64,000 nt of DNA from Flavobacteriales bacterium (lineage in GTDB: Bacteria; Bacteroidota; Bacteroidia; UBA10329). Shown here in pieces: positions 1-64,000 of this stretch. Position numbers and translations under genes: made by a program. The DNA lies in contig JAGYJL010000007.1 of the NCBI GenBank assembly GCA_018402015.1, positions 13,440 through 77,439 of the forward strand, given 5' to 3'. Under the pieces are notes generated by a model that worked only from the letters and a program-made list of their open reading frames with translations, had not been told where the DNA came from and did no database searches. Every line of letters starts with the position of its first letter. Positions within the stretch are counted from its first letter, which is position 1.

Positions 1-459
1 AGAACTGGGAGTAACATGACTGCTGCTACAACGTTACGTTTGGCGCGCGATTTCGACAATATTGTGGCAATTAAAGAGGCTTCGGGTAGTTTAGATCAAT
101 GCACGGCCATTCTGAAAGATCGTCCGGACGGTTTTTTAGTGATATCTGGTGATGACACCTTAAGCTTATCCATAATTGCAAGTGGAGGTGATGGAGTAAT
201 ATCTGTAGTTGCAAATGCTTTTCCGGCCGAATATTCCGAGTTGATCACAGCCAGTATGAACAGTGATTTTGAAACTGCCAGAAAACGTCAGTATCAGTTG
301 TTCGATCTAATCAATCTGTTGTTTGCTGAAGGAAATCCGGCAGGCGTTAAGTGCGTGCTTAACTTCCTAGGAATTTGCGAAGAGAACGTTCGGTTGCCGC
401 TTGTTCAGGTTTCGGAAACACTTCGTAGTAAGCTCAAAGAACAGCTTGCTCAGCTTTGA
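1..459 (+). CDS. dapA: 4-hydroxy-tetrahydrodipicolinate synthase, C-terminal part (5' end lies off the window)
   Basis: Frame 1 is open from base 1. It contains VAIKEASG (catalytic Lys region) and DapA-like C-terminal helices. The stop at 457-459 abuts a convergent gene. Confidence 0.85.
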   Translation, partial: RTGSNMTAATTLRLARDFDNIVAIKEASGSLDQCTAILKDRPDGFLVISGDDTLSLSIIASGGDGVISVVANAFPAEYSELITASMNSDFETARKRQYQLFDLINLLFAEGNPAGVKCVLNFLGICEENVRLPLVQVSETLRSKLKEQLAQL

Positions 460-924
460 TCACTTACCGTATTCGTAAGTCGTTTCAATCACTTTTTCCT
501 GTGGCCATTTTACCACCACGCTTCCAGATGTACCGTATCTGAGAGGCGTTAGGTCAAATTGTACCGTGTCTTTTACAAGACTTCTGCAAGCATCGTTGTC
601 AGGGTTCAAGTGTTCAAAGTCGATGATTGCCTGTGGAGGAAGGCTTTTTAGCCAACCACCAGAAAAATAGGCGTTGAAATCGTGCTCTTTGCAACCCCCA
701 CTGTACCTGAAAATCACGGTCAGCACATCATTCTCATTGCTCATTTCCAATACCTGAAAATCGGGCTTTGATGGTTTTCTGTTCGGGTCTACAGTAATTT
801 GCTTCACAGTTGATTCCACCGTTTCTTTTGTTGATGCTTTGGCAGAAGAAGCCGTGTTTGAACCGTTGTTCTTGCACGCACCCAACAAGGTAAGCAGAGC
901 CAATATCACTATAGAATTCTTCAT
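460..924 (-). CDS. hypothetical lipoprotein
   Basis: ATG at 922-924. N-terminus MKNSIVILALLTLLGAC has a lipobox-like LLGAC. No family recognised. Confidence 0.6.
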   Translation of the reverse strand: MKNSIVILALLTLLGACKNNGSNTASSAKASTKETVESTVKQITVDPNRKPSKPDFQVLEMSNENDVLTVIFRYSGGCKEHDFNAYFSGGWLKSLPPQAIIDFEHLNPDNDACRSLVKDTVQFDLTPLRYGTSGSVVVKWPQEKVIETTYEYGK

Positions 925-976
925 GTTCGTCTGTTTGCGCTATCCTGTTTACCCAAGATCTGCACCTGAAATTCTC

Positions 977-3310
977 TTAATCTCTAAGCAACACTACTTT
1001 TCTGGTTACAACGCCAGAATTCGTGTTCAGATTAACATGATAGATTCCGTTGGCAAGATCGATAAGTTCGAGGCGAGTGCGAGACATGCCAGAAATGTTC
1101 ACGTTTCTGACAACTCTTCCTGTAATATCCGTTACGGTCATATTATTTACTTCATCAGCCTTTTCAACTTCAATGTAAATAATGCCTTCAGATGGGTTCG
1201 GATAGATGCTCAATCTTCCTAGATCAACCTCCGTTACTGAAAGTCCGCCAACCATTCCGAATTCGGCCGCTTCCTCCTCATCGAATTCACCACCTTGGGC
1301 CATAATTACGTTATTCCCGTCACGAAGTGTGTATTCTCCACTTCCAGATAAAAACCCGCAGCAAATTCCATCTCCCCAATCATCCACAATAAGGAATGTG
1401 TAGCATCCGTCTCCATTCAATTGAATGGTTTCGTTAATCGTAGCGTTGTTCGGATACGCACCTGGATCTCCTGCTTGAGCATTCTGAAGGCCACCACCAT
1501 TTGCTCCAATCGTGGTGTTTCCACCAGATGCTACCAACTGATTGTTCGGTCCACGAACTTCCCAATACGTTTCATAACCATACGCGTCTGTTTCAATCGT
1601 AAGGTTCAATACTTCCTCGCCTACATTCAGATCGAAAGTGGAGGTAGTTGTGTTATTGTTTGTGTTCTCGTCTGTTTGACCGTTTGCAGCTGAAACTGTC
1701 ACTTGAATGGTGTTGGTTCCTACCTGAGCAGAGAATCCGGCCAATTGAACATTAGCAGTGCCATTCTGCGGTAGGTTACCTGTCCAGTTTTCTACCTGGT
1801 TAGTGCCACCGTTGTAGCTGTAGGTTATCGTTGCAGAAGTAAGGTTACTTGTTCCGTTGTTCTTAAGAACGAAAACAGGCTCAACAAATTCCACTTCGCA
1901 CAACACGCTTGGTATAGATTGCAGCCCGTTGCTTGCAGCATCCAAACTGTAAACCACAGCTCCGGTCGGGTATCCATCCAACGTGGTAACTCCCGTGTTC
2001 AGCGGGTCCAACCAATCGCGGAGTCGGGTAGAGGCGCTGTTTCCATCCCACGATACTCCAAACCTTCCATACCAATCTGGCTGCCCGTTGTTCGAACTTC
2101 CTTGACACGCAGCGCCACCGCCATATAATTGACCGATGATTCGGTGGTCTTGATTGAATAATGGGCTTCCAGATGATCCACCTTCTGTAACGCCATCTTC
2201 CCACTGATCGATGTACCAAACGGCTGCTCCGCTTTGGTTTGCGTGATAAGGTCCATCGGTATCATGGCAGATCTTCTTCAGGTCTCCAGATGGATGGTGA
2301 ATTCCTGTCGCAGCAGTTACTGCACTTTCGTTATCTGTATTATCCCATCCTGCCCATTCGGCATTGAAACTGGCCGGAATTGCATTCCCGTTATTTATTT
2401 CCAAAAGTCCGAAGTCGGAGCCTCCGTTGCTAGCAACGATAGAAGCTCCGGAAACACTTTGGTTGGTTGGTCCGGTATTTCCACCGCAGCTAGATGATTC
2501 GTGGTTGAAATAGAAAACCCAATTCCCTACGTTTCCCAAACAATGATTGGCAGTGAGGAAATATGGATAACCATCGTTTGCTGTGTTGTTAATAAGTGCT
2601 CCGCTGCAAACGGCATTTCCTCCATTAGCTATAAGCGCTACTGATTTCTTTTCCACTTGCCAATCATCACCTTCAGGACAATTAATATTGATGTTGCAAG
2701 CACCGCTATTACCAAATGGTCCGCGGGCTGCACTTTTCAACTCTTCAAACTTGGAGGTTATCCCTCTGTAGGCATGTACGATCTCCCCGATTTTCAGGTT
2801 CATTCCGCTCAAATCCTGATTCTCTGGTATGGAAAGTTCAATAACGACATCTTCACCGTAAACCAAGCTTGTGGCCAACATCCCGTTAGCTTGTCTATTC
2901 GTATGGTTGAAAGAACCGATGAAGTGCGTTTGTTCTAGATCGTAAATGAATAAGTTGGCCGACTTAGGAAGATCGAATTGCGTGAAAACAAAACTCATTG
3001 CCTTTGCATTGGGTGCATGAATCCCCAATCTCCAAACGTTACTTCCGTTTTCCACAGTCCATTCTCCGCTGTTATCTGTGTTCAAGTTTGCACTGCGCTC
3101 AATTCCAAATCGGTATCCGAATTCCTTGTACTGATCGTTTTCGGCATCTTCGGCATCAATCGTTGCCATATCCAATTCAGGAAGACGTTCGAATTGCAAC
3201 TGCAGATCAGCAGATTGCCAATTGATAGGTTGACCACCATGGCTTACCTGAGCATGAATAACACCAGCCGAGATACAAATGGCGACAGCGAGAAGGAGAA
3301 ATTTTTTCAT
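977..3310 (-). CDS. secreted S1-family (trypsin/lysyl-endopeptidase-like) serine peptidase with T9SS type A C-terminal sorting domain
   Basis: Signal peptide MKKFLLLAVAICISAGVIHAQ. His motif LTANHC and Ser motif GGSSGSPLF. C-terminus LSIYPNPSEGIIYIEV...GIYHVNLNTNSGVVTRKVVLL is a typical T9SS CTD. Confidence 0.8.
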   Translation of the reverse strand: MKKFLLLAVAICISAGVIHAQVSHGGQPINWQSADLQLQFERLPELDMATIDAEDAENDQYKEFGYRFGIERSANLNTDNSGEWTVENGSNVWRLGIHAPNAKAMSFVFTQFDLPKSANLFIYDLEQTHFIGSFNHTNRQANGMLATSLVYGEDVVIELSIPENQDLSGMNLKIGEIVHAYRGITSKFEELKSAARGPFGNSGACNININCPEGDDWQVEKKSVALIANGGNAVCSGALINNTANDGYPYFLTANHCLGNVGNWVFYFNHESSSCGGNTGPTNQSVSGASIVASNGGSDFGLLEINNGNAIPASFNAEWAGWDNTDNESAVTAATGIHHPSGDLKKICHDTDGPYHANQSGAAVWYIDQWEDGVTEGGSSGSPLFNQDHRIIGQLYGGGAACQGSSNNGQPDWYGRFGVSWDGNSASTRLRDWLDPLNTGVTTLDGYPTGAVVYSLDAASNGLQSIPSVLCEVEFVEPVFVLKNNGTSNLTSATITYSYNGGTNQVENWTGNLPQNGTANVQLAGFSAQVGTNTIQVTVSAANGQTDENTNNNTTTSTFDLNVGEEVLNLTIETDAYGYETYWEVRGPNNQLVASGGNTTIGANGGGLQNAQAGDPGAYPNNATINETIQLNGDGCYTFLIVDDWGDGICCGFLSGSGEYTLRDGNNVIMAQGGEFDEEEAAEFGMVGGLSVTEVDLGRLSIYPNPSEGIIYIEVEKADEVNNMTVTDITGRVVRNVNISGMSRTRLELIDLANGIYHVNLNTNSGVVTRKVVLLRD

Positions 3311-3417
3311 AAGGAATGTTGATTTGGTGCGAATATAGGATTACCCGAAAAGTTGATTTGTCTTTTACCGTGCTTTTGGATTTAACATAAACAAGGAAGT
3401 TAGGTTCAGCAATTGTG

Positions 3418-4191
3418 CTAGATAACTCCCAATGCAAGAAGACATGAGAGAATCAATATCATGATGGCCACGGTCCACTGAACGAACCCGAGTGTTACTT
3501 TTTTCAGCAGTTTTTGTCCGAAGTAAGCTCCAAGAAATGCAGAAAGAACGGCAACGGTCAATATGCCAGCGTTGCCAAGAATGTCAATCTCCTTTAACCG
3601 AGAGAAATATAAACCCAAGCGCGTTACGTCTATGATACTGGCAATGACGATTCCTGTAGCAATGAAAACTTCCTTACCGAGACCATAGCGAATAAGGAAC
3701 GCACTACGAAGAGCACCTTGATGACCGCTTAAACCACCGAAAAAACCACTCACAGCTCCACCTACTATCAGCTTGTTCTTATCGAATTCCATTTGTTTCA
3801 AAGCAGGCACCAATTCGAAAATAGCGAAGAATGCCATCAGCGCTGCAACAATCAGTTTCACGGTAAAAATCTCGAATGTTCTTCCAAACATCACATATGA
3901 AGCAATTGGGTTGCTACTCGAAAAGTGAAGTAAAGCGTAAGCACCGATAAGCGCACCGAAAATGGCCGGCAGACCGAACCGTAGTACAACAGGCCAGTTC
4001 GCTTTTAGACCCACCAATCCCATCTTGAAAAGGTTATTCAATAAGTGGACGATCCCGGTAAGTGCAATTGCAACTTCAATGGGAAAAAAGAGCATGAATG
4101 CGGGCGTCAGAATTGTTCCGAGGCCGAAGCCAGAAAAGAAGGTAAGTAGAGATGCAAACGCTGCAACTGCTGCTATGACCAGGTATTCCAT
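3418..4191 (-). CDS. TSUP-family (TauE/SafE-like) anion permease
   Basis: 257 aa polytopic protein. N-terminus AAFASLLTFFSGFGLGTILTPAFMLF and an internal repeat are typical of TauE/SafE. The start overlaps the upstream stop by 1 nt (TGATG). Confidence 0.85.
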   Translation of the reverse strand: MEYLVIAAVAAFASLLTFFSGFGLGTILTPAFMLFFPIEVAIALTGIVHLLNNLFKMGLVGLKANWPVVLRFGLPAIFGALIGAYALLHFSSSNPIASYVMFGRTFEIFTVKLIVAALMAFFAIFELVPALKQMEFDKNKLIVGGAVSGFFGGLSGHQGALRSAFLIRYGLGKEVFIATGIVIASIIDVTRLGLYFSRLKEIDILGNAGILTVAVLSAFLGAYFGQKLLKKVTLGFVQWTVAIMILILSCLLALGVI

Positions 4192-4784
4192 CAGGCCAAT
4201 TTCTTCTTACGCTGCGACCACATGTGCAAGTACAACTTTGGAAAGAACACGAAATATGACAGGCCAACTACGGCTAACGCCAAATTGATGATATCCAACT
4301 GGAAGGAACGCCATTCCCAAAAGGAGAACATCACCAAGAACTCTCCAAGAACTCCAATTGGGTACAGCGCAATGAAAAACGTGTACCTACTGAACGTGAT
4401 CACTTGAAGTGGTTTTTTCGTGATCTCTGTAAGGTAATACAGCGCTCTAACCACTTCTGTAATGCTCCAAGCAATGGCAATGAGCATAAAGCCAGTAACC
4501 ATAGAATTGGAACTCAGTTCGATCAATCGTTCGTTCGGAATCCAAATTAGCAATGCAACAATCAGAAATCGGGAAAAAACCTGCATGGTCGTGAGCATCC
4601 AATTTGCTCCAGCTATTCCGATCACAGCGTTCAGAATTTCGAAAATGGCCAATCCTTGCGCCACAGTCAGCATCCAAAGACTTTGCTCTTCGAACTTCAG
4701 CCCATGAACCAATGCATGGATGAAAAACAATGACCACGCAAGAAGAGTGACCAAATTAAAGGAGATCAACCAGGTCTTTTTCAT
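4191..4784 (-). CDS. PTPLA/HACD-like membrane protein (3-hydroxyacyl-CoA dehydratase family)
   Basis: Start moved to MKKTWLISF (ATG 4782-4784), 5 nt after the GH97 stop. Motifs LAIFEILNAVIGIAGANWMLTTMQVFSR, WSITEVVRALYY and RYTFFIALYPIGVLGE parallel the eukaryotic HACD/Phs1 motifs, including the conserved Tyr and Glu. Confidence 0.65.
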   Translation of the reverse strand: MKKTWLISFNLVTLLAWSLFFIHALVHGLKFEEQSLWMLTVAQGLAIFEILNAVIGIAGANWMLTTMQVFSRFLIVALLIWIPNERLIELSSNSMVTGFMLIAIAWSITEVVRALYYLTEITKKPLQVITFSRYTFFIALYPIGVLGEFLVMFSFWEWRSFQLDIINLALAVVGLSYFVFFPKLYLHMWSQRKKKLA

Positions 4785-4789
4785 ATCAA

Positions 4790-6745
4790 TTAGTTGTTCG
4801 ATTTTCTGATGATGGCAACCCAACCACCACCTTCAGCCATTGAGATCACATACTTCATAGTTGAGGTGATGGTTGTTTCTTGGAAGAACTCGAAATTGGT
4901 GCCATCTGCTCTTGTATTCTCTCCATCTCGCCAAACATCCATTTCAAACGCTCCGTTTCCAAGGAATGAAAGATCGATACTTAGCGTTTGACCAACAGAG
5001 CCGGTCATTCCGCCAACGTACCAAACATCACCTTTTCTTCTTGCTAGCAGAACGTGTTCGCCTACTTTGGCATCAAGAACCAAGGTTTCGTCCCATGTTG
5101 TGGGAACCACGCTAAGGAATTTCATGCATTCAGGCTCTTTCTCATAAGCGGTTGGTTCATCTGCCAGCATCTGCAACGGACTTTCAAACACCACGTATTT
5201 TGCCAATTCATGACAGCGCGTTCCTTGGCTTTTTGGATGTTTAAAGTTCATGCGGTGCTTTTTCGGGTCAGAGATGTTTTCCATTGCTCCTGGCGTGTAA
5301 TCCATTGGTCCGGCAAGCATTCGTGTAAATGGCAATGTTACATCATGATCTACCGTAAGTGCGCTACTCCATTTGTTCCATTCCAAGCCACGAACTCCTT
5401 CAAATGTCAGTACGTTCGGGTAAGTACGTTGCAATCCCTTAGGACAATGACTTCCATGAAAATCGACTAGCAACTGGCGGTCTGCACACTCCTTGGCGAC
5501 TTTCTCATAGAAAGCGATCATTTCCTGATCATTACGCATCATGAAATCCATCTTGATTCCTGTAATTCCCCAATCCGAGAACTGTTGAAATGCCTCTGCA
5601 AATTGCTTATCCAGCGTTCTCCAAACAACCCAAAGAATAATTCCAACGTTCTTGCTTTTCGCATAGGCCAGAAGTTCTGGCATGTCAATCTCATCTTTCA
5701 CATGGGTAAGGTCTCCCAATTTGTACCAACCTTCATCCATAATGATGTACTCCAAACCGTTCTTGGCAGCAAAATCGATGTAGTACTTATAGGTCTGGGT
5801 GTTCAGCCCTGGTTTGAAATCAACGCCCTCTAGTTGTAGTGCATTCCACCAATCCCAAGCAACTTTACCTGGCTTTATCCAATCTGTAGAAGTTAGCTGT
5901 GTTTCCGATGCCAATAACCACGGCAGGTGAGAACCCAATAATTCAGATTCTGAATTGGCGATTGTGAATACCCTCCAAGGATAGGTCCTGTTTCCCGAGG
6001 TTTTGGCAATGTAACCATGCTTTATGCTAGGTACTGTGTAACGATCAGCAACGTTGAAGGTTGTGGCCAAATGCTTTGGGTGAATGGCCTTATAACCACC
6101 TAGACCGTCTGTTTGCAAGTACATGCTAGGGTAGTCGTGTAGATCGGTTTCCGTGTACATTAGAAACGGCCCGTTGTTCCACTTCCAAAGTATCGGAAGG
6201 CTTCCTTTTTCGTTTGGTTTCAGGTCTAAACTGGTTGTTGGTTTAAAGTAACGTTCGTTGTGCGAGTAAAAGGTCGTTTCGGTCGGAAACCAAACATCCG
6301 GATTGGCCGTCAATTCAAATCCCATTTTTTCTTCCTTAATGGTGATCTCCTTGTCAAATGAAGTTCGTATGCGATACGAGAAACCCTCGTTGTAACAGCG
6401 GAAATCGAGCCCAAGTCCGCTTTCGAAATCCAAAGAGAGTTCATTGTAGTTTTCAGAAATTTCTGAAGCTCGATAAGGAACTGTTGGTCTAAGCGTTCGG
6501 TCTACCGATCGGGTAACGGTTTCTGGTCTGTATTCCTTGTAACCTAATTGATTCTTCTTGCCAACTTGAAGCCCTATCGGTTTTCCGTGCATGATCAATC
6601 GGTTCTTGTAGTAAACCCGATAAATGGTGTTGGCACTAACCACAACTTCAACTTTAATGTTCTGATCGGGCGATTGCAGCAGGTATTCTTGCCCAAGAAC
6701 ATGATTGAATGAGAGGATAAGGAATAAAAGAAACGAGTATTTCAT
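4790..6745 (-). CDS. glycoside hydrolase family 97
   Basis: Start at MKYSFLLFLILSF (ATG 6743-6745); the longer track ORF is an extension. GH97-like blocks: WIKPGKVAWDWW, YIDFAAKNGLEYIIMDEGW, TYPNVLTFEGVRG, LPFTRMLAGPMDYTPG. Confidence 0.8.
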   Translation of the reverse strand: MKYSFLLFLILSFNHVLGQEYLLQSPDQNIKVEVVVSANTIYRVYYKNRLIMHGKPIGLQVGKKNQLGYKEYRPETVTRSVDRTLRPTVPYRASEISENYNELSLDFESGLGLDFRCYNEGFSYRIRTSFDKEITIKEEKMGFELTANPDVWFPTETTFYSHNERYFKPTTSLDLKPNEKGSLPILWKWNNGPFLMYTETDLHDYPSMYLQTDGLGGYKAIHPKHLATTFNVADRYTVPSIKHGYIAKTSGNRTYPWRVFTIANSESELLGSHLPWLLASETQLTSTDWIKPGKVAWDWWNALQLEGVDFKPGLNTQTYKYYIDFAAKNGLEYIIMDEGWYKLGDLTHVKDEIDMPELLAYAKSKNVGIILWVVWRTLDKQFAEAFQQFSDWGITGIKMDFMMRNDQEMIAFYEKVAKECADRQLLVDFHGSHCPKGLQRTYPNVLTFEGVRGLEWNKWSSALTVDHDVTLPFTRMLAGPMDYTPGAMENISDPKKHRMNFKHPKSQGTRCHELAKYVVFESPLQMLADEPTAYEKEPECMKFLSVVPTTWDETLVLDAKVGEHVLLARRKGDVWYVGGMTGSVGQTLSIDLSFLGNGAFEMDVWRDGENTRADGTNFEFFQETTITSTMKYVISMAEGGGWVAIIRKSNN

Positions 6746-6891
6746 TGATGTTGTTTGAGGTGGCAAGTTGCCGAAATGTTCCGACCTGAACCAATTCAAA
6801 CCGTTAATTATCTACGTGTTTCTGAACAAGAGGCTGCTTTGGTCGTGCAGTTGCGTTTTATCAACGCAAGCAACTTGTATTTTCGAAGCCT

Positions 6892-8241
6892 ATGAAAAAG
6901 CTATTCACTCTTCTGCTGATTTTCTCGGCATTTGTTTCTCGGTCTCAGACCAGTTTGAACATGGATTCGTTGTTCAATTGGCGCAATACGGATCTTGTGC
7001 CATCAACCGCTCATTTTAACACCTACAACGAGATCTGGGGATATGCAAAGGGTGGGGCAGAGTATGCCATTATTGGTTCAACTGCAGGCACGCACATTTT
7101 TGACGTGACCGATCCGGGAAATTCTGAGGAAGTGGTTTTCCTTGATGCTGCCAATACAGGGCCAAGCGTCATCCATCGCGATTACCATGATTATGCCGAC
7201 CATCTTTACATTGTGTGCGATGAAGGCGCAAGTACGCTACAAATAGCCGATCTTACGTTTCTACCAGATTCAGCTCCTATCGTTTACGATAGCAACGCGC
7301 TGTTTCCGCGTTCCCACAACATATTCATAGACACTTCAAGTGCTAGAATGTATGTCTGTGGAGGAACCGTTCAGTTTGCAGTTTATTCGTTGGCCGATCC
7401 TGCAAATCCAACGCTTTTGGTAAACTGTCCGGCCGATGTACCGTTCTGGAGTTCAATAGGATACATTCATGATGTATACGTAAGAGGCGATACAGCATAT
7501 TTGAATGCCGAAACGCGTGGGTTTTTCATTGTCGATTTTTCTGACCTGAACGACATTACCATGATCGGCTCGTTAGACACGTATCCTCAATCTGGCTATA
7601 ACCATAGCGGTTGGGTAATGCCAGGGCAACCATATTACGCCTTTGCAGACGAAACGCATGGTATGGATGTTAAGATTGTGGATATTTCGGATATGAGTGA
7701 CCTTGTGGTTACAGATACCATTGGATCGGATGTGAACGAATTCTCTATTCCGCATAACCTTATCTATACCGAAAACCATCTTTTTGTGTCGTACTATTTT
7801 GATGGCGTTTATATGTTCGAATGTTCTGATCCTGCGCATCCTTCGTTGGCAGGTTATTACGATACATCCACTGAACCTCATCAGAACGGTTGGTACCGAG
7901 GCTGTTGGGGAGTTTATCCTTTCCTTCCTTCGGGGAATATTCTTGCATCAGATATGCAAACAGGTTTGTGGGTTTTGAGTTCTCAACTTGTTTCCGGAAT
8001 AGAGGAAGAGAACAACGCTGCTACCGAATTCCAAGTGTATCCCAATCCAACATCTGAGTTACTTTTTGTTCCTAAACAATTCTTAGGCGAAAGCTATCAG
8101 CTGGTCAATATGTTCGGTCAGATTCTCGAATCTGGAAAACTAGAGATAACACTCGATGTTTCTAGTTTGGCAAATGGAGTGTACCTGCTTAACGTGGTCA
8201 GGAAAGAGGGTAATACAGCTACCAGATTCTTGAAAAAATAA
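6892..8241 (+). CDS. choice-of-anchor B / LVIVD-repeat beta-propeller protein with T9SS type A CTD
   Basis: Signal peptide. YNEIWGYAKGGAEYAIIGSTAGTHIFDVTDP is typical of choice-of-anchor B. C-terminus FQVYPNPTSELLFV...GVYLLNVV...TRFLKK. Confidence 0.7.
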   Translation: MKKLFTLLLIFSAFVSRSQTSLNMDSLFNWRNTDLVPSTAHFNTYNEIWGYAKGGAEYAIIGSTAGTHIFDVTDPGNSEEVVFLDAANTGPSVIHRDYHDYADHLYIVCDEGASTLQIADLTFLPDSAPIVYDSNALFPRSHNIFIDTSSARMYVCGGTVQFAVYSLADPANPTLLVNCPADVPFWSSIGYIHDVYVRGDTAYLNAETRGFFIVDFSDLNDITMIGSLDTYPQSGYNHSGWVMPGQPYYAFADETHGMDVKIVDISDMSDLVVTDTIGSDVNEFSIPHNLIYTENHLFVSYYFDGVYMFECSDPAHPSLAGYYDTSTEPHQNGWYRGCWGVYPFLPSGNILASDMQTGLWVLSSQLVSGIEEENNAATEFQVYPNPTSELLFVPKQFLGESYQLVNMFGQILESGKLEITLDVSSLANGVYLLNVVRKEGNTATRFLKK

Positions 8242-8360
8242 CCAGGTTGCGGTTTTAACAGACTTTTATCAGTTTTTGTACCGACCAGCGTCAAGTTGGG
8301 GGTGTTTACTGTGTACTTACTTCGTGGATAGTTAATAACCATCCAAAAAAGAAGAAGGAT

Positions 8361-8756
8361 ATGAGTACTACAAAAGCACCGAAGAAACACATTGATGAAC
8401 TTCATTTCGAGCACCGTCTGTGGACAAATAATATGAAGTTCTATTACGATGAGGTATGCATTTTCGAGAATCGATTGGAAGAACTCGTTCAACGAAATAC
8501 GAAGATTGAGGTAACCTCGCAAATAGAGCATTTCCAGAATCAATTCATTCGCCAGAAAGAAGTTTCTCAGCAATTGGTAAGTAAATGTGGTGATCATGAT
8601 AAGTTTTTGGCCAATCAGGCTAAAGAGCATCCGATTGCAATTGATCACGTGTTATTTGCCGATCACACGAAGCTGAGAGATGAGGTTGAAACGTTTGATA
8701 AGATCTACAAAGAGTTGAAGTCGGAATTCATTGACTTTCTCCGCAAGTGGATGTAA
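8361..8756 (+). CDS. hypothetical helical protein
   Basis: 131-aa ATG-initiated ORF in a clean intergenic context. No family recognised. Confidence 0.5.
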   Translation: MSTTKAPKKHIDELHFEHRLWTNNMKFYYDEVCIFENRLEELVQRNTKIEVTSQIEHFQNQFIRQKEVSQQLVSKCGDHDKFLANQAKEHPIAIDHVLFADHTKLRDEVETFDKIYKELKSEFIDFLRKWM

Positions 8757-8764
8757 AGAATATC

Positions 8765-9142
8765 ATGATGAAAATTCACGTAGACGACACGAGATTAATT
8801 TCTGAGATCAAAGAGGAATTCAATGCTGAATTTCCTTACCTGAAGATCGAGTTTTTCAAAAAACCGCATTCTACCGGAGAGGCTTCAGCACTTTCTGACA
8901 TGTTGCCTGAGGATTCTGCTTTGGCCAAGTGGAGAACGGCACACAATGAAGGAGAAATTGATATTACTCCTGAAATGACAGTGGAAAGCGTTGAAATGGA
9001 ATTCCAAAATAAATTCGGTCTATCGGCTCAGGTATTCAGAAAATCTGGAGCTGTTTGGTTGGAAACTTCTGCTACCGATGGATGGAAGTTGAAAGACCAG
9101 AATGAGCAAGGAGCTTTTATGGAACAGGAAGTTGGCGATTAG
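8765..9142 (+). CDS. hypothetical protein
   Basis: Same frame as the track ORF 8747..9142, which starts at GTG. The first ATG pair (MMKIHV) is at 8765, 9 nt after the upstream stop. A strong terminator follows. Confidence 0.5.
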   Translation: MMKIHVDDTRLISEIKEEFNAEFPYLKIEFFKKPHSTGEASALSDMLPEDSALAKWRTAHNEGEIDITPEMTVESVEMEFQNKFGLSAQVFRKSGAVWLETSATDGWKLKDQNEQGAFMEQEVGD

Positions 9143-9180
9143 CCAATAAGCATGAGGTTGGATGGTACCTCTTGTGCTTG

Positions 9181-9216
9181 GCCCCCTTTCGAAAGAGAGG
9201 GGGCTTTCTTTTTTAC
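9181..9216 (+). terminator. rho-independent terminator
   Basis: GCCCCCTTTC-GAAA-GAGAGGGGGC forms a 10-bp stem with a GAAA loop, followed by TTTCTTTTTT. Confidence 0.7.
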
Positions 9217-9244
9217 TAAAACCTGAATCTAGAAGGGTTAAAAA

Positions 9245-9862
9245 TTATTGGCAGAGGTCAGGCCAATCTGTTTTGGCTCTACCGTAGCCAAGGTCGAGAG
9301 ACTTACGAAGATCCTGACAACCGCCACCGTTATCCTCCATAAAGCGCTTCAAATGACCTCTGTGGTAAAGCGCTTCAGCCAATCTGGTCTTCATGTAATC
9401 TGCCTTGCTGCCTTCAATCTTAGAACCTTCGTAATCAGCCAAAACATTTTTAATCGAGGCCTTGTATTCATGCATTTCAACCAGATTCTCGGAAATTTCA
9501 ACGGCCCTGTTGTAATCTTCCATGGCGGCAGGAAATTCGATCTGTTGGAATTTGATTCCACCACGACCAACATACGCTTCCACAAAATTGGGATCTATCT
9601 CTATCGCTTTGTCGAATTCAGCCTGGGCCTCTTCGTACTTTCTATCTTCTTTTAACTGATTGGCAAGGTTGAAACTCTTAAAAGCTTCCTCGTAAGGAGT
9701 CATGGATGGGGCTTGAACGGTGTCGCCTTTAGCACGGGCTTCTGCTTTTGCTTTAGCGATTTTCTCTTCCTTGGTCATGGTGGAAGAATCTTTATCCCCG
9801 GCTTCTTGAGCTGACGCTGCAAAGGAAATACAGCAGAAAATAAGTAGTAGCAGGTGCTTCAT
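9245..9862 (-). CDS. TPR-repeat secreted protein
   Basis: Start at MKHLLLLIFCCISFAASAQ (ATG 9860-9862). TPR-like segments: EAQAEFDKAIEIDPNFVEAYVGRG and AMEDYNRAVEI. Confidence 0.7.
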   Translation of the reverse strand: MKHLLLLIFCCISFAASAQEAGDKDSSTMTKEEKIAKAKAEARAKGDTVQAPSMTPYEEAFKSFNLANQLKEDRKYEEAQAEFDKAIEIDPNFVEAYVGRGGIKFQQIEFPAAMEDYNRAVEISENLVEMHEYKASIKNVLADYEGSKIEGSKADYMKTRLAEALYHRGHLKRFMEDNGGGCQDLRKSLDLGYGRAKTDWPDLCQ

Positions 9863-9961
9863 CAATTTTTCAATTGCCGTGCAAGTTAATATTCTAGACC
9901 ATATCAATGTGCATTCTTGAAATTGAGACAGGAGCAATTTTGAACAACGGATCTTTAATAA

Positions 9962-10741
9962 TTACCGAGAGCCCGTAGATTGCGTCCCTTGCTCGAACTG
10001 CCGCTGCTTGTGTAAGATAGCGACCGTAAGTTCATAATCAGAAAAGCCATAGATCTGACTTTCCGAGAAATTGCAAAAATCCATGAATTCGTGAAGTTTA
10101 TCGCCTTCGTAACCAGTTACTTTGGTAACCACATCTTCATTGAACTTCTGATAATTGTATCGATGGCGTTCTTTCTGCTTTTCTAATCGATGCAGTTCCT
10201 GCCTTGCTTTAGCATCTTTACTTAGGTTGCCGTAGATGAATGATGCTGGACTCATCATGTATTTAGCCTTCTTGATCTCGTTAGCATCTTCTGTTACAGG
10301 AATAGTTCGTCTATCTTTCGAAGGTCCTTTTATTCCTACAATTTCAATTGTTCCATCGTCAACTTCCAGTTCCATGAACTTTTGACGGAACTGTTCTTTC
10401 GTTCCTAGCGGATTTACCTCAACCTCTCCCAGCTGGTATTCGCGCTGTACCATCTTTATCTCAATATAATCTGCCAACAGCTCTTTCTCGGTAACGATCA
10501 ACGCTTTATGGTGGTATCCAATAGAGCTGAAAATGAGACTATCTCCCAAGTGAACTGGAATTTTGAATGCTCCTTCTGGCGATGTGATGGTAGCCAATGA
10601 ATCAGTAAGATTCATTACGTGAGCTGCTCCCACAGGACCGGCCGTGAGATGATTTCGTACAATTCCGCCAAGTAAAACCCGCTCTTGCGCTTGCGCAGCA
10701 GCAGAAAATATTAGCAGAAAAAGAATAGTCAGACGAATCAT
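9962..10741 (-). CDS. carboxypeptidase-regulatory-like domain protein
   Basis: ATG at 10739-10741 (MIRLTILFLLIFSAAAQAQ); the track start is a GTG 9 nt upstream. N-terminal GGIVRN...VGAAHVMN...TSPEGAFKIPV...GDSLIFSSIGY matches the CarbopepD_reg pattern. Confidence 0.6.
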   Translation of the reverse strand: MIRLTILFLLIFSAAAQAQERVLLGGIVRNHLTAGPVGAAHVMNLTDSLATITSPEGAFKIPVHLGDSLIFSSIGYHHKALIVTEKELLADYIEIKMVQREYQLGEVEVNPLGTKEQFRQKFMELEVDDGTIEIVGIKGPSKDRRTIPVTEDANEIKKAKYMMSPASFIYGNLSKDAKARQELHRLEKQKERHRYNYQKFNEDVVTKVTGYEGDKLHEFMDFCNFSESQIYGFSDYELTVAILHKQRQFEQGTQSTGSR

Positions 10742-10866
10742 TCGGAGCACAAAGAACGTGTATTCATATCAAGAATTATCGTGCCAAACAGCGTTAGGTT
10801 GTCAATTATTGTTAATGCCAACTTCATTTTGCAATTTAGGCAGCTAACCCCAAAACGAAATTCAGG

Positions 10867-11874
10867 TTGTACACGGTAACTCCAAATGGCGATAGTAGCA
10901 AGAACGCGCTTATTGATCGCTTGGTATCAGATAAGGATGATCTGAAAACTAAATTGATTGAAAATGGTGCAATACTGCTGCGAGGTTATGAATTAAGAAC
11001 ACCTGAAGATTTTGAGGATGTTGCGTTGGTTCTAGAGCCCGGATTGCAGAACAACTATGCAGGCACATCGCCTCGAAATAGTAGAACAAAGTTTGTGCAT
11101 TCCGCCAGCGAACTTCCAGGGCATTACCCTATCATGCAGCATTGCGAGATGAGTTTTCTACCCACGGCACCAAGGTTCCTTTTCTTCTACTGCTTTGTAG
11201 AACCCAACGATGGTGGAGAAACACCCGTTTGCGATTTTAGAAAGGTCTACGCTCAAATGGATCCGAAAATCCGGGATGAGTTTGAACGGAGAGGAGTGAA
11301 GCTCATCAGAAATTACACGGGGCCTAACACCAAAGCAAGCACAGATGTGTATCAGCTCAAACGTTGGGATGAACTGTTCAAAACCACCGATCATGCCGTG
11401 GTAGAAGAGGAATGCAAAAAGAACGATCTTACCGCAACTTGGCTTGAAGATGATAAGCTGAAACTGGTAAACTCTCGGCCGGCAATGCAAAAGCATCCAG
11501 AAACGGGAGAGATGGTCTGGTTCAACCATTTGCAGGTTTTTCATCGCGAAGCTGCTGCAATTGAATACAGACATGTTTTTAAAAGACGCAGAGATCTGTA
11601 TTCTCTCAAATACATGCTGGCCCTGAATACGATAACCTTCTTCAAACGATTGTTCAAGAAACCGTCAGACGAGGCGATGCACATGGTGTTTGCAGATAAC
11701 GATTCAGAAATTCCACGAAGTTACGTTGAGCATGTGCAGAACCTTATTTGGGATAACATGGAGGCCAACCCATGGAAGTTGGGAGATGTGTTGATGATAG
11801 ATAACTTCAGCACTTCGCATGGTAGATTACCATACAAAGGTCCGCGCGATATTCTTGTAGCTTGGAGCGCGTGA
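10867..11874 (+). CDS. TauD/TfdA-family Fe(II)/2-oxoglutarate dioxygenase
   Basis: 335 aa with a TTG start and no nearby ATG. Pattern GAILLRGY...PEDFE, the MQHCEMSF metal-binding region and C-terminal NFSTSHGRLPY are typical of TauD/SyrP-like proteins. Confidence 0.75.
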   Translation: MYTVTPNGDSSKNALIDRLVSDKDDLKTKLIENGAILLRGYELRTPEDFEDVALVLEPGLQNNYAGTSPRNSRTKFVHSASELPGHYPIMQHCEMSFLPTAPRFLFFYCFVEPNDGGETPVCDFRKVYAQMDPKIRDEFERRGVKLIRNYTGPNTKASTDVYQLKRWDELFKTTDHAVVEEECKKNDLTATWLEDDKLKLVNSRPAMQKHPETGEMVWFNHLQVFHREAAAIEYRHVFKRRRDLYSLKYMLALNTITFFKRLFKKPSDEAMHMVFADNDSEIPRSYVEHVQNLIWDNMEANPWKLGDVLMIDNFSTSHGRLPYKGPRDILVAWSA

Positions 11875-11905
11875 CCTTATTTCCATCGAACGTATTTATT
11901 AACTG

Positions 11906-12793
11906 ATGCAAGAGGCCATCAATATCAACTTCGACCCAAACAGTCGAATGACGTTGAACTTTTTGCTGGCGTTCATCATGTTCGGAGTGTCGTTAGACCT
12001 GCAATGGTCAGACATTTCGCGGGCTTTCAGAAGACCGAAATCAACCCTGCTTGGACTTCTATCGCAGTTTATTCTCATGCCGGCCCTCACTTTCGTGGTG
12101 GCTTACTTTTGGAATCCTTTGCCTGGTTTGGCATTGGGTATGTTTCTGGTTGCCGCTTGCCCTGGAGGAACTGTTTCCAACTTTATGAGTTCCTTGGCTA
12201 AGGCCGATCTGGGATTATCGGTTACCCTTACGGCCATTTCTACTTTTCTCTGTCTATTCTTTACGCCATTCAATTTTGAGTTTTGGAGCGGATTATATCC
12301 AGGCACTGCAGAGCTGTTAAGATCGGTTGAGTTGGATGCGTTTGAGTTGTTTCAGACCGTCTTCCTATTTCTGATACTTCCGGTTTTTATTGGGATGCTA
12401 TTCCGTGCCAAAAAACCAGTACTGACCAACAAGATCATGAAGCCCATCAAGTGGGTTTCTATGGTCATTTTCATCCTGTTTGTGGTTATGGCGTTCCTCA
12501 AGAATCAAGACAACTTTATTAAGCACGCTCATTTGGTTGTGGCTTTGGTAATTGTGCATAATCTATCTGCCTTTGTGCTAGGATATGTGGTTGGTAAAGT
12601 TGGTAAGTTAGGGGAGCCGGCTTCTCGCTCTTTGGCTATTGAGACCGGAATTCAGAACTCTGGTCTAGGGCTTATCATCTGTTTCAATTTCTTTCCTGAA
12701 GTAGGCGAGATGGCACTGCTATGCGCCACTTGGGGAATTTGGCACATCATTTCAGGAATGGCACTTTCTGCCTATTGGGCAAAAGCTGCCTAA
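11906..12793 (+). CDS. bile acid:Na+ symporter (BASS) family transporter
   Basis: Polytopic, 295 aa. [14 protein letters not shown]...[16 protein letters not shown]...[11 protein letters not shown] matches BASS signatures. Confidence 0.85.
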
Positions 12794-13035
12794 CTCTTTT
12801 TTACCTCCTTAGTTGGTACTGGATCATAACCATGACCGCCCCAAGGATGGCACGACCCGATTCGTTTTACCGCTAACCAGCTTCCTTTAATTGGTCCCCA
12901 AGTTTGAATGGCTTCAATGCTGTAACTGGAACATGTTGGTGTATACCTACAAGTAGGAGGAAGCCATGGGGAAATTGCCCCTTGATAGAATCTGATCGGC
13001 AGAATCAATAAGAATTTGAACACTTTCGATATCAT
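12790..13035 (-). CDS. yidD: membrane protein insertion efficiency factor YidD
   Basis: [23 protein letters not shown]...[15 protein letters not shown] is the YidD signature. Its stop overlaps the convergent BASS stop (CTAA). Confidence 0.9.
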
Positions 13036-13054
13036 GCGAAAGCACGATTACGTG

Positions 13055-14119
13055 TCATGGAACAACGATGCGGTCTGTGAAGGACAGTTCTTTAGAACTG
13101 AAACGACAAACGTAATTACCTGAGTAAAGTCCCACGGAACTCAGCACAACTGTTTGCTTTCCTGCTGGCTGCATTCCTTCTAAAACGGTGTAAACCACTC
13201 GTCCGCTCATGTCAATAATATTGAAACTTGCATCTTGCGCAGTGCTCAATTCAAATCTTACGACTGGATATCCCGAATTGTAATAGATCTCATGCGTTTC
13301 AAACAATTCTTCGTCTATTCCCACCGTGTTGGATTCAAACCCAACGAAAAGCACCTGATTCCAGCCAGGAATTGCCAAGGTGTCTGTTTCAACCGCGTAA
13401 CATATATCGGCCGGATTGTTTATTCCAGAAACAGTAATCACCTCCGATACGCTGAAATCGTTCGTGTATTTGGTGATTCTGGCCGGGCTCCAAGATGAAA
13501 TGAACCAGTTGCCATCACTATCGTAATCAATACCATCGATATTTGTTAGGCCGGTTGAAGCAACAACGGTCGAAATTGTATAATCAGATAAACTCATCTC
13601 TCTGATGGTCCCGGTACCCCATGTTACGAATAAGCAACGATTGTTGCTAGCGTCATACACAATTCCATTAGGAGTAACTGAACCTGTTGTAGCTACTTGA
13701 GTTACAGTTGGGGAACTCAGGTTGGTAATATCTATTTCATGTATTTTTCTGGCGTTGAAATCGGTTACCCAAAGCTTATCCGATCCATTACTTGCCATGC
13801 CATTTAAAAAAACGGCTCCAGAAACAGATACGTTCATCACTTGCATTTCTGTCGTGAGGTCATAACCTCGTACAGTGCTTCCTACGATAGCGAATAAAGT
13901 ATTGCCTACCACTTCCATCCCGTAATCTGCACTGGTTCCGCTACCGAAATAAGATAAACCTCCATTTGGAGCAATTGCTACGATGCTGCTATTGTCTGAA
14001 GATGCCAGATAACGATTGTTGATGGGGTCGTATTCTACACTTTCTACACCAGCAAGGCTTTGGCCATACAGTTGAGAAGTAAGAAGGACAGACGTGAGAA
14101 GAAGTAGAGCGTTTTTCAT
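13055..14119 (-). CDS. secreted beta-propeller-like protein with T9SS type A CTD
   Basis: Start at MKNALLLLTSVLLTSQLYGQ (ATG 14117-14119). Repeated blade-like segments. The C-terminus ...GNYVCRFSSKELSFTDRIVVP is CTD-like. Confidence 0.6.
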   Translation of the reverse strand: MKNALLLLTSVLLTSQLYGQSLAGVESVEYDPINNRYLASSDNSSIVAIAPNGGLSYFGSGTSADYGMEVVGNTLFAIVGSTVRGYDLTTEMQVMNVSVSGAVFLNGMASNGSDKLWVTDFNARKIHEIDITNLSSPTVTQVATTGSVTPNGIVYDASNNRCLFVTWGTGTIREMSLSDYTISTVVASTGLTNIDGIDYDSDGNWFISSWSPARITKYTNDFSVSEVITVSGINNPADICYAVETDTLAIPGWNQVLFVGFESNTVGIDEELFETHEIYYNSGYPVVRFELSTAQDASFNIIDMSGRVVYTVLEGMQPAGKQTVVLSSVGLYSGNYVCRFSSKELSFTDRIVVP

Positions 14120-14215
14120 GCTTTGGAATAATTGAAGCACGAAACTATCAGAATGATACAGTTGAAGATGTTAAAAACACTCGAACTATTCAATAGTTCC
14201 TAACATTTCAAAATT

Positions 14216-14596
14216 TCAGGGGCATTCCGTTATCAACCATTCAATTGCTTTTGTTTCATCTGTAAAAGCTTTGAGAGGAAATTTAGGTGCATGCACCAAC
14301 GTTAAAAGGTTGTAAAGGATCTTTGTACTAGTAGAGTTTGTTACCACGGCTTCCGCTTCTATCAATAAGATGGCCTTTTCGTATTTGTTGAACAGGTTTC
14401 TAGCTTCCTTGGTCATCAGAAACTCGATTTCGTTCAACAGCATCATGATCTTAAAAGGTTGCCCACCTGCTTCCATTTCCATAAGATCGAGAATAGCTAT
14501 CAAATCCTGCTCGGTATAAACATCATCCTCCTGTGGTTGGAATACAACGATTCCATCCTTTGATAACTGAATAGAAGCTGACCTGAAATGCTGCAT
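14216..14596 (-). CDS. small STAS/SpoIIAA-like protein, paralog 1 of 4
   Basis: ATG at 14594-14596 (MQHFRS); the track ORF starts at a TTG at 14623. It shares the paralog architecture and the C-terminal motif FPLKAFTDETKAIEWL. Confidence 0.55.
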   Translation of the reverse strand: MQHFRSASIQLSKDGIVVFQPQEDDVYTEQDLIAILDLMEMEAGGQPFKIMMLLNEIEFLMTKEARNLFNKYEKAILLIEAEAVVTNSTSTKILYNLLTLVHAPKFPLKAFTDETKAIEWLITECP

Positions 14597-14686
14597 GTTG
14601 GTCAAGGTAAGCAGTATGTTCAAAGCTATACATGACTTCTGTCAATACATGTTTCTCATAACTTTAGCGGTCTTAACTACCATGTC

Positions 14687-16315
14687 ATGAAAGAATACAA
14701 GGCTGACTCAGTAATAATAGGAGGAGGGATTGCAGGCATTACGGCCGCGATTGAATTGTTGAACGAAGGCCAGAAAGTATTGGTAATTGACCGTGACGTA
14801 GAAGAAGAGTTGGGAGGCCTTGCCAAGTGGAGTTTTGGCGGCATGTTCTTCGTTGATTCACCGCTTCAGCGAAGGGCTGGAATGAAAGATAGCGTGGATC
14901 TTGCGCTGCGCGATTGGCTTTCTGTGGCCGATTTTGGCGATGATGATGTACTGCCAAAGCAATGGGCAGAACAGTATGTTAATATGTGTACGGATCATAT
15001 TTACCGTTGGTTGACCAAAGAACATGGTACTAAGTTCTTTCCAGTGGTGCATTGGGTAGAGCGTGGATTGTACAAGCCAGGCAATTCCTATCCCCGTTTT
15101 CATATGGTTTGGGGAACAGGAAAAGGCCTTACTGATGATCTTATCAAAAGCATGAAAAACCACCCGAAAGCGGCTACCCATTTACAGATGGTGTATCGCC
15201 ACAAGGCAGAAGATCTGATGGTGGAGAATGGAGCGGTAGTAGGAGTGAGGGGAATGGACGAACACAACAGCTTACCTTTTGTGGCAAGAGGAGAAAATGT
15301 GTTGGTTGCAACTGGCGGTCTTGGAGGAAACATTCAACGAGTTCGGGAAACATGGTATAAACCATGGGGCGCACCACCTAAGACCATACTCAACGGTTCG
15401 CATCCATACGCCTTGGGCGATATGCACGATGCGGTTGAAAAGATTCAAGGAAACGTAACCAATTTGGATTGGGCTTGGCATTACGCTGCTGGAGTTCGTC
15501 ATCCAAGACCAAAATGGAAAGATCATGGTTTAAGCCTGGTGCCACCGAAATCTGCCTTGTGGCTTGATCACACAGGTAAACGATTTGGTCCCAATCCGCT
15601 CATAACCGCTTATGACACGCGTTGGACAGTGGAAGAGATATGCAAGCAGGAAAAGAAGTACAGTTGGCAGGTGCTTAACATGAAGATCATGATGAAGGAG
15701 TTTGCGATCAGTGGCTCTGAGAGCAACGAGGCCATACGCGATAAAAACCTACTTAAGTTCTTAAGAGACATTCTCTTAGGTAACAAGAAGTTGGTGAATG
15801 ACATGCTCAATTCTCCAGACTTCGTAACGGCAAATACCTTAGATGAACTGGTGGATAAGATGAACGCCTTAGAAGGAACCAATGATGTGAAATTGGAGCA
15901 TGTTCGCGATAGTATCTTGCCTTATGATGCCATGATAGACCGTGGCCCAAGCTTCCATGATGATGAGCAGTTGCGAAGGATAGCTCACGCAAGACAATAC
16001 CGAGGCGACAAAGTAAGAACATGCAAGTTCCAGAAGATACTGGACCCTAAGGCACTTCCATTGATCGCCATTCGCGAATCTATTCTGTCTCGAAAAACCT
16101 TAGGGGGAATTCAGACCGATCTTGGTGGTAGGGTAATGAGTAAACCTATGAATGGGACCTCAGAACCGATACCAGGCCTTTATGCCATTGGCGAAGCTGC
16201 TGGTTTCGGGGGTGGTGGTTCGCACGGTAAAGGTGCGCTAGAAGGAACCTTCCTTGGTGGTTGTGTTCTTACTGCACGAATTGCAGCAAAGACAATCGTA
16301 GGTAAAAGCCTTTAG
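14687..16315 (+). CDS. FAD-binding dehydrogenase (COG3573-like flavoprotein)
   Basis: N-terminal dinucleotide fold DSVIIGGGIAGITAAIELLNEGQKVLVIDRD, then GGLAKWSFGGMFFVDSP. C-terminal GLYAIGEAAGFGGGG. Confidence 0.8.
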   Translation: MKEYKADSVIIGGGIAGITAAIELLNEGQKVLVIDRDVEEELGGLAKWSFGGMFFVDSPLQRRAGMKDSVDLALRDWLSVADFGDDDVLPKQWAEQYVNMCTDHIYRWLTKEHGTKFFPVVHWVERGLYKPGNSYPRFHMVWGTGKGLTDDLIKSMKNHPKAATHLQMVYRHKAEDLMVENGAVVGVRGMDEHNSLPFVARGENVLVATGGLGGNIQRVRETWYKPWGAPPKTILNGSHPYALGDMHDAVEKIQGNVTNLDWAWHYAAGVRHPRPKWKDHGLSLVPPKSALWLDHTGKRFGPNPLITAYDTRWTVEEICKQEKKYSWQVLNMKIMMKEFAISGSESNEAIRDKNLLKFLRDILLGNKKLVNDMLNSPDFVTANTLDELVDKMNALEGTNDVKLEHVRDSILPYDAMIDRGPSFHDDEQLRRIAHARQYRGDKVRTCKFQKILDPKALPLIAIRESILSRKTLGGIQTDLGGRVMSKPMNGTSEPIPGLYAIGEAAGFGGGGSHGKGALEGTFLGGCVLTARIAAKTIVGKSL

Positions 16316-16317
16316 AT

Positions 16318-16758
16318 CTAGGCCACTCGCTTCGAGTCGTTGTTTGCTTTGTTGTTGGCTTCGCGCAATTTGGTCCTGATCCAATGCTCAGCGCGCATCG
16401 GTGATTCGAAATATTGAATTGGAAAAGCCTTACTGCCCGTAAGGGTGAGAAATAGGTTGGCTATTATCCTTCCTAAATAACTGGTCGATATCAAGGCAAC
16501 TCCAACTACCTTGCCTTTTATATCAGCGCCACTGGATAGATACTCTCTCGCTTCAGCATGTACGTACGTGATCTTAGACAGGTCATATACACCACCACGG
16601 TAAGGAGAATCATCTTCCATCAATTCATTGGTAGCATGTATCAATCTTTTGGCAGCCTCTACGGTTACCTCAGTTCCGACCTTAATGGTAACGTTGAAAA
16701 TGTTGCCTGGCAACTTCTCAATTACCGCAATATCTGTCTGACTTGTTTTAACGATCAT
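16318..16758 (-). CDS. small STAS/SpoIIAA-like protein, paralog 2 of 4
   Basis: 146 aa. ...VTVEAAKRLIHATNELM...YDLSKITYVHAEAREYL...VGVALISTSYLGRIIANLFLTLTGSKAFPIQYFESPMRAEHWI. The stop is 2 nt from the convergent flavoprotein stop. Confidence 0.6.
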   Translation of the reverse strand: MIVKTSQTDIAVIEKLPGNIFNVTIKVGTEVTVEAAKRLIHATNELMEDDSPYRGGVYDLSKITYVHAEAREYLSSGADIKGKVVGVALISTSYLGRIIANLFLTLTGSKAFPIQYFESPMRAEHWIRTKLREANNKANNDSKRVA

Positions 16759-16782
16759 GCTCTTGGAGTTTAATTGACTGTA

Positions 16783-17226
16783 TCACACCATTAGACGAAC
16801 AATACTGTTTTTGGTCACTGCTTTCAATACTGCCTGCTTCATTTCAACAGACCAATTGCTTGCTTTTTCCATGCTTGCGAACATGTCCATTGGTATTGAT
16901 TGGATCTCGGTGTGTTGAAGCAATAGCGTTGAAACTACGTTTGAGAGATGATTTTCAGATACCAGAGCCAAGGAACATATTCTTTCGGCAGACATGCATT
17001 CGGTTGTAATATGAACTCTGGCATCCTGTGCAACAAACGCTACGGATGAAGTGACGATGATCAGCGATTTGATCGTAGGGCTGTTATCGGCCAATTTCAA
17101 TACAGCTTCCATCAGTTCTGTCGCTTTGTCCAATTCAACAGTTATCCTTTTTGTAGGTATAACTTCAATAATGTTGTTGTCTGTCAGCCAGATATTGGCA
17201 TAGGGTAATTGAATACTGTTGCCCAT
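16783..17226 (-). CDS. small STAS/SpoIIAA-like protein, paralog 3 of 4 (most divergent)
   Basis: 147 aa with the same layout: ITVELDKATELMEAVLKL...AFVAQDARVHI...LALVSENHLSNVVSTLLLQ...IPMDMFASMEKASNW. Confidence 0.55.
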   Translation of the reverse strand: MGNSIQLPYANIWLTDNNIIEVIPTKRITVELDKATELMEAVLKLADNSPTIKSLIIVTSSVAFVAQDARVHITTECMSAERICSLALVSENHLSNVVSTLLLQHTEIQSIPMDMFASMEKASNWSVEMKQAVLKAVTKNSIVRLMV

Positions 17227-17367
17227 AGAGATTCAAAGTTTATTGCCTATTACATTATTTGCGTATTTCTGGTTACGCAATTCTCGTAGGTTATCGATAA
17301 ACGACCTCTTCCTGCAATTACAGGCTTATAAATTCAAATTATCGGTCAAAAGACGCGAGAATACTGT

Positions 17368-17781
17368 TTAAGAAGCTACTCTTGTAATATAGCGCTTGTA
17401 TTCTGTATGTGCCCAATGTTGTGCTTCTAAGGAATCTGTGAAGATCTTCACAGGGTAGGCGGGTTTGTTGATGGATAGGAAGAAACTTCCGATTATCCTA
17501 GCTGTAAAAGTGTTCGTTATCAAAGCCACAGCGATTGTCTTTCCCCACGAAGAACTTACTTCTTGCAGATGCTTCCTGGCATCGGGAGTAACGGTAGAGA
17601 TTCCAGAAAGGTCTATAACGGTGCAGTGTTCCTCTCCTCGACAGAGATACTCTATCAGTGCATGATAGGTCTTTGCCCGCTCGAGGTCAATTTCAACGTT
17701 ATGAAAAACCTTGGCAAGAATTACTCCCTCGTGTCGAATGGAGACTTCTCCAAAATCAGATCTTACAGTTCGTTTCATCAT
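17368..17781 (-). CDS. small STAS/SpoIIAA-like protein, paralog 4 of 4
   Basis: 137 aa. EIDLERAKTYHALIEYL...VIDLSGISTVTPDARKHL...IAVALITNTFTARIIGSFFLSINKPAYPVKIFTDSLEAQHW. Confidence 0.6.
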   Translation of the reverse strand: MMKRTVRSDFGEVSIRHEGVILAKVFHNVEIDLERAKTYHALIEYLCRGEEHCTVIDLSGISTVTPDARKHLQEVSSSWGKTIAVALITNTFTARIIGSFFLSINKPAYPVKIFTDSLEAQHWAHTEYKRYITRVAS

Positions 17782-17904
17782 GGTGCGATGAGCTTTGAAA
17801 TGAAAGTACCTATGACACTACGTGAAAAACGTAATTGAAATGACAGGATTGGAAGTTAAATAGGTCTACAAATGGAAAATATTTAATCTTCAGCTTGCAC
17901 AAGA

Positions 17905-18585
17905 TCAGTTCAATTTCATCTTAGCGTCTGTTATTTCCTCTGGGGAATATTTAAGGTTCTTTCCCATGGTGCCAGCAAAGCGTTTCCAAAACCCTTCGCG
18001 GTCCGGTAAGGCAACAAAATCCTCCACTCTTGACCCAGTAGGATCAATGGCTATAGCCTCCATATCATCATAATACGTATGTATGGTATCGAAAATGGCA
18101 GGTACAAATGCCAGATCCAATTTTTTGCGTTTGGCAAAAGAACGTACCATCTTAGATTGGAACGGATCGGTAGCCAAAGCAACTTTCTGAAATCCAAGGT
18201 CTTTGGCCATGTAGTAGGAGTAGAATACATTCTCTGTGCTGTGCTCGGCCCGTTCTTCGGTAAAAACATGTTCTGCTGGCACGCCCAACTTCTTCGCGTA
18301 TTCGGCCATAATGCGCGCTTCTATATATGGGCTATACACTGCACTGCCCGAAAAGATGATGTTCTTGGTAAGGCCTTGTGTGTAAAGATGGTAGCTCCAA
18401 AGTACACGGGCACGCATTACATCGCTCCAAGCTGTGTCGAAAGGAACACCGGGCACAATAACCGCATCAAAGGGCATTTCAGGCTTTACTTTTTCAAAGG
18501 CTGTTCTTGTACTTCCGCAAGAAACTATTCCAATAATACCTATCACTACCAAGTGATACAGCACTAGTTTTCCTAAAAATCTCAT
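17905..18585 (-). CDS. DUF218 (YdcF/ElyC/SanA-like) family lipoprotein
   Basis: ATG at 18583-18585 (MRFLGK...IVSCGS lipobox-like). DAVIVPGVPF...IIFSGSAVYSPYIEARIMAEYAKKLGVP...EERAEHSTEN matches the DUF218 core. Confidence 0.75.
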   Translation of the reverse strand: MRFLGKLVLYHLVVIGIIGIVSCGSTRTAFEKVKPEMPFDAVIVPGVPFDTAWSDVMRARVLWSYHLYTQGLTKNIIFSGSAVYSPYIEARIMAEYAKKLGVPAEHVFTEERAEHSTENVFYSYYMAKDLGFQKVALATDPFQSKMVRSFAKRKKLDLAFVPAIFDTIHTYYDDMEAIAIDPTGSRVEDFVALPDREGFWKRFAGTMGKNLKYSPEEITDAKMKLN

Positions 18586-18628
18586 GATATTCAAAAATGA
18601 AACTGAACGTAAAATCGGTGCAATGCTA

Positions 18629-19297
18629 CTATATCTCCGTGGCGAAACAAAGTTCTACTTGCTCAGATGGTTTCCACAACAGACCATGTGTACCTTGTCT
18701 ACGCACCTCTTTTGATTTACGCTCAACAAGGGGAGTGAATTCATCTCTGAAGGCAAGTTGGTGATCGATATCCAACTCGAACGATTTCCAGTAACGATTA
18801 ACAATGGAAAATTTTGCTGGAAGGAAATCCACATTGCTCATGTCGTGACCTTCCAGTTTTGCGATGAACTGGATCATTCCAGATTGCCACATATCCGTTG
18901 CCACGGCAACTTTCTCAAAACCGTATTTCTCGGCTATTTCCATCGAGTAGAATACGTTTTCCATGCTGTGCTCTGCGTTACGCTCCAAAATAAGTGCCTC
19001 TGCCGGAATGCCTTTCTCCATGAGGTAAAGCGCGAATATCTCTGCCTCTACATAGGGAGAGTGAACAGCGCCACCAGAGAGAATGATGTGCTGTGTTCGA
19101 CCTGTTTGATATAGTTCATAGGCCCAGGCCAATCTCAAGCGATAAATGGCATTCATCTTTCCATCTGGATGGAAGGGAAATCCAGGGATTATAACAGCAT
19201 CATATAATTGAGGTGTTTCTTTTGCCAAAGCAACCGTGGTTGACAATGGAAGTAGCATGGTAAACGTTACTAGAAATGCATTGATTGACCGTTTCAT
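18629..19297 (-). CDS. DUF218 (YdcF/ElyC/SanA-like) family protein, tandem paralog
   Basis: YDAVIIPGFPF...IILSGGAVHSPYVEAEIFALYLMEKGIP...ERNAEHSMEN is collinear with the neighbouring gene. Confidence 0.75.
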   Translation of the reverse strand: MKRSINAFLVTFTMLLPLSTTVALAKETPQLYDAVIIPGFPFHPDGKMNAIYRLRLAWAYELYQTGRTQHIILSGGAVHSPYVEAEIFALYLMEKGIPAEALILERNAEHSMENVFYSMEIAEKYGFEKVAVATDMWQSGMIQFIAKLEGHDMSNVDFLPAKFSIVNRYWKSFELDIDHQLAFRDEFTPLVERKSKEVRRQGTHGLLWKPSEQVELCFATEI

Positions 19298-19452
19298 ATT
19301 GTGTGTCTATTGGTTAGTATGGAAACAGAGCTGTTTAACATTTGTTCAATTAAAACAATAAAAAGTTAAACAAAATGAAAATTACGAAGGGCGAAGCCCA
19401 GGGGTCACAGTCGGCTCGTAGCTCCCTTTCCCCTGAACTTCCTTTCCTTCGA

Positions 19453-20070
19453 TTATCTTTTCCGTTTAAGCATATTCACATTCCAGCCCAATCCGAATGA
19501 GATTCTGAATTCATCCAGTGCGTAGTTGGTGCCCCATTCGGTTGCGTGTTTGGCGTGTACATATTTCAAGTTGGCCATGAAGTGGATGTATCGCCACACG
19601 TAGAAATTGAACCCCGTGGCCACCGAAATGGCTGGTGATACTTTCATCACAGATTCTGCGTATGCCACAGGAACCTCAGCCGTTCCTTGGTTCGGATTCC
19701 GTGCCTGAATGAGACTCACACCCGGATGAAAGCCAATGTAAGGGTCGAAGCGCTTGTACGGCATATGGTACTGAGCCCCAAAGAACAGGCTATGGTTGTG
19801 CTTCAAATAACCATTGCCTTGCGTATCCAAGAAGTAAGAGATGTCGCCTTTCAGCGAAATTCTGTCTTCCAAGAAATACTCCATGTCGCCTTGCAGATAG
19901 AGGTTGGTTTTGCCATCTGCAATCGTCCAACCGGGCGATATGGTTCCTTGCGCGCGCACCAGACCTTTGCGGATAATGTCTTCGCCAGTCAGTTCTGGTC
20001 GGTTCTTTTTTTGCCCGAAGGCTATGCTTGACGACAGCGCAGAAACAATTAGAACCGTCATTGCGAGCAT
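19453..20070 (-). CDS. putative outer-membrane beta-barrel protein
   Basis: Start trimmed to MLAMTVLIVSALSSSIAFGQ (ATG 20068-20070; an alternative ATG is at 20061). The first ~30 codons of the track ORF translate a REP-like hairpin. Alternating beta-strand pattern. Confidence 0.5.
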   Translation of the reverse strand: MLAMTVLIVSALSSSIAFGQKKNRPELTGEDIIRKGLVRAQGTISPGWTIADGKTNLYLQGDMEYFLEDRISLKGDISYFLDTQGNGYLKHNHSLFFGAQYHMPYKRFDPYIGFHPGVSLIQARNPNQGTAEVPVAYAESVMKVSPAISVATGFNFYVWRYIHFMANLKYVHAKHATEWGTNYALDEFRISFGLGWNVNMLKRKR

Positions 20071-20130
20071 AGCGCGGCAATCTGCGTTCAGCATGAGATT
20101 ACTTCGGCCTTTTGGGCCTCGTAATGACGT
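20055..20130. repeat. REP-like palindromic intergenic element (GTCATTGCGAG...CTCGTAATGAC type)
   Basis: Outer arms CCGTCATTGCGAG / CTCGTAATGACGT. Inner hairpins AATCT...AGATT and GGCC-TTTT-GGGCC. Translation gives the SLRG..K....DC.A.LAMT pseudo-peptide typical of this Bacteroidetes repeat class. Confidence 0.6.
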
Positions 20131-20150
20131 GGTTTGGGGGAGAAGGGAGG

Positions 20151-20783
20151 TTACCATAGGTCAGCGATTTTATAGTTGATACCAAGGGTGAATAATAAGT
20201 GACCTTCGAGGCTGAGTCCACCGTGGTCGTGGATCTCGAAAACGCCTTCTTCTTCGTGCGCCTCTACGTGTCCGCCCAGGTGGAACATATACTGCGCTAC
20301 AAATGTGAGATCGAAGCGTTCGGTAATATTGAAGTGGTTCCCAACTCCGCACTGAATGGCCGAACTCCAACGTTCTTTCGAGTTTTCGGGGTTTGCGTTC
20401 TCAGAAACCTTGGTGTAATCGAAACAATGACCCATTACCAGATACGGTTTCATCAGTTTGGTGTATGTCTTGTCCTTCAGCGGATAGAACATCACCGACC
20501 AGCCAATGTGCGCATCCTGACGATTACCCGTGCTGCCTATTTGTGAGGTCATGTAATCGGCAAACCATTCGGTATTGATGCGGTCGTGAAACTGCAAGCG
20601 GAACTGCCCTCCGGCACCAACACTTGTTCCTTGCCAAGAACCATGGTTAAAGGTGCTGATGGTGGTTCTCATCCCAAGAGAGAACAAGCCACCGTGGTGG
20701 TTCTTCAGCTTCAATGTTTCTGTTTGCGAATGGGCGAGTGCCGGTAGCAAGGCCCACAGGAGAATTCCACTTTTCCGTAGCAT
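20151..20783 (-). CDS. putative outer-membrane beta-barrel protein
   Basis: Signal peptide MLRKSGILLWALLPALAHSQ. Alternating hydrophobic strands. C-terminal ...GINYKIADLW has an aromatic terminus. Confidence 0.55.
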   Translation of the reverse strand: MLRKSGILLWALLPALAHSQTETLKLKNHHGGLFSLGMRTTISTFNHGSWQGTSVGAGGQFRLQFHDRINTEWFADYMTSQIGSTGNRQDAHIGWSVMFYPLKDKTYTKLMKPYLVMGHCFDYTKVSENANPENSKERWSSAIQCGVGNHFNITERFDLTFVAQYMFHLGGHVEAHEEEGVFEIHDHGGLSLEGHLLFTLGINYKIADLW

Positions 20784-20941
20784 GGCGTTGAGGTGTTGGT
20801 TTGTTGCTTAAACCAGCCCGTGGCACCGGAAATTGTGGGTGTTAACGAATGTTAAAGACTTTGCAACGTGGCATGCTAGAGCCCGCGCAGAATAGGGTCG
20901 ATTCTAAACTTCAGACCCTCTTAGCACGTGTATAGAGCAGC

Positions 20942-22453
20942 TTATTCTCCCTGACCAAGCGAAAATCCTCTTACCCCATCAAAAGCATAGAGGTTTTCGG
21001 TTTTAATGATGTCGAATCCTGCTTGGTGAATGGCGTCCAACAGCTGCAATAACTGCGGCATACTCACTTGTGCATACTCAGGATTTTCATCCGTTGTAAG
21101 TGTTTCGCTCGACACGAATCGGCATCTCCAATGGTCGGTGCAGAAGGTCTCATCGTGCCCATTCGGATACACTTTTACGCCTCGGTTGGTTATCATCTTC
21201 AGCTTCATACCGGGTTTTTCGGCAGCATCTAGCATTTCGCCAAGTTGCTTCGCGTCAGTATGCGGCCAATCCAGAAACACATCTACTCCCAGCAAGGTCT
21301 TTTTCACTTCCTTTCGGGTAAAGGCAGGCAATGCTATTTTGCCGCTTCCTTCACTGAGAAAACTACTTGGTATACTTACTGGCCGCTTGCCTAAACGCTC
21401 AATAAGCGCATCTGCAAACTCGTTGGTTCCTACACGTTTCTTGCTGTGCTTCTCCGAGTAGATATCGGCCGTATGAAAACCATCCTCAATGGTTCGCAGC
21501 CAAGCATTCTTGATCTTATCTGCCGCTTCTGCTTCGCCAATATGCACCAACATCATTACTGCTGCGTTCAGCAGGCCAGAAGGATTGGCCATGTCTTTTC
21601 CTGCTATGTCAGGAGCTGAACCATGTATGGCTTCAAACATAGCCACGTTGGTGCCTATGTTGGCAGAACCTGCCATGCCTACCGAACCGGCCAATTCTGC
21701 GGCAATATCAGAGATAATGTCTCCGTAGAGGTTAGAGGTAACGATCACATCATAATCTTCGGGCCGAGTGGCCAATCGGGCAGAGGCAATGTCTATGATC
21801 TGCGTGTCCTGCTTAATGTCTGGGTATTCCGCACCTATTTCATCAAACACGCGGTGAAAGAGCCCATCGGTAAGCTTCATAATGTTGTCCTTCACCATGC
21901 AGGTTACCTTCTTCCGACCGTAAGCTCTGGCATATTCAAAAGCATAGCGCACAATTTTCTCGCAGCCGGGGCGCGTTATCAGCTTCAGGCACTGCACCAC
22001 ATCGGCCGTTTGCTGATGTTCTATTCCCGCATACAGGTCTTCCTCGTTCTCCCGAATGATCACCACATCCATCTTTGGAAAGTGTGTTTCTATATACGGA
22101 TGCAAGGCTTGCACTGGTCGCACGTTGGCAAACAACCCGAGGGTCTTGCGCATGGTCACGTTCAGACTTTTGTAGCCCTTGCCTTGTGGGGTGGTAATAG
22201 GCCCTTTGAGAAGTACCCGATGCCTGCCTATTGTTTCCCAAGCATGTTTGCCAATGCCCGAAGTTTCTCCAGATAGGTACTGTGCTTCGCCTACAGAAAT
22301 GGGTTCAAACGCAACATTGGCGCCCGCTGCATCTATAATCCGCAAGGTGGCGTCCATTATTTCCGGGCCAATTCCGTCTCCGTGAGCAACTGCTACGGTT
22401 GTTAGCCTGTTTGTTGGTTCTTTTTCTGTCGACATATTCTGAGCTGCTATCAT
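20942..22453 (-). CDS. icd: isocitrate dehydrogenase (isocitrate/isopropylmalate dehydrogenase family, long form with C-terminal extension)
   Basis: VAVAHGDGIGPEIMDA, SLNVTMRKTLGLFANVRP, NLYGDIISDIAAELAGSVGMAGSANIG and FEAIHGSAPDIAGK are ICDH/IMDH signatures. An alternative ATG is at 22435. Confidence 0.85.
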   Translation of the reverse strand: MIAAQNMSTEKEPTNRLTTVAVAHGDGIGPEIMDATLRIIDAAGANVAFEPISVGEAQYLSGETSGIGKHAWETIGRHRVLLKGPITTPQGKGYKSLNVTMRKTLGLFANVRPVQALHPYIETHFPKMDVVIIRENEEDLYAGIEHQQTADVVQCLKLITRPGCEKIVRYAFEYARAYGRKKVTCMVKDNIMKLTDGLFHRVFDEIGAEYPDIKQDTQIIDIASARLATRPEDYDVIVTSNLYGDIISDIAAELAGSVGMAGSANIGTNVAMFEAIHGSAPDIAGKDMANPSGLLNAAVMMLVHIGEAEAADKIKNAWLRTIEDGFHTADIYSEKHSKKRVGTNEFADALIERLGKRPVSIPSSFLSEGSGKIALPAFTRKEVKKTLLGVDVFLDWPHTDAKQLGEMLDAAEKPGMKLKMITNRGVKVYPNGHDETFCTDHWRCRFVSSETLTTDENPEYAQVSMPQLLQLLDAIHQAGFDIIKTENLYAFDGVRGFSLGQGE

Positions 22454-22573
22454 TCCCGCTTGTTTTTGAATGTGCCAAACCTATGCAGCTATAATCATAA
22501 TTAAAAGTAAATGTTTTATATATAGTACATAATCAATAGTTATGTATTGAAAGTGGGAATGGAACCAAATTCA

Positions 22574-22608
22574 AGACCCCGAGGCGTTACGACTTAACCT
22601 CGGGGTCT
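22574..22608 (-). terminator. stem-loop terminator candidate downstream of the FN3 gene
   Basis: AGACCCCGAGG / CCTCGGGGTCT forms an 11-bp perfect stem with a 13-nt loop. A second 7-bp hairpin (CGTTGGG...CCCAACG) lies at 22611-22634. The U-tract is weak. Confidence 0.5.
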
Positions 22609-22652
22609 AACGTTGGGCCATTGCTGACCCAACGGAATCACACAAACTGAAA

Positions 22653-23270
22653 TCAAGTGGCTGCGCTGGTGGCCTCTGTGCTCGGATTACTGGCACCTGC
22701 AGAGTTGGTGGCGTGCACACGGAACCTGTAAATGCGACCGCGCTCCAGCCCTTGGTGCAGGTAAATGTTCTTTCCTTGGGTTTTGATGTCTTTCCAATAG
22801 CCACCTTTCTCATCTTCTATGAACATTTCAAACACATACTGCTTCTTGTAATTGGTGCCGTTGCACTTCATGTACACCGAACCGTTATACATTCCCGGTT
22901 TGGCCATAAAACCAGTTGGCACATCGGGTACGGGCCATCTACTGCCATCACTCTTTGTTTCCATGCCTGCCAAGGCGGTCATTTCCGGATCGCCAAGGGT
23001 AACGGTCTGTACATAAAGTACCTGTAGATCCATGGAGTAAATAAGCTTCTTCAGGTCCTCGTCCCGTTTAAGGGTTCGGTCTTTTCCCCCTTCGCTGGCG
23101 GCTGCCTCCGATTGTTCCAAGGCATCGGCCTGTAAGGTAAGATCGGCCAGTGGCGGATTTGGATTGGGGAAGACAGCCGCATTCTCGGTCATCTTCTGTA
23201 CAACGAATCGTACTTTTTTAATTCTCTCCAGGACACTGAATTTGTCCCATTTCAAAACGACTTTACGCAT
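22653..23270 (-). CDS. orphan fibronectin type III domain protein (no signal peptide)
   Basis: 205 aa, ATG at 23268-23270. The C-terminal half ends in YRFRVHATNSAGASNPS, a typical FN3 F-G strand motif. The N-terminal ~90 aa are helical and unassigned. Confidence 0.6.
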   Translation of the reverse strand: MRKVVLKWDKFSVLERIKKVRFVVQKMTENAAVFPNPNPPLADLTLQADALEQSEAAASEGGKDRTLKRDEDLKKLIYSMDLQVLYVQTVTLGDPEMTALAGMETKSDGSRWPVPDVPTGFMAKPGMYNGSVYMKCNGTNYKKQYVFEMFIEDEKGGYWKDIKTQGKNIYLHQGLERGRIYRFRVHATNSAGASNPSTEATSAAT

Positions 23271-23496
23271 GATTTCTTCATCTTATGCGCTTTGCCCATG
23301 TTCAACTGAGCGCTACTATGTTGTCGTATACTTTGGGTCGGTGTTGAACCACCGCTGTGATTGCTTTAAAAACTTAGGGGGCGCGTAAAATATTGTATCC
23401 TGATGGTGAAAAAAGAGTCGAATTTTATCTAAATGATTGAAAATCAGTGAGAAAAAAATTCATACACCCGGCCAGAAAACCCCCAAAAAACGTTCT

Positions 23497-23727
23497 CGGT
23501 TACGGTTTTTCCCTTGCCCTTTTTCATTTTTCCATTCCCCGTTTTCATTTTTCTTAACACGGTTACGGTTTTTCTTAACCCCCTTTTTGTTTTTCCATTG
23601 CCCGTTTTCATTTTTCTTAACACCGTTACAGTCTTTCTTAACCCCCTTTTCATTTTTCCTTTAACGGTTTTCATTTTTCTTAACACGGTTACAGTTTTTC
23701 CTTTACCCTTTTTGGTTTTTCCCTTGC
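23497..23727. repeat. tandem array: 11 contiguous 21-bp units forming a 63-bp (A-B-C) super-repeat x3.7
   Basis: Units were read by hand: cggttacggtttttcccttgc, cctttttcatttttccattcc, ccgttttcatttttcttaaca and so on. Units 3 and 6 are identical and unit 9 differs by 1 nt. The + strand is pyrimidine-rich with two T-tracts per unit. Confidence 0.9.
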
Positions 23728-23744
23728 TCATTCGGTTTTGGAAG

Positions 23745-23835
23745 ATGAAAGAAAACGCCTCTTATGTGAAAAATGCGCCTCCTAACGTGAAAAAACATGC
23801 CTCCTGTGCAAAAAACCGCAGCCTCTGCCTCCTGT
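23745..23835. repeat. second short tandem family (about four 21-bp units, consensus GTGAAAAAnnGCCTCCTnn)
   Basis: atgaaagaaaacgcctcttat | gtgaaaaatgcgcctcctaac | gtgaaaaaacatgcctcctgt | gcaaaaaaccgcagcctctgcctcctgt. The last unit carries a 7-nt internal duplication. Confidence 0.7.
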
Positions 23836-24126
23836 ACGAAAGCCGCTCTTAGCAAAGGGCTGTTTTGGTTTTGGGTGTTGGAGGAGAGGCAAGGGGGTGT
23901 TGAAAATTGTTTAAAACGCGTTGTTGGAAGTTTGGGAGGGGTTTGGTAGTATTGGCTAAAGAAAACAGCAGCTAGGTGCAAAAGTTGATCATAGCACTGC
24001 TTTTGAGGGGGCTAACGATACTTTCTGTGCTCCGACAAAGCGGGCTATAGGTAACTGGGTATCTTTAGCCAGTAGTTGGGGGTAATAATAACAGAGCATC
24101 GTAAGAACGACAGATAAATAAACGAC

Positions 24127-25680
24127 ATGAGAAAGCTTGTTTTACTTCTCTTGGTTATTCTGGTTGCCAGTATGGCTAAGGCGCAACAACATTGGGGATT
24201 AGACAGTTGCTTTGGTACCGATGGAATAGTCATTACTGACCTAGGACAAAATCATGACTATGGTAATTCTGTTCATATTCAGGAAGACGGAAAAATCGTG
24301 GGTACTGGACAATCCAATAACGGAGGTCAATCGAGTTCTAGCTTTGCTCTAATCAGATATAATAGTGACGGCTCCCTTGACGAAAGTTTCGGGTCAAATG
24401 GATTTGTTTTGACACCAAATGGAGCTTCAGAGGCTTCTATACTGCAACCAGATCAAAAAATTATTCTGTCTGGATACCATGGTACCGACCTCCTTAGTAG
24501 TACGGCATTTGCTTTATTGAGATATAATGCAAATGGATCGTTAGACCCAAGCTTTGGCACAAATGGAAAAGTGGCAACGTCATTTGGTAATTTCATTCAT
24601 AGAGGAACCGGAGTGGTTGTTCAGCCAGATGGAAAAATTGTGCAAAGTGGCAGCCTAAGAAATGAAGTGACAAAATTCATTTTACTTCGGTTCGAAACGG
24701 ATGGCACGCCTGATTCCACATTCGGAGAGGATGGAAGAGTGACAATAGATGTTCCCGATTTTGGCGCAACTCATACGTTGGTTTGCCAAACGGATGGAAA
24801 ACTAATAGTAGGTGGTAGGTTACGTAATGGGTCCTCCATGGATTTTGTAATGATGCGTTATGATTCAAATGGAACAATCGACCCCACTTTCGGAACAAAT
24901 GGAGTGGTATTTACCGATGTGGGAGGACACAATGAAAGTGAGGCTTGTATCAAGCTATTGCCCAGCGGAAAAATCCTTCTAACAGGAAGAGTTGACCTTT
25001 CAGGTGAAACGCGCGATTTTTGGTTGCTTCGATACAACTCGGATGGAAGCTTGGACAACACCTTTGCAACCAACGGAATCGCTCGTACAGATCTTGGTCA
25101 TGATGACATCAGTATTCTCACAATCCCTCTTTCAAGCGGAAAGATTATTGTTGGTGGCTGGACATACCCAGATGCCACTGAAAAGAACATCGGTATTGTC
25201 CGATACAATGAGAACGGTTCTGTTGATTCGACTTTTGGAACGGATGGAATCATCATTACATCCGCGAGTGATAATCCTGATTACTGTTGGTGGGGAGCAG
25301 AACAGAACGATGGAAAGTTTGTCCTATTCGGAGCTACAGATGGGCTTCCAGCGCCTCCTTTTAATCGTAATTTTCTAATCCTAAGATATTCAACCGAAGG
25401 TTGCGGTATCAGCGGCATAGATAACCCAGTCAGCACAGAAGAACTATTTAAGTTTTACCCCAATCCAGCTTCTGAAAATTTACACATTGAATACAATCAG
25501 AAACTCACTCAAGGTTCCATATCACTGACAATCATTGACGCACTCGGACAAACCGTGTCTTCGCACCAACTTATCTCAAAGAAATCAACCCTTGACATTG
25601 GTGAACTGAAAAGTGGAATTTACCTTATATCTGTTACTGATGGTTCATATAGTTTGAGCCGAAGATTGGTAGTTGAATGA
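24127..25680 (+). CDS. delta-60-repeat beta-propeller protein with T9SS type A CTD
   Basis: Signal peptide. Repeated ...DGKI(V)...G......F.L(I/L)RYN.DGSLD.(S/T)FG.NG... about 8 times, which is the delta-60 repeat pattern. C-terminus FKFYPNPASENLHIEY...GIYLISVTDGSYSLSRRLVVE. Confidence 0.75.
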   Translation: MRKLVLLLLVILVASMAKAQQHWGLDSCFGTDGIVITDLGQNHDYGNSVHIQEDGKIVGTGQSNNGGQSSSSFALIRYNSDGSLDESFGSNGFVLTPNGASEASILQPDQKIILSGYHGTDLLSSTAFALLRYNANGSLDPSFGTNGKVATSFGNFIHRGTGVVVQPDGKIVQSGSLRNEVTKFILLRFETDGTPDSTFGEDGRVTIDVPDFGATHTLVCQTDGKLIVGGRLRNGSSMDFVMMRYDSNGTIDPTFGTNGVVFTDVGGHNESEACIKLLPSGKILLTGRVDLSGETRDFWLLRYNSDGSLDNTFATNGIARTDLGHDDISILTIPLSSGKIIVGGWTYPDATEKNIGIVRYNENGSVDSTFGTDGIIITSASDNPDYCWWGAEQNDGKFVLFGATDGLPAPPFNRNFLILRYSTEGCGISGIDNPVSTEELFKFYPNPASENLHIEYNQKLTQGSISLTIIDALGQTVSSHQLISKKSTLDIGELKSGIYLISVTDGSYSLSRRLVVE

Positions 25681-25690
25681 AATTACTACC

Positions 25691-25815
25691 CCCAACATCA
25701 ACTATAAAAATAGGGCGCGAAGTGTTTGCCGCAAGTTCATCACGGTTAGCAGTTTTCGGTTTCGGGCGAAAGGTCGAAGATGTTAAAGCCCTATTTTCAT
25801 AGCAGTAACCGTTGG
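25691..25815 (+). repeat. structured intergenic repeat, copy 1 (immediately after a T9SS-cargo stop codon)
   Basis: It shares a 5' module (CCCAACATCAACTATAAAAATAGGGC) and a 52-nt 3' module (GGGCGAAAGGTCGAAG...TTAAAGCCCTATTTTCATAGCAGTAACCGTTGG) with 26779-26920. AAAATAGGGC (25707-25716) is complementary to GCCCTATTTT (25788-25797). Confidence 0.6.
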
Positions 25816-25830
25816 GATTAATTCAAAAAA

Positions 25831-26777
25831 ATGGGACGACACGCATTCATACTGACATTTTTTGTTTGTCCGCTCCTGTCTTTCGGTCAGGACATAAAAG
25901 GAGGTGAAATGTCTTACAGCTTAGTTTCAGGACTGACCTGCTCATTTGACGTCTTACTCTATTCGCAGACAAGTTTGGGAATATCGCATGACACAATCAT
26001 GTTCCATGCAGGGACGGAACGGTTGGATACGCTTTTGGGTGTTTCAACCGACCTTCCGAATGATGTAACTGAATGGCAATACACCACGACACATACTTAT
26101 GCCTCAGCTTCCACCTACGTGGCAACGGTAAGCGACAGTTTTAGAGTTGGTGGCATTCTGGCACGCTAACTCAGTTTCAGAGCCAATTCATTTACAACAA
26201 GAGTGTGACATTAGTCCGTTTATAGAACCAATACATCACTAGTAAACAAAACACACAAACTGGACAGTTATGCGGACGGCTCGTATTACTACCATGACCC
26301 GATGGTAAGCGATTTGGAAGGTGATAGTTTGGGTTTCAGTTTGGTTTCTTCGTCATCTGGCATTTATACCATGCCGACATATTCCATCGACCCGATTACT
26401 GGTGTGGTTCAGGTTCTTGCTCTACAGCAGGGCTTATTAGCTATCAATCTTGAGGTTCAAGAATACCGTAACGGAACTCCAATTGGTCGTTCTTAATGGG
26501 AAATGCTGCTTGACAGCCAAGAACTGGGGCTGACATCAACGACAACGAGACAACAAGGGTTGGAATTTATCCAAACCCAGTACAAAATGACCTGACCATT
26601 GAATTGCAGGACTTCAACTCTGACAGTTCATCATTCGTGACATCCTTGGAAAGCAAATACTTACAGGCTCGTTGAATTCAAAACAACTTGTGGACATCAG
26701 CTCATTATCTGACGGCACTTACTTCCTGACAGTCTTGCTACGAACATGACACGTACACGAAAAATAATAAAGAACTA
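25831..26777 (+). pseudogene. decayed T9SS cargo gene (GGE.sY / D.(E/D)GDSL..SL family with type A CTD)
   Basis: The N-terminal ORF (signal peptide + GGEMSY...) stops at 26167. Homologous reading continues in other frames: ANSVSEPIHL.., HDPMVSDLEGDSLGFSLV.., VGIYPNPVQNDLTIEL.., IRDILGKQILTGSLNSKQLVDISSLSDGTYFLTV.., TRKIIKN*. At least 5 frame disruptions or stops. Confidence 0.65.
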
Positions 26778-26778
26778 A

Positions 26779-26920
26779 CCTCAACATTCGCTATCAAAAT
26801 AGGGCATGACGACAGGTACGCAAGCTTAGTGCTTTCTACCAAGTTCGATCCCGATAGCTATCGGGACGGGCGAAAGGTCGAAGGAATTAAAGCCCTATTT
26901 TTCATAGCAGTAACCGTTGG
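26779..26920 (+). repeat. structured intergenic repeat, copy 2
   Basis: Same 5' and 3' modules as copy 1 (about 48/52 identity in the 3' module). Long-range complement AAAATAGGGC (26796-26805) / GCCCTATTTT (26892-26901). The variable core contains the perfect 18-nt palindrome TCCCGATAGCTATCGGGA (26849-26866). Confidence 0.6.
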
Positions 26921-26982
26921 CAAGTTTATGCTGAGTCAAGTACCCAATTTCCACAGTTATAAAACCTTGAGGGTAATTGAAA

Positions 26983-27597
26983 ATGAAAGACTACCAAGCG
27001 TATAACGACAAGCTATTTTCCAGATGGGCCCCGGTGTATGACGGGTTTGAACTGATCCTATCTCATGTGAGAAAGGAAATGGTTCAAGAAATCAACCCTA
27101 GCAACAAAACCGTTTTAGATGTAGCTACAGGAACAGGCAGTTTGGCCATTGCTTTGAGCGCTACAGCAAAAAAGGTGGTAGCTATCGATCTATCGGATAA
27201 AATGTTGGATGTAGCCAAAAAGAAACGTAGCAACTATGAGCTGTCTTTCTTACAAATGGACGCGAGTAATATGAGTTTCCAAGACGGGGCATTCGATATC
27301 GTTACTATTAGTTTAGGATTGCACGATATGCCCTTAGAAGTAAGGACGGCTGTACTGGAAGAAGCCAAACGCGTGTTGAAAAAAGACGGCAAGCTGTACG
27401 TTTTGGAATATGATGTGCCGAGAAATAAGCTATTGAGATGGTGTTCCACATTTTTCATCAACCTCTTTGAGAGCAAATACTATCTCCCGTTCATTGCATC
27501 TGATTTTGAATCTTATCTGGGTTCATTCGGCTTTAAAATGGAGAGAAAGACAAATTATCTGCTCGGTCACTTACAGTTTTTAACGCTCACCAATTAA
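26983..27597 (+). CDS. class I SAM-dependent methyltransferase
   Basis: ATG at 26983; the track starts at a TTG at 26977. SAM motif I VLDVATGTGSLAIAL, with post-I and motif II (AIDLSDKML, FDIVTISLGLHDM). Confidence 0.8.
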   Translation: MKDYQAYNDKLFSRWAPVYDGFELILSHVRKEMVQEINPSNKTVLDVATGTGSLAIALSATAKKVVAIDLSDKMLDVAKKKRSNYELSFLQMDASNMSFQDGAFDIVTISLGLHDMPLEVRTAVLEEAKRVLKKDGKLYVLEYDVPRNKLLRWCSTFFINLFESKYYLPFIASDFESYLGSFGFKMERKTNYLLGHLQFLTLTN

Positions 27598-27783
27598 GCA
27601 TGCCCCGCTTACTGCATTGCGTTTTTGAAGAGGGAACAGTGGTGAATAGCTTTTACGCATAGATCTGAAACAGTAGCGTGACATAGGTTCCATTAAGCAG
27701 TTTGCTCCAATCTATTTTTGCCCACCGTAAAACCAAGGTGGTTATACTGAATCAGTACAACATAAAGTGAGCAATAGAAAGTG

Positions 27784-28806
27784 ATGTCGATCATACTGGT
27801 TTTAACCTTGGGATTTGTATTTGGGGCAATCATCCAATATGCAAGCCTCAACAAATTCAACGTGATAAGCGGACTGGCTACGCTTGATGATCTGGCAGTA
27901 GCCAAAGCCATTGCGTTGGCCATAGGTATTGGAGTGATCATTCTGAACATAGAGATCGGACTGGGATTTGCCACATACCACACCAAACCGTTTCTCTTAG
28001 GAGGTATTGTTTTGGGCGGATTGCTTTTTGGTACAGGAATGGCCATTTTAGGTTACTGTCCGGGTACACTTGCCATTTCGTTGGGAGAAGGTTCGGTAGA
28101 CGCGCTTATTGGCATATTTGGTGGTTTGGTCGGTGGCTTGGTTTTTACGCTCATGCTGCCATCGATAGAAAATATATTGGGTCCTGATCTTGGAGAGTTA
28201 TCGTTGAATTCTCTTGTGGGTACAAACGCCACTTTTTACATACTCATTTTCATTATCGGTAGCCTTTTGGTTGGCATTTCTTTTTGGCTGCACAAACTGG
28301 AAAAAGCAAAAGACCACAAGTGGCTCTATGCAGGAATTGCACTGGCAATTTTAAATCCGATCATGTTCATATCGGCAACTACAAATAGACCAATAGGTGC
28401 GTCAACCTCCTTCCCATATTTTGCCGATCTGTTAACGGGCGTAACTCAGAACAGTTATTTCCAAATGATCGAGGAGTCGGGAAACTGGGAATTGATTTTT
28501 CTTGCTGGTGCCTTTTTAGCTGGTTTGATCATTTCGTTGGTTAAAAAGGAATTCAAATTCACCTTGATACATAGTAACTGGGAAAAGTACAAAGGTCCAT
28601 CTGCCGCCAAAAGAGTAGTTGGTGCTTTTGTAGGGGGTTTTATTCTGATAGTTGGTGCAAGAATGGCTGGTGGTTGCACAAGCGGACACATACTTTCTGG
28701 CGGCATGCAACTTGCCATAAGTAGTTTGGTGTTTGCTGTTTTCACCTTCATAGGTCTTTTGGCAACAGGAAGATCATTCTATAAGAAGAGCCCGCACAAG
28801 CAGTAA
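27784..28806 (+). CDS. YeeE/YedE-family (sulfur-compound transport-like) membrane protein
   Basis: Two-repeat polytopic protein with GYCPGT in repeat 1 and GGCTSGHILSG in repeat 2, the conserved Cys motifs of YeeE/YedE. Confidence 0.8.
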   Translation: MSIILVLTLGFVFGAIIQYASLNKFNVISGLATLDDLAVAKAIALAIGIGVIILNIEIGLGFATYHTKPFLLGGIVLGGLLFGTGMAILGYCPGTLAISLGEGSVDALIGIFGGLVGGLVFTLMLPSIENILGPDLGELSLNSLVGTNATFYILIFIIGSLLVGISFWLHKLEKAKDHKWLYAGIALAILNPIMFISATTNRPIGASTSFPYFADLLTGVTQNSYFQMIEESGNWELIFLAGAFLAGLIISLVKKEFKFTLIHSNWEKYKGPSAAKRVVGAFVGGFILIVGARMAGGCTSGHILSGGMQLAISSLVFAVFTFIGLLATGRSFYKKSPHKQ

Positions 28807-28950
28807 CAGATAGTTGTAAAACCGAACCGCTGGTATGAACGATTTGTTTTTGCTGGCTTCCGTGTTAAAATAGCGTATCCCTTTCTGTCCTTTCGGCTCA
28901 TTTATTGTACAATTGGTTATCTTCCATATCTGTAAACCACAACCCTTATC

Positions 28951-29412
28951 ATGAAAGCATTACTCAAAGTAGCAGGACTCATTGTGATCGTTGCCTTTTC
29001 ATTCGGTAATTCAGCACAAGCGCAAAAGAAGATCCCCGAATCGGTAAAGAAGTCGTTTTCAAAGAAGCATGCCGACATCAAAGAAGTACACTGGCAAATG
29101 GTAGACGGCAATTTCGAAGGGCAATTCAAGCAGGATGGCGGGGAGTACACGGCCGTCTTTTCTGTGGAAGGAGAATGGATAGAAACAGAGCAGCAATTGC
29201 GCCCACGCGATCTGCCTAAGGAAGTATCGGCTGCAGCAAAGGAGAATTACAGCAGCTACAGCATAGTAGAGGCCGAAAAGGTAGTATCCGCCACAGAGGG
29301 CGATTTCTACGAATTGAAGTTGAAAAAAGGCTCGGGACTACTGGAATTGAAGGTCTTTGCAGATGGCAAGATGGCGGTAGAAGAGTTGGAAACGGAAGAT
29401 GATGAAGACTGA
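28951..29412 (+). CDS. PepSY-like (beta-lactamase-inhibitor-like) periplasmic protein
   Basis: Signal peptide. Duplicated pattern IPESVKKSFSKKHADIKEVHW...YTAVF / LPKEVSAAAKENYSSYSIVEAEKV...YELKL. Confidence 0.6.
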   Translation: MKALLKVAGLIVIVAFSFGNSAQAQKKIPESVKKSFSKKHADIKEVHWQMVDGNFEGQFKQDGGEYTAVFSVEGEWIETEQQLRPRDLPKEVSAAAKENYSSYSIVEAEKVVSATEGDFYELKLKKGSGLLELKVFADGKMAVEELETEDDED

Positions 29413-29435
29413 GTGTCCATGCGAATTGAGACAAC

Positions 29436-29467
29436 AGCCTCGGCCAACTGGTCGGGGCTTTTTTTTA
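29436..29467 (+). terminator. rho-independent terminator
   Basis: AGCCTCGGCC-AACT-GGTCGGGGCT forms a 10-bp stem (two G-U pairs), followed by a run of 8+ T. Confidence 0.75.
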
Positions 29468-29532
29468 CCAATGAATGATGCGGAAAGGCAACTGCAAATA
29501 AAGTACCTTGTCAACCATCATAAAACACAAAA

Positions 29533-29754
29533 ATGGCAAGCGTTACCAAAGAAGAAAAGAAAGGTCTGAAGCAGAAGTTGCTCGAATTCAGAAGAACAGG
29601 ACTTGTTGCGTATGCGCAGTATCTGGCCAACGAATTGGAAGCTTCTGAAGGTAAAGAGATCAGGAAAGCATACACCAAGTACTTGAAGAAAGAGATAACA
29701 TCCACGGCCAAAAAGATAGCCAGGGTAGAAGCCAAACTGAGTAAGGAAAAGTGA
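29533..29754 (+). CDS. small Lys-rich helical hypothetical protein
   Basis: 73-aa ATG ORF after a terminator. Its stop overlaps the GTG start of the next gene (GTGA). No family recognised. Confidence 0.4.
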   Translation: MASVTKEEKKGLKQKLLEFRRTGLVAYAQYLANELEASEGKEIRKAYTKYLKKEITSTAKKIARVEAKLSKEK

Positions 29755-30461
29755 ATATTCTGAAACCGATCTGGCTTGTTTTTCTGCTGAGCAGCCAAGT
29801 TGTTTTCGCCCAGCAAGACAAGGGAGCGTTGCTTTACGGTAATTCGTTAAGTAATGCCGATTCGCTTTCCAATTGGGTAATGGAAGGTCCGGGTATTACC
29901 AGCACGGAGAATGGATGGATGCGTATGTTTTCGCCTGAACAAGCTGGACATCACGTGTATTGGTGTCCGCAGCAGTTTCCTGCCGATTTTGTAGCAGAGT
30001 GGGAACTCAAGAACAACAATCCTAAAGCTGGCCTGGTGATCATATTCTTCGCAGCAAAAGGATCGGACGGAGAACCCGTTCTAAGTGAGAAACTGAAAGC
30101 GAGAAACGGCACCTTCAAGCAATACACCAAAGGTGATATTCGGAATTATCATATTTCATACTACGCCAATACACCACAACAGAAAGACCGCCCCTTTGCA
30201 CATTTGCGCAAAAATCCGGGATTCAATAAGGTTCATATCGGTAAAGCAGGTATTCCGGCCAATTCAACAGCTATCCATCGTGTTCAACTCAGCAAGAAGA
30301 ATGGCCGCATTCAATTGCTCGTTGATAATGAGTTGGTAATAGATTGGCAAGACGAAGGAAAAGCGTTTGGACCTGTTCTAGATGGTGGTCACATCGGTTT
30401 TCGCCAAATGAAATGGACCGATTTCAGCTACCGTAATTTCCAAGTGTGGAAGGTGGATTGA
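29751..30461 (+). CDS. DUF1961-like (ConA-like lectin/glucanase fold) secreted protein
   Basis: GTG start and signal peptide NILKPIWLVFLLSSQVVFAQ. HHVYWCPQQFPADF, GLVIIFFAAKG, NYHISYYAN and GHIGFRQM resemble the DUF1961/YesU pattern from memory. Confidence 0.5.
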   Translation: MNILKPIWLVFLLSSQVVFAQQDKGALLYGNSLSNADSLSNWVMEGPGITSTENGWMRMFSPEQAGHHVYWCPQQFPADFVAEWELKNNNPKAGLVIIFFAAKGSDGEPVLSEKLKARNGTFKQYTKGDIRNYHISYYANTPQQKDRPFAHLRKNPGFNKVHIGKAGIPANSTAIHRVQLSKKNGRIQLLVDNELVIDWQDEGKAFGPVLDGGHIGFRQMKWTDFSYRNFQVWKVD

Positions 30462-30559
30462 CAGTTGGTAAAGTGTGTCATCGCCTCAGTTTTCGATCTC
30501 ACCAAATAGTGCTTAACACTTTTTAACGGCTGTTTCATACCAATTGATGGGGTTTGTTG

Positions 30560-30589
30560 TTTGATGGCTAACCGACAGTTATATTTTTG
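30560..30589 (+). promoter_or_regulatory. candidate Bacteroidetes-type promoter of the moxR-bat operon
   Basis: Exact -7 consensus TAnnTTTG (TATTTTTG, 30582-30589), with TTTG at 30560-30563 (18-nt spacing). It lies 27 nt upstream of the moxR ATG. Confidence 0.35.
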
Positions 30590-30615
30590 CGCAACCAAAT
30601 GAATTTTCAAATACA

Positions 30616-31611
30616 ATGAGCGAAGTAATTGACATCAGACAGATCAATGAGTTGATCGAAAAAGAAAGTGCCTTTGTAGACCTCATTACCATTGAGATGA
30701 ACAAGGTGATCGTAGGTCAACAACACATGGTTGAAAGCCTACTTATTGGTTTGCTTTCAAAAGGACACATTCTGTTGGAAGGTGTTCCGGGGTTGGCAAA
30801 GACGCTTGCCATTAACACATTGGCTTCTACCATCAGTGCGGATTTCAGTAGGATCCAGTTCACTCCAGACCTTCTACCTGCCGATGTGGTAGGAACGCAG
30901 ATCTACAATCAGAAAACAGGCGGGTTCGATGTCCGTAAAGGCCCTATCTTCTCCAATTTCATATTGGCCGATGAGATCAACCGAGCTCCGGCAAAGGTGC
31001 AAAGCGCATTGCTGGAGGCCATGCAAGAGAAGCAGGTAACCATTGGAGATGTGACCTACAAAATGGAAGAACCATTTTTGGTCATGGCCACCATGAACCC
31101 AATTGAGCAGGAGGGAACCTATCCGTTGCCAGAAGCGCAGGTAGATCGTTTCATGCTGAAGGTGGTCATTACGTATCCGAATAAGAAAGACGAAGCACAG
31201 ATCATCCGCCACAACTTGGCAGGAGAGTTCCCTAAAGCGAATTCCGTGCTTAAACCAGCGGATATTCTTAAAGCGAGAGAAGTGGTTCGTCAGGTGTACA
31301 TGGACGAGAAGATCGAGAAGTACATTGTAGATATCGTTTTCGCTAGCCGCTCTCCTGAAGAATATGGTTTGGGCAAGTTGAAAGATCTTATCAGCTTTGG
31401 CGGTTCTCCTCGTGCAAGTATTGCGCTGGCAAAGGCAGCCAAGGCCTACGCCTTCATTAAGCGCAGAGGCTACGTTATTCCAGAAGATGTTCGTGCAGTT
31501 TGCAACGATGTGTTACGTCACCGAATTGGATTGACCTACGAAGCAGAAGCGGAGAACATCACTTCGGAAGAGATCATTGCAGATATTCTGAACACGGTTG
31601 AAGTACCTTAA
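30616..31611 (+). CDS. MoxR-family AAA+ ATPase
   Basis: Walker A GVPGLAKT and Walker B ILADEINRAPAKVQSALLEAMQE. Typical MoxR length of 331 aa. Confidence 0.9.
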   Translation: MSEVIDIRQINELIEKESAFVDLITIEMNKVIVGQQHMVESLLIGLLSKGHILLEGVPGLAKTLAINTLASTISADFSRIQFTPDLLPADVVGTQIYNQKTGGFDVRKGPIFSNFILADEINRAPAKVQSALLEAMQEKQVTIGDVTYKMEEPFLVMATMNPIEQEGTYPLPEAQVDRFMLKVVITYPNKKDEAQIIRHNLAGEFPKANSVLKPADILKAREVVRQVYMDEKIEKYIVDIVFASRSPEEYGLGKLKDLISFGGSPRASIALAKAAKAYAFIKRRGYVIPEDVRAVCNDVLRHRIGLTYEAEAENITSEEIIADILNTVEVP

Positions 31612-31690
31612 ATAGACGTCAGATTTGAGACGTGAGATATCAGATGACCTTAACTGGTTGTTGGTCGCTTATCACTAGTCGCTTAAAAAA

Positions 31691-32563
31691 ATGGAAACGT
31701 CAGAGCTTTTAAAACGCGTACGGAAGATTGAAATAAAGACGAGAGGTCTGAGTAATCAGATATTCTCTGGTCAGTATCATTCAGCCTTCAAAGGACGTGG
31801 TATGGCTTTCTCCGAGGTGCGTGAGTATCAGATGGGCGATGATGTTCGGACAATTGATTGGAACGTAACTGCTAGAACTGGAGACCCTTACGTTAAGGTA
31901 TTTGAAGAAGAGCGCGAGTTAACCGTAATGCTATTGGTTGACGTAAGTGGATCTGGCGATTTTGGTTCAAAGGTGATGCTCAAGCGCCAACTAATGACCG
32001 AGATATGTGCGGTGCTTTCCTTCTCAGCCATTCAGAACAACGATAAAGTTGGAATCATCTTCTTCAGCGATCGGGTTGAAAAATTCATCCCACCGAAGAA
32101 AGGTAAGAGCCACATTCTGCGGATCATTCGTGAATTGATCGACTTCACACCTGAACACAAGGGTACCAACCTAAGCGAAGCGCTACGTTACTTGACCAAT
32201 GTGGTAAAGAAGCGAAGCATAACCTTCCTGCTTACCGATTTCATGGATTCGAACTATTCTGATGCTTTGAAGTTGGCCAATAAGAAACACGATCTTGTTG
32301 CCATTCGGGTTTTCGATGCATTGGAGCAGGAGATACCGAATGTTGGACTTCTACCAATGACCGATACGGAAACAGGCGAACTCGTTTGGGTGGATACTTC
32401 CAACAAGGAAAGCAGAACAAAACTCAAGGCGTCATCGCTCAGATTTGAGGCAGAGTTGAAAGACACGTTGATGAAATCGGGTGTTGACATGGCCGAGATC
32501 CGAACAGATCATTCGTACGTGAAGCCGTTATTGAACCTATTTAAACGAAGAGGAGCCAAATGA
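31691..32563 (+). CDS. DUF58-domain protein (MoxR partner, VWA-like)
   Basis: GQYHSAFKGRGMAFSEVREYQMGDDVRTIDWNVTAR is the DUF58 signature. Its position after moxR is canonical. Confidence 0.85.
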   Translation: METSELLKRVRKIEIKTRGLSNQIFSGQYHSAFKGRGMAFSEVREYQMGDDVRTIDWNVTARTGDPYVKVFEEERELTVMLLVDVSGSGDFGSKVMLKRQLMTEICAVLSFSAIQNNDKVGIIFFSDRVEKFIPPKKGKSHILRIIRELIDFTPEHKGTNLSEALRYLTNVVKKRSITFLLTDFMDSNYSDALKLANKKHDLVAIRVFDALEQEIPNVGLLPMTDTETGELVWVDTSNKESRTKLKASSLRFEAELKDTLMKSGVDMAEIRTDHSYVKPLLNLFKRRGAK

Positions 32564-33507
32564 GAAAGCTGTTCTTCATATTGTGTCTGCTGAGTTCGGG
32601 TTGGGTTGTTGCACAAGATGCAACGGTCACTGCTGTTCTTGATAGTCAGCAAATCCTTATTGGAGACCAGATCAATCTTGATCTGACAGTTGAATTAAGA
32701 GATAATAGCAAGGTCGCTTGGCCATTCTTCAAGGATACCATCACGGGTCAGTTGGAAATCGTTCAGGTTTCCGTGCTAGATACCACCGTTAAGGAAACTG
32801 GAGAAACGGTCCTGCACCAACGTTTAGTAATAACCAGCTTCGATACTGGCTTCATGGTATTGCCGCCTATCAGCTTCATTTTCAATGATGATTCTTTGCA
32901 AGTTCTGACAACAGAACCGTATTTGATCTTCGTGTCAGATATTCCTGTGGAGATGGAGGCGGATATCAAAGACATCAAAGAACCTTATGATGTGCCTTTC
33001 AATTGGAAAAAGTGGTTGAAATGGATTCTACTAGGCGTTCTACTTGTGGTGTTGATCATTCTTGGTGTCTATCTATATCGCAAATACAGAAAGCAACCAG
33101 AAGAGCCAGTTGCTCGACCAAAACCAAAACGCCCTGCACACGAGTTGGCATTGGAGAAATTGGAAGAACTACGTCAGAAGAAACTGTGGCAGAACAACAG
33201 AACGAAAGAGTTCTACGTGGAGCTTTCTGACATCATTCGTGAGTATATCGAGTTCCAGTTTGATGTGTTGGCATTGGAAATGACCACCCAAGAAACCATT
33301 GCATCGCTCAAACTTGCAGGTATAGATGATGAAAAGTTGAAGCGCTTGAAAGAGATGCTTCAAATGGCCGATCTTGCCAAGTTTGCCAAGTATCAACCCT
33401 TACCTAATGAGAACGAGGCCTGTTTTGAAACTGCACGCAAGTTCGTTTCAGAAACCTTGGTAATGCCTTTGGATGAAGTGAATAAAGAAGAGGAGAAGGA
33501 AGGATGA
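32560..33507 (+). CDS. membrane-anchored protein of the Bat operon (BatD-N-like ectodomain + DUF4381-like C-terminal part)
   Basis: ATGA overlap with DUF58. Signal peptide, one TM (WILLGVLLVVLIILGVYLY), and C-terminal ...LQMADLAKFAKYQP typical of DUF4381-like operon members. Confidence 0.6.
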   Translation: MRKLFFILCLLSSGWVVAQDATVTAVLDSQQILIGDQINLDLTVELRDNSKVAWPFFKDTITGQLEIVQVSVLDTTVKETGETVLHQRLVITSFDTGFMVLPPISFIFNDDSLQVLTTEPYLIFVSDIPVEMEADIKDIKEPYDVPFNWKKWLKWILLGVLLVVLIILGVYLYRKYRKQPEEPVARPKPKRPAHELALEKLEELRQKKLWQNNRTKEFYVELSDIIREYIEFQFDVLALEMTTQETIASLKLAGIDDEKLKRLKEMLQMADLAKFAKYQPLPNENEACFETARKFVSETLVMPLDEVNKEEEKEG

Positions 33508-34502
33508 TGGCTGATATCACATTCAAGAATCCCGAACTGCTTTGGTTGGCCTTAGTGCTTATTCCGTTGGTAGCGTACTACGTTTTCCAACAACGGAAGA
33601 ACCGTGCGGAGTTCCGGTTTTCGAATGTATCTGCGGCCAGAGTGGCGGAGGCTACCTTAAAAGCAAAACTCGTTCATCTCCCTTTTGCCTTGCGATGTTT
33701 GGCCATTGCGCTGCTTATTGTGGTCTTAGCAAGGCCTCAATCTACCAGTAGTTGGCAAGATGTAACGGCAGAAGGAATCGACATTGTAATGGCCTTGGAT
33801 ATTTCCAGTTCGATGCTTGCCGAGGATTTCAAACCCAATCGTTTGGAAGCGGCTAAAAAAGTGGCCAAGAACTTTATCAGTAATCGCCCGAACGATCGTC
33901 TTGGTCTGGTGGTCTTTGCAGGGGAAAGCTTCACGCAATGTCCGTTAACAACGGATCATTCTGTCATTCTTAATCTATTCGCTGATGTGAAAAGCGGCAT
34001 GTTGGAAGACGGAACCGCCATCGGAATGGGATTAGCAACCTCCGTAAAGCGTTTGAAAGACAGCGAAGCCATCAGCAAGGTTGTCATTCTACTTACCGAT
34101 GGAGACAATAACTCTGGGAATATTGCCCCGGCAACAGCAGCCGAAATCGCAAAGGAATTCGGTATTCGTGTTTACACTATTGGAGTTGGCACCAGAGGAA
34201 CCGCACCAATGCCGTTTACCGATCCGTTTGGCCGTACGCGTTATCAAGATGTTGAGGTAAAGATCAACGAAGAACTTCTTACCCGCATTGCCGATATGAC
34301 CGATGGAAAGTATTTCCGCGCTACGGATAATGAAAGTTTGGAAGCCGTTTATACTGAGATAGACGAATTGGAAAAATCGAAGATAGATGTGACCGAATAC
34401 CGCAAACGAAAGGAGGAATTCCTACCATTTGCACTTATCGCGTTGCTGCTCTTGGGAATTGAATTGTTGTTGAAACAAACCGTGCTAAGATCAATTGTTT
34501 AG
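33504..34502 (+). CDS. batA: VWA-domain aerotolerance protein BatA
   Basis: ATGA overlap. N-terminal TM pair, then a VWA MIDAS motif (DIVMALDISSSM), then LLTDGDNN and a C-terminal TM. Confidence 0.85.
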   Translation: MMADITFKNPELLWLALVLIPLVAYYVFQQRKNRAEFRFSNVSAARVAEATLKAKLVHLPFALRCLAIALLIVVLARPQSTSSWQDVTAEGIDIVMALDISSSMLAEDFKPNRLEAAKKVAKNFISNRPNDRLGLVVFAGESFTQCPLTTDHSVILNLFADVKSGMLEDGTAIGMGLATSVKRLKDSEAISKVVILLTDGDNNSGNIAPATAAEIAKEFGIRVYTIGVGTRGTAPMPFTDPFGRTRYQDVEVKINEELLTRIADMTDGKYFRATDNESLEAVYTEIDELEKSKIDVTEYRKRKEEFLPFALIALLLLGIELLLKQTVLRSIV

Positions 34503-34549
34503 GTAATGAGAAATGAAGAACTAATAATTAAGAATGAACTTTCAGGGAG

Positions 34550-34611
34550 CGTCATGCTGAACTCGTTTCAGTATATTGAAGTATGGACCCTGAAACAAGT
34601 TCAGGGTGACG
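34550..34611. repeat. REP-like palindromic element inside the batA-batB spacer
   Basis: CGTCATGCTGAACTCGTTTCAG ... CTGAAACAAGTTCAGGGTGACG: 19 of 22 positions are complementary. It belongs to the same GTCAT...ATGAC class as 20055-20130. Confidence 0.6.
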
Positions 34612-34668
34612 GTTTATTGACCGCTGATGTCTTGGGCAATTCATCATTCCTAATTCATAATTAAGAAA

Positions 34669-35706
34669 GTGTTCAGGTTTGGAGATGAAATATGGCTGTA
34701 TGCGTTGCTGGTAATTCCGGCACTCATTGTATTGTATTGGGTTAACGCCCGGTGGCGAAAGCGTGTGCTGCAGCAATTGGCAGATGCCAATGTGCTCGAC
34801 AACTTGATTCCAACGTTTTCCAAGGTTCTTCCAAGATGGAAACGACTTCTATTTACCGTGGGTATTGCCTTTCTTCTTGTCGGAATGGCCAACCCACAGA
34901 TAGGCACCAAGTACGAAGAAGTGAAGCGAGAAGGCTTTGAGCTGATGATCTGCTTGGATGTTTCGAACAGTATGCTGGCCGAAGACCTTACCCCGAATCG
35001 ATTGGAGCGTGCGAAACAGGCGATTTCCAGATTGGTGGATAGGTTGAAGAACGATAAGATCGGTGTGATTGTTTTTGCGGGAGACGCGTTCATTCAATTA
35101 CCAATGACCGTTGATCATTCGGCAGCTAAATTGTTTCTCCGTTCCATTGATACGGATATTGTGCCGACTCAAGGAACGGCCATTGGTAAGGCCATTGAAC
35201 TGGCAAGTTCTTCGTTCAGCACCAACACAAAAGCCAATAAATCCATTATCGTTATTACTGATGGAGAAAACCACGAAGATGATGCGTTGGAACAAGCAGC
35301 GGCAGCTGCTGAGCAAGGCATAAAGGTGCATACGATCGGTATCGGTTCGGTAGATGGCACACCGATTCCAATGTATAAACGTGGGCAAATGTTGGGTTAT
35401 CGCAAAGACCGAGAAGGTAATACAGTGGTTACCAAACTCAACGAGACCATGTTACAGCAAATTGCAGCTTCTGGAGAAGGAACGTATGTTCGCGCAAACA
35501 ATAGCAGAACCGGTCTGAACGTGTTGATGGATGAATTGGAAGGCATGCAACGGGAAGAATTCGGCAGTAAAATGTTTACCAGTTACGAAGATCGTTTTCA
35601 GTACTTCGTAGCTGTGGCATTGCTGTTGTTGCTGATAGAAGTGCTTTTGCCATCTCGTAAATTGAAACTATTCGGAAACGTGAATCTATTCTCGGTCAGG
35701 AAATGA
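34669..35706 (+). CDS. batB: VWA-domain aerotolerance protein BatB
   Basis: GTG start. TM pair, MIDAS motif ELMICLDVSNSM, ITDGENHEDD, and a C-terminal TM. Confidence 0.85.
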   Translation: MFRFGDEIWLYALLVIPALIVLYWVNARWRKRVLQQLADANVLDNLIPTFSKVLPRWKRLLFTVGIAFLLVGMANPQIGTKYEEVKREGFELMICLDVSNSMLAEDLTPNRLERAKQAISRLVDRLKNDKIGVIVFAGDAFIQLPMTVDHSAAKLFLRSIDTDIVPTQGTAIGKAIELASSSFSTNTKANKSIIVITDGENHEDDALEQAAAAAEQGIKVHTIGIGSVDGTPIPMYKRGQMLGYRKDREGNTVVTKLNETMLQQIAASGEGTYVRANNSRTGLNVLMDELEGMQREEFGSKMFTSYEDRFQYFVAVALLLLLIEVLLPSRKLKLFGNVNLFSVRK

Positions 35707-36461
35707 AAGTGTTTCGGTTCATATGGATATTGATGCTGCCAATTTTGGCTGTAGCTCAGGAAAATCCTGCGGCCAATGATCTTATTGAAAAGGGCAACAA
35801 GCTTTATGAGGACGGTAATTATGGTGAAGCAGAAATGACATACCGTGAAGGCCAGGCGCAAGGTGCAGATGCGTTCATCTCTGGTTTTAATCTAGGTGAT
35901 GCGCTTTTCAAACAAGAACGGTATGAGGAAGCTGCTGCGGCATTTCAGTCGTTGCCCAATCTTACCGATGACAAGGAGAAGAAAGCCTCTGCATTTCACA
36001 ACCTTGGCAACTCGTTTTTAAAGGCGCAGAAGTTTCAAGAAAGTGTTGATGCGTACAAGCAATCGCTTCGAAACAATCCGAAAGACCTGGAAACCAAGTA
36101 TAACCTAGCTTACGCTAAGCGAATGTTGCAAGAACAACAAGAACAAGAGCAGCAGAATCAGGATAACCAAGAGAATCAGGACAAGCAAGATCAAAAGCAG
36201 GATCAGCAGCAGCAACAAGATCAGAATAAGGAAGAGAAGAAGGATGATGAGCAGAAGCAAGATCAGCAACAGCAACAACAAGATCAAAAGCAAGAAGAGC
36301 AAAACCAGGAGCAGCAACAACCGCAAGAGAACAAGATATCTAAAGAAGACGCTGAGCGAATGCTAGACGCACTTAATCAGGAGGAAAAGGATATCCGCGA
36401 CCGTTTGGAACAACAGAAAGTACGAAAAGGTGTTAAAGGAACGATAGAGAAAGACTGGTAA
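35703..36461 (+). CDS. batC: TPR-repeat protein BatC with Gln/Glu/Asp/Lys-rich low-complexity region
   Basis: ATGA overlap. TPR segments (GNKLYEDGNYGEAEMTYRE, AFHNLGNSFLKAQKFQESVDAYKQSLRNNP), then about 70 aa of QEQQ/QDQK. Confidence 0.75.
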   Translation: MKVFRFIWILMLPILAVAQENPAANDLIEKGNKLYEDGNYGEAEMTYREGQAQGADAFISGFNLGDALFKQERYEEAAAAFQSLPNLTDDKEKKASAFHNLGNSFLKAQKFQESVDAYKQSLRNNPKDLETKYNLAYAKRMLQEQQEQEQQNQDNQENQDKQDQKQDQQQQQDQNKEEKKDDEQKQDQQQQQQDQKQEEQNQEQQQPQENKISKEDAERMLDALNQEEKDIRDRLEQQKVRKGVKGTIEKDW

Positions 36462-38269
36462 TGACGTTGCGCTTTACATACCTGATCGTACTGTTGATGG
36501 GGCTGTTTCAAACACAGAACCTCAGCGCACAGAAGTTGACTGCATCGGCTCCAAGTCAGGTGCAAGTTGGTCAGCGGTTCCGAGTAACCTGGGAATTGAA
36601 TGCAGGTGGTTCTGATTTCGTAGCGCCAGAGATAACGGACTTCCGAGTGCTTAGTGGTCCTAATCAAAGCACCAGTATGCAGTACATAAATGGAAGCATG
36701 TCGCAATCCATTTCGTTCTCTTATGTTCTGGAACCGATTAAAGAAGGGAACTTCAATATAGGTTCTGCAAAGATCAAAGCAAATGGCAATATTGTAAGTT
36801 CTAACGAGTTGACCATCAATGTGGTTAAAGGCGCTACTTCAACCAACTCGGGCGCGTCACCTGCAGCTAATAATCAAAGTTCAAGTTCTTCCACAACGGC
36901 TAATTCTAATGATCTATTTGCACGGGTTGAAGTGAGTAAGCGTTCAGCTTATCTGGGAGAGAAGATAACGGCCGACCTGAAGATATACAGCCGCGTTTCC
37001 ATTGTCAATTTTGACGATTGGAAGATGCCATCGTTTGAAGGTTTTTGGATGAAGGAAACAACCGAAAATCAACAGATTCAACTTCAGAACGAGGTTATTG
37101 ATGGGGTCATGTATCAAACCGGATTACTGAAACAAGTGATACTTTATCCGCAAAAATCAGGAGAGATCACCATTGACCCAATGGAGTTGAGCGTGATCGT
37201 CCGTGAGCGTACAAGTGGTAGAGGACGTTCTGTTTTTGACCAGTTCTTTGGGGGATATCAGGATTTTAAGCGCCCTATTAAGTCAAATGCAGTTACCATC
37301 AACGTAAAACAATACCCAGGTTCAAAACCAGACGATTTCAGCGGTCTTACGGGCAATCTCAGTATGAAAGCCTCCATTGATAAACAGCAGACCAGATCCA
37401 ACGAAGCGGTGAATCTGAAAATAACTGTAAGCGGTGATGGGAATCTATATCAATTGCAGCCGCTGAAGCTCGATTTTCCGCCAGATATTGAGGTTTACGA
37501 CCCGAAGACCAACGACAACATCAAAGCGAATGCAAATGGAATTTCTGGGAGTAGAACATTCGAGTATGTGCTCATACCACGTTACGCTGGAGACTTTAAG
37601 ATCGGCCCATTTTCGCTGAGTTACTTCGATCCGAATGCCAAGACGTTTAAAACCCTATCGCAAGAAGCATTCGACCTGATTGTGGAAAAAGGCGAGGGAG
37701 ATGATGAAAGAAGCAGTTCGGCAGTCAACATCACCAGCAAAGAGGATATCCGGTTGATCGGTAGTGATATCCGCTACATCAAACAAGGTCAGTATCCTAT
37801 TCTAAACGGAACAAATTTCTTTTATCGTTCGGTACCGTTTTATGCTGCTATAGGAGTTCCGCTATTGCTGTTCGTACTCTTACTTGGATATGCGGAATAT
37901 CAGAGATCGCAAGGAAATGACGTAGTGCGTTTAAAGAGCAAACGTGCAACAGGGCTTGCCAAGAAACGATTGAATAAAGCCAAGAAACTGTGGGATGAGA
38001 ATCAGACAGCATTGTTCTATGATGAGGTTTTCAAAGCACTTTCCGATTATGTAGCAGACAAGTTCGCTATTCCTGTAGCAGAGCTAAGCAAGGATAAGAT
38101 ACGGGCAACACTAGGAGCGAAGCAGGTGCCAGAAGAGACGATCTCTAACTTCATTGGCGTGTTGGATAAGACGGAATTTGCTCGTTTTGCTCCGGGCGCT
38201 GATAAGGAAATGGGCAGTGTGTATGACGAAGCCTTGCAGGCAATAGTAAATGTGGAGAATCATGCTTAA
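36461..38269 (+). CDS. batD: BatD (oxygen-tolerance) protein
   Basis: TAATG overlap. 602 aa with a signal peptide, repeated Ig-like ectodomains, a single late TM (FYAAIGVPLLLFVLLLGYAEY) and a cytoplasmic tail. This is the canonical BatD layout. Confidence 0.8.
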   Translation: MTLRFTYLIVLLMGLFQTQNLSAQKLTASAPSQVQVGQRFRVTWELNAGGSDFVAPEITDFRVLSGPNQSTSMQYINGSMSQSISFSYVLEPIKEGNFNIGSAKIKANGNIVSSNELTINVVKGATSTNSGASPAANNQSSSSSTTANSNDLFARVEVSKRSAYLGEKITADLKIYSRVSIVNFDDWKMPSFEGFWMKETTENQQIQLQNEVIDGVMYQTGLLKQVILYPQKSGEITIDPMELSVIVRERTSGRGRSVFDQFFGGYQDFKRPIKSNAVTINVKQYPGSKPDDFSGLTGNLSMKASIDKQQTRSNEAVNLKITVSGDGNLYQLQPLKLDFPPDIEVYDPKTNDNIKANANGISGSRTFEYVLIPRYAGDFKIGPFSLSYFDPNAKTFKTLSQEAFDLIVEKGEGDDERSSSAVNITSKEDIRLIGSDIRYIKQGQYPILNGTNFFYRSVPFYAAIGVPLLLFVLLLGYAEYQRSQGNDVVRLKSKRATGLAKKRLNKAKKLWDENQTALFYDEVFKALSDYVADKFAIPVAELSKDKIRATLGAKQVPEETISNFIGVLDKTEFARFAPGADKEMGSVYDEALQAIVNVENHA

Positions 38270-39026
38270 ACGAGGCTTTACATATGTGATGGTCATTGTG
38301 TTTTCATGGATGTCAGTTTTGGGTTTTGCTCAGGTTGACACCTTGAAAACCTCAGCAGATAAGGCTTACATCGAGGGCCTGTACACCGAGGCAGCTGCCT
38401 TGTATGAGAAGATACTTTCACAAGAGTACGTATCTGCCGAAGTGCATTACAATTTGGCAAATGCCTATTTCAAAAGTGGCCAAATAGCACCGTCTATCTT
38501 GAATTACGAACGAGCCTTGAAACTTGCCCCGAAGGATGAAGACATTCAGTTCAATCTAAAATTGGCCAATCTAAGCGTTAAGGACAAGGTGGAGGAGATT
38601 CCACAGTTGTTTTTCGTGACTTGGTGGGAGACCATATTGAAAGCCTTCGGGGTTGATGGTTGGGCTTGGAATGCGGTAATTGCCACGGTACTTGGTCTTA
38701 TTGGTCTGCTGCTGTTCCGGTTCTCTTCGGATGAAGGAATGAAACGTTTGACCTTCTATTTTGGAATCATAGCCATTTCCTGGGGCGTTTTTGCCCTGTA
38801 TGCAGCACAGCACAATTTTGACAAGAGTGTGAATGACGACCGTGCTGTGGTATTCGCTTCGACCATCAATGCCAAAAGTGCACCAGATCAAAAAGGCAAA
38901 GATCTATTCGTTATTCACGAAGGTCTTGTAGTTACCGTGAGCGACCGATTGAATGGCTGGTGCCGTATTAAGCTTTCTAACGGTGATGTTGGCTGGGTTC
39001 CCGAAGGAAGCTTATCAATCATTTAG
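38250..39026 (+). CDS. batE: TPR + SH3b protein BatE
   Basis: ATG at 38250 (alternative at 38262). TPR (EVHYNLANAYFKSGQIAPSILNYERALKLAP), two TMs, C-terminal SH3-like GWCRIKLSNGDVGWVPEGSL. Confidence 0.7.
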   Translation: MWRIMLKRGFTYVMVIVFSWMSVLGFAQVDTLKTSADKAYIEGLYTEAAALYEKILSQEYVSAEVHYNLANAYFKSGQIAPSILNYERALKLAPKDEDIQFNLKLANLSVKDKVEEIPQLFFVTWWETILKAFGVDGWAWNAVIATVLGLIGLLLFRFSSDEGMKRLTFYFGIIAISWGVFALYAAQHNFDKSVNDDRAVVFASTINAKSAPDQKGKDLFVIHEGLVVTVSDRLNGWCRIKLSNGDVGWVPEGSLSII

Positions 39027-39114
39027 ATTCTTCCTGAGGCATCTTCTTTGCGTTTGTGCGTCTGTATAGCTCAAGACATTTTCTAGCTTTACAGAACAAA
39101 CCCCGTTGCTCTGC

Positions 39115-42100
39115 GTGAAACAATTCGTTTCTCTTCTTTTCCTTTTTATGTCGCTTTGCTTCATCGCTCTTGATGGTTTTGGGCAGCAGTCGCTTTACAT
39201 TCCAGGTGGCGTTAATTACGTGGGTATTGGAGACCTGGATGTAACTGGGACACAAATTACTGTCGAAGCTGTTGTTACCTATAATGGTGGTACCAATATC
39301 GTTTCAAAGCATACTGACCCGACCAATGTGAATTATCTCATGAGACCTGGATCGGCCGAGATAACCACTACAAATGGTTATGTGAATGCGGTAACGGGCT
39401 TTCCTCTGGTTCAAGGTCAATGCTATCATTTGGCATTCACCTATAACGGTACGAGTTTGGACTATTACGTAAATGGCTGTCTGGCCTCATCAACACCACA
39501 TACCGGAGCTCTTGTTCAGAATAACCTCATTACTGCCATTGGCGATCAATCAAGCTGTCAGTGCGAATCATGGATCGGCTACATTGACGAGGTACGGATA
39601 TGGAACGTAGCTCGAACACAGGCTGAGATTCAGGCTAACATGACGAATCTGCCCAATCCTACAACGCAAATTGGTTTATTGGCATATTATCAGTTCAGCG
39701 GTAATTACGTTAACGTTCAGGGCAATCCCGCGTATAACGGTGTGCCTGTCGGAGCGCCCCAACTTCAGGTCAATCCTGCCTGTCAGAATATTGACCTCAG
39801 TTTTCAGAATTCTGTCACTGTAACTGATGTGAGTTGCAATGGAGGGGCAGATGGAACAGTCTCAATTACCAGCACAGGTGGACATCCGAATTATAACTAT
39901 TCTGCTGATGGCGTAAACTACTTTCCGAACAACAGTATTTCCGGTTTGCCAGCAGGAAATGGCTTTGTTTGGGCAAGTTCTGGTGCTAATTCGGGTTGCA
40001 TCGAACAGATTCCTGTATCCATTTCAGAGCCCTCTGCAATAACGACTTCAATTACAGGAACAGATCCAACAAGCTGTGTTACCGGAAATGGAACAGCTGA
40101 CCTTACCGTAAATGGCGGCACCCCGCCCTATACTTATTCGTGGTCGACAGGAAGCACTGTCCAAGATCCAACGAATCTAGTTCCCGGTACAAATACGGTT
40201 ACTATTACAGATGCCAATCAGTGCACGGCAATGGAGAGTATAACACTCAATAATCCTCCAGTAATCTCAGCAAACATCACTAATCCGATCGATCCAAGTT
40301 GTTATGGTGGTAATGATGGCTCAGCCACACTGACCGTGAATGGCGGAACGCCTCCGTATACATATACTTGGTCCTCAGGAAGTGCTCAGCAAAACCCTGC
40401 AGACCTTGTAGCGGGAAACAACTCGGTAACAGTTACAGATGCTGGAGGATGCACGGCTACAGCGAATGTAGCTCTAGGAGAACCCACACCGGTCTTCCCA
40501 AATGCATTTGCCAATTATGTAAGTACTCAAGGTGCGTGCGATGGTGGCGGAGTTGCTAACCCATCTGGTGGAACCCCACCGTATACCTATTTGTGGGACA
40601 ACGGTCAAACAACTCAAACTGCAACTGGAATGTGTTTAGGACCACACAACGTTGTAGTTACTGATGCAAATGGTTGTACCGGTTCGCAGGTCATTACGGT
40701 CAACGTTCCTGCATGTCTGACTGATGTTGATTTTTATACTTGGCAACAAGCAGGCCAGCTAGCTAACGGAAATTGGACGGTGCAAAATGCTGGTTCTCAA
40801 GTGTTTCAGTCAGTAAATGGCGCCCCTACCTTCTTCGTAACGCCCGTTGACTACATAAATGTGAGAATGCGTGGAAAAATGCGCACTACAGATGGTGATG
40901 ACGACTTCATGGGTGTTGTATTTGGATTTAATGACCCAATCGGAGCAACTGACGTTTACGACATGTGGTTATTCGATTGGAAACAAGGTACTCAGACAAA
41001 TGCCGGGTTTGTTGGGCAAGAGGGATTTAATTTAAGCCATGCTGTGGGCTTGATTCCTGCAGGGCAATATGGTGCTACTTTTTGGGGGCATACAAACACA
41101 CCTGAATTCACTGTGGTCGGAACCAACTACGGTAATAACGGATGGAGCCAGAATGTAGATCACGAGGTTGAAGTGACTTACACGGTGAACCGTGCAATTA
41201 TTCTTGTGGATGGAGATACGATATTCGATATAAATGATTGTTTCGAGCCCGGAAGGTTCGGATTCTATAATTATTCTCAGAGATCAGTAACATACTCCGA
41301 CTTCACGTATGAATTATTTGCGGATTTCATTGTTGAAGATGAACAGGTCTGTGCGGGCGACACTGCGCATTTCACTTTTCTTGAGCAGTGTGGAAATTTC
41401 AATAACCTCGATCAATTCAGTGAGTTGGATTGGGATTTTGGAGATGGGTCTACTGAAACCATAACCGACATTCAGTTCAGTAATGTTAATCCATCTCATG
41501 TTTATGAGAATGGAGGTAATTACACTATTCGACTTATTGCCAGAGACACGCTTGGATGCAGGGATACGATCTACAAGAACATTACCGTCTGGCAAAATCC
41601 AACGGCCGAATTCACTTTTACCGATCAGTGCTTTCAGGATCTCACTCAGCTCACCAATACTTCACAATCTGGAGCCTACCCCATAACAGGCTCTGCATGG
41701 CTAATTGATGGTAATCAGATAATGCAGCAGAACAACCCTGTTTATCAGTTCCCTACAACTGGAATGCAGGTGGTTGGTCTAGGTGTACAAGATGCGTTCG
41801 GGTGCACAGATACGGTTACGCACCTGGTTGATATTTACGATCTGCCGCAAGCAGATTTTGTGCCAATTGAAGATTGCTTTGCACCTGATTATCCTTTTGA
41901 GGATATGTCCACCATTAATGCAGGTACGGTTGATGCATGGGAATGGGATTTCGGTGATGCTGGAACATCGACTCAACAGAATCCTACGCATACGTTTGCT
42001 GATTTCGGACAATATGACGTTACCCTCGTAGCCATCAGCGATAAAGGATGTGGAGATACTATTACGCAGACCATTACTCTTCACGACAATCCTTTACCGG

Positions 42101-44100
42101 GCTTTGAAATACCCGATATCTGTCAATTAGAGCCCATGCAATACTTGGATACTTCTAGTATTGACGAAGGAATGATCGTTGCATGGAATTATTCTCTTGG
42201 TGATAATTCTTCCTCTGCGCTTCAAAATCCAATTCATCTCTATTCAAACGCAGGTTCTATTGACGTTACGCAAACCGTCATTTCCGATTTCGGCTGTGAG
42301 ACATCCGTCACAGTATCTACTTTCGTTGACCCCAAGCCGGTCGCTGATTTTACAACCCAGAACGAATGCTTGAATGATCTTGCGACTTTCAGTGATCTAT
42401 CCAACGTAGCTTCTGGAAGCGTCAATTCTTGGGAATGGGACTTTGGAGATAGTAATACCGATGTGATTCAGAACACTTCCAATCTGTACGGAACGTTTGG
42501 AACTTTTACAGTTGAATTGATGGTTGAAACAGATAGTGGTTGCCGTGATACCGCGCAGCAACAATTAGAAGTATATCAGCTACCTATAGCAGACTTCAAT
42601 TTCTCGAACGTTTGTTTGGATGCAACAGCCATGTTCACAGATGTTAGTACTAGCAACTCTGGGTCTGTAGATAGTTGGAGTTGGAATTTAGGCGATGGAA
42701 CGCTACAATCTGGCGAGGGGCCGATCAATCACGATTACGCAGCACCAGATGATTATGTGGTTGAGCTGATCGTTGAGACCGACCTAGGCTGTTCTGATAC
42801 CTTGGAACAGACAATAACCGTTTATCCAATGCCAGAAGCCGATTTCGTTGCTGATAGCGTTTGTTTTAATGAGATAACGCATTTCACCGATCTTACAGAT
42901 ATTCTTACCGGAAGCATTGCCAACCATGTTTGGGAATTCGGTTTTGGAGGAAGCAGCGCTATTGCTGATCCAACTTTCATTTTTCCCTCAACAGGTTATT
43001 TGCCGGTTAAACTCACTGTAACATCAGGTTTTGGCTGCAAAGACACGATCACAAAGAATATCCGTGTTTATGTTTTGCCAGAGCCGCAGTTTTCGCACAA
43101 CGACACATGTTTTGAAGACGATGTGTACTTCATGAATCAATCGGTTATAAGTGAAGGAACCATTGATCAATACGACTGGGATTTTGGAGATTCCAATACT
43201 TCCAATCAAAATGAACCTATTCACCATTATGGAAATGAAGGGTTCTACCAAACGGAGTTGATAGCAACTTCCAATTACGGTTGTACGGAAAGAGTGGAAC
43301 ACGAGGTGGAAATATTTCCACTTCCTCAGATCGCGTTTACCGCTTTACCATCCGCTGGTTGTCAACCCCTCAGCGTTACGTTTGATAATGAGACGCAGAT
43401 AACGAACGGCTATTTTATCGCTGGATATCAATGGGACCTTGGTCATGGAATTTCATCAACAGGTACACATCCGCAAACCACATATTTGGATAGTGGACTG
43501 TACGACATTCAGTTGATAGCTACTTCTACCAATGGTTGTGACGATACTCTTTTTGTAAGCAATGCCATTGATGTTTGGCCAAGACCTATCGCTGGTTTCA
43601 GCACGGAGAAGGATAGATACATCATGTTTTTCCCAGAGGTAGATTTCGTTGATCAAAGTTTTGGAGCAACAGAATGGCACTATGATTTTGACGATGGCTC
43701 GTCCTCATTTGATCAGAACCCAACGCACGAATATCAGGAAGCTGGAACTTATCAGGTTATTCAGACCGTGAACAACGATTATGGTTGTGATGACGAAACC
43801 TCGATTCGTGTTCTCGTAGAGCCAGCAATAACGCTTTACATACCAAATGCATTTACACCTAACGATGACGGAAAGAACGACTTTTTCTTTGGCGATGGCG
43901 TTGGCATTAAGGACTATGAAATGTGGGTCTATGACCGTTGGGGTGAGAACATTTTCTATTCTGCAAATATGGAGAATGGCTGGGATGGAAGCTACAAAGG
44001 AGCGCCCGTGGAAGCTGGTTTATACGTTTACAAGTTCTATGTAATTGACGTTGACGGAAACGATCACACATACACAGGAGGAGTTCAATTGTTGCGCTGA
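39115..44100 (+). CDS. giant surface adhesin: LamG + SprB repeats + TSP_C-like lectin domain + ~10 PKD domains + T9SS type B (gliding-associated, CHU_C) sorting domain
   Basis: The start is uncertain: the track gives TTG 39106, and GTG 39115 gives MKQFVSLLFLF.... LamG: CYHLAFTYNGTSLDYYVNG...IDEVRIWN. SprB repeats: VTDVSCNGGADG.., GGTPPYTYSW x3-4. About 10 W(D/E)FGD PKD cores. C-terminus: IPNAFTPNDDGKNDFF...WDRWGENIF. Confidence 0.85.
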   Translation: MKQFVSLLFLFMSLCFIALDGFGQQSLYIPGGVNYVGIGDLDVTGTQITVEAVVTYNGGTNIVSKHTDPTNVNYLMRPGSAEITTTNGYVNAVTGFPLVQGQCYHLAFTYNGTSLDYYVNGCLASSTPHTGALVQNNLITAIGDQSSCQCESWIGYIDEVRIWNVARTQAEIQANMTNLPNPTTQIGLLAYYQFSGNYVNVQGNPAYNGVPVGAPQLQVNPACQNIDLSFQNSVTVTDVSCNGGADGTVSITSTGGHPNYNYSADGVNYFPNNSISGLPAGNGFVWASSGANSGCIEQIPVSISEPSAITTSITGTDPTSCVTGNGTADLTVNGGTPPYTYSWSTGSTVQDPTNLVPGTNTVTITDANQCTAMESITLNNPPVISANITNPIDPSCYGGNDGSATLTVNGGTPPYTYTWSSGSAQQNPADLVAGNNSVTVTDAGGCTATANVALGEPTPVFPNAFANYVSTQGACDGGGVANPSGGTPPYTYLWDNGQTTQTATGMCLGPHNVVVTDANGCTGSQVITVNVPACLTDVDFYTWQQAGQLANGNWTVQNAGSQVFQSVNGAPTFFVTPVDYINVRMRGKMRTTDGDDDFMGVVFGFNDPIGATDVYDMWLFDWKQGTQTNAGFVGQEGFNLSHAVGLIPAGQYGATFWGHTNTPEFTVVGTNYGNNGWSQNVDHEVEVTYTVNRAIILVDGDTIFDINDCFEPGRFGFYNYSQRSVTYSDFTYELFADFIVEDEQVCAGDTAHFTFLEQCGNFNNLDQFSELDWDFGDGSTETITDIQFSNVNPSHVYENGGNYTIRLIARDTLGCRDTIYKNITVWQNPTAEFTFTDQCFQDLTQLTNTSQSGAYPITGSAWLIDGNQIMQQNNPVYQFPTTGMQVVGLGVQDAFGCTDTVTHLVDIYDLPQADFVPIEDCFAPDYPFEDMSTINAGTVDAWEWDFGDAGTSTQQNPTHTFADFGQYDVTLVAISDKGCGDTITQTITLHDNPLPGFEIPDICQLEPMQYLDTSSIDEGMIVAWNYSLGDNSSSALQNPIHLYSNAGSIDVTQTVISDFGCETSVTVSTFVDPKPVADFTTQNECLNDLATFSDLSNVASGSVNSWEWDFGDSNTDVIQNTSNLYGTFGTFTVELMVETDSGCRDTAQQQLEVYQLPIADFNFSNVCLDATAMFTDVSTSNSGSVDSWSWNLGDGTLQSGEGPINHDYAAPDDYVVELIVETDLGCSDTLEQTITVYPMPEADFVADSVCFNEITHFTDLTDILTGSIANHVWEFGFGGSSAIADPTFIFPSTGYLPVKLTVTSGFGCKDTITKNIRVYVLPEPQFSHNDTCFEDDVYFMNQSVISEGTIDQYDWDFGDSNTSNQNEPIHHYGNEGFYQTELIATSNYGCTERVEHEVEIFPLPQIAFTALPSAGCQPLSVTFDNETQITNGYFIAGYQWDLGHGISSTGTHPQTTYLDSGLYDIQLIATSTNGCDDTLFVSNAIDVWPRPIAGFSTEKDRYIMFFPEVDFVDQSFGATEWHYDFDDGSSSFDQNPTHEYQEAGTYQVIQTVNNDYGCDDETSIRVLVEPAITLYIPNAFTPNDDGKNDFFFGDGVGIKDYEMWVYDRWGENIFYSANMENGWDGSYKGAPVEAGLYVYKFYVIDVDGNDHTYTGGVQLLR

Positions 44101-44627
44101 TGAAGCGAATAGGCCTCCTGTCTGATACGCATGGTTATATCGACCAAGGAATAAAGAAGCATTTTGCCAATTGCGATGAGATCTGGCATGCGGGAGATAT
44201 CGGTAACGTTAATGTGTCGGACACACTATCTGCTTGGAAACCGTATCGAGCTGTATACGGTAACATTGATGGAGGTAAACTACGCCTTATGCACCCTGAA
44301 GACCAGTTATTTGAATTGGAAGGCGTTAAGGTTCTTATGACACACATTGGCGGTTACCCAGGCAGATATGTACCACGCATTCGCGAATTGATCTTAAGGG
44401 AAAAACCAAAGTTGTACATCTGCGGTCATTCGCACATCCTAAAGGTGATGTATGACAAGAAACACGAAGTGTTACATATGAATCCCGGAGCAGCTGGTAT
44501 AAGCGGCTTTCATCAGATAAAGACCATGCTTCGCTTTGTATTGGATAACGGAAACATCCGAGACCTAGAGGTCATAGAACTAGGTAAACGAACAGAGAGA
44601 ACGCCTTTGTCAGAAGCGCTTAGTTGA
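44100..44627 (+). CDS. YfcE/MJ0936-family metallophosphoesterase
   Basis: LSDTHG, WHAGDIG and ICGHSH motifs. The start overlaps the adhesin stop (TGATG). Confidence 0.85.
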   Translation: MKRIGLLSDTHGYIDQGIKKHFANCDEIWHAGDIGNVNVSDTLSAWKPYRAVYGNIDGGKLRLMHPEDQLFELEGVKVLMTHIGGYPGRYVPRIRELILREKPKLYICGHSHILKVMYDKKHEVLHMNPGAAGISGFHQIKTMLRFVLDNGNIRDLEVIELGKRTERTPLSEALS

Positions 44628-45672
44628 TCTGTTTTCCGTATTCCAGGATCTTCTCGCAGTGTTGCTTTACGGTAAGCCCATTTTCTTGAGGAAACGTAGG
44701 GCTGATTGACCAATCTTGATGTATCACTTCGTTGATAGTATCGATCCAATCTTGTTTTCTGAATCCTTCAACAACTCGACCAACATCTAGGGTAACTACT
44801 GTTTTGGCCCCAACTTTATCTGAAACAATTACAGGAAGTCCACAGAACAATGCCTCGCTTACAACTTGCGCGTAGGCTTCATATATCGCAGGATGGATAA
44901 GCGCATCCGCTGCCCACATCAATTCCTCCACATGGTCGGCATACCCTATGTAATTCACATTTGGTAGATCTGTTTTCATCGGTTTAACGCCAGCAATTAT
45001 CAATTCAATTGGCTTATCCTGAATCAATTCCATCAGTTCCAACAAGAAACCGTAACCCTTAAGATGATTGCCAGTTGTTACGAACAGCAGGCTTTTCTTA
45101 TCCTCAGAGAAACCGTACTTCTTCCTGAATTCATGTTTTCGCCCTTTACCCGATTGATTAAAGATTCTGTTATCGGTAGGAGGGTAGAGGATTCTGATCT
45201 TTCGTTCTGGCACCTTAGCAAACTGTATCAGCTCATCTTTGATCTTTTCAGATGCCGCCAAAATCAATTTCGAATCTCGATAGGCCAATTTATCCAAGTA
45301 GATATTCATGCGATCAATTGGACCTTTAAAACGCATGCCAAGCGCATCCATATAACCTAAATGCGTTCCCGGACATAGCACTAGATCCTGATGCGATGTC
45401 CTTCCAAGGGATAGACTTAAGTCGAAGGTTTCTTGTTCTATCACCTTCTTTAAACCGTTATTGAAAAACCACATCCGAATGGGTTTAGGAATACGTTTTA
45501 GATCGATCTGATGAATTTGAACCGAATCAGGAATTCGAACCGATGGATCTATCTTGGAAACAATAAGATGAACATCATGCCCTTGCTCAACGAAATAATG
45601 GATGTAGTTGAAAAGCCTCGATTCTAGTCCGCCTTTCTGCAACAACCGATAATGAATGAGCGCTATCCTCAT
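44620..45672 (-). CDS. GT4-family glycosyltransferase
   Basis: MRIALIHYRLLQKGGLE N-terminus. C-terminal E(x7)E-like region YEAYAQVVSEALFCGLPVI. 350 aa. Confidence 0.8.
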   Translation of the reverse strand: MRIALIHYRLLQKGGLESRLFNYIHYFVEQGHDVHLIVSKIDPSVRIPDSVQIHQIDLKRIPKPIRMWFFNNGLKKVIEQETFDLSLSLGRTSHQDLVLCPGTHLGYMDALGMRFKGPIDRMNIYLDKLAYRDSKLILAASEKIKDELIQFAKVPERKIRILYPPTDNRIFNQSGKGRKHEFRKKYGFSEDKKSLLFVTTGNHLKGYGFLLELMELIQDKPIELIIAGVKPMKTDLPNVNYIGYADHVEELMWAADALIHPAIYEAYAQVVSEALFCGLPVIVSDKVGAKTVVTLDVGRVVEGFRKQDWIDTINEVIHQDWSISPTFPQENGLTVKQHCEKILEYGKQIN

Positions 45673-45744
45673 ACTGCGAATTTACACACGCCTTGCTGGC
45701 AAGTTGGTTTTCTTTCGTAGAATTGATGTTCGTATCAACCAATT

Positions 45745-46707
45745 ATGAAGGACCGCTGGCTTTTTATCATCAATCCTGCTTCGGCCGATGGCAAGGGAGG
45801 TATTAAGTGGAAATCAGTACATCAGGCCATGCTCAAGGCTGGTTTCGACCCAGTTGTGTGGTCTTCTGAGTACAACGGCCATATTGAGCAATTGGTGGAG
45901 CGCGCCTGTACAGAGGGCTTTCGCAAAATTGCATCTTACGGAGGAGATGGCTCTTTGAATGCTGCGGTGAATGGCCTGCTTGTTCAAAGATCGTGTAATC
46001 CAGACGAGGTTCTGTTAGCGCATTATCCGAGTGGTACTGGTAACGATTGGTGCAGGTTCTTCAAGGTGCCCAATAACCCAAAAGATTGGGTATCCATGGC
46101 TAACAATGGACTGGAGTTCAGGCAAGATCTAGGCATCATTGACCTGATGAAGAAAGGAAAACCTGCTAAGCATTACTTCGTGAACATAGCAGGAGTTGCC
46201 TACGAATCGCAATGTGCCGTATTGATAACTGAGGCCAGAAAAAGTTCTAACCTGTTGCAAGGCAAGCTCTTTTACGACTATATCGTCTTTAAAGGATTAT
46301 TGTCTTTTGAAGTACCTGAACTTACCCTGAAATACGATGGCAAGGTTCGGAAAGAGAAGATATTCAACCTCAGTGTTGCCATTTGCAGACACAATGGAGG
46401 TGGAATGCTTCCTGCACCTTACGCAGATCCAAGCGATGGAATGTTCGATGTAACCGTTTTTGAGGATATGCCTAAATGGATGGTTTTGAAAGACTATCCG
46501 AAACTAAGAGCGGGCACCATTTTCAAGAATCCGAAAATCACGTCATTCAGAACAGATAAAATTGAGATTATCCGAACAGACAGGCCTGATTACATTGAAG
46601 CCGATGGTGAATTTGTTGGGATGGGACCTGCCACCTTTACAACAGAGAAACAGGCTTTACGTGTTCTCGTTGGAGAGATTCCAGAAGAAAAAGTATTCCC
46701 CTTTTAA
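45745..46707 (+). CDS. DAGK-catalytic-domain lipid kinase (YegS/BmrU family)
   Basis: FIINPASADGKG, then ASYGGDGSLNAAVNGL (the GGDG motif of the DAGKc fold) and HYPSGTGND. Confidence 0.8.
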   Translation: MKDRWLFIINPASADGKGGIKWKSVHQAMLKAGFDPVVWSSEYNGHIEQLVERACTEGFRKIASYGGDGSLNAAVNGLLVQRSCNPDEVLLAHYPSGTGNDWCRFFKVPNNPKDWVSMANNGLEFRQDLGIIDLMKKGKPAKHYFVNIAGVAYESQCAVLITEARKSSNLLQGKLFYDYIVFKGLLSFEVPELTLKYDGKVRKEKIFNLSVAICRHNGGGMLPAPYADPSDGMFDVTVFEDMPKWMVLKDYPKLRAGTIFKNPKITSFRTDKIEIIRTDRPDYIEADGEFVGMGPATFTTEKQALRVLVGEIPEEKVFPF

Positions 46708-46711
46708 AACA

Positions 46712-46743
46712 AAGACCTGTTAGGCATTGATCTAACAGGTCTT
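46712..46743. terminator. bidirectional stem-loop between convergent genes
   Basis: AAGACCTGTTAG-gcattgat-CTAACAGGTCTT forms a 12-bp perfect stem. Confidence 0.7.
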
Positions 46744-46777
46744 GATTCTTCACCTTGGGGTGGAACAAGAGTTCGTC

Positions 46778-47605
46778 TTATTTCTTGCGCATGATAAGCA
46801 ACGGTGTTTTGCTGTGCATGGTCATTTCTTCCGTGTAGCTTGTGTCAAAAAGGTACTCTAAAATACCCGATTTGTATGTGAACATAGCTACGAGGTCAGG
46901 ACGATCTGATTCTACGAACTTGTCCAAACCAGCAATAATGTCAGAATCCATAACCGCGTTGAAGGTGATCTGTGGATAACTGGTCGAAGCTATGAGTTCA
47001 AGTTTGGTGGCTTCCTCGTCAAAGGTGCTTGGGTCTATCATGTCCGGATAAACATGTACCACATCGATGGTGGCATTGAAGAACTGTGCGAAAGCTATCA
47101 ACTCTTCAATTTCCTCATCAATATTGGTAAGATCCGTAGCAAAAGCAATATGCGATGGATTATTGGTAGCATCTGCGTTTGACGGAACAAATATGGTAGG
47201 GCAGGAGACATGCTCCAATACGCCAGCTGCCACAGAACCAAAGATCTTGTTCTTTATCACGGATTCTCCTTTCGTTCCCATAACGATGAGGTCGATCTTG
47301 TGCTCCTTGCTGTAAGATTCCAAAACCTCAATTGGATCACCATGAACCATATCGCAATGAATCTTAGCATCTATTCCTGTTGACTTTCGCAACGAATTCG
47401 CCAAATCATTACTCGTTTTCAGCGACTCTGCTCGAAGTAGATCATCAAGCTTATTCACAAAGGCATAAGAAGGTCTTGGGATATTATCGCAGTGAAGAAG
47501 AACATATTCAGCATCAATGTTGGATGACAACGAAATAGCATATTCAGCTGCTTTGCGTGCAATGATGGAATAATCGGTAGGAATTAAGATTCGAAGCTTT
47601 TTCAT
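46778..47605 (-). CDS. tandem-domain universal stress protein
   Basis: Start at MKKLRILIPTDYS (ATG 47603-47605), 1 nt after the upstream stop. Two Usp halves, each ending in G..G....GS-type ATP motifs (MGTKGES...IFGSVA). Confidence 0.8.
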   Translation of the reverse strand: MKKLRILIPTDYSIIARKAAEYAISLSSNIDAEYVLLHCDNIPRPSYAFVNKLDDLLRAESLKTSNDLANSLRKSTGIDAKIHCDMVHGDPIEVLESYSKEHKIDLIVMGTKGESVIKNKIFGSVAAGVLEHVSCPTIFVPSNADATNNPSHIAFATDLTNIDEEIEELIAFAQFFNATIDVVHVYPDMIDPSTFDEEATKLELIASTSYPQITFNAVMDSDIIAGLDKFVESDRPDLVAMFTYKSGILEYLFDTSYTEEMTMHSKTPLLIMRKK

Positions 47606-47606
47606 G

Positions 47607-48851
47607 TTAGATCGTAGTAACGATTTTGTCTGTGTTGTACTTGCCTGCAGTGAGGAACTCACGGATCTTGGTGAATGTATCGATGGTGTATTTTACATCC
47701 TCTAAGGTGTGCACCGCAGTAGGAATAAGACGAAGGAGAATGATTCCCTTGGGCACCACAGGATAAACCACCATGGAGCAGAAGATATCGTAATTCTCAC
47801 GGAGATCAACTATCAAAGCAGTGGCCTCTGGAATGGTTCCGTTAAGGTAAACAGGCGTTACACAGGATTGCGTATCACCAATATCAAATCCAGCATTGGT
47901 CAATCCTTGCTGCAAGGCACGAACAATGGTCCAAAGTTTATCCTTCAATTCTGGGCTTTTTCTTAGTAGTTCCAAGCGTTTCAGTGCACCGATCACAATT
48001 GGCATTGGTAGACTTTTTGCGAAGATCTGTGAACGCATGTTGTAACGCAGGTAATCGATCACATCGGCTTCTCCGGCTACAAAACCTCCAATACTGGCCA
48101 TGCTTTTTGCAAAGGTTCCGAAGTAGATATCAATTCCATCCTGACAACCTTGTTGCTCGCCAGTGCCAGCACCTGTTTTTCCTTGCGTGCCAAAACCGTG
48201 TGCATCATCTACAAACAGGCGGAAACTGTATTTCTTCTTCAGTTCCACAATTTCTTTAAGGCTTCCTTGCACACCGCTCATACCAAAAACACCTTCGGTA
48301 ATAACCAGCACACCGCCTCCTTGCGCTTCAGCCAGCTTCGTTGCACGTTGTAATTGCTTCTCAAGATTCTCGATGTTGTTATGCGGATAAACAAAACGCT
48401 TACCCATATGCAAACGAACACCATCTAAGATGCAAGCGTGCGAATCTGAATCATAAACGATCACATCATGCCGGTTTACCAACGCATCGATTGCTGAAAC
48501 CATTCCTTGGTAACCGAAGTTGAGCAGATACGCATCAGGCTTCATCACGAAGTCGGCCAATTCGCGCTCCAATTGTTCGTGGTATTGCGTCTGACCGCTC
48601 ATCATTCGAGCTCCCATCGGGTAGGCCATTCCCCAATCGCGGGCGGCATCTGCATCAGCTTTTCTGACTTCCGGATGGTTTCCCAGGCCGAGGTAATTGT
48701 TCAAGCTCCAAACAAGACGTTTCTTGCCATTGAACATCATTCGGTTACTTATCTCTCCTTCCAATTTTGGAAAAGTGAAATAACCATGCGCTTCTTTCGC
48801 GTGTGCCCCCAAAGGGCCGCGATTGTTCTTAATTCTTTCGAAAATATCCAT
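47607..48851 (-). CDS. alpha-oxoamine synthase family PLP enzyme (Kbl/BioF/SPT-like)
   Basis: 414 aa. SLNNYLGLGNHPEV, FVDDAHGFG, and the PLP-Lys motif GTFAKSMASIGGF. Confidence 0.85.
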   Translation of the reverse strand: MDIFERIKNNRGPLGAHAKEAHGYFTFPKLEGEISNRMMFNGKKRLVWSLNNYLGLGNHPEVRKADADAARDWGMAYPMGARMMSGQTQYHEQLERELADFVMKPDAYLLNFGYQGMVSAIDALVNRHDVIVYDSDSHACILDGVRLHMGKRFVYPHNNIENLEKQLQRATKLAEAQGGGVLVITEGVFGMSGVQGSLKEIVELKKKYSFRLFVDDAHGFGTQGKTGAGTGEQQGCQDGIDIYFGTFAKSMASIGGFVAGEADVIDYLRYNMRSQIFAKSLPMPIVIGALKRLELLRKSPELKDKLWTIVRALQQGLTNAGFDIGDTQSCVTPVYLNGTIPEATALIVDLRENYDIFCSMVVYPVVPKGIILLRLIPTAVHTLEDVKYTIDTFTKIREFLTAGKYNTDKIVTTI

Positions 48852-48952
48852 TTGGTCTTTGCTAAAGATGTAGCAAAGGTATCTGTTCCCCTTTTGAGAC
48901 TAATTGATGGATGTAAAAGTTTTGAACGGTGAATTCGGTATAATTTCCTCGC

Positions 48953-49840
48953 CTATTCTCCTAGAATAGCCTTGTTCAATGCGTCAATACTGGCCTCTTC
49001 CATGAATAGACTGTTCAGTTTAAAGTAACTGCCTTTGTCCAACACGTAAGGGTAGGCGTAGCTGGCCACATCCAATCTTGCCTGTTCGCTTTGGTACAAT
49101 GCCACAACAGCTCCAACCTGATCGGTAGTAAGACAATTTGTGCTTACGATCTGCTTGCCAGATTGGACCATTCCTTCTTCTGTGGTACGCATGGTTATAC
49201 TCTTTAGAGCCAACTCAAAATCCTGATTATTCAAAACTGTACCCGTGCATGGCAGGGCAGAAGCAGTAGTTGCCGGTGCGCCTTGAACAGTAGTGGTTGT
49301 TACCGTTTCTTCCACCACGGGTAGCGTGTTGCCTGTGTTTATATTCACACGACCACCAAATCCGCCAAAACTCATGTTAACTCCATCTTGCTGACTTTCA
49401 ACTACGCGCGTTGTGGTAGTGGTCTGCTGCACAGCCGTACCCGTTCCTTGATTGACTACCACTACTGTTGGGTTTCTGTCCTCCTCAATGTAGCGCGGAT
49501 ATAAGCTTTGCGATTTCCAACCGATCTTCATCGGTCCTTTCTTACTGTGTTCTACCACAAACGTGACATCCACCCGGTTACCATGCGAATCGGTAAGTTG
49601 CAGCAACTTGCGATTGGCAGGTTCCAAAGCCGGGTCTTCAAAAACGGCTTCGCAAGAGTAGTATGGTTGTGTAAGGTTAATGAGTCTTACTTCCGTTTGC
49701 GGAACGTCATTCATCTTCTGTCCGTTGAGATAAATGGTAAAGGGGTACCCCTCTTTGCTATAAAAAGTAGCGTGCGACACTTGCTGTGCAAAAGTGTTAA
49801 GTCCAAGGAAAAACGAGAAAAGAACAAATGAAAACCGCAT
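48953..49840 (-). CDS. DUF4476-like secreted protein
   Basis: Signal peptide. C-terminal ...LTTDQVGAVVALYQSEQARLDVASYAYPYVLDKGSYFKLNSLF fits the DUF4476 pattern. Confidence 0.55.
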   Translation of the reverse strand: MRFSFVLFSFFLGLNTFAQQVSHATFYSKEGYPFTIYLNGQKMNDVPQTEVRLINLTQPYYSCEAVFEDPALEPANRKLLQLTDSHGNRVDVTFVVEHSKKGPMKIGWKSQSLYPRYIEEDRNPTVVVVNQGTGTAVQQTTTTTRVVESQQDGVNMSFGGFGGRVNINTGNTLPVVEETVTTTTVQGAPATTASALPCTGTVLNNQDFELALKSITMRTTEEGMVQSGKQIVSTNCLTTDQVGAVVALYQSEQARLDVASYAYPYVLDKGSYFKLNSLFMEEASIDALNKAILGE

Positions 49841-49968
49841 GATTTATGGTCTACAATATTTGGAGGCAAATTTCGCATTAAGATGCTTGTGTGCTAATGG
49901 CAGATTTAATGAGTAGTTGGCCTAATAAATGATCAAAACAAGCGTTACTTCCGCGTAATCGAAAAAAC

Positions 49969-49976
49969 TATCTTTG
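49969..49976 (+). promoter_or_regulatory. candidate -7 box (TATCTTTG) directly upstream of bamD
   Basis: Exact TAnnTTTG ending 5 nt before the bamD ATG (49982). No convincing -33 TTTG was seen. Confidence 0.3.
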
Positions 49977-49981
49977 CGGCC

Positions 49982-50791
49982 ATGTTAAAAAAGGCGTCTC
50001 CAGCCGTACTCCTTCTGTTCATTTTAACCGTCTTTGCAGGATGTAGCAAGTATCAGCGCATTCTTAAGAGCAACGATTTTGAACAGAAATTCGACATGGC
50101 CAAGGTTTATTATGACAATGGCAAGTACCAGAAGGCGTTCCCTTTGTTTGAAGAATTGATCACTGTTTTTCGCGGAACCAGTAAGGCCGAGGATGTCTAT
50201 TACTATTACGCTTACTGCAATTACCATTTGGGCGATTACATGTTGGCCGGGTATCACTTCGACAACTTCGTTCGAACATTTCCAAGAAGTTCGCGTGCTG
50301 AGGATGCGCAGTTTATGAATGCGAAGTGCTATTTCTTGGATTCTGCTGAACCAAGTTTAGATCAAGCTAGTACAACAAAAGCAATTGATGAGTTGCAACT
50401 GTTCGTCAACAAATACCCGGAAAGTCCAAAGGTTGATGAGTGCAATGAATTGATGGACCGACTTAGATACAAGTTGGAAACAAAAAGCTACGATGGAGCT
50501 AAACTTTACTATAGACTTGGTGAATATAAAGCTGCTATCTTTGCGCTCCGAAATACGCTGACAGAATTTCCAGACACTAAGTTCAGAGAAGAAATAAGTT
50601 TCATGATTCTAAGATCAAGCTTCTTATTGGCTAATAACAGTGTTGACGAAAAGAAAGTAGAGCGATTTGAGCAGACCTTAAGAGAATGTGACGAATTCAA
50701 GGAGCGTTTTCCGAGGTCTAAAAACGTAAAAGAGGCGGAGAACATAAAAGAGAATTCCAAGAAAGAACTTGAAAAGATAAAAACCCTGTAA
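49982..50791 (+). CDS. bamD: outer membrane protein assembly factor BamD
   Basis: Lipobox LTVFAGC. TPR-like YYDNGKYQKAFPLFEELI...YYYAYCNYHLGDYMLAGYHFDNFVRTFPRS is typical of Bacteroidetes BamD. Confidence 0.8.
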   Translation: MLKKASPAVLLLFILTVFAGCSKYQRILKSNDFEQKFDMAKVYYDNGKYQKAFPLFEELITVFRGTSKAEDVYYYYAYCNYHLGDYMLAGYHFDNFVRTFPRSSRAEDAQFMNAKCYFLDSAEPSLDQASTTKAIDELQLFVNKYPESPKVDECNELMDRLRYKLETKSYDGAKLYYRLGEYKAAIFALRNTLTEFPDTKFREEISFMILRSSFLLANNSVDEKKVERFEQTLRECDEFKERFPRSKNVKEAENIKENSKKELEKIKTL

Positions 50792-50792
50792 A

Positions 50793-51149
50793 ATGGAATA
50801 CAAGAACACAAAGGCCAAGAGAGATACGGTTACTCGCGATATGCGTCAGTTTGAGCGTGGCACAGACAACACGTTCGAAACGATTGCTATTATAGCCAAG
50901 CGTGCTAACCAGATCGGTTCTGACATCAAAGAAGAATTGAACGGAAAGTTGGCTGAGTTTGCTACATCTTCAGATAATCTTGAAGAGATTTTTGAGAATC
51001 GTGAGCAAATTGAGATCTCTAAATTCTACGAAGCACTTCCAAAACCTGTTTCTATAGCTACGGAAGAGTATTTGAATGATAAGATCTACTTCCGTAATCC
51101 TGCTAAGGAGGAAGGAGAAGCAGAAGCTTCTACCACGACAGAAGCCTAA
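50793..51149 (+). CDS. rpoZ: DNA-directed RNA polymerase subunit omega-like protein
   Basis: NTFETIAIIAKRANQI core. The bamD-rpoZ-coaBC synteny is common in Bacteroidetes. Confidence 0.7.
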   Translation: MEYKNTKAKRDTVTRDMRQFERGTDNTFETIAIIAKRANQIGSDIKEELNGKLAEFATSSDNLEEIFENREQIEISKFYEALPKPVSIATEEYLNDKIYFRNPAKEEGEAEASTTTEA

Positions 51150-51170
51150 TTTCAACTAACATTAGACCGC

Positions 51171-51195
51171 AAAACCCGACTTAGTTCGGGTTTTG
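51171..51195 (+). terminator. weak stem-loop after rpoZ
   Basis: AAAACCCGA-cttagt-TCGGGTTTT. The T-run is part of the stem. Confidence 0.45.
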
Positions 51196-51209
51196 ACGTA
51201 TATTACAAT

Positions 51210-51749
51210 ATGGAAGGCAAGAAGATTCTGGTAGGAGTAACTGGGGGCATTGCTGCTTACAAATCGCCTTTATTGGTGCGTCTCTTGGTTAAGGCAGGCG
51301 CAGAAGTAAAGGTAGTCTGTACCAGTGCTGCCTTTGATTTTGTTACACCACTTACGCTAAGTACGGTTTCCAAAAATCCGGTTGAAAGCGAATTCTTTGA
51401 TGATTCTGGTAACTGGAACAACCATGTTGATCTAGGACTTTGGGCAGATGCCTTAGTGGTTGCACCTGCCACTGCCAATACTATTGCCAAAATGGCTACG
51501 GGTCTTTGCGACAATCTTCTGTTGGCAACTTATCTTTCAGCTAGATGCCCTGTTGCATTTGCACCCGCTATGGATCTTGATATGCTCCAGCATCCTGCCG
51601 TTCAGAAGAATATCCAAACGCTTATTGAGCACGGAGATCATCTGATTGAACCAGGAGTTGGAGAATTGGCAAGTGGATTGGAAGGAAAAGGGCGAATGGC
51701 AGAGCCAGAAGAGATTTTTCAATTCCTGAAGGGACTGATCCATGCCTGA
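51210..51749 (+). CDS. coaC: phosphopantothenoylcysteine decarboxylase (CoaC flavoprotein domain, separate ORF)
   Basis: KILVGVTGGIAAYK, APATANTIAKMATGLCDNLL, GELASGLEGKGRMAEPEEI. It ends at TGA 51747-51749. Confidence 0.8.
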   Translation: MEGKKILVGVTGGIAAYKSPLLVRLLVKAGAEVKVVCTSAAFDFVTPLTLSTVSKNPVESEFFDDSGNWNNHVDLGLWADALVVAPATANTIAKMATGLCDNLLLATYLSARCPVAFAPAMDLDMLQHPAVQKNIQTLIEHGDHLIEPGVGELASGLEGKGRMAEPEEIFQFLKGLIHA

Positions 51750-52392
51750 TATTAGCGGAAAGAAGGTTCTTGTTACAGCAGGACCAACTCATGAACCAAT
51801 TGACCCGGTTCGCTTTATAGGCAATCATTCTTCTGGAAAAATGGGAATTGCCATTGCAGAGGAAGCTGCAAAAAATGGAGCAGAGGTTACACTGATCTGT
51901 GGCCCATCTCGAGTTGAATCATCTGTTAGCGTTAGACGAATTGACGTACAATCTGCACAACAAATGTTTGATGCTGTTATGGGTCTTCAAGCAGAAAATG
52001 ATGTGCTCGTTCTTTCTGCAGCAGTGGCTGATTATCGTCCGAAGCAGGTTGCATCGAATAAAATCAAGAAGAAAGACGCTGCTTTGGTCATAGAATTAGA
52101 GCCAACTCCAGACATTCTTGCCAGTTTAGGTGCTAAAAAGCGTCCAGACCAATTGTTGGTCGGGTTTGCGCTTGAGACGGATAATGAATTGCAAAACGCC
52201 CAATCAAAATTGAATCGAAAGAATTGTGATATAATCGTATTGAACTCGTTGCAAGACGCTGGAGCAGGATTTGGGCACGATACGAACAGGGTAACAATTC
52301 TAGATCGACACAATAATATCAGTACTTTTGAATTGAAGTCAAAAGCAGAAGTTGCCAAAGACATTCTGCAAAAAATCAAAGACTATAAATGA
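51742..52392 (+). CDS. coaB: phosphopantothenate-cysteine ligase (CoaB domain, separate ORF)
   Basis: GKKVLVTAGPTHEPIDPVRFIGNHSSGKMG, AAVADYRP. The ATG at 51742 overlaps the coaC stop (ATGCCTGA) in the +1 frame. Confidence 0.8.
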   Translation: MPDISGKKVLVTAGPTHEPIDPVRFIGNHSSGKMGIAIAEEAAKNGAEVTLICGPSRVESSVSVRRIDVQSAQQMFDAVMGLQAENDVLVLSAAVADYRPKQVASNKIKKKDAALVIELEPTPDILASLGAKKRPDQLLVGFALETDNELQNAQSKLNRKNCDIIVLNSLQDAGAGFGHDTNRVTILDRHNNISTFELKSKAEVAKDILQKIKDYK

Positions 52393-53285
52393 CACGGTTT
52401 TTTGCCACTTTTCTTCTCGTTTTCGTTGGATATCAGGTTCAATCTCAAGAGCTTAATTGCACCGTTTCTGTAATAAGCCCTCAGGTTCAGAACACAGAGA
52501 AACGAATCTTTGAAACACTTCAGAACGACATTCGGGAATTCATGAACACCCGTGCTTGGACCACAGACGTGTTCAAACTTGAGGAGCGCATTGAGTGCAG
52601 CATTCTTATAACAGTTACGGAGCGTATTTCCGCAGACCGGTTCAAGGCAACAATGCAGGTGCAATCAAGTCGCCCTGCGTATATGACGGCTTACAACTCC
52701 GTAATGCTCAATGCCAATGACCAAGACTTCACGTTTCAATACAACGAGAATCAACCGATCATTTTTCAAGATAACCAGCATAGCGATAATCTTAGCTCAG
52801 TTCTAGCATTCTACGCTTACATGATCATTGGAATGGATTACGACAGTTTTTCTTTAAAAGGAGGCGAGCCTTATTTTCAGAAAGCCCAACAGATCGTAAG
52901 TAATGCACAGAATGAAGCTGAAAGAGGATGGAAAGCCTTTGAGGGTTCGAGAAACAGGTACTGGTTGGTTGAGAACATGCTCAATGCAAGGTACGATGAA
53001 TTCAGAGGAGTGATTTACACGTATCACCGTGAGGGCTTGGACATGATGCAATCGGATGTTCAAACTGGGAGAAATGCTATTGCAGAATGTGTTCCAAAGC
53101 TTAAAAGAATCCGTCTCGATCAGCCCAATTCGTATCTACTTACCGTTTTCTTTACGGCCAAGGTTGACGAATTCATAAACATCTTCAAAGAAGCCTTTCC
53201 TGATGTGAAGACCAAGGTTGCGAACGACCTTATGCAAATGGACCCGGCCAACGCCAATAAGTATCAGGCAATTGTAAAAAGCTAA
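52389..53285 (+). CDS. porD: DUF4835 / T9SS component PorD-like protein
   Basis: ATGA overlap with coaB. Signal peptide, then QELNCTVSVISPQVQNTEKRIFETLQNDIREFMN is typical of DUF4835. Confidence 0.75.
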   Translation: MTRFFATFLLVFVGYQVQSQELNCTVSVISPQVQNTEKRIFETLQNDIREFMNTRAWTTDVFKLEERIECSILITVTERISADRFKATMQVQSSRPAYMTAYNSVMLNANDQDFTFQYNENQPIIFQDNQHSDNLSSVLAFYAYMIIGMDYDSFSLKGGEPYFQKAQQIVSNAQNEAERGWKAFEGSRNRYWLVENMLNARYDEFRGVIYTYHREGLDMMQSDVQTGRNAIAECVPKLKRIRLDQPNSYLLTVFFTAKVDEFINIFKEAFPDVKTKVANDLMQMDPANANKYQAIVKS

Positions 53286-53290
53286 ACGCT

Positions 53291-54952
53291 ATGTTGGCTC
53301 GGTTACACGTTCGGAACTATGCCATTATCTCAGAACTGGATGTTCAGTTTGCGGATGGTCTAACCATTATTACGGGAGAAACCGGTGCTGGAAAATCCAT
53401 TCTAATTGGAGCACTTTCGCTGGTTCTTGGAAAAAGAGCGGATAGTTCTGTTTTGTATGTAGCCGATGATAAGTGCGTGGTAGAGGCCCACTTCGATATC
53501 CGCTCATACGAGCTTCAGTCTTTCTTTACAGAGAATGACCTCGATTATGAACCGTTGACCATGCTCAGACGGGAAATTAACGCAAATGGAAAGTCTCGAG
53601 CATTCATAAACGATACACCGGTCAATCTTAATCAGCTTCGCGATCTGGCGTCTGTCCTCATTGATATTCATTCTCAGCATGAAGTCTTAACGTTGAAAAC
53701 ACCTGAATTCCGTGCTAGGTTTCTGGACGCATCTGCAGATGGCGGAAAGCAATTTGATAGGTTTCAGCGAGTGTTTACCGATTGGAGCGGACTAAAGCGC
53801 AAGGTTTTAAAGATGAAAACCGATTTGCAGAATGCATCAGCAGACGAGGATTACCTACGCTTTCAGTTGAATGAATTGACCGAACTGAATCTTCAAGAAG
53901 GCGAGTTGACTACGGCTCAGGAAAGACTGACCACTCTTGAGAATATGGAAGAGATCAATAGGTCTCTGTCTCAAATAAATCAAGGATTTTCAGGTGCTGA
54001 CGGAGCTTTGATCGACCTTTTACAATCGCTTGACGCTGAGGTGAGGTCGTTGGCAAGGAAATTCCCTAAAGCAAAGGATTGGTCTGACCGTTTGCATTCG
54101 AACCTGATCGACATCCAAGATATCGCTTCGGAACTGGAGAATGCAACTGGCGATATGAATGATGACCCTGCCGAATTGCTTGCGCTACAAGAACGTGTGG
54201 ATGAGATATTGCGGTTAATGACCAAGCATCGGAAACATTCTGAGACTGAGTTATTGGCTTTTCAGCAAGAGTTGGAAGAAAAACTGAGCGGAATCGGATA
54301 TTCAGATGAGCAACTTACGCTGCTGAATGCTGAACTTGAAATAAAGGGAGCGCAGTTGGAAGAAGAGGCTAACACGCTTTCGCAGCTTCGCAAAGCGGCA
54401 GCGGCAAGCTTGGCACCACAAATATGTGCCGAGTTGCATGAAATGGGCATGCCTGATGCTGAGATGAGCATCGAATTTGAGAAGACCGATATTGGGGCAC
54501 TTGGTCAGGATACTATCGAAATGAAGTTCACTTCCAATAAAGGACAATCACTTCAAGACATCAGCAAGGTTGCAAGTGGCGGAGAGTTGTCACGATTAAT
54601 GCTTGCTGTAAAATCAGAAATTGCCAAAACATCTAAACTTCCGGCCATCATTTTCGATGAAATAGATACAGGTGTTTCGGGCGATGTGGCTAATAAGGTC
54701 GGTTATAAGATCAAGAATCTGAGTAGCAGAATGCAGGTGCTGTGCATTACGCATTTGCCTCAGATCGCTTCAAAAGCGAATCAACATCTGTACGTTTACA
54801 AGGAAATTGAAAACGGAAAAACCATCACACAAGTGAGGGAGCTTAATAAGGAAGAACGGATCATTGAAGTAGCAAAGATGTTGAGCAACGCCAATCCTAC
54901 AGAGGCTGCGCTAACACATGCGAAAAACATGGTTGAAGAAACGACATCATAA
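53291..54952 (+). CDS. recN: DNA repair protein RecN
   Basis: Walker A GETGAGKS, coiled-coil middle, ABC signature ASGGELSRLMLA and Walker B IIFDEIDTG. Confidence 0.9.
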   Translation: MLARLHVRNYAIISELDVQFADGLTIITGETGAGKSILIGALSLVLGKRADSSVLYVADDKCVVEAHFDIRSYELQSFFTENDLDYEPLTMLRREINANGKSRAFINDTPVNLNQLRDLASVLIDIHSQHEVLTLKTPEFRARFLDASADGGKQFDRFQRVFTDWSGLKRKVLKMKTDLQNASADEDYLRFQLNELTELNLQEGELTTAQERLTTLENMEEINRSLSQINQGFSGADGALIDLLQSLDAEVRSLARKFPKAKDWSDRLHSNLIDIQDIASELENATGDMNDDPAELLALQERVDEILRLMTKHRKHSETELLAFQQELEEKLSGIGYSDEQLTLLNAELEIKGAQLEEEANTLSQLRKAAAASLAPQICAELHEMGMPDAEMSIEFEKTDIGALGQDTIEMKFTSNKGQSLQDISKVASGGELSRLMLAVKSEIAKTSKLPAIIFDEIDTGVSGDVANKVGYKIKNLSSRMQVLCITHLPQIASKANQHLYVYKEIENGKTITQVRELNKEERIIEVAKMLSNANPTEAALTHAKNMVEETTS

Positions 54953-55737
54953 TGGGATACGGATTATTAAAAGGAAAGAAAGGAATCATTTTTGGTGCGT
55001 TGGACGAGCGTTCCATTGCTTGGAAAGTGGCAGAGAAATGTGTGGAAGAAGGAGCTGAGATACTTCTAACAAATGCGCCTGTTGCATTAAGAATGGGCAA
55101 GATCAACGAACTGGCCGAAAAACTAGGAGCCGATATCATTGCTGCCGATGTAACCGTGATGGAAGACCTGGAGAATCTTATAGGAAGCGCAAAAGAAAAG
55201 TTTGGTGGCATTGATTTCGTTCTGCATTCGGTGGGAATGTCGCCAAATGTGAGAAAGGGGAGAGGCTACACGGATCTGAACTACGACTTTTTCCACAAAA
55301 CCTTGGATATTTCGGCCATGTCGTTGCATCGGGTATTGCAAACCTGCTACAAAATGGATGCTTTAAATGAATGGGCATCCGTAGTGGCATTAACCTACAT
55401 AGCAGCGCAAAGAACTTACACAGGTTATGGCGATATGGCAGAAGCGAAAGCCATGCTCGAAAGCATTGCGCGCAGTTTCGGACATCATTACGGGGTGAAA
55501 AATAAAGTACGTGTCAATACGATCTCTCAGAGTCCTACGGTTACCACGGCAGGTTCTGGTGTAGAAGGTTTTGACGATTTCATTAATAATGCCGACAAAC
55601 TTTCTCCATTAGGAAATGCTTCTGCTGAAGAATGCGCAGATTACTGCGTAACGCTATTCTCTGACCTTACTAGGAAAGTGACCATGCAGAACCTTTTTCA
55701 TGATGGAGGATATAGCAGCATGGGTGCGGCTGAATAA
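54952..55737 (+). CDS. fabI: enoyl-[acyl-carrier-protein] reductase (NADH) FabI
   Basis: LLKGKKGIIFGALDERSIAW, HSVGMSP, and Y..MA.AKA (YGDMAEAKAMLE). TAATG overlap with recN. Confidence 0.9.
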   Translation: MGYGLLKGKKGIIFGALDERSIAWKVAEKCVEEGAEILLTNAPVALRMGKINELAEKLGADIIAADVTVMEDLENLIGSAKEKFGGIDFVLHSVGMSPNVRKGRGYTDLNYDFFHKTLDISAMSLHRVLQTCYKMDALNEWASVVALTYIAAQRTYTGYGDMAEAKAMLESIARSFGHHYGVKNKVRVNTISQSPTVTTAGSGVEGFDDFINNADKLSPLGNASAEECADYCVTLFSDLTRKVTMQNLFHDGGYSSMGAAE

Positions 55738-55757
55738 ACTTCAATTTTACTGGACAT

Positions 55758-55789
55758 AAAAAAGGCGGGAATTGAATCCCGCCTTTTTC
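55758..55789. terminator. bidirectional rho-independent terminator (fabI / clpC convergent)
   Basis: AAAAAAGGCGGGA-attgaa-TCCCGCCTTTTT, with an A-run and a T-run on either side. Confidence 0.75.
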
Positions 55790-55809
55790 GTTTCCATTGA
55801 TCAGTAAGA

Positions 55810-58347
55810 TCAATCTTTCTTTTTGGATGCCTTTGGCTTCTTAACCGTAATCACAAGTTCTTCCGCGTCCTTAACATGGTTTACTTGTAGCACATCGCCT
55901 TCATTAATGGTAGAACCAATAATGGCCTCTGCCAATGGGTCTTCCAAATATTTCTGAATGGCACGCGCTAGCGGACGAGCACCAAAGTCAGGATCATACC
56001 CTTTCTCGGATAGAAAGTCTTTAGCCGTCTTATCCAATTCGATGGTATAACCCGCCTCTTCAATTCGTTTGAAAACACCTTTCAATTCAAGGTCAATGAT
56101 CTGGAACAGATCTTCTTTCTTCAGTTGATTGAAGAGAATCACATCGTCAATTCTATTCAAGAATTCTGGAGCAAACGCCTTTTTCAATGCCTTCTCAATA
56201 ACTCCTCTTGAATGGTCGTCAGATGCAGAGGTTTTCGCCTGAGTGGCAAAACCAACTCCTTGACCAAAATCCTGCAATTGACGTGAGCCAATATTCGAGG
56301 TCATGATAACTATCGTATTCTTGAAGTCGATCTTACGCCCAAGACTATCGGTCATCTGTCCATCGTCCAATGCCTGAAGCAATAGATTGAACACATCTGG
56401 GTGAGCTTTTTCAATCTCATCCAACAACACTACAGAGTAGGGCTTTCTTCTGACCTTCTCAGTCAACTGACCACCTTCTTCGTAACCAACGTATCCCGGA
56501 GGCGCTCCAACCAATCTAGAGATGGCAAATTTCTCCATGTATTCGCTCATGTCAATTCGAATAAGCGCATCGTCAGAATCAAATAGATATTGCGAAATCA
56601 CCTTTGCTAATTCCGTCTTTCCAACTCCTGTAGGTCCTAAGAAAATGAAGCTACCGATAGGCTTGTTCGGGTCCTTCAACCCCGCACGATTACGCTGTAT
56701 GGCCCGAACAACCTTCTTAATGGCATCGTCCTGACCGATAACCTTGCCGCGCATTTCTTCGCCCATATTCTTTAAGCGAGCACCTTCGTTCTGCGCAACA
56801 CGATGAACAGGGATTCCGGTCATCATAGAAACAACCTCTGCCACATGCTCTTCTGTAACTGTTTCGCGGTTCTCTTTGGTATCATCTTCCCACTTCTTTT
56901 TCTCGCGCTCCAATTCTTCCTGTAGTTTACGTTCCTTGTCTCTAAGGTTCGCTGCTTCTTCGTATTTCTGACTACGGACAACGCGGTTCTTTTCTTCCTT
57001 GATGTCGTCAACTTTCTTCTCCAATTCCACAATCACTTCCGGAACATGAATATTGGTGATGTGAACACGTGAACCTACTTCATCCAACGCATCGATGGCT
57101 TTATCTGGTAGAAAACGGTCTGTCATGTAACGATTGGTAAGCGTTACACATGCCTTGATCGCCTCATCCGTGTAATTAACGTTATGATGCTCTTCGTATC
57201 GATCTTTGATGTTGTTGAGAATTTCAATGGTCTCTTCTGGAGATGTAGGATCTACTATTACCTTTTGGAAACGTCTTTCAAGCGCACCATCCTTCTCAAT
57301 ATATTGTCTGTATTCATCAAGTGTAGTAGCACCAATGCATTGTACCTCACCACGTGCCAACGCTGGCTTGAACATGTTTGATGCATCCATGGAACCAGAA
57401 GCACCGCCTGCACCTACAATGGTGTGTATCTCATCTATGAAAAGAATAACGTCTGGAGACTTCTCCAACTCATTCATTACTGCCTTCATTCTCTCTTCAA
57501 ATTGACCACGGTATTTTGTACCTGCTACCAAAGAGGCCAGATCAAGCGTTACAACACGCTTTCCGAACAGTACTCGAGATACCTGACGCTTCACGATACG
57601 TAGGGCAAGTCCTTCTGCAATGGCCGATTTACCAACACCTGGCTCACCAATAAGAATAGGATTGTTCTTCTTCCTTCTACTAAGAATCTGTGAAACACGC
57701 TCAATTTCCTTCTCGCGACCAACTACAGGGTCCAGTTTACCTTCTTCGGCAAACTTGGTAAGGTCTCGACCAAAATTGTCCAGTACAGGAGTCTTAGATT
57801 TAGGATCAACAGCCTTACGAACCGGGCCAGCGCCACCTCCAAAAGAGTCGCCATCTTCATCCTCATCAGAAGACTCACTATGTTTTGATTCTATCTTGGT
57901 CTCGGTTTCACCCATTATCATTTCAACTTCTTCCCGGACTACATCATAATCTATTCCTAGCTTTTTCATACTTCTTGTTACTACGTTATCCTCATCCTTT
58001 AGAATGGCCAACAAAAGATGCTCCGTACCAATAGTAGGGCTCTTGAAGACTTTCGCTTCCAGATAGGTGATTTTCAGTGCCTTTTCGGCCTGTTTAATTA
58101 ATGGAATGTTTCCGAGGTTCGATTTCTTGGCCGACTTCCCAGTATGCGTGGCAGCTTCAATTTCTTTTCTCAGATTCTGAATATCTACATCAAGATTATT
58201 CAGAATACGGATAGCAAGACCTTCTCCTTCGCGAATAATACCGAGAAGTAGATGTTCTGTTCCTATATACTCATGACCCAATCTTAAAGCCTCTTCTCGA
58301 CTAAAGCTGATCACATCTTTTACCCGTGGTGAAAATTTCGCGTCCAT
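55810..58347 (-). CDS. clpC: ATP-dependent Clp protease ATP-binding subunit ClpC
   Basis: Two Clp_N repeats, two AAA+ modules ([16 protein letters not shown]), and a UVR-like linker [20 protein letters not shown]. 845 aa. Confidence 0.9.
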
Positions 58348-58605
58348 CTTGTTCTCCTCAACTGTTATTTAATGTGGCAATTTGTTCATAAAACAGAGAA
58401 CAAAGACCTCATGTTCAAAAATACTTTTGGCCTACCTGCCAGTTTTTCCGAAAAGCCGTTTTTATCAACAGAAATCTGTTAGTAATAAATGGGTATCCAA
58501 CCTGCTGAAAACCCCAGTAGCACTGGCTAAAAGCGTATTTTCGGAAGCTAATTTCACGCATGGTTTGTCAAAGACCGTGCTAAGAGTAAAAACTAACATT
58601 TTGTC

Positions 58606-61182
58606 ATGGCAGAAGGAGAGAGGATAATTCCGATCAATATTGAAGAAGAGATGAAAACCGCCTACATCGATTATTCGATGTCGGTTATTGTTTCGAGAGC
58701 GTTGCCCGATGTGCGCGATGGTTTGAAACCGGTTCACAGAAGAGTTCTATTCGGCATGCTCGATCTTGGAGTAAGAGCAAATAGCGCCTATAAAAAGTCG
58801 GCTAGAATTGTTGGAGAGGTGCTCGGTAAGTATCACCCTCATGGCGATTCATCGGTTTACGACACAATGGTACGTATGGCACAGGAATGGTCGTTGCGTT
58901 ATCCTTTGGTTGATGGGCAAGGAAACTTCGGTTCTGTGGATGGCGATAGCCCTGCCGCAATGCGATATACGGAAGCACGACTTCGCAAAATTGCTGAAGA
59001 ATTGCTTTCTGATATCGATAAGGACACCGTTGATTTCGCTTTGAACTTTGACGATACCTTAGAAGAACCAACGGTTCTTCCAACCCGTATTCCAAACCTC
59101 TTAGTAAATGGTTCTAGCGGTATTGCCGTTGGTATGGCCACCAACATGGCGCCCCATAATCTGACAGAGGTAGTAAACGGAACCATCGCTTTCATCGACA
59201 ACAGAGATATCGAGATATCTGAATTGATGGAATTCGTTAAAGCCCCCGATTTTCCAACTGGTGGTATCATCTATGGTTATGATGGTGTTCGTGATGCGTT
59301 CGAGACAGGTAGAGGTAGAGTAATGATGCGTGCCAAGGCTGAGTTTGAGGAAACGAAAACAGGCCGAGAGCAGATTATAGTCACCGAGATTCCTTATCAG
59401 GTGAATAAGGCCGAGATGATCAAGAAAACGGCCGAGTTGATCATGGACAAGAAGATCGAAGGTATCAGTGATATCCGAGATGAGTCCGATAGAAAAGGTA
59501 TGCGCATCGTTTACGAACTGAAGCGCGATGCCATTCCAAACGTTGTGCTGAATACCTTATATAAGTATACTGCACTTCAGACCTCTTTCAGCGTTAATAA
59601 TATTGCCTTGGTAAAAGGTCGTCCGGAGATGCTGAACCTGAAGGACATGATCAAGCATTTCGTTGATCACCGTCATGATGTAGTTGTTCGCAGAACCAGG
59701 TACGAACTCGATCAAGCAGAGAAACGCGCGCATATCCTTGAAGGTCTCATCATTGCATCAGATAATATTGATGAGGTAATTGCATTGATCCGCGCTTCAG
59801 CTAGTCCGGACGAGGCGCGTGAAAAGCTTATGGAGCGTTTCAGCCTTAGCGATATTCAGTCTCGTGCAATTGTCGAAATGAGACTTCGTCAGCTTACAGG
59901 ACTCGAGCAAGATAAGCTACGTGCAGAGTACGATGAGTTGATGAAAACCATTGCCGACCTGAAAGACATCCTGTCTAGCGAGGAGCGAAGAATGGAGATC
60001 ATTAAGGAAGAGTTGGTCGTTATCCGCGATAAGTACGGAGACGAACGTAGGAGCGAGATCGTTTATGCTGCCAACGACCTTCGTATGGAAGACATGATTG
60101 CCGATGAGGAAGTGGTTATCACAATCTCCCACATGGGTTATATTAAACGTACTCCGCTAGCGGAATACCGTGTTCAGAGTAGAGGAGGAGTAGGCTCCAG
60201 AGCAAGCACCACAAGAGATGAGGATTTCTTGGAATACCTGTTTGTAGCAACCAACCACAACTACATGCTTTTCTTTACGGAGAAAGGTCGTTGTTTCTGG
60301 ATGCGTGCATTTGAAATTCCGGAAGGAACCAAAACAAGTAAAGGACGCGCCATTCAGAACCTTATCAATATCGAATCAGATGATAAGGTAAAGGCATTCA
60401 TTAAGGTTAAAGACCTGAAAGATGAAGAATACATCAATAACCACTACGTTATAATGTGTTCTCAGCAAGGAATCATCAAAAAAACCACGCTTCAAGCATA
60501 CTCGAGACCACGTGTAAATGGTATCAATGCTATTACCATTAAGGAAGGTGATCAACTCCTAGAAGCTAAGCTTACCACTGGTGATAGTCACATCCTCATT
60601 GCAGGTACACATGGCCGTTGTATCCATTTCCCAGAAGAGAAAGTAAGACCAATGGGTCGTACTGCTGCGGGCGTTCGCGGAATCAATCTTCCTGAAGGAG
60701 CAAAGGTTGTTGGCATGATCTGTGTAGAAGATCTGGAAAATGATACCGTTATGGTAGTTTCAGAAAACGGTTACGGAAAACGTTCTGCAGTGGAAGATTA
60801 CCGTATCACCAACAGAGGTGGTAAAGGTGTTAAGACCATGAATGTAACCGATAAGACCGGGGCATTGATAGCTATCAAGAACGTTGTTGATGAAAACGAC
60901 CTGATGATCATTAACAAGTCGGGTATCGCTATTAGAATGGATGTGGCCGAGATCAGAGTAATGGGTCGTGCAACGCAAGGAGTGAGACTCATCAATCTGA
61001 AGGGCAAAGATTCCATCGCTGCTATCGCTAAGGTTGAAATCTCGTCTGACGATGCGGATCTAGAGGAGTTTGACGAAGATGGAAACCCAATTCCAAGGGC
61101 GGAAGTTGAAGACGGAGATGCTCCAGAAACGAATGAGGAGAACTCATCTGAAGACACAGAAACCAACGATAACGAAGAGTAG
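58606..61182 (+). CDS. gyrA: DNA gyrase subunit A
   Basis: [27 protein letters not shown], active-site AAMRYTE, the beta-pinwheel CTD, and an acidic tail. Confidence 0.95.
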
Positions 61183-61227
61183 AATCGGATTTTGTAATCA
61201 CTTGTAGAAAAATTAAACCATAAAGTA

Positions 61228-62439
61228 ATGACCATTAAGAAGACAACGCTATTGTCAGCGACCCTTTTAGTGATGAGTGCATCGGTGTTCGGACAAGCAT
61301 CTAAACGTACCAGTGCCAACAACTATCTCGAATACGGTGAATTGGACAATGCTGTAGAGGCAATTGAGCCTACCATAACTCACGAAAAAACCATGGCAGA
61401 TCCAAAGACATGGTTCTTTAGAGGTAAGATTTACCAGGCTGTTTACGAAACCAAAGATGAGAAGTATAAAACACTGCACCCGAACCCGTTACAGGTTGCA
61501 GTTGAAAGCTTTCTTAAATGTTTGGAACTGGATGAAAAGAATTTTCATACAGATATAACACTGCAATATTTAGACGTTCAAGGAAAGCAGTTTGTAAACG
61601 AAGGAATCACCAAATACAACGCAAAGGATTACGCTGCTGCGTTACAGGCATTCCAAAACACCTTAACTATTTGCGACATTCCTGAGATAAAGAGGACAGA
61701 TTCACTGTCTATCTATTATGCAGGAGCTTGTGCTGAGCAGATCGGTGATCTGGAACTTTCTGAAAAGTACTATCGCCAAGCAATTGCCATTGGATACAAG
61801 GCAGAAGCGGCTTTTGTACGCATGGAAAGAATGTATGCTGCGGCTGGAAATGACGACAAAGCGTATGAGATTCTGAAAGAAGGGCGTAAAGCATTCCCAA
61901 ACAACCAAACAATGGTTACAGATGAGGTGAATGTGTACTTGAAAAAAGACCAGCATAAAGAAGCCATGGAAGCACTTCAAGTGGCAATTCAAGGAGAACC
62001 TGACAATGCATCATTACATTTTGCACTCGGTTTCGTGAACGATCGCTTAGCAGCAAAAGAAATTGAAGCCGATCCAAAAGGAAACGATGCATACACGGGA
62101 TATTTGGCTGCGGCAGAGAAAAGCTACGCAAGGTCAGTAGAGTTGGATGGCGAAAATTTTGACGCAGTATACAACCTTGGAGCCTTGTACTTTAACCAAG
62201 CTGTTAAAATGCAGGAAGCCGCCAATTTGATTGATGATACCAAGAAGTATGAAGCTGCAAAAGCTGAATCGGATAAAGTGTTTGAAAAATCGCTTCCAAT
62301 TCTAGAAAAGGCTTACCAGATCAATCCAGACGATAAAGGTGTATTGATTTCACTCAAGCAATTGTATTACAGGAAGATGGTGGAAGACCCAGCATACAAA
62401 GAGAAGTATGATGAAGTTATGGCGAAGATGAAAGGCTAA
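61228..62439 (+). CDS. TPR-repeat secreted protein
   Basis: Signal peptide and several TPR-like helices (AAALQAFQNTL, ELSEKYYRQAIAIGY, AMEALQVAIQGEPDN). Confidence 0.7.
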   Translation: MTIKKTTLLSATLLVMSASVFGQASKRTSANNYLEYGELDNAVEAIEPTITHEKTMADPKTWFFRGKIYQAVYETKDEKYKTLHPNPLQVAVESFLKCLELDEKNFHTDITLQYLDVQGKQFVNEGITKYNAKDYAAALQAFQNTLTICDIPEIKRTDSLSIYYAGACAEQIGDLELSEKYYRQAIAIGYKAEAAFVRMERMYAAAGNDDKAYEILKEGRKAFPNNQTMVTDEVNVYLKKDQHKEAMEALQVAIQGEPDNASLHFALGFVNDRLAAKEIEADPKGNDAYTGYLAAAEKSYARSVELDGENFDAVYNLGALYFNQAVKMQEAANLIDDTKKYEAAKAESDKVFEKSLPILEKAYQINPDDKGVLISLKQLYYRKMVEDPAYKEKYDEVMAKMKG

Positions 62440-62462
62440 GCCCTTAGCTTAGCAACATTTTA

Positions 62463-62501
62463 AAGAAGAGGGAGTCACGGATAGACTTCCTCTTCTTTTT
62501 T
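62463..62501 (+). terminator. rho-independent terminator
   Basis: AAGAAGAGGGAGTC-acggata-GACTTCCTCTTCTT forms a 14-bp stem (one G-U pair) running into TTTTTT. Confidence 0.75.
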
Positions 62502-62719
62502 CAATACTATTTAACATAATATTAATTATAGTTTTTAATTTGAGTTTAATTCCGTAGCGTATTTTTAGCAATTCTTACAATCATCCGAAATATTGCAAAT
62601 ATTCGGTGTCAACCATGCAAAGGTGTTTGCTTGTGAAACAGTAAATGGTCTTATCAGAACAATATTGGATTACCTCTGTTACCATTCAATCGATTTTTCA
62701 ACGAATCCTTTAGTTGGCT

Positions 62720-63913
62720 ATGATAAAAGCGTTTACATCAATTTTACTTTTCGTTCCTGTTATCTTGTTTGCTCAAACCTGGGGACAAATTGCTTCGATG
62801 CCAGTTGGCAAACACCACCCGGTAACTTTCTCTCTTCATGGTAAAGGTTACGCAATAACTGGTTCGAATTCTGCTGATCAACCAACTGATGATGTATTCC
62901 AATATGATCCAGCAATAAACCAATGGTCTGAGCTTACTTCTTTCCCCGGACCAGATAGAAGTTTCGCTATTGGACAAGCATATAACGGCAAAGGTTATTT
63001 AGGGTTTGGAGCTTCAAATACTTCTTATTTCAATGATATTTGGGAATACGATCCTGAAACAGACAATTGGAGCCTGCTAACCAATTGCGATTGCTCTGGC
63101 CGAAGACATCCTGCTTTTATTATTAGAGATGATAAAATTTATGTTGGATTAGGAGACAATGCCACCGGAGATCTTGATGATTGGCATATCTACGACATGT
63201 CCACAGACACATGGACGCAAGCTAACGATATCCCAGGAGAAGGTCGACATCATCCGTTCATGTTCCCTGCTGGCGACCACGTATACGCAGGTATGGGCCA
63301 CAGTGGAAATCTTATTTACGATGATTGGTATAAATTCAATATTGAGACCGATACATGGGAGACCATGGCTGATTTTCCAGGCGAAGCGCGCGTTGCGGGA
63401 ACTCAATTCGGGCATCAAGGTAAAGGATACGTGTTAAGCGGAGATGGTAGCAATCACAACTTCATGCCAACAGGTGAATTTTGGGAATATGATCCTGAAA
63501 CAGACTCATGGACAGAACTAACTCCCCATCCGGGAATCAGTAGATGGGCACCCGGTTCCTTTGTAATTGACGGTGCAGTATACTTTCTAGGCGGACAGAA
63601 TCGCCAATCGGGAGCTATTCTCAATGATCTATGGACTTACCAACTCACTTTGTCAACTTCTGTAAACGAATTTGAATCCAATAGACAAGCTCAGTTTTAT
63701 CCCAATCCAGCTTCAGATATGCTATTCATTGAAAACACATTCGATGGGAATGCAACGATTACAATCAGCAATATCTCAGGTCAAATTGTTCATCAAGTTG
63801 CCGCTAATTCAAAGAATAGCGCCATCGATATTTCACATTTCGAAAGTGGCGTTTACACCGTATTTATTCAATCGGACACCAACACGCTTAGAAAAAAGCT
63901 GATTGTTCAATAA
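62720..63913 (+). CDS. Kelch-repeat beta-propeller protein with T9SS type A CTD
   Basis: ATG at 62720; the track starts at a TTG at 62714. Repeated ...W....P..R.....F...GK.Y.G.G... blades. C-terminus FYPNPASDMLFIEN...GVYTVFIQSDTNTLRKKLIVQ. Confidence 0.75.
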   Translation: MIKAFTSILLFVPVILFAQTWGQIASMPVGKHHPVTFSLHGKGYAITGSNSADQPTDDVFQYDPAINQWSELTSFPGPDRSFAIGQAYNGKGYLGFGASNTSYFNDIWEYDPETDNWSLLTNCDCSGRRHPAFIIRDDKIYVGLGDNATGDLDDWHIYDMSTDTWTQANDIPGEGRHHPFMFPAGDHVYAGMGHSGNLIYDDWYKFNIETDTWETMADFPGEARVAGTQFGHQGKGYVLSGDGSNHNFMPTGEFWEYDPETDSWTELTPHPGISRWAPGSFVIDGAVYFLGGQNRQSGAILNDLWTYQLTLSTSVNEFESNRQAQFYPNPASDMLFIENTFDGNATITISNISGQIVHQVAANSKNSAIDISHFESGVYTVFIQSDTNTLRKKLIVQ

Positions 63914-64000
63914 CTAGGAAGATCGGGCTAATATCAGGCTCGTCTTCCGTTCAGTGGAAAGACTTACTTTAGAAACTCACTTAAACGAGTATGAAGTCTT

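Follow-up and report, generated by a model that had tools for sequence, protein, structure and literature searches.

Theta-plasmid iterons, such as the contiguous 22-bp repeats of the R6K gamma ori and those of pPS10, are head-to-tail repeats of 17-22 bp placed on one helix face. They adjoin the gene of their binding protein, and their sequence diverges fast between related elements. Tandem repeats also make up partition centromeres such as pSK41 parC (20 bp), R1 parC (11 bp) and the 7-bp omega heptads of pSM19035. These centromere repeats lie upstream of the adjacent operon and regulate it, and the omega heptads tolerate a direct or an inverted orientation. In Vibrio cholerae, the TTTTGAT heptad repeats upstream of ctxAB are bound by ToxR and H-NS.

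The sites of LytTR regulators (AgrA/AlgR/ComE type) consist of ~9-bp direct repeats, ~12 bp apart and 21 bp from centre to centre, upstream of the promoter (PMC2766830). [quoted passage not shown] A terminator between repeats and toxin is a defining feature of these systems, and the repeat length is constant per family (PMC12283969).

The array described here lies in a window of 64,000 nucleotides from a Flavobacteriales bacterium, the window being the whole stretch of DNA that was analysed. It belongs to a self-contained module of ~1.5 kb (22567-24058), of which an FN3-domain protein is the only gene product. Below, WIN is the locus in the window and L-numbers are homologous loci; the comparison covers the regions upstream of FN3-gene homologues in 16 distinct lineages of uncultured Flavobacteriales. 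The following features are distinguished:

22653-23270, - strand: FN3 gene, 205 aa, with an N-terminal helical domain and a C-terminal FN3 domain
23294-23353, - strand: structured 5' leader RNA with two hairpins
23367-23396, - strand: candidate FN3-gene promoter, conserved ACAATA, 16-17 nt, GTTTTTA
23384-23500, no strand: most strongly curved predicted stretch of the 64-kb window, between array and gene
23436-23447, - strand: block 3, CTGATTTTCAAT, partially palindromic, with a T-tract before it
23497-23727, - strand: main array, 11 x 21 bp, with a 63-bp super-repeat
23728-23748, no strand: degenerate linker of exactly one 21-bp unit, keeping the register between both repeat families
23749-23853, + strand: second repeat family, ~4-5 units of GTGAAAAAnnGCCTCC in the same 21-bp register
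23894-23968, + strand: conserved block 1, with TTG (23924-23926), a 20-nt spacer and TAGTATTG (23947-23954)
23969-24058, no strand: far end of the conserved module, with ~65% identity to L016 and L017

The geometry of the array recalls LytTR operators: a 7-8-bp core and a 13-14-bp spacer add up to 21 bp, upstream of a promoter-like block. However, LytTR sites occur in pairs, whereas 11-17 contiguous repeats are present here. Judged by eye, agreement of the RGAAAAA core units with the LytTR consensus ([TA][AC][CA]GTTN[AG][TG]) goes no further than a partial GTTAAG in some spacers. The orientation of the array flips between lineages, and a scan of the window ORFs gave no LytTR gene.

With iterons, the array shares tandem 21-bp repeats phased on the helix, a place beside one gene and diverging sequences. 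Unlike iterons, the locus has no Rep initiator, DnaA-box cluster, or plasmid or phage context, and two module copies can occur per genome (L004/L005, L016/L026). An oriC was rejected on the latter ground and for the lack of a DnaA-box cluster: no DnaA box with at most one mismatch is present in 19976-26567. The FN3 protein has no Rep match in Pfam, NCBIfam or PHROG, and the window holds no Rep, ParA or ParM gene. Partition centromeres are likewise built of contiguous repeats with a variable sequence and a constant architecture, and the array also has a heptamer substructure. In contrast to them, the module is chromosomal, lacks a ParA/ParM NTPase or ribbon-helix-helix protein, and has the FN3 protein as its neighbour.

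As in ToxI arrays, the repeats lie directly 5' of one protein gene and have a constant length. Yet no terminator separates array and gene, the protein is not a ToxN/CptN/TenpN RNase, the units measure 21 nt instead of ~34-45 nt, no pseudoknot is seen, and the orientation is not fixed. The ctxAB heptads resemble the array in their A/T-rich 7-bp tandem substructure upstream of a promoter, and they serve as a multi-site regulator platform in V. cholerae. They number 3-8 simple heptads, with a strain-variable copy number and no 21-bp higher order, whereas the array here is stable, with a conserved 21-bp super-unit.

Anatomy of the array and its flanks

Read on the strand of the FN3 gene (-), each unit of the main array consists of an RGAAAAA core and a 13-14-bp variable spacer; the 21-mer is made up of three degenerate heptamers, GRAAAAN. 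Eleven such units follow each other head to tail without spacers (23497-23727). This recount agrees with the sequence-only reading, which had also described the 63-bp super-repeat (TRF at 23517-23722: period 63, 3.3 copies, 85% matches, score 291), the identity of the units at 23539 and 23602, and a 1-nt difference in the unit at 23665, all reproduced here. The best autocorrelation at the array is 0.88, against a 95th percentile of 0.434 in 137 control segments of 900 bp from the window. In the 215 kb examined, the main array is the sole occurrence of the triple-phased core pattern. CRISPR-type unique spacers between the repeats are absent: the units are contiguous. The + strand is 77% pyrimidine, so that its earlier description as almost pure pyrimidine was overstated.

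A second 21-bp family of about 4 units of GTGAAAAAnnGCCTCC, reported from ~23745, is indeed present on the + strand. The 17-nt linker placed before it exists as well, but it falls inside one unit length (23728-23748) and does not break the register: 23497-23853 forms a single 17-unit, 21-bp register, linker included. The cores of the second family are oriented opposite to those of the main array, and in profile it matches the main array once the latter is reverse-complemented (p = 0.03).

The same reading had proposed a curved or iterated regulatory scaffold, with A/T tracts recurring every ~10.5 bp. The iterated scaffold is supported by the comparative evidence given below; for this array, the curvature is not supported. 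The tracts recur every 7 bp: the AA/TT Fourier power is 10.3 at period 7 versus 0.76 at period 10.5, and the autocorrelation drops from 0.42 (lag 7) to 0.19-0.22 (lags 10-11). As the A-tracts are 7 bp apart, bends cancel over 21 bp, and the WIN array ranks at the 80th-82nd percentile of the end-to-end ratio, i.e., straight, in a model with Bolshoy-Trifonov wedge angles, the percentiles being indicative only. Intrinsically curved or architectural DNA, for which only the two-turn repetition would matter and any sequence would do, is very unlikely. The length of 21 bp does equal two helical turns (the 63-bp twist is 2158-2172 degrees, ~6 turns), conservation extends to the period but not to the sequence, and the model assigns strong curvature to the arrays of L002, L005, L014 and L021 (at or below the 2.6th percentile). 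However, those of WIN, L001, L010 and L018 are predicted to be straight (47th-82nd percentile) with the same parameters, and an invariant, purifying-selected core would be unexpected if the period alone mattered.

Block 1 is conserved in L001, L014, L016, L017 and L018; its 20-nt spacer was counted by eye in WIN, L014 and L016. It resembles a Bacteroidetes-type -33/-7 promoter directed away from the array, and is a putative promoter. For the adjoining stretch (23969-24058), a shared RNA fold found no convincing support in 4 sequences. On the gene side, block 3 is situated at -174 to -178 from the ATG in 11 loci and is a candidate factor-binding site. The distance from the array core to block 3 is 1-2 (mod 21) in WIN, L014, L016, L017, L019 and L021; this phase is kept within 1 bp in six loci (five lineages) though the linker sequence diverged, a conservation that could partly reflect shared descent. 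The array as a phase-preserving spacer between blocks 1 and 3 was rejected, as these distances are not constant modulo 10.5 or 21.

The ACAATA/GTTTTTA element would be the promoter of the FN3 gene; like that in block 1, it is assigned from motif and conservation. The leader RNA came up in passing. The loops of its two hairpins pair mutually, GTTCAA with TTGAAC, as a kissing loop: 94% of cells are paired versus 25-39% with the partners slid, compensatory changes are found in 12 of the 15 pairs, and the observed value was reached by none of 500 shuffles. The array is positioned upstream of this conserved promoter-like element and of the covariation-supported 5' leader, which suits the scaffold reading taken up below. 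An antisense transcript ending at a terminator-like hairpin (23845-23860) was considered and dropped: the hairpin is not significant and is not conserved in L014, L016, L017, L021 or L001.

The FN3 gene is the sole gene travelling with the array. Its product, without an evident signal peptide, was modeled confidently (pLDDT 91), the N-domain forming a bundle of long helices. A PDB fold search with this model matched only FN3 domains and nothing for the N-domain, in which no DNA-binding fold was detected. The family comprises at least 173 clusters at 50% identity and is without functional annotation; every member that was checked is from an uncultured bacterium. The locus lies on the chromosome; isocitrate dehydrogenase is one of the housekeeping genes in the window. 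A phage or plasmid origin of the FN3 gene was rejected since no matching homologues were found. Conflict or defence genes are frequent among the upstream neighbours: AIPR, nSTAND with DUF4062, PDDEXK_4, Trypco2 and GIY-YIG. No regulator gene was found near the array. Gene orientation and GC skew switch in its vicinity.

Conservation and selection across lineages

The strongest periodicity upstream of the FN3 homologues is 21, 42 or 63 bp in 15 of the 16 lineages, part of which could be mechanical inheritance because unit-wise recombination alone keeps multiples of 21. Among the control segments of the window, the best lag takes one of these values in 14 of 137. Absence or lack of conservation in relatives was one of the conditions that, taken together, would have told against the sequence-only reading; the opposite was found. 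A perfect 21-bp register over 8-14 units is seen in L001, L002, L010, L012, L014, L016, L017, L018, L021, L024 and L029, with unit sequences that are mostly unrelated between lineages. The FN3 proteins of the array-bearing lineages are only 48-74% identical, and proteins with ~70% identity adjoin unrelated unit sequences. The cores differ in L001, L010, L012, L018 and L029.

Between WIN and L019, the divergence is 0.066 in the array versus 0.167 at 4-fold sites; between L016 and L017, it is 0.19 versus 0.507. Relative to 4-fold synonymous sites, evolution of the array is slowed by a factor of 2.5-4, and the array sequence is, judged from these rates, under purifying selection. Within the unit, columns 1-6 have an entropy of ~0 and the spacer is variable; L016 and L017 differ once in the 7 core columns (0-6) over ~7.5 units. 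Arrays are identical between independent samples in five populations, by which a hypervariable VNTR or phase-variation switch was rejected.

In L002 (three contigs), the array corresponds to that of WIN in reverse complement (p<0.002; compare AGAAAAACCACAACCGCTGTTG with AGAAAAACCGTAACCGTGTTA). The leader RNA (block 4) of L002 keeps its orientation; a motif search in L002 did not detect blocks 1 and 3.

These data bear on a neutral minisatellite, whose 21-bp period would be kept only by unequal recombination in unit register. Such register-wise recombination yields higher-order periods of 42 and 63 bp, and the unit number does vary, with 10 in L016 and 8 in L017. The reading is nonetheless disfavoured, and we consider it most improbable: the array is found in 15 of 16 lineages whose FN3 proteins have drifted as far as stated above, it changes more slowly than 4-fold sites, between-sample variation is nil, and the spacing to block 3 is fixed.

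Coding and RNA-level readings

The earlier reading had called the array open in three frames, noted a codon-like phasing of mismatches and proposed a 21-aa-repeat miniprotein. Two frames are in fact stop-free across the array, while the others contain 1, 2, 5 and 14 stops, and the biased base composition alone makes stop codons rare. The hand count between super-repeat copies 2 and 3 (7 of 9 mismatches at coordinates equal to 2 mod 3) was reproduced, and over all array copies, mismatches are distributed 5/10/16 over the codon phases (chi-square p = 0.05). Because mismatches recur in few polymorphic columns, the 21 unit columns were permuted; under this column-aware null, which codon-phase arguments on tandem repeats require, the signal fades to p = 0.18 within the WIN array and 0.06 versus the closest orthologue. 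The L016/L017 substitutions have a marginal 3-nt periodicity under the same null (p = 0.02), which counts against the non-coding reading favoured below. A synonymous excess reaches a naive p of ~0.01 in two lineages, in differing frames, and p = 0.02-0.18 when column-aware. A heptad-repeat miniprotein, encoded by the Lys-rich - ORF (23444-23731) or the hydrophobic + ORF (23514-23852), is hardly credible. Both ORFs exist, ORFs of 42-83 aa are called upstream of the FN3 gene in L014/L015, L016, L019, L021 and L024, and WIN and L019 differ in the - ORF frame by 7 synonymous and 6 non-synonymous changes (naive p = 0.009). However, no ORF or reading frame is consistent across the loci: orthologous arrays have no start codon in common, the ATGs being internal GGAAAAATG motifs, the arrays of L012 and L018 are open in one frame only and without ATG, and in-frame stops occur in L001, L017 and L029. 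The favoured frame in L016 versus L017 is shifted by 1 nt, and in the GK frame (GGA-AAA, - ORF), this pair has 1 synonymous versus 22 non-synonymous changes. Moreover, the core GGA and AAA "codons" never vary at the wobble position across lineages, each of the ~5-6 codon changes in the - ORF tail versus a 95%-identical relative is non-synonymous, and the ORFs have no family match.

An RNA-level element deserves more credit, though it is still unlikely. Transcription of the array would start at block 1 and give a long leader, or it would yield a small RNA of its own; the unstructured, purine-rich GGAAAAA repeats would bind or titrate a protein, possibly the FN3 protein, like ToxI or a sponge RNA. 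Such a role would fit with an array that lies directly upstream of one protein gene and travels with it, with the constant repeat length and diverging sequence known from ToxI families, and with the frequent conflict or defence genes among the upstream neighbours. The RNA is also predicted to be unstructured, hence accessible: its fold is not significant (z = +0.68 and -1.11). On the other hand, L002 has its array inverted with respect to the gene, and the second family is inverted within WIN; the transcribed strand of an inverted array would read UUUUUCC and not GGAAAAA. The search for Rho-independent terminators on the gene strand was negative in WIN, L016 and L014. In L002 it gave none between array and gene, the sole same-strand match (344-361) falling on the array's 5' edge. 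The interval between array and gene is occupied by a promoter-like block and a distinct structured leader. The FN3 protein matches neither ToxN, CptN or TenpN (Pfam) nor PADLOC, and the units have no pseudoknot or other significant fold. A long hairpin joining the two opposed repeat families was rejected, as it folds no better than shuffled sequence. In the window, Rfam yielded nothing at the gathering threshold, only two chance-level matches to eukaryotic snoRNAs (E up to 10), and no tRNAs were found.

Proposed role of the array and its module

For the array, a non-coding DNA scaffold maintained by selection is the most likely reading, ahead of a gene, curved DNA or junk. It is supported by the conserved period, the purifying selection, the core-plus-spacer build, the phase to block 3 and the orientation flips, and by the lack of a consistent ORF, a significant RNA fold or an Rfam match. 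In the reading that we favour, with slightly less than even confidence, the scaffold would be a set of helically phased protein-binding sites between two divergent promoters, with a putative partner. The element would act at the DNA level through 11 sites (17 with the second family), each 21 bp, or two helix turns, offering one 7-8-bp core (RGAAAAA in the WIN lineage). A putative sequence-specific protein would bind these cores along one DNA face, and a co-operative nucleoprotein array could form on them. It might control the FN3 promoter ~90 bp downstream and possibly also the outward-facing promoter of block 1. The lineage-specific cores suggest either that the partner co-evolves with the array, or that it recognises shape or spacing and not sequence.

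The partner of a centromere- or iteron-like cis site could be the FN3 protein, its helical N-domain binding the repeats, co-evolving with them and forming a filament for autoregulation, segregation or defence. We hold this to be quite unlikely. In its favour, the FN3 gene is the only one always linked to an array, the unit sequences change between lineages as those of centromeres and iterons do, contiguous ~20-bp repeats lie upstream of the would-be regulated gene, and a ParA-like ATPase gene follows the FN3 gene in L029, the only such case. Against it are the long-helix bundle in which no DNA-binding fold was detected, the window lacking Rep, ParA and ParM genes and a DnaA-box cluster, the chromosomal locus without plasmid or phage homologues, and the ~70% identical FN3 proteins beside unrelated units. 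With similar reserve, array and FN3 protein may be considered a previously undescribed two-part system, in which the protein or a recruited partner would form a polymer along the 21-bp-phased track, much as on centromeres and iterons. Such a system, doubtful as it is, would include an orientation-independent, fast-evolving track, a module beside variable defence islands, and control by the kissing-loop leader RNA.

Most known arrays of phased binding sites belong to plasmid origins, partition centromeres or a small number of operators. The scaffold described here is a comparable array, located on the chromosome and tied to a widespread protein family without functional annotation. Over deep divergence, the period, the phase and a short core are kept, whereas the remaining unit sequence is replaced and the array may even be inverted: a natural experiment on which features of a scaffold are selected, pointing to spacing and helical face rather than sequence. 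The array, block 3 and the leader RNA provide a handle on the role of the FN3 family in marine and freshwater Flavobacteriales.

Setting and anatomy of the array

The array occupies the divergent intergenic gap upstream of the FN3 gene, together with several conserved elements.

Features around the array (window coordinates, or distance from the FN3 ATG)
22653-23270, - strand: 205-aa gene, helical N-domain and FN3 C-domain
23294-23353, - strand: structured 5' leader of the FN3 gene, two hairpins with complementary loops
-128 to -101 from the ATG, between array and ATG: candidate promoter ACAATA, 16-17 nt, GTTTTTA, conserved in the alignment
-177 from the ATG, between array and ATG: block 3, conserved
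Between 23270 and 24127: divergent intergenic gap holding the array, 856 bp
23924-23954, + strand: promoter-like motif of block 1 (TTG, 20-nt spacer, TA(A/G)TATTG; TAGTATTG in the window), pointing away from the array, conserved in six loci
24127-25680, + strand: DUF5122/Por_Secre_tail gene

The array consists of 11 contiguous 21-bp units (23497-23727), each made of three degenerate heptamers. Tandem Repeats Finder recovered the 63-bp super-repeat at 3.3 copies, with 85% matches and a score of 291. As the sequence-only reading had stated, the 23539 and 23602 units match exactly, with a single base changed in the one at 23665. Autocorrelation peaks at 0.88; among 137 segments taken from the window as controls, the 95th percentile is 0.434. 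The stretch 23728-23748 has exactly the length of one unit, and the second repeat family (GTGAAAAAnnGCCTCC, 23749-23853) stays in the main array's register, giving about 17 phased units. Two other descriptions did not hold: the + strand, called almost pure pyrimidine, is 77% pyrimidine, and A/T tracts are spaced 7 bp apart rather than about 10.5 bp (AA/TT power of 10.3 at period 7 vs. 0.76 at period 10.5).

The N-terminus of the FN3 protein is modeled as a bundle of long helices (pLDDT 91), and a signal peptide is not evident. The N-domain family counts 173 representatives at 50% identity, the listed members (P0001-P0186) being mostly about 200-210 aa, and all 10 clusters checked contain solely metagenomic or MAG-derived sequences, unnamed or "hypothetical protein". 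Homologues of the 205-aa protein are confined to uncultured Flavobacteriales and Bacteroidia.

Long ORFs lie on the - strand over 17905-23270 and then, between 24127 and about 44600, on the + strand, and the cumulative GC skew climbs steadily beyond ~24 kb. A replication origin at this switch was rejected: it looks origin-like but is without a DnaA-box cluster. Further into the + strand gene run, 3' of a MoxR-type AAA+ ATPase gene (30616-31611), short in-frame tandem repeats (CAAGAAGAGCAAAAG-like; periods 6, 9, 12, 15 and 18) cluster at 36129-36304 inside the co-oriented ORF 35703-36461, where autocorrelation at 63 bp reaches about 0.65. They are probably a Gln/Glu/Lys-rich low-complexity coding segment.

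Conservation in related genomes

For comparison, 29 loci with FN3 homologues were fetched. By blastn, the shared module extends from 24058 to 22567 of the window, and the surrounding genes differ in every lineage. The variable upstream neighbors are often conflict or defense genes (AIPR, nSTAND NTPase with DUF4062, PDDEXK_4, GIY-YIG and Trypco2; L001, L014, L021, L026, L029), and the module may lie at the edge of a variable island. In L029, a ParA-like ATPase gene lies directly 3' of the FN3 gene.

A period of 21, 42 or 63 bp is the strongest one 5' of the FN3 gene in 15 of 16 distinct lineages, compared with only 14 of the 137 control segments; the chance of at least 15/16 at the control rate is ~1e-14. 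The weakest arrays (L004, 0.45; L021, 0.46; L028, 0.47) barely exceed the control 95th percentile. Perfect register is kept across 8-14 units, while the unit sequences diverge strongly: GGAAAAACCGTAACCGTGTTA in the window, GAAGCACCCAAAGCCTTAAAG in L001, TTTTGCTTCAGACGGCATTTC in L010, TCATTTCCTTGAATCAGGTTT in L018, ATGnTGnnCAAAGGTTTAAGA in L029, and a 42-mer in L012. Judged by profile comparison against column-shuffle controls, the window's units are homologous, in the same orientation, to those of L014, L016, L017, L021 (p<0.002) and L001 (p=0.004). They match the reverse complement of the L002 units (p<0.002) and of the window's own second family (p=0.03); no similarity was detectable to the units of L005, L010, L012, L018 and L024. 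An 11-nt inverted repeat (AAAAACGTCTC ... GAGACGTTTTT) brackets the L016 array (2570-2790), and a similar motif, GA(G/A)ACGTTTTT, follows the arrays of the window and L010.

Divergence of the array and of FN3 gene 4-fold sites
Window vs. L019 (FN3 protein 95% identical): array 13/196 = 0.066; 4-fold sites 0.167
L016 vs. L017: array 30/157 = 0.19; 4-fold sites 0.507; block 1 0.06

Substitutions sit in the spacer and spare the RGAAAAA core. Between the window and L019, a +1/-1 indel pair compensates and leaves the register intact; the L016 and L017 arrays differ in length by whole units. In five populations, independent samples carry identical arrays. The distance from the core to block 3 (CTGATTTTCAAT, at -177) is 1-2 (mod 21) in six loci despite a diverged linker. 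The slow divergence, the spared core and this constant phase indicate that the array is maintained under sequence constraint, with a fixed geometry to the promoter-proximal region. The array is a real, selected and undescribed element.

Conserved elements on either side

RNAalifold found both leader hairpins, GGTG[GTTCAA]CACC and GCTCA[GTTGAACA]TGGGC, with 94% of cells paired. Compensatory change occurs in 12 of 15 pairs, a value matched by none of 500 shuffles, and involves stems and loops across 14 loci (e.g., GGTCTT/AAGACC in L010). The loops could form a kissing-loop pseudoknot, judging from their complementarity. The leader has no Rfam family and is a well-supported, previously undescribed structure.

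On the far side, the non-coding block 23894-24058 is kept in loci with unrelated upstream genes; no shared RNA fold was found within it (4 sequences). The block 1 motif resembles a Bacteroidetes promoter and is a candidate for one. With the candidate FN3-side promoter, it places the array between two divergent promoter-like regions.

Nature of the array

The sequence-only reading had proposed either a curved or iterated regulatory scaffold or a 21-aa-repeat miniprotein. The window's array is covered by ORFs on both strands, but a base composition this skewed yields few stop codons anyway. Across the orthologous arrays, no single frame stays open, or has a start, throughout: L012 and L018 have a single open frame, without ATG, stops interrupt the arrays of L001, L017 and L029, and the supposed start ATGs are internal GGAAAAATG motifs. 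The hand count of 7/9 mismatches between copies 2 and 3 at one codon phase was reproduced, and a naive test of the window against L019 gives a synonymous excess (p=0.009) in the Gly-Lys frame, that of the - ORF (23444-23731), where the core reads GGA-AAA. Between L016 and L017, the favored frame is one base off (TGG-AAA-AAC), and the Gly-Lys frame shows 1 synonymous vs. 22 non-synonymous changes. Array mismatches recur in a few polymorphic columns; under a column-permutation null, the codon-phase signal has p=0.06, 0.14, 0.18, 0.02 and 0.02. Moreover, GGA and AAA of the core show zero wobble-position variation across lineages, and changes in the - ORF tail are all non-synonymous. On these grounds the array is very improbable as a coding repeat, and this reading was rejected.

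A role at the RNA level, one of the two main rival readings, is unlikely. The array has no Rfam match, its RNA folds no better than shuffled sequence on either strand, and neither a terminator between it and the FN3 gene nor a conserved antisense terminator was found; an RNA motif tied to one strand is made less likely by the array's inversion in L002. A type III toxin-antitoxin system (PMC12283969) was rejected for the array and FN3 gene, as searches of the FN3 protein gave neither a ToxN-like nor a PADLOC match.

Curvature was estimated with a wedge model, whose percentiles are indicative only. The window's array falls at the 80th-82nd percentile for straightness; arrays of L002, L005, L014 and L021 are predicted to be curved, those of L001, L010 and L018 not. 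Under this model, array curvature is not the common denominator, and the proposal of intrinsically curved DNA finds no support for the window's array. Of all 150-bp stretches in the window, the model ranks the T-tract-rich one at 23384-23500, between array and gene, as the most curved (mean 14.2 vs. 6.0 +/- 1.4 degrees per turn), and several orthologous loci likewise have strong predicted curvature immediately 3' of their array.

Of the original proposal, the iterated regulatory scaffold is supported, by the conserved period, the selection on the sequence and the constant phase. Tentatively, and with somewhat less than even confidence, we infer that the array acts at the DNA level as helically phased protein-binding sites, with the short core presented once per two helical turns. 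The other main rival, that the FN3 protein itself is the binder, seems quite unlikely. The array would work in the manner of iterons, repeat centromeres or LytTR operators, the last of which share the 21-bp spacing (PMC2766830). It lacks the defining features of iterons and repeat centromeres; of the LytTR consensus, some spacers carry a partial GTTAAG, and no LytTR gene was found among the window ORFs scanned. On this reading, the array would form part of the DNA that controls the FN3 module.
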